DNA of 8,042 nucleotides from Octopus sinensis (lineage: Eukaryota), in NCBI RefSeq assembly GCF_006345805.1, contig NW_021828668.1, positions 1-8,042 of the forward strand, given 5' to 3'. Numbering within the stretch: position 1 is the first letter of the stretch; each line of letters opens with the position of its first letter. Shown piece by piece: positions 1-8,042 of this stretch. Made by a program: the position numbers and the translations under genes. Under the pieces are notes generated by a model, which ran no database searches, was not told the origin of the DNA, and was given only the letters and a program-made list of their open reading frames with translations.

Positions 1-269
1 ATCGCAGAGTATACACGCAGCAAGTTTAGATGGGCTGGACAAGCGCCCAGCTCACGATAATCGGTGGACCCACGCAGTTGTCGAGTGGTACCCGCGCGAG
101 CGGAAACGACCACGGAAGGCCTCCACGACGGTGGAGTTACGATTTCAGGAGGACGATTGGGATCACGTGGATGAGAAAGTCGCGATCCAGGAGAGGAGTG
201 GACAGCGTGCTGTGACCAGCGGTGTCAATGGACGCTGACGGACTGGTCAGTCAAGGTGATCAAGGTGAT
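1..269 (+). mobile_element. 3' end of an RTE-clade non-LTR retrotransposon (LINE); frameshifted ORF C-terminus plus short tandem tail; runs off the 5' edge of the window
   Basis: Joining frames gives KFRWAGQ (frame 1) / DNRWTHAVVEWYPRERKRP (frame 2, from 56) / GRPPRRWSYDFRRTIGITWMRK (frame 3) / EEWTACC (frame 1). This matches the RTE C-terminal pattern W-AGH...D.RW...EW.PR..KR..GRP..RW.D....W.....R..W. It ends in (TCAAGGTGA)x2 at 251-268, a short-repeat tail typical of RTE elements. Confidence 0.85.
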
Positions 270-854
270 ATATACACTCGCAACAGTAAAATTACGTGGT
301 CGCTGTTGCTGAAGGCAAGCCGTCTCTGATGCGACTAATTCTACAAGAATTTCAATAAATATTATCCACCTTCATCATAATTTTTATCTTCATTTAAAAA
401 ATATTTTTGCCCCTCTATCAAAGAGGTAAAGGATCCTGCTTTTCTTAACAATCAGCATTTCTTATATGATATTTTAAGCATCAACTGTTCTCTATGTTGC
501 TTCCTTGTCTTTCTATATTCTTTCTCAATTTTAGATGTTTTCTAGTACTGACTACATTACCTGCACCGATTCACTGCCGTTTTCGACAAGTCCGCGATGT
601 TGGTTAACATTGATAAAGGTTTCCTTTATATCTTTCCAATTATTTCCATTGCACTTACTTGCTTTTGTATCTACTAATTTCTTACACCGACTGATTAACT
701 CATCCATGTGGTTTTGTAGATTTGTGAGTCAAGTGCGAAGTTCTTGTCACTTGTCTTTTAGGGGGTCTCTTTCACTGGTCAAATGATTTGGCTATATATT
801 AGTTCTTTTTTTTAATTTCCTTCCTTGCGAACTTTCAATTAGTTTTCCACTATA

Positions 855-1016
855 GGCGCAGGAGTGGCTGTGTGGTAAGTAGCTTGCTTACCAACCACAT
901 GGTTCTGGGTTCAGTTCCACTGCGTGGCACCTTGGGCAAGTGTCATCTACTATAGCCTCGGGCCGACCAAAGCTTGTGATTGGATTTGGTAGACGGAAAC
1001 TGAAAGAAGCCTGTCG

Positions 1017-1053
<37 letters not shown>

Positions 1054-1293
1054 TTGTGTGTGTGTGCGTGTGTTTGTGTGTGTGCGTGTTGGCCCCCCCC
1101 AACATCGCTTGGCAACCGATGCTGGTGTGTTTATATTCCCGTAACTTAGTGGTTCGGCTAAAGAGACGGATAGAATAAGTACAAGGCTTACAAAGAATAA
1201 GTCCTGGGGTCGATTTGCTCGACTAAAGGCGGTGCTCCAGCAAGGCCGCAGTCAAAATGACTGAAACAAGTAAAAGAGAAAAAGAGTAAAGAG
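855..1293 (+). mobile_element. Full-length tRNA-derived SINE, family A, young copy
   Basis: Pol III A-box-like TGGCTGTGTGG (865-875) and B-box-like GGTTCAGTTCC (908-918). CORE-like CCTTGGGCAAGT follows the head. Internal (TA)n(TG)n at ~1017-1090. 3' end CTGAAACAAGTAAAAGAG..(GAGTAAA). Colinear and highly similar to 5379-5841. Confidence 0.92.
1017..1090. repeat. (TA)n(TG)n microsatellite internal to SINE A
   Basis: Read directly from the sequence. Confidence 0.95.
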
Positions 1294-1586
1294 TATCCAA
1301 TTACACTCACAAGGTTAGTAAAAAGACACTTGCTTAAAATGTCGCAATGTGGGATCGAAACTAGGCGGTTATGTTGGCAAATGAAATTCTATATTTCTCG
1401 GATATACCAGCGGTCATACATACGTACATATGTTCGTACATAATTAAGCACATAAATGCACACGTACACACATGCCTATCTATGGAGTTCTCGAAATGCA
1501 GTCCTCGAAAATTTTCTTTCAGCTTCTTTCCCACTGTTGTATAGATTAAGACTAGACTTGGGCTCTTGCACAATAACTGGGTTAAT

Positions 1587-1815
1587 ATATTTCTTTATTG
1601 CCCACAAGGGGGTAAACATAGAGGGGAAAAACAAGGACAGACAAACGGATTAAGTCGATTACATCGACCCCAGTGCGCAACTGGTACTTTATTTATCGAC
1701 CCCGAAAGGATGAAAGGCAAAGTCGACCTCGGCGGAATTTGAACTCACAACGTAACGACAGACGAAATACGGCTACGCATTTCGCCTGGCGTGCTAACGT
1801 TTCTGCCAGCTCGCC
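1587..1815 (-). mobile_element. tRNA-derived SINE, family B (tail variant 1)
   Basis: Reverse complement reads GGCGAGCTGGCAGAAACGTTAGCACGCCAGGCGAAATGC...GAGTTCAAATTCCGCCGAGGTCGACTTTGCCTTTCATCCTTTCGGGGTCGATAAA..GTACCAG..CTGGGGTCGATGTAATCGACT...CCTTGTGGGCAATAAAGAAATA. It has A/B-box-like motifs and is homologous to 5086-5304, 7698-7912 and 7945-8042. Confidence 0.9.
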
Positions 1816-2021
1816 AAAAATGTATCAACTTCAAAATGTAACGGGTGAATGTTTGCGTGGAAAAAAGGACGGTGACACGCTTTAAAAATGTATCTTTCCG
1901 TTTTTGTGTAGCAGACTTACCACAGAGCAATAAATCTCTGAAATATCCAAATAGGAAAAGATGACGCATACAAACTTGACTACGTACAAAGCTATTAAGA
2001 TACAGTAGTAGACGTAGATGC

Positions 2022-2081
2022 AGACATACACGCGTACGCATACACACGCACACACACGTACACACATGCACAAACACACAT
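2022..2081. repeat. Degenerate (CA)n microsatellite
   Basis: Read directly from the sequence. Confidence 0.85.
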
Positions 2082-2174
2082 AGGAATTATGAAGCGGAAA
2101 GAAATGGGCAGGTCAGAAAAAAGATACAGAAATTTGTGTGCGTTTTTGTAAAAACATTTGTCTATATATCGTGT

Positions 2175-2237
2175 TATATATGTATGTGTGTGTACATGTA
2201 TATGTGAGCGAAAGAAAGTGTATGTATATATATAGTA

Positions 2238-2313
<76 letters not shown>
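2175..2313. repeat. (TA)n microsatellite with a degenerate TATG/TG 5' part
   Basis: Pure (TA)n from ~2244 to 2313. Confidence 0.95.
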
Positions 2314-2316
<3 letters not shown>

Positions 2317-2444
2317 AGGTAGAAACTGATATCAGCCCGGGATGTATCGTTATCGGTAAATGTTTTTGATTTTCACTCTCGATAAGTTTATCCTCTTTTG
2401 GTGTCCCCAGCACTTGGCATCTTATTTAGGAGCCCTTAATTATA

Positions 2445-2480
2445 TTTCTACATGAATAATATTTTCTATATGAATAATAT
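2445..2480. repeat. 18-bp tandem duplication TTTCTA(C/T)ATGAATAATAT x2
   Basis: 2445-2462 and 2463-2480 differ at one base. Confidence 0.85.
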
Positions 2481-2572
2481 TTTGTCTAATGACAAATTCG
2501 TCCTTTGTGCTGGGCCACTGGTACTAATCTATATCATTACCCTTTTGAGTATATTCATATATATATATATCT

Positions 2573-2603
<31 letters not shown>

Positions 2604-2611
2604 TATAGAAA

Positions 2612-2664
2612 GGAGCTTCTACAGGATAGTACTGTTTCATCAAGGAAAATATTCAGGAGCTTCA
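2612..2664 (-). ncRNA. Decayed second hammerhead motif on the opposite strand
   Basis: Reverse complement is TGAAGCTC-CTGAATA-TTTTCCTTGAT-GAAA-CAG-TACTATC-CTG-TA-GAAGCTCC. It has the same layout, but core G8 is replaced by U and stems I and II are imperfect. Confidence 0.5.
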
Positions 2665-2710
2665 CTGAAGATTTCTCTTGAATGAAACAGACTAGGCTGT
2701 AGAAGCTCTT
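2655..2710 (+). ncRNA. Minimal type I hammerhead ribozyme motif, near-intact
   Basis: Stem I is AGGAGCTTC (2655-2663) / GAAGCTCTT (2702-2710). Core is CUGAAGA (2665-2671). Stem II is TTC/GAA with loop TCTT, closed by a U-U mismatch (2672-2683). GAAA lies at 2684-2687. Stem III is ACAG/CTGT around ACTAGG, a near-palindrome. The GUA triplet (2699-2701) predicts cleavage after 2701. Deviations: an extra A at 2664 and the U-U pair at 10.1/11.1. Confidence 0.7.
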
Positions 2711-2788
2711 CTATATAATAAATAATTTACTTGCTATGTATTGAGTACCTTACTTACTGTGGTTAACCCCGGATCAACCCGGGACCTA

Positions 2789-2855
2789 CATATATATATA
2801 TAATATATATTATATAGATATATTATATATATATAGATATATATATATATATATA
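2789..2855. repeat. Imperfect (TA)n microsatellite
   Basis: Read directly from the sequence. Confidence 0.92.
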
Positions 2856-2989
2856 CAATAATGAATTTATATTTAATATAGGATAAAATTTTTTCGAAAA
2901 AAAAATTCTATCAATGGCCACCATATTACAAAATACCTTTAAAGGTTAATTACGAACAACTTCATGTCATAAGTTGCCCTTAGTATAAG

Positions 2990-3007
2990 TATATATATAT
3001 ATGTTGT

Positions 3008-3050
<43 letters not shown>

Positions 3051-3054
3051 TGTG
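2990..3054. repeat. (TA)n(TG)n microsatellite
   Basis: Read directly from the sequence. Confidence 0.92.
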
Positions 3055-3125
3055 CTGGAGAAATGGTTGTTTGTAAACCTGTCATTATGGTTGTAACGAA
3101 CAGGAATAGAGTTCAGTTAATGTCA

Positions 3126-3500
3126 AAAGGGGAAGAAGACGTCGTGAGAGCAGTTAATAAGAGTAATGATATATAGATAGACAAGTAGATAGAAAGCTAC
3201 AGGGAGAGAAAGGGAGAGGATAGAATAAAAGAGGAAGGCGGAAGGGAGTCAGACAGTCAGAAACAGGCAGTAAAGCGTACAGTATGTGGAGGTGAAGTAG
3301 AGAGAGAGTTAAGGGATTCAGGGATAGTTAAGATAGACGAAGTTTGGATAAATGGCATGTTGCGAAAGAGACGGTTAGTCGCAGGTAAAAAAAAATATAA
3401 TGCGGATGGAGATAGAGAGGAAAAGAGGAGTAATTAGAGATAAGACAGAGTAATTAGAGATAAGACAGGATAAGTAAGAGGTTGTAGAGAAGTCAGTAGC
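3126..3500. repeat. Purine-rich (GA-rich) low-complexity tract containing a perfect 20-bp tandem duplication, GAGTAATTAGAGATAAGACA x2 (3428-3467)
   Basis: Strong A/G bias on the + strand; the duplication is read directly. Confidence 0.75.
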
Positions 3501-3507
3501 GAGACGT

Positions 3508-3943
3508 GGATCTTTTCGGTTTGAACGGCAGTTTTTAACATAATTTCTAGGTAACTTAAAAATGTTAAACTTCGTATACTGGTAGAATGTGTTTATAAAA
3601 CATCTTTTTCTCTTGGTTTTCTTGACAAAATTCTGTAGTTTGTAAGATATTTGTGGTTTTTTTTCTTCAATTTCTGCAATTTCAACCAATCACTGACGTC
3701 TGTTGAGGTAAAAAAACATTCTGTGCCGTATGAATATGTCCTTAGTTTAAGAAACAGATTTGGTTTATTTACATTTGTGAAGAAAAAAAAGATACCCTTC
3801 CCCTCACCCCTAACCCTAACCCTAACTAACCCTAACCCTAAAATAGATTGAAATGCAATAGATCGATAGAAGGGTTATAATTATGGGTGACAATTTCATA
3901 TGACACCGCTAGAAAAAAACTGCCGTTCAAACCGAAAAGATCC
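3508..3943. mobile_element. Non-autonomous DNA transposon (MITE-like), 436 bp, perfect 29-bp terminal inverted repeats; superfamily unassigned
   Basis: Left TIR GGATCTTTTCGGTTTGAACGGCAGTTTTT (3508-3536) is the exact reverse complement of AAAAACTGCCGTTCAAACCGAAAAGATCC (3915-3943). The interior is AT-rich and non-coding. No target-site duplication is visible. Confidence 0.88.
3795..3841 (-). repeat. Interstitial telomere-type repeat (TTAGGG)n inside the MITE
   Basis: Five perfect CCCTAA units (3808, 3814, 3820, 3830, 3836), one truncated CTAA, and variants CCCTTC and CCCTCA. Confidence 0.9.
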
Positions 3944-3956
3944 AAAATCTGTAATG

Positions 3957-4050
3957 CGGGTTCGGTACAATTGTCTAAAACCTTTCTATCAAGGTTGCAC
4001 TCCAGCATGGTCGCAGTCCAATGACTGAAATAAGTAAAGGAGTAAAGAAT
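3957..4050 (+). mobile_element. 3'-terminal fragment of a family-A SINE
   Basis: AAGGTTGCACTCCAGCATGGTCGCAGTCCAATGACTGAAATAAGTAAAGGAGTAAAGA matches the family-A 3' end AAGGCGGTGCTCCAGCATGGCCGCAG.CAAATGACTGAAACAAGTAAAAGAGTAAAGA. Confidence 0.85.
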
Positions 4051-4321
4051 TGGTTGCGGTGAAACTAAGACCTAAACAGGAAGCAGTGCGTTTTGAACAG
4101 TTATTGGAATACGTTTTGTCGAATCTAGTTTCGAAGAGACTAAGATAGGAATTGATTTTCAAATTCTTCATCTTTTATTTCGTCTTTAATTTAATTAAAA
4201 TAATCTTTCATGATTTCTATTAATTTTTCCATTTGTTTATTCATATTTATTTGTTGATTTGTTTATTTCTTTGTGGTTTTATAATTTTGCTATTCAGAAA
4301 GGGAAATGGTTATCTTCGGCT

Positions 4322-4331
4322 TTGTGTGTGT

Positions 4332-4376
<45 letters not shown>

Positions 4377-4748
4377 TGTGTTTGTGTGTATGTGTTGTGT
4401 GTGTGTGTGTGCGTAATTATTTGTGTATATGCGTGTAATTGTAAATACGTTTGCGACTGTAATTATGTGTGCGTGTGTGTGTGAGTCTGTGTGCGAGTGA
4501 GTGTGTTTGTATGTTTGTGTGTGTGTGTGTGTGTGCGCGTGTGTGTGTGTATGTGTGTGCGCATGAGTTTGTATGTTTGTGTTTTTGTGTGTGTGTGTGT
4601 GTGTGTGCGTAATTATTTGTGTATATGCGTGTAATTGTAAATATGTATGCGAGTGTAATTACGTGTGTGTGTGTTTGTGTATATGTGTGAGTGTGTGTGT
4701 GTGTGTTTGATTATTTATAGGTAGGTGTAAATGTGTGTGTGAGTGTGA
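4322..4748. repeat. Compound (TG)n microsatellite with an internal higher-order duplication
   Basis: Long TG-based tract in which a 55-bp interruption block recurs at 4411-4465 and 4607-4661. Confidence 0.92.
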
Positions 4749-4984
4749 CAGTATTTGGTGTGTAGGTGTATCTGTGGCTGCACGTGTAATTGAGTAAGAG
4801 AAAATGTATCTTTAAATCATTGTATTATTTGAATAATATGTTTGGGATATTGTGTCTGTGTGAATAGATGTTAGAATTCAAGGACAAAAAACATAACAAA
4901 AAACAAGACAAAAAGAATCAAATAAATGAGCGCAAAATAATTAATTTTACGATATAAAGAAGATAGCGAATCTTCAGTGTGTAA

Positions 4985-5080
4985 CTCGTGTTAGTGCGTC
5001 TTTGTGTAAAAATATTTCTGAGTGATTTGGTTTCAAATCTCGACAGGGTCAACCTAGCTTTTATTATTCCATTGTGGTCA
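4985..5080 (+). mobile_element. Possible heavily diverged family-B SINE fragment
   Basis: GGTTTCAAATCTCGACAGGGTCAACCTAGCTTTTATTATTCCATTGTGGTCA resembles GAGTTCAAATTCCGCCGAGGTCGACTTTGCCTTTCATCCTTTCGGGGTCGA. Upstream GTTAGTGCGTC resembles GTTAGCACGCC. Confidence 0.4.
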
Positions 5081-5085
5081 CTGCT

Positions 5086-5304
5086 ATTGGTTTCAGATTT
5101 CGGAACAAGGCCTAGAAATTTCTGGCGAGGAGATTAAATCGACATCATCGATCCCAACGTTCATCTGGTACTTATTTCATCGACCCTGGAGGGATGAAAC
5201 ACAAATGTTAGCGACGGCAGAATTTGAACTCATAACGTGGCGCTGAAGAAATGCTACCAAGCATTTTGTCCGCTGTGCTAACGATTCTGCCAAGTCGCCG
5301 CCTT
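5086..5304 (-). mobile_element. Family-B SINE (tail variant 2), moderately diverged
   Basis: Colinear with 1650-1815 (CATCGATCCCA..CTGGTACTTATTTCATCGACCC..GGATGAAA..GAATTTGAACTCA..GTGCTAACGATTCTGCCA..TCGCCGCCTT). The tail reverse complement is AATTTCTAGGCCTTGTTCCGAAATCTGAAACCAAT. Confidence 0.87.
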
Positions 5305-5330
5305 CCCTTTGTGGCTCTATTAAAACCAAT

Positions 5331-5577
5331 TAAGGTGGTGGATTGGAAGAATCGTTTGAACGGGGAACAAAATGCATAGGTGTAGGAGTGGCTGTGTGGT
5401 AAGTAGCTTGCTTACCAACCACATGGTTCCGGGTTCAGTCCTACTGTGTGGTACCTTGGGCAAGTGTCTTCTACTATAGCCTCGGGCCGACCAAAGACTT
5501 GTGAGTGAATTTGGCAGACAAAAACTGAAAGAAGCCCGTCGTATATATGTATATATATATATATATATATATAATAT

Positions 5578-5626
<49 letters not shown>

Positions 5627-5955
5627 TTGTGAGTCTGTGTTTGTCCCGCAACATCGCTTTGACAACGATCTGGTGTGTTTTACGGTCCCCGTATCTTAGC
5701 GGTTTGGCAAAAGAGACCGATAGAATAAGTACTAGGCTTCCAAAGAATAAATCCTGAGATCGATTTGCTCGACTAAAGGCGGTGCTCCAGCATGGCCGCA
5801 GCCAAATGACGGAAACAAGTAAAAGAGTAAAGAGTAAAGAGAGCAGTATTTACTCTGGCTCTTGAAGTCTGAGTTCAAATCCTGCCATGGTCAAATTTAA
5901 TATAATCGACTCAACCCCTCTCTTTGAATTTCTGAGTTTGTACTTAATTTAGCAG
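5331..5955 (+). mobile_element. Diverged family-B SINE split into 5331-5378 and 5842-~5955 by a family-A insertion; carries an internal deletion
   Basis: TAAGGTGGTGGATTGGAAGAATCGTT...AAAATGCAT | AGCAGTATTT...TCTGAGTTCAAATCCTGCCATGGTCAA rejoins into a family-B head. It then jumps to TAATCGACTCAACCCCTCTC..AATTTCTG..TTGT, the family-B 3' region. Confidence 0.75.
5379..5841 (+). mobile_element. Full-length family-A SINE, young copy
   Basis: Same head (GGAGTGGCTGTGTGGTAAGTAGCTTGCTTACCAACCACATGGTTC), body, internal (TA)n(TG)n (~5542-5643) and (GAGTAAA)n tail as 855-1293. Confidence 0.92.
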
Positions 5956-6525
5956 CAGGTTTCACCACTGTGTGACTTTTCACAGTACACCCAGAGTTCA
6001 CTGTTTTTTAAGTATGTGTACATTTGGTATGTTTTCAGACGGTTTATATTTTATCTCTTTTTTATTGTTTTTATTTTCATGATTTGTTTTTCTAATGTTG
6101 GTCTTGCTTGTAATGAAGCCATTTTATGATATCCAGAGTTTGTTTGTGTCGATTATGTGCTGTATTGATTTATGTTATATTCCTGTAAAAGAAACATGTA
6201 CGAGTTTTGTTGAATTCAGAGTGTCTACCTAAACAGCACGTTCAGTTTAAATGTGTTAGCGCCAGATTGTGTAACACAAAAATCTAAACGGTTTGAGTCC
6301 TAGATTGACATTCAAGTTTTCGTTTATGTACTTTTTATCAGGCCTGGACCACAAAATATTGTTGGTGTCGTTTTTGTTCTTAGACCTTTCATGAAAACCA
6401 TTGTTAATTTTCGTGTTGGCTGTATCATAAATCCAATCTTGAATGATAGTTGAAAGGTTTCGAGAGATTTTTCCTCTTAATATTTCGTTACAATTTTTCA
6501 GTCGTACTTTGGTTTTCATCGCTTT

Positions 6526-7211
6526 GGTCGTCCAGGCCTTCTACGTGGTACCCTGGACATATATCATACAGAATAGCTCCGAGTCGACCAATGCATTTTG
6601 AGGGAATTTGGCAGACGTTAACTGTACAGTAGCCCCTTGTAAATGTTCGTGTATGTATGTATGTATGTATGTATGTATGTATGTATGTATGTATGTATGT
6701 ATCTGTGTGTGTATGTATGCATTTATTATGCATGTATGTATGTGTGTCTGTATGTATGCATGAATGCATCTATGCATGTATTTATGTATGTGTGAGTATG
6801 TGTGTACGTGTATGTATGTATGTATGTGTACATGTATGTTTGTATGTGTGTATGTATGTATGTGTGTATGTATGAATGTATGTGTGTATATGTATATGTG
6901 TGTGTATATGTGTATGTATGTATATATGTATGTATGTATGTATGTATGTGTCTATGTGTGTCTCTGTGTGTATGTCTGTATGTATGTGTGTTTTGTATGC
7001 CTCTTTGGGTTTGTATTTCCTCTCTTCACAACCAGTGTTGGTTCATTTATGTTCACATCCTTAGCGGCCGCCTGAAGAAACGAAGCCGTTAAAATAGGTC
7101 CCAGCCTTAAACATAACTTCTGGGATCGATTTACTCTCTTAAACCCTCCAACATTGTTTCCCCATCATGGCCGCTGACAAATAACTGAAACAAGTAAAAG
7201 AATAACAGAAT
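6526..7211 (+). mobile_element. Old, diverged family-A SINE lacking a recognisable 5' head, with a greatly expanded internal microsatellite
   Basis: 6526-6645 aligns to the family-A 5' body (CGTGGTACCCTGGACA..ATAGCTCCGAGTCGACCAATGC..TGAGGGAATTTGGCAGACG..AACTG). ~7025-7211 aligns to the 3' half (ACAACC..CTTAGCGG..CTGGGATCGATTT..CATGGCCGC..ACTGAAACAAGTAAAAGA). Confidence 0.8.
6649..6990. repeat. (TATG)n/(TG)n compound microsatellite inside the old SINE A
   Basis: Pure (TATG)n at ~6652-6702, then degenerate. Confidence 0.95.
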
Positions 7212-7611
7212 ATACGAATAATAGAATAGCAGTAGTTTTGGGCTCTGACTTATTGCTATAGGGTAATATAATAGATGTTTTCTATTTTGAAATGGCGTGG
7301 TTGATATTCTTAGTATTAGAGCTGATATTTTTACAGGAGTGTGTTATGTTATTGGAATCTTTTTCTGGTAATCAATCCATACTATACTGAGTGATTATTT
7401 TCTTTTAATATTCTTTTATTTCTTTCGTCTTTTAGCTCTGTTTAATAAATGCTCACTTTACAAATAGCTGCCCTTTTCATCCCCATATCCCCTTCTGATA
7501 CCATTTCTGTATTTCTCTTAAGATATTATTATCCTCCAGATGAGAAACCAACCTGCTGGAGAGTATTCATGTCAATTGGTAAACAAGCTATCACTCTGTA
7601 ATTCTAGAAGG

Positions 7612-7612
<1 letters not shown>

Positions 7613-7698
<86 letters not shown>
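7613..7698. repeat. (TTA)n trinucleotide microsatellite
   Basis: Read directly; one 1-nt slip near 7654. Confidence 0.97.
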
Positions 7699-7699
<1 letters not shown>

Positions 7700-7912
7700 G
7701 GCGAGCTGGCATAATCGTTAGCACGCCGGGCAAAATCCTTAGGGTATTTCATCCGTCTTTACGTTCTGGGTTCAAATGCCGCCGAGGTCGATTTATCTTT
7801 CATCTTTTCGGGATCGATAAAATAAGTACCAGTGAAACACTGGTGGGGGGGGGGCATGTAACCGACTCATCTCCACTTCCCACCGAGCTACCGTTTTGGC
7901 ACAAAATTGAAA
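7698..7912 (+). mobile_element. Family-B SINE (tail variant 2), followed by an (ATA)/(TTA) tract
   Basis: A-box-like TGGCATAATCG (7707-7717), B-box-like GGTTCAAATGC (7769-7779), body GAGGTCGA..TTTCATC.TTTCGGG.TCGATAAAATAAGTACCAG, and tail ..GGCACAAAATTGAAA. Confidence 0.88.
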
Positions 7913-7944
7913 TAATAATAAAAACTATTATTATTATTACTATT

Positions 7945-8042
7945 AATGCGGCAAGCTGGCAGAATTGTTAGCTCGCCGGGTGAAATACTTTAGGTTATTT
8001 CGTCCTCTTTATGTTCTGAGTTCAAATTCCGCCGAGGTCGAC
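7945..8042 (+). mobile_element. 5' part of another family-B SINE, truncated by the window edge
   Basis: GCGGCAAGCTGGCAGAATTGTTAGCTCGCCGGGTGAAAT...CTGAGTTCAAATTCCGCCGAGGTCGAC. Confidence 0.88.

Follow-up and report, generated by a model that had tools for sequence, protein, structure and literature searches.

A hammerhead-like palindrome in Octopus sinensis is likely one of many head-to-head products of Penelope-type integration

An imperfect palindrome lies at positions 2597-2724 of the window, that is, the whole 8,042-nt stretch of Octopus sinensis DNA (contig NW_021828668.1) that was analyzed here. It belongs to a set of at least 529 head-to-head pairs formed by the last ~70 nt of a repeat family, and we consider it likely that it arose in one integration event of the type carried out by Penelope-like elements (PLEs). 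The family is best called, from the analysis of its copies, a non-coding, non-autonomous PLE-type element and not a PLE proper. The original prediction for this locus was a minimal element with two opposed hammerhead ribozymes, able to yield a ribozyme from either strand and regulated by mutually exclusive folds. Our verdict is that the pair is a decayed by-product of PLE integration and not a designed two-way ribozyme switch, because the junctions vary between copies, the two ends are unequal, the TATA-like box of longer copies is missing and the cores are damaged.

The complete insert occupies positions 2597-2789 and is embedded in a (TA)n microsatellite, which was recognized from the sequence and repeat analysis at 2556-2599 on the left, the likely target site, and as (AT)n by Tandem Repeats Finder (period 2) at 2790-2855 on the right. 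The boundary between microsatellite and element on the left is ambiguous because both are AT-rich. The two arms of the palindrome, 2597-2656 and 2665-2724, are 60 nt each and 72% complementary, and are separated by the 8-nt spacer GAGCTTCA (2657-2664), which holds the self-complementary AGCT found at the center of the commonest junction of the family. The left arm, detected as an inverted-repeat match, is an inverted, tail-less copy of the 3'-terminal module of the family on the - strand. On the + strand, the right-arm motif is followed by a linker (2710-2723), the final AATAAAT of which (2717-2723) is the exact family end in tail-less copies, and by a 66-nt tail (2724-2789) that ends in GGGACCTAC and is found at one insert end only. 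The palindrome of ~120 bp and the 8-nt spacing between the two cores were both anticipated in the original prediction and are real, as is the proposed duplication, which repeat analysis placed as AGGAGCTTC at 2611-2619 and 2655-2663. The window copy was assigned to subfamily A2, with the loop TACTAGTC; its identity to the A2 unit of locus L027 is 89% over 2658-2853 (right arm and tail) and 85% for the left arm. The copy is old, about 11-15% diverged, both of its motifs are probably inactive, and the locus itself is an ordinary, decayed, promoter-less insertion product.

The right arm carries a hammerhead-like motif at 2656-2709 of the + strand. It consists of a stem I 5' strand GGAGCTTC (2656-2663), the core CTGAAGA (CUGAAGA in RNA; 2665-2671), a stem-loop II of the form TTTC-TCTT-GAAT (2672-2683), the core GAAA (2684-2687), a stem III of ACAG/CTGT (2687-2690 with 2697-2700) around the loop ACTAGG (2691-2696), and, directly after A2701, the stem I 3' strand GAAGCTCT (2702-2709). 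A2701 corresponds to H17, and cleavage is predicted between 2701 and 2702. The conserved core of C3 U4 G5 A6 N7 G8 A9, G12 A13 A14, A15.1-U16.1 and H17 is complete in this arm, and an identical core is present in well-preserved copies, for example L017:1501-1551. Three helices surround the core: a stem I of 6 bp (8 in the window copy), a stem III of 4 bp, and a stem II of three Watson-Crick pairs (U-A, U-A, C-G), which is closed by U·U instead of G10.1-C11.1. The U·U at 10.1/11.1 was found in every subfamily in an eight-group comparison. An extra A at 2664, between stem I and C3, is absent in the alignment from the better-preserved copies of the family. Hence the proposed ribozyme identity stands for the core nucleotides and the three helices, while the U·U, the extra A2664 and the lack of an Rfam match (see below) speak against it. 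The left arm bears, as had been proposed, a decayed core on the - strand, CTGAATA at 2656-2650, in which G8 is replaced by U, so that the core is not intact. Ahead of CTGAATA the - strand has TGAAGCTC, and the left arm is without a complementary stem I 5' strand beyond AGCU. The suggestion that the two motifs share their stem I 5' strands therefore holds for the self-complementary AGCT only, the - strand arm being without a proper stem I 5' strand.

To relate the motif to known RNA families, Rfam scans were run on the whole window (E<=1), on the 141 nt of 2590-2730 (E<=10), and on the better-preserved copies at L011:1300-1720 (E<=10). None of the three gave a hammerhead family match, whereas the Rfam hammerhead model (RF00163) gave eight matches over the cut-off elsewhere in the genome, among 74 scored candidates. 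Matches to the precursors of MIR537, MIR5649 and other miRNAs were rejected as generic hairpin or microsatellite matches, the best scoring 30.7 bits against a gathering threshold of 100.

Folding of the 128-nt palindrome RNA gave a single hairpin of -57.7 kcal/mol (z = -10.2), equaled by none of 200 shuffles. For the right arm alone, the hammerhead fold has -8.3 kcal/mol compared to an MFE of -13.9 kcal/mol. For a well-preserved arm, the MFE structure is more stable than the hammerhead fold by 5.6 kcal/mol, and the hammerhead fold has an ensemble probability of 1.4e-5; the gap is 1.6 kcal/mol and the probability 0.019 for a canonical hammerhead from the same genome. The short RNA 2650-2720 has an MFE of -15.7 kcal/mol (z = -0.97; 33 of 200 shuffles at least equal), and its MFE structure is not a hammerhead. 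This comparison of long and short RNAs had been suggested together with the idea of mutually exclusive folds, which the energies of right-arm hammerhead and long hairpin bear out. Any transcript crossing the locus would be predicted to fold into one long hairpin, and the expectation that a read-through transcript would sequester the motif agrees with the energy of that hairpin. A competing AAGA/UCUU helix in the MFE prediction was considered as a conserved structure and rejected, as it is lost in subfamilies B to E. At best, we would predict weak or protein-assisted ribozyme activity for the family motif. We lean somewhat towards self-cleavage by the family version, possibly only with the help of a protein, and regard self-cleavage by the window copy as very doubtful.

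The right arm has at least 56 matches in the 2.7-Gb genome at E<=0.001 (40 of 164 candidates scored). Thirty loci were kept, of which 13 are tight pairs, six have a partner at 100-830 bp, and 11 are lone within 1.5 kb; in all 19 loci with pairs the orientation is -/+, with the inner 5' ends facing each other. A search with the exact tight-pair pattern AGAGAAATCTTCA-N0-40-TGAAGATTTCTCT gave at least 529 places in the genome, compared to none for the reversed control. Thus the inverted arrangement with a short spacer, for which recurrence was the decisive question, does recur. Of the first 50 places listed, 19 have a perfect palindrome centered on AAGCTT, which is the commonest junction, nine have the next commonest, one base shorter, and the remainder have differences of a few bases or short fillers. 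Arms bearing a longer upstream flank numbered 1,540 in a pattern search. Among the first 100 of these places listed, read by eye, neighbors within 11 kb comprised 29 (-,+), one (+,-), two (+,+) and no (-,-) cases; the inner distance in the longer pairs ranges from about 100 bp to 10 kb. A head-to-tail tandem junction was seen at one locus only, L011, where the tandem lies in a palindrome. Related subfamilies add a further 223 arms and 960 unit matches. The arms within one pair often differ in the alignment by a C/CC variant beside stem I. Comparison with L017:1300-1680 revealed near-identical contigs in runs from four other organisms, which show the presence of the family there, and one of these contigs joins the arm start to an inverted arm.

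A possible homology of the 3' module to the repeat family with canonical hammerheads in this genome was also considered and found to be marginal: in two of six comparisons, 0-1 of 500 shuffles scored as high, another two were no better than shuffles, and the upstream similarity is of low complexity. A Pfam scan of the ORFs at ten canonical-hammerhead loci detected no RT or GIY-YIG domain.

The organization of the family was read from longer copies. According to flank alignments, these begin with a conserved upstream region of ~190 nt that holds TATAAAT, followed by a 22-nt spacer, the 51-nt motif, a 16-nt linker to AATAAAT, a 68-nt tail to GGGACCTAC, and (AT)n. The TATAAAT box is retained in the subfamilies (CATAAAT in one of them), and all eight groups keep a spacer of 22 nt between box and arm start, though 14 of its 22 columns vary. 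The arms of tight pairs start at or beside AGCTTCC, 29 nt downstream of the first T of TATAAAT, as do some unpaired copies, for example L025 and L005. In tight pairs, the TATA-like upstream box of the longer copies is absent. Copies have their outer end directly at AATAAAT or behind the tail, and (AT)n comes next in either case, so that a target-site duplication is not readable inside (TA)n. When the tails were counted per pair, exactly one was present in 33 of 34 pairs, two in one pair (L079), and zero in none.

Long copies consist internally for the most part of TG/TA microsatellite, and a long upstream "homology" among loci, initially a candidate for the full-length element, was set aside as largely TG/TA microsatellite of low complexity. 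The prediction that longer members would have linked Penelope RT/GIY-YIG ORFs failed in the copies analyzed: neither an RT or GIY-YIG domain (Pfam) nor a transposase-like domain was seen in 24 ORFs of two long copies, L031 and L032. Since no RT/GIY-YIG ORF was found in the family, it is labeled non-autonomous, and since no RT/EN ORF belongs to it, its membership among PLEs rests on architecture.

Elements with GIY-YIG domains are abundant in the same genome, with at least 147 matches (150 scored of 5,029 candidates) and ORFs of up to 883 aa. The arm was searched for in 20 of these GIY-YIG loci and was absent, the only matches being to (AT)n. One family of coding PLEs with RT and GIY-YIG, here termed family P, has the same architecture as the non-coding family. 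Its hammerhead-like motif, with U·U at 10.1/11.1, gave 588 exact matches, and in the first 100 matches listed there are 11 close (-,+) pairs 75-135 bp apart, six of them at 119-120 bp. Family P has a tail of ~30 nt at one end only, (TA)n flanks, and a discrete 5' end, AGTCAAAA, located 32 nt after an TATTTAAG box and 43 nt before CUGA. The usual spacing between a TATA box and the transcription start served as the measure for judging the box-to-5'-end distances in both families. What the two families have in common is the distance of the 5' end from a TATA-like box and not from the edge of the hammerhead, which fits a transcription start. In the non-coding family, the arm start AGCUUC is probably the transcription start of a pseudo-LTR-like promoter, because of its distance of 29 nt from the first T of the conserved TATAAAT; this placement derives solely from where genomic copies begin and how far the box lies from that point. 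If so, the RNA 5' end would lie near AGCUUC, and at AGUCAAAA in the coding family.

To assess the constraint on the motif, we compared eight hand-picked groups comprising 30 sequences, one to six per group, all from loci that carry the anchor pattern. In the 51-nt motif, five columns are variable, namely N7, three in loop 2 and one in loop 3, and none of the 38 core and stem columns varies (hypergeometric p about 5.5e-4), whereas 14 columns vary in the 22 nt directly upstream. Loop 3 contains the palindrome CUAG, or ACUAGU in subfamily A2. Family P has the core context CUGAAGA-UU...AU-GAAA and the U·U in common with the family studied here. Its stem II has G-C in place of a U-A pair, a covariation, and its helix III is 1 bp capped by the palindrome GUAC. 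The hammerhead-like motif is conserved within the 3' module of the family, and we treat it as a real hammerhead derivative of uncertain activity.

The available text of Craig et al. (2021; PMC8557442) describes PLE insertions as strongly 5'-truncated, with frequent partial tandems, often with a directly adjacent inverted 5'-truncated copy, with a tail of 30-40 bp at one end, and with a (TA)n bias. The family resembles these PLEs in its 5'-truncated copies, its directly adjacent inverted copies with the same truncation, its occasional partial tandems (L011), its one-end tail, its (TA)n target and a hammerhead-type motif near the 3' end. It differs from them, as far as that text goes, by the lack of an RT/GIY-YIG ORF, a tail of 66-68 nt instead of 30-40 bp, the absence of G10.1-C11.1, and a very short twin form that is extremely common and has one commonest junction. 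We liken the architecture to that of PLEs because the published PLE features are all seen here except the coding region, and the suggested link to Penelope-like elements with inverted pseudo-LTR-like arms agrees with this architecture.

A biochemical precedent is provided by PAc (Poseidon of Anolis), the protein of which cleaves and extends both target strands in vitro (Frangieh et al., 2024; PMC11167929). Reverse transcription on PAc RNA begins at two internal sites, the tail being the stretch between them, and the hammerhead just upstream of these start sites is dispensable for insertion and requires the protein to cleave (PMC11167929). The presumed cleavage and extension of both target strands, the AT-rich target, the two start sites bracketing the tail and the hammerhead just 5' of these are shared with the octopus family. 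In contrast, PAc is a coding element from a vertebrate that was studied at the bench, and the octopus events are read from genomic copies alone; moreover, the tail-less start here is AU-rich and target-like, unlike the PAc start, for which a lack of homology to the target is stated.

The motif was further compared to the minimal type I hammerheads of PLEs as presented in the available text of Cervera and de la Pena (2014; PMC4209133). The likenesses are the type I topology, the position in a terminal repeat, the palindromic loop 3, the low predicted stability of the monomer and the thousands of genomic copies. The hammerheads in that text keep a highly conserved G10.1-C11.1, with a helix II of 6-8 bp and a helix III of 1-2 bp, whereas the octopus motif has U·U plus a 3-bp helix II, and a 4-bp helix III with an 8-nt loop. 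The family is also similar to the non-LTR retrozymes, described in the accessible portions of Cervera and de la Pena (2020; PMC7229834) and of a preprint (Li, Clavereau and Pollet, 2026; 10.64898/2026.07.22.740005) as non-autonomous hammerhead repeats thought to be derived from PLE pseudo-LTRs. Those sections present retrozymes as head-to-tail arrays giving circular RNAs, whereas head-to-head neighbors dominate here, 29 compared to two (first 100 places listed).

In LINE-1 twin priming, both ends of a staggered break prime cDNA and are joined through microhomology, leaving an inverted 5' part. That process yields an inversion and an internal deletion from one L1 RNA, whereas in the octopus pairs the two arms share one RNA 5' end as their inner limit and the outer ends are the 3' ends of the element.

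The likely integration event may be envisaged as follows. A Penelope-like reverse transcriptase/endonuclease would cut a (TA)n site, and a short family RNA, started at AGCUUC by the promoter of the pseudo-LTR-like region, would be copied into cDNA from both ends of the cut target. Both cDNAs would reach the RNA 5' end and would constitute the two arms, with the self-complementary AGCT (4 nt) joining their ends. At the tail-less end, reverse transcription would have had a second start within the RNA, at an AU-rich run similar to the (TA)n target, possibly primed by a (TA)n end annealed to this run before AAUAAAU. A strict one-tail rule is not expected from two independent priming events with free choice of the start, and because of this the rule may instead stem from one cDNA that snapped back or switched template.

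A different origin of the pairs would be a MITE or foldback DNA transposon, with the arms as TIRs, the tight palindrome as an internal deletion and the hammerhead likeness as incidental. Inward-facing inverted arms that bound units of 0.13-10 kb, the lack of coding capacity with an interior of simple tandem repeats, the AT-rich target and the sub-threshold Rfam hairpin matches to MITE-derived plant miRNA families all accord with such a transposon. We nevertheless think it very unlikely, given that the ends are unequal, with a 66-68-nt tail at one end in 33/34 pairs, that paired arms often differ in the C/CC variant, that unpaired copies have the same discrete 5' end, that the same architecture occurs in a family encoding RT plus GIY-YIG, and that a transposase-like domain was not seen in the 24 ORFs of the two long copies. 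The twin hairpin could also be a functional unit in itself, serving as a small-RNA precursor, as ADAR-edited dsRNA, or as a ribozyme switch transcribed from a start in the loop; its high stability and the hundreds of near-perfect copies would suit such a role. Against this stand the differing junctions, the decay of the copies (window arms 72% complementary and 85-89% identical to the subfamily unit), the lack of the family TATA-like box in tight pairs, and the failure of any Rfam miRNA family to match at the gathering score, which together leave the idea with even less credit than a MITE. The minimal two-way ribozyme element and its regulated switch are likewise at odds with the data: junctions are variable and ends unequal, the cores in the window are damaged by G8 to U in one and an inserted base in the other, tight pairs are without the TATA-like box, and longer pairs are about 100 bp to 10 kb apart. 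The original prediction offered as an alternative that two inverted pseudo-LTRs at the locus had undergone a one-off deletion or rearrangement. Longer pairs with intervening sequence exist and speak for it, but it is refuted by the 529 tight pairs with one commonest junction, the contig from another organism in which arm and inverted arm are joined at the arm start also counts against it, and we assign it a practically negligible chance.

The strongest competitor bears on the ribozyme sub-claim and not on the architecture. The arm may be conserved for recognition by the RT, for a promoter-proximal function or for RNA stability, so that its hammerhead likeness would persist without self-cleavage. 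Consistent with this are the absence of an Rfam hammerhead match on the tested copies, when the same model scores eight times elsewhere in the genome, the U·U in place of a pair highly conserved in PLE hammerheads in the text available from PMC4209133, the gap of 5.6 kcal/mol in a well-preserved arm compared to 1.6 in a canonical hammerhead, and the normal insertion of hammerhead mutants in vitro (Frangieh et al., 2024; PMC11167929). In contrast, variation is confined to N7 and the loops (0/38 core and stem columns, with 14/22 varying upstream), the sequence-unrelated family P keeps the core context, a covarying stem II and the U·U, and loop 3 is palindromic as in PLE hammerheads that act as dimers. 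We regard conservation without cleavage as a substantial possibility, falling a little short of an even chance.

We also entertain a broader reading, speculative and rather unlikely as a whole, in which the twin hairpins are a genome-wide in vivo fossil record of PLE integration, the U10.1·U11.1 motif, retained in two unrelated PLE-type families of cephalopods, is a working protein-assisted ribozyme, and the hairpins are a notable source of dsRNA. If this were true, each pair would represent a short pseudo-LTR RNA, defined by its promoter and copied twice at full length into cDNA, with priming from both target strands and a 4-nt palindrome as the joint; the junctions would map the transcription start, and the outer ends would map two reverse-transcription start sites. 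Near-perfect hairpins of about 130 bp or more would then be scattered through the genome of an animal whose lineage is known for heavy RNA editing.

The insertion architecture is already known in PLEs, as is the presence of PLEs in octopus genomes; in the available text of a 2026 Octopus repeat annotation (PMC13282606), Penelope-like elements are listed and the word "hammerhead" does not occur. Our literature search found no paper combining hammerhead, head-to-head and Penelope. Within the literature searched, several points may be new: how large the class of tight twins is, that one junction is commonest among them and coincides with the predicted transcription start, the near-absolute one-tail rule, and a U·U variant of the PLE hammerhead in two families. 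Standard hammerhead searches missed the motif here and therefore probably undercount such motifs; its U·U in two families offers a simple case of how far a hammerhead motif can drift. The single locus is of little significance in itself, and it is the family that is of interest for research on Penelope-like elements. Any model for the origin of the two ends of an insertion has to accommodate the one-tail rule, which 33 of 34 pairs obey. A commonest junction at the start predicted from the TATA-like box, with the same relation in a coding PLE, provides in vivo support for priming on both target strands, which has so far been shown only in vitro, for one lizard element.

A coding Penelope-like element family of the same genome, termed family P, also carries a minimal hammerhead-like motif. 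At locus L114, the family P ORF (reverse transcriptase and GIY-YIG) occupies positions 4245-6569 on the - strand, and the motif lies in the 3' flank, approximately 540 nt beyond its stop; the family is also represented by ten further loci, L116-L125. The motif is assembled from CTGAAGA, TTGCA..TGCAT, GAAA, GTAC and TA|GTTCA, and shares with the non-coding family found in the window a U·U at positions 10.1/11.1, the pair closing helix II. Exact pattern searching of the octopus genome returned 588 matches to the family P motif, among which tight inward-facing pairs, ~120 bp apart, were frequent. Copies of family P have a discrete 5' end, located 32 nt after the TATTTAAG box, and a one-ended tail of ~30 nt.

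Outside the window, canonical hammerheads were assessed by scoring 74 of about 266,000 candidates in the genome against the Rfam model Hammerhead_1, and 8 of those scored exceeded the cut-off. These canonical matches (L035-L044) have the form GTACCTGAAGAGACCC...GGGTCGAAACATGTGTCGTAC. Downstream of them comes AATAAA, and some copies have (TA)n there as well. No RT/EN ORF was found within 1.5 kb of them.

Within the window, Rfam matches to 'mir-297' and 'mir-1277' at 6649-6991, 2015-2075 and 1413-1481 scored 30-49 bits, below the thresholds of 81-90; these sites are not miRNA genes. The matches at 6649-6991 coincide with a (TGTA)n microsatellite; the other two stretches are GT/GC-rich and absent from the tandem-repeat listing. 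A 12-nt near-repeat was also observed, ATCAGCCCGGGA at 2331-2342 and ATCAACCCGGGA at 2773-2784. The latter copy is inside the tail of the insert, and the former, directly past another (TA)n run (2221-2313), might be the terminal nucleotides of an additional tail fragment, or the resemblance might be due to chance.

Among 34 pairs of inward-facing arms examined, the tail is present at both ends only in L079 (G000:C1:94130616-94133650). In the pairs from L001-L030, the loci kept from the right-arm search, the base run that directly follows stem I on its 3' side reads GAAGCTCTTC in some arms and GAAGCTCCTTC in others, with no fixed link between this indel state and the tailed end. Because the two arms of many of these pairs are discordant for the indel, the data argue against a single palindromic master. 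At L011, positions 1260-1680 form the palindrome of a dimer in a nested form, with two arms per side and the initial 41 nt of the tail lying between the two. The resulting junction, ACTGTG|AGCTTCC, occurs at this single locus genome-wide, and the nested form looks like the product of a template jump from the 5' end of one RNA to the tail of a second RNA.

Follow-up and report, generated by a model that had tools for sequence, protein, structure and literature searches.

Inverted insertions of a Hydra-clade Penelope-like element in Octopus sinensis bear junction marks that suggest twin copying of one capped RNA

Penelope-like elements (PLEs) leave inverted and tailed insertions by a mechanism that is called undefined in the available part of PMC8557442 and that was left open in the corresponding part of PMC3846280. 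The Hydra clade of these elements is marked by a C-terminal GIY-YIG endonuclease, the motifs DKT, RW(K/R) and CxCx5C, a (TA)n target and a hammerhead ribozyme, as set out in the accessible sections of Craig et al. 2021 (PMC8557442). Hammerheads of the minimal type I form lie in the pLTRs of PLEs, have a palindromic helix III region and are reported as pairs, one on each strand and separated by 100-700 bp (Cervera and De la Pena 2014, PMC4209133, from the portion available). For PAc, a PLE of the Poseidon clade, the available text of Frangieh et al. 2024 (PMC11167929) describes extension of both target strands in vitro and two internal start sites of reverse transcription that bound the tail. 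In that system the uncleaved RNA was the main substrate, and the ribozyme was weak without protein (PMC11167929, same sections). Lastly, Penelope palindromes of Adineta vaga consist of inverted pLTRs with a junction palindrome, a one-sided tail and a TATA-like box in the pLTR, and in the accessible part of Arkhipova et al. 2013 (PMC3846280) they are read, tentatively, as the outcome of self-priming on an antisense template.

The window, that is, the whole stretch of 8,042 nucleotides of Octopus sinensis DNA that was analysed, contains an inverted insertion of about 195 bp, with two arms placed head to head inside (TA)n. It is one of at least 508 such palindromes in the genome. Family positions are counted here from C3 of the ribozyme core, with window position 2665 as zero. 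The target, a (TA)n repeat tract, flanks the insertion on the left (2557-2600) and on the right (2790-2855), and nearly all printed copies of the family lie in or beside (TA)n. The short arm (2597-2656, minus strand) was overlooked by the first-pass annotation. It is the reverse complement of the ribozyme region and extends from the catalytic core to just past AATAAA (family position +60); its core reads CUGAAUA with G8 lost, which makes it a broken copy of the ribozyme. At the junction stands G2657 (plus strand), a base that the element does not have at that place. It is likely the cap-derived base of the tail arm, with the ambiguity that it also fits the other arm. The native 5' strand of stem I follows (2658-2663, plus strand), and its first base, A2658 (family position -6), is the putative start of transcription. 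An extra A lies between stem I and the core (2664, plus strand); it is missing from 29 of 29 other fetched copies and is thus specific to this copy, as had been suspected. The core region (2665-2686, plus strand) comprises CUGAAGA at 2665-2671, a U-U pair between U2672 and U2683, a 3-bp stem II with a 4-nt loop, and GAA at 2684-2686. Stem III (2687-2700; 4 bp, with a loop of 6 nt here and 8 nt in the family) and the GUA site, which ends at A2701, complete the motif (2687-2701, plus strand), and the cut would be expected after 2701. The 3' strand of stem I (2702-2707) opens a run to AATAAA, where short arms end (2702-2722, plus strand). The PLE tail of about 70 nt (2723-2789, plus strand) is present on one arm only, and in full elements it continues into the ORF's beginning.

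Compared with the natural copy L006, the window copy contains 11 single-base indels and 4 substitutions. It is either decayed or, more likely, mis-assembled; error seems likelier than decay because the copy sits on an 8-kb contig. Contigs from 4 of 22 listed sequencing runs have the family letters at several of the window deletions, and none of those listed spans the copy. In the computed fold, positions 2598-2725 form a single hairpin (-57.7 kcal/mol, z -10), and the pair probability of stem I is predicted at about 1e-23. The window copy is therefore predicted to be dead as a ribozyme, because its inverted arm pairs with the ribozyme. Elsewhere in the window there is a short (CCCTAA)n run at 3808-3841, an interstitial telomere-like repeat. 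Short interspersed repeats are present in several copies (852-1290, 5376-5840, 1620-1810, 5130-5300 and 7690-8042), which we take to be octopus tRNA-derived SINEs.

The motif had been assigned to the pseudo-LTR of a Penelope-like element as a type I hammerhead, and this was borne out by ORF-bearing copies in the same genome. The partner element (family A) was traced from one copy with non-inverted upstream sequence to the beginning of the ORF, and from there to full units. A full unit is about 5 kb long and consists of ribozyme, tail, a 2.1-kb ORF, a microsatellite-rich 3' UTR, and again ribozyme and tail. The longest frames that were read have 688, 675 and 652 aa, and all of them are interrupted or unfinished at one end. 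The single ORF encodes a reverse transcriptase (RT) followed by a C-terminal GIY-YIG endonuclease, as judged from the motifs and from the domains of homologues. DKT, RWR and a CxCx5C linker are present in family A, with RWK in a second family (B, below) and in the homologues, and no CCHH was seen by eye in the endonuclease. Scoring of 8000 candidates gave 1310 homologues; among the 120 listed, many carry PF26215, one PF01541 and one PF00078. A direct Pfam scan of two ORFs returned only one weak and unrelated match, and a PDB profile search returned nothing relevant. Most of the listed homologues lie on contigs of 2.3-3 kb, which is close to unit length, so some of them may be element transcripts or circles. 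The hammerhead in the pLTR, the (TA)n target and the one-sided tail are all present, as in the Hydra clade, and by these sequence characters the element is a Hydra-clade PLE. Its length of about 5 kb, which is due to the 3' UTR, is above the <3 kb of the clade, a general and not a strict trait. The 3' UTR (in L148:2550-5800) contains 2-2.5 kb of TG/TA microsatellite-like sequence that is common to the copies, and simple repeats are thereby spread with the element. Units with internal deletions also form tandem arrays, in which they measure about 420 bp at C9:87.42 Mb (L066/L067) and about 245 bp at C16:42.875 Mb; the units of the C9 array carry the ribozyme, the tail and the ORF start and have a retrozyme-like look. 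Further, unrelated hammerhead-like motifs were observed at L234:2127 (plus), at L029:99 (plus) and in L241 (minus, 2722 from its end).

The architecture of the arms was read at 60 loci, fetched in position order on C1 and corresponding to the first 91 of 100 listed core matches. Forty of the 60 are two-armed: 16 are short on both arms, 24 are long on both and none is mixed. In all 39 pair rows, one of which joins two neighbouring copies, one arm ends near +60, just after AATAAA, and the other is longer, with the full tail to about +130 in 37 rows and a partial tail in 2. Arms as long as 3.9 kb have these same two outer ends, and one short and one longer arm are found in 48 of 50 palindromes that lack the core. 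In our own reading of the 24 long pairs, 6 are near-symmetric, the tail arm is longer in 13 and the short arm is longer in 5. The two arms of a pair also agree in sequence. Alleles at +27 are mixed between arms in 0 of 36 cases, against a mean of 12.4 and a minimum of 4 in 5000 shuffles. In addition, rare substitutions are mirrored in both arms at three loci within a partly biased set of 64 pairs, and one-arm substitutions in the same set number 22 in all. Gene conversion, polishing of the assembly, or subfamilies that were active at different periods could also account for this sharing of alleles. The autonomous element has two allele types, and both occur. Terminal inverted repeats at both ends were not found; the tail is on one side only, and the junctions vary. 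Three inverted insertions (L033, L034 and L035) are joined through a 6-9 nt repeat of stem I, with one arm ending at the cleavage site.

Short palindromes were defined as two cores no more than 30 nt apart, which gave 508 loci in the genome. Their arms usually go no further than A(-6), where stem I begins, and the native base at -7 is kept in none of the first 50 of the 508. The junctions of these first 50 comprise 21 perfect palindromes on AGCT, 9, 5 and 3 examples of three other types, and 12 that are unique. At 60 loci both arms reach -6 and filler lies between them. In 100 listed arms of this kind the next base is C in 78, T in 11, G in 3 and A in 8. The 8 arms with A belong to four loci that read native sequence further, and once these read-through arms are set aside, a C that is not part of the element is found in 78 of 92 arms (counted by eye). 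A script count over 15 fetched loci gave 23 C, 3 T and 4 A in 30 arms. As a control, among 7 arms that stop at the cleavage site and have filler, C is the first added base in 1. At the 24 loci with TATATA within 10 nt of the arm start, the base before A(-6) is G at 10 and T at 3; 4 are native, and 7 are otherwise rearranged. Four insertions of the type joined through the stem I repeat are among these 24 loci. The lone G before A(-6) is encoded by neither the element nor the target. In a promoter, the first T of the TATA box usually lies near -30. Among 141 arms with native upstream sequence, a number that includes repeated fetches of one place, TATAWAWR starts 29 nt before A(-6) in 115; in 8 others it starts at -27 to -30, and 18 lack it. 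An extra G is described as a cap mark at the 5' junctions of full-length LINE-1 insertions in the available part of PMC11702581. We infer that the edge at A(-6), the extra C or G and the TATA box are together the marks of a capped RNA start. On the 3' strand of stem I, GAAGCT too is followed by C, so a one-base fold-back could supply the extra base; a longer run of this kind (CCTT) was not seen in the 100 listed arms.

The window copy is probably a dead-end insertion, in which both cut ends of (TA)n primed RT on the same capped RNA and both cDNAs ran off its 5' end. Transcription would start at the first base of stem I and the RNA would be capped, so that the ribozyme would form the 5' end of the RNA. 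The endonuclease would cut both strands of the (TA)n target, and each target 3' end would prime RT at one or the other of the two sites bordering the tail. Both cDNAs would run along one sense RNA, or along RNAs of one locus, and at the 5' pLTR they would reach the cap after about 66 and about 136 nt, where a C would be added by RT opposite the cap. The 3' ends of the two cDNAs would be joined, mostly through the self-complementary AGCT and otherwise through short fillers. If the protein engaged the 3' pLTR instead, the same process would yield the long inverted arms. Since the arms read through an intact cleavage site and terminate in the cap mark, the template would have been uncleaved. The product would have no promoter, and on either strand the antisense arm would be transcribed first, so a hairpin is predicted to trap the ribozyme. 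The start site, the cap and the cleavage are all deduced from DNA.

Several other explanations were weighed. First, one cDNA, or an antisense template, might loop at AGCT and copy itself. This fold-back would explain the identical arms, the near-symmetric junctions of long pairs (6 of 24 within about 60 nt) and the 21 of 50 short junctions that are perfect palindromes on AGCT, and self-priming is proposed for rotifer PLEs in the available text of PMC3846280. However, at most of the 50 listed loci each arm has its own extra C, with filler between the two. Also, in 5 of 18 asymmetric pairs the arm without the tail exceeds the other in length, which a copy of the tail arm could not do; pure fold-back from the tail arm was rejected on this point. 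In addition, a 6-bp palindrome 8 nt upstream was used in only 3 of 50 filler loci and in none of the first 50 short palindromes. For these reasons fold-back is considered rather unlikely. Self-priming by way of a 4-bp hairpin that forms within a stem I of 9 bp was likewise rejected, as the native stem I proved to be 6 bp.

Secondly, the insertions might be a self-propagating non-autonomous family (SINE-, retrozyme- or MITE-like) that is copied as a unit of 200 bp, a view taken in the first-pass annotation. The high copy number and the uniform outer ends are in keeping with it, but the junction varies among the 50 copies (21 perfect, 9, 5, 3 and 12 unique). Both allele types of the autonomous element are present, arms reaching 3.9 kb share the two ends, the promoter region is lacking and no terminal inverted repeat covers the tail end, so we regard such a family as quite improbable. 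Third, long palindromes are unstable, and the short ones might be remnants of longer inverted insertions whose unstable centres were later deleted. The 53 palindromes without a core, with their scattered junctions, agree with this. Deletion of centres, however, would not produce arms that both stop at one base with a C foreign to the element after it, nor the single G that separates (TA)n from A(-6), and it is held to be very unlikely.

These 53 loci also bear on cleavage. In 13 of the 50 that were fetched (two pairs being near-duplicates), both arms end at +37 to +41, and the predicted cut, between +38 and +39, falls inside this zone. Eight arms end at +39; one is blunt, and C was added in 1 of the 7 others, which have filler. 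This weakly suggests that a small share of templates is cleaved and uncapped. The hint is weak because symmetric deletions also cluster nearby and some of the ends are assembly errors.

The window motif appears from its sequence to be a hammerhead ribozyme motif of a known class and an ordinary member of it. The type I elements occur in order at the coordinates first assigned to them, as claimed, but the 9-bp stem I of that description did not hold. Its outer three pairs come from the inversion junction, and the pLTR of the element itself has AGCUUC/GAAGCU, a stem of 6 bp. In native copies CUGANGA, GAAA and UH occur in order with three helices. The near-palindromic stem III plus loop of 14 nt is real in the window copy and peculiar to it, and is not a family trait; in the family this segment has 16 nt, of which 12 or 14 are self-complementary. 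The label minimal was also withdrawn: in the published sense it stands for a helix III that is absent or of 1-2 bp, which makes a dimer necessary, whereas a stem III of 4 bp with a loop of 8 nt can form within a monomer. The U-U pair had been thought unusual, yet the same pair is present in 14 of 25 published Hydra-clade families by our own count in File S2, the part of PMC8557442 used here. A relaxed type I descriptor matched once in the window and nowhere else there, and it matched none of 500 block-shuffled windows. The Rfam scan, which covered the window copy only, gave sub-threshold miRNA and repeat-driven matches, due to the hairpin, and no hammerhead match even at E 10. The 26-nt core (2665-2690) has 2794 exact matches in the source genome. 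A genome search gave 1063 first-look candidates, of which 40 were scored and 30 fetched, one of them being the window; the 29 others are nearly identical to one another. The expected family conservation was found in part. Recurrent variants occur only at N7, loop II and loop III (p 0.003) and thus spare the core and stems, with counts that are inflated by places fetched twice in a way that leaves the pattern unaffected, and compensatory pair changes were not found within the family.

The predicted hammerhead fold of the native RNA has -7.3 kcal/mol against -8.5 kcal/mol for the lowest-energy fold, and native stem I has a predicted probability of at most 0.2 in longer context. A dimer helix of the native motif is still computed to be favourable (-12.8 to -15.2 kcal/mol), and cleavage as a dimer is possible. 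On these models cleavage by the native ribozyme is likely weak or dependent on assistance. The marginal fold is in line with the low activity of metazoan PLE hammerheads that is noted in the available part of PMC4209133. That the motif is a chance by-product of the hairpin and was never a ribozyme is extremely improbable: the missing Rfam hammerhead match and the weak predicted fold speak for it, but none of the 500 shuffles matched, the motif lies in the pLTR of a hammerhead-bearing clade, the variants spare the core and stems, and two other elements in the same genome have the same fold with other stems.

A second, younger Hydra-like PLE (family B) is present in the same genome, with 49% identity in the RT piece. 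It has uninterrupted frames of 721-728 codons and its own hammerhead (L226:2463-4595, with copies on C17, C1, C2, C12 and C13). Family B forms 507 short palindromes with an edge near A(-17). Among 49 listed junctions, 8 show the stop plus C (GAAT+C), none is the C-free GAATTC, and 2 arms pass the edge. One tail arm and one short arm were found in 31 of 32 typed pairs, with 3 loci untyped. The edge is softer than in family A: both arms reach -17 at 54 loci, and most of the 50 listed read native sequence further. A TATA box at -29 from A(-17) was not found. Family B thus repeats most of the junction pattern, the cap mark in part and the TATA box not at all. The tails of families A and B, about 70 nt each and just behind AATAAA, have in common a TATTGAG(T/C)AC-like word (window 2737-2749; tail of L226). 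A similar word ends a published Hydra family, according to the accessible part of the supplement of PMC8557442, and follows a third hammerhead in L234, near 2170-2200. From its sequence the word is possibly a protein-binding site.

The promoter layout is not general, because the Penelope element of D. virilis has a TATA-less internal promoter, as described in the available text of PMC2377424. Beyond the window copy, a wider model is offered tentatively and is somewhat doubtful. PLEs in general may twin-prime on one sense RNA, with one primer at each tail boundary. In family A the ribozyme would be the capped 5' end, and cleavage would decide the outcome: uncleaved RNA would give promoter-less hairpins (about 40% of two-armed events), while RNA that is cleaved and circularised would allow RT to go beyond the start, so that a live copy regains its upstream promoter. 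Small RNAs against the element may also derive from the hairpins of about 65 bp, of which there are hundreds.

In LINE-1 twin priming two primers act on one RNA, and the two cDNAs cover different parts of it. The two cDNAs of the insertions described here overlap almost wholly, which gives an inverted duplication, unlike LINE-1 twin priming. The extra G from the cap is common to both systems, as far as the accessible sections of PMC11702581 go. Non-LTR retrozymes likewise carry a type I hammerhead and are PLE-related and non-coding. They are, however, head-to-tail tandem repeats in the part available of 10.64898/2026.07.22.740005, whereas the window copy and 508 others are head-to-head and dispersed.

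Among PLEs, family A resembles the minimal hammerhead elements of PMC4209133 in the type I motif, its place in pLTRs and the palindromic helix III region. Compared with the available description there, it differs in a helix III of 4 bp with an 8-nt loop, a short helix II and the lack of a G10.1-C11.1 pair. With the Hydra-clade PLEs of PMC8557442, as far as that source was accessible, family A shares a canonical hammerhead with a frequent U-U pair, the one-sided tail and inverted 5'-truncated copies. It differs from them in its unit of about 5 kb with a microsatellite-rich 3' UTR (<3 kb in the clade), a tail of about 70 nt (30-40 in the clade) and a stem III whose loop has 8 nt (1-3 nt in the Hydra rows). 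Hydra-1_Obim in the same source is not this family, since its listed hammerhead and N-terminal protein differ by eye. Short run-off palindromes with cap marks are found in family A and are not described for Hydra-clade PLEs in the available part of PMC8557442. A literature search, which did not extend to subscription journals, Repbase and most supplements, turned up no account of cap marks or of twin run-off where the inverted arms of PLEs are joined. The ribozyme and the clade are already known; the junction evidence is new and testable.

The Adineta vaga palindromes (PMC3846280) are alike in their inverted pLTRs, junction palindrome, one-sided tail and TATA-like pLTR box. The junction bases found here point to a sense, capped template copied twice, and thus argue against the antisense self-priming proposed in the available text of that study. 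The proposed twin copying would fit the in vitro behaviour of PAc; PMC11167929, in the sections available, is silent on inverted junctions, the RNA 5' end and caps, and the genomic record described here ties one start site to each arm. The short junctions of the two young families, about a thousand in all, preserve the polarity of the template, the 5' end of the RNA and the way in which the two start sites are paired, and the question of insertion is thereby reducible to two simple tests. Twin copying of the front end of a capped RNA would explain an inverted structure that has long been puzzling.
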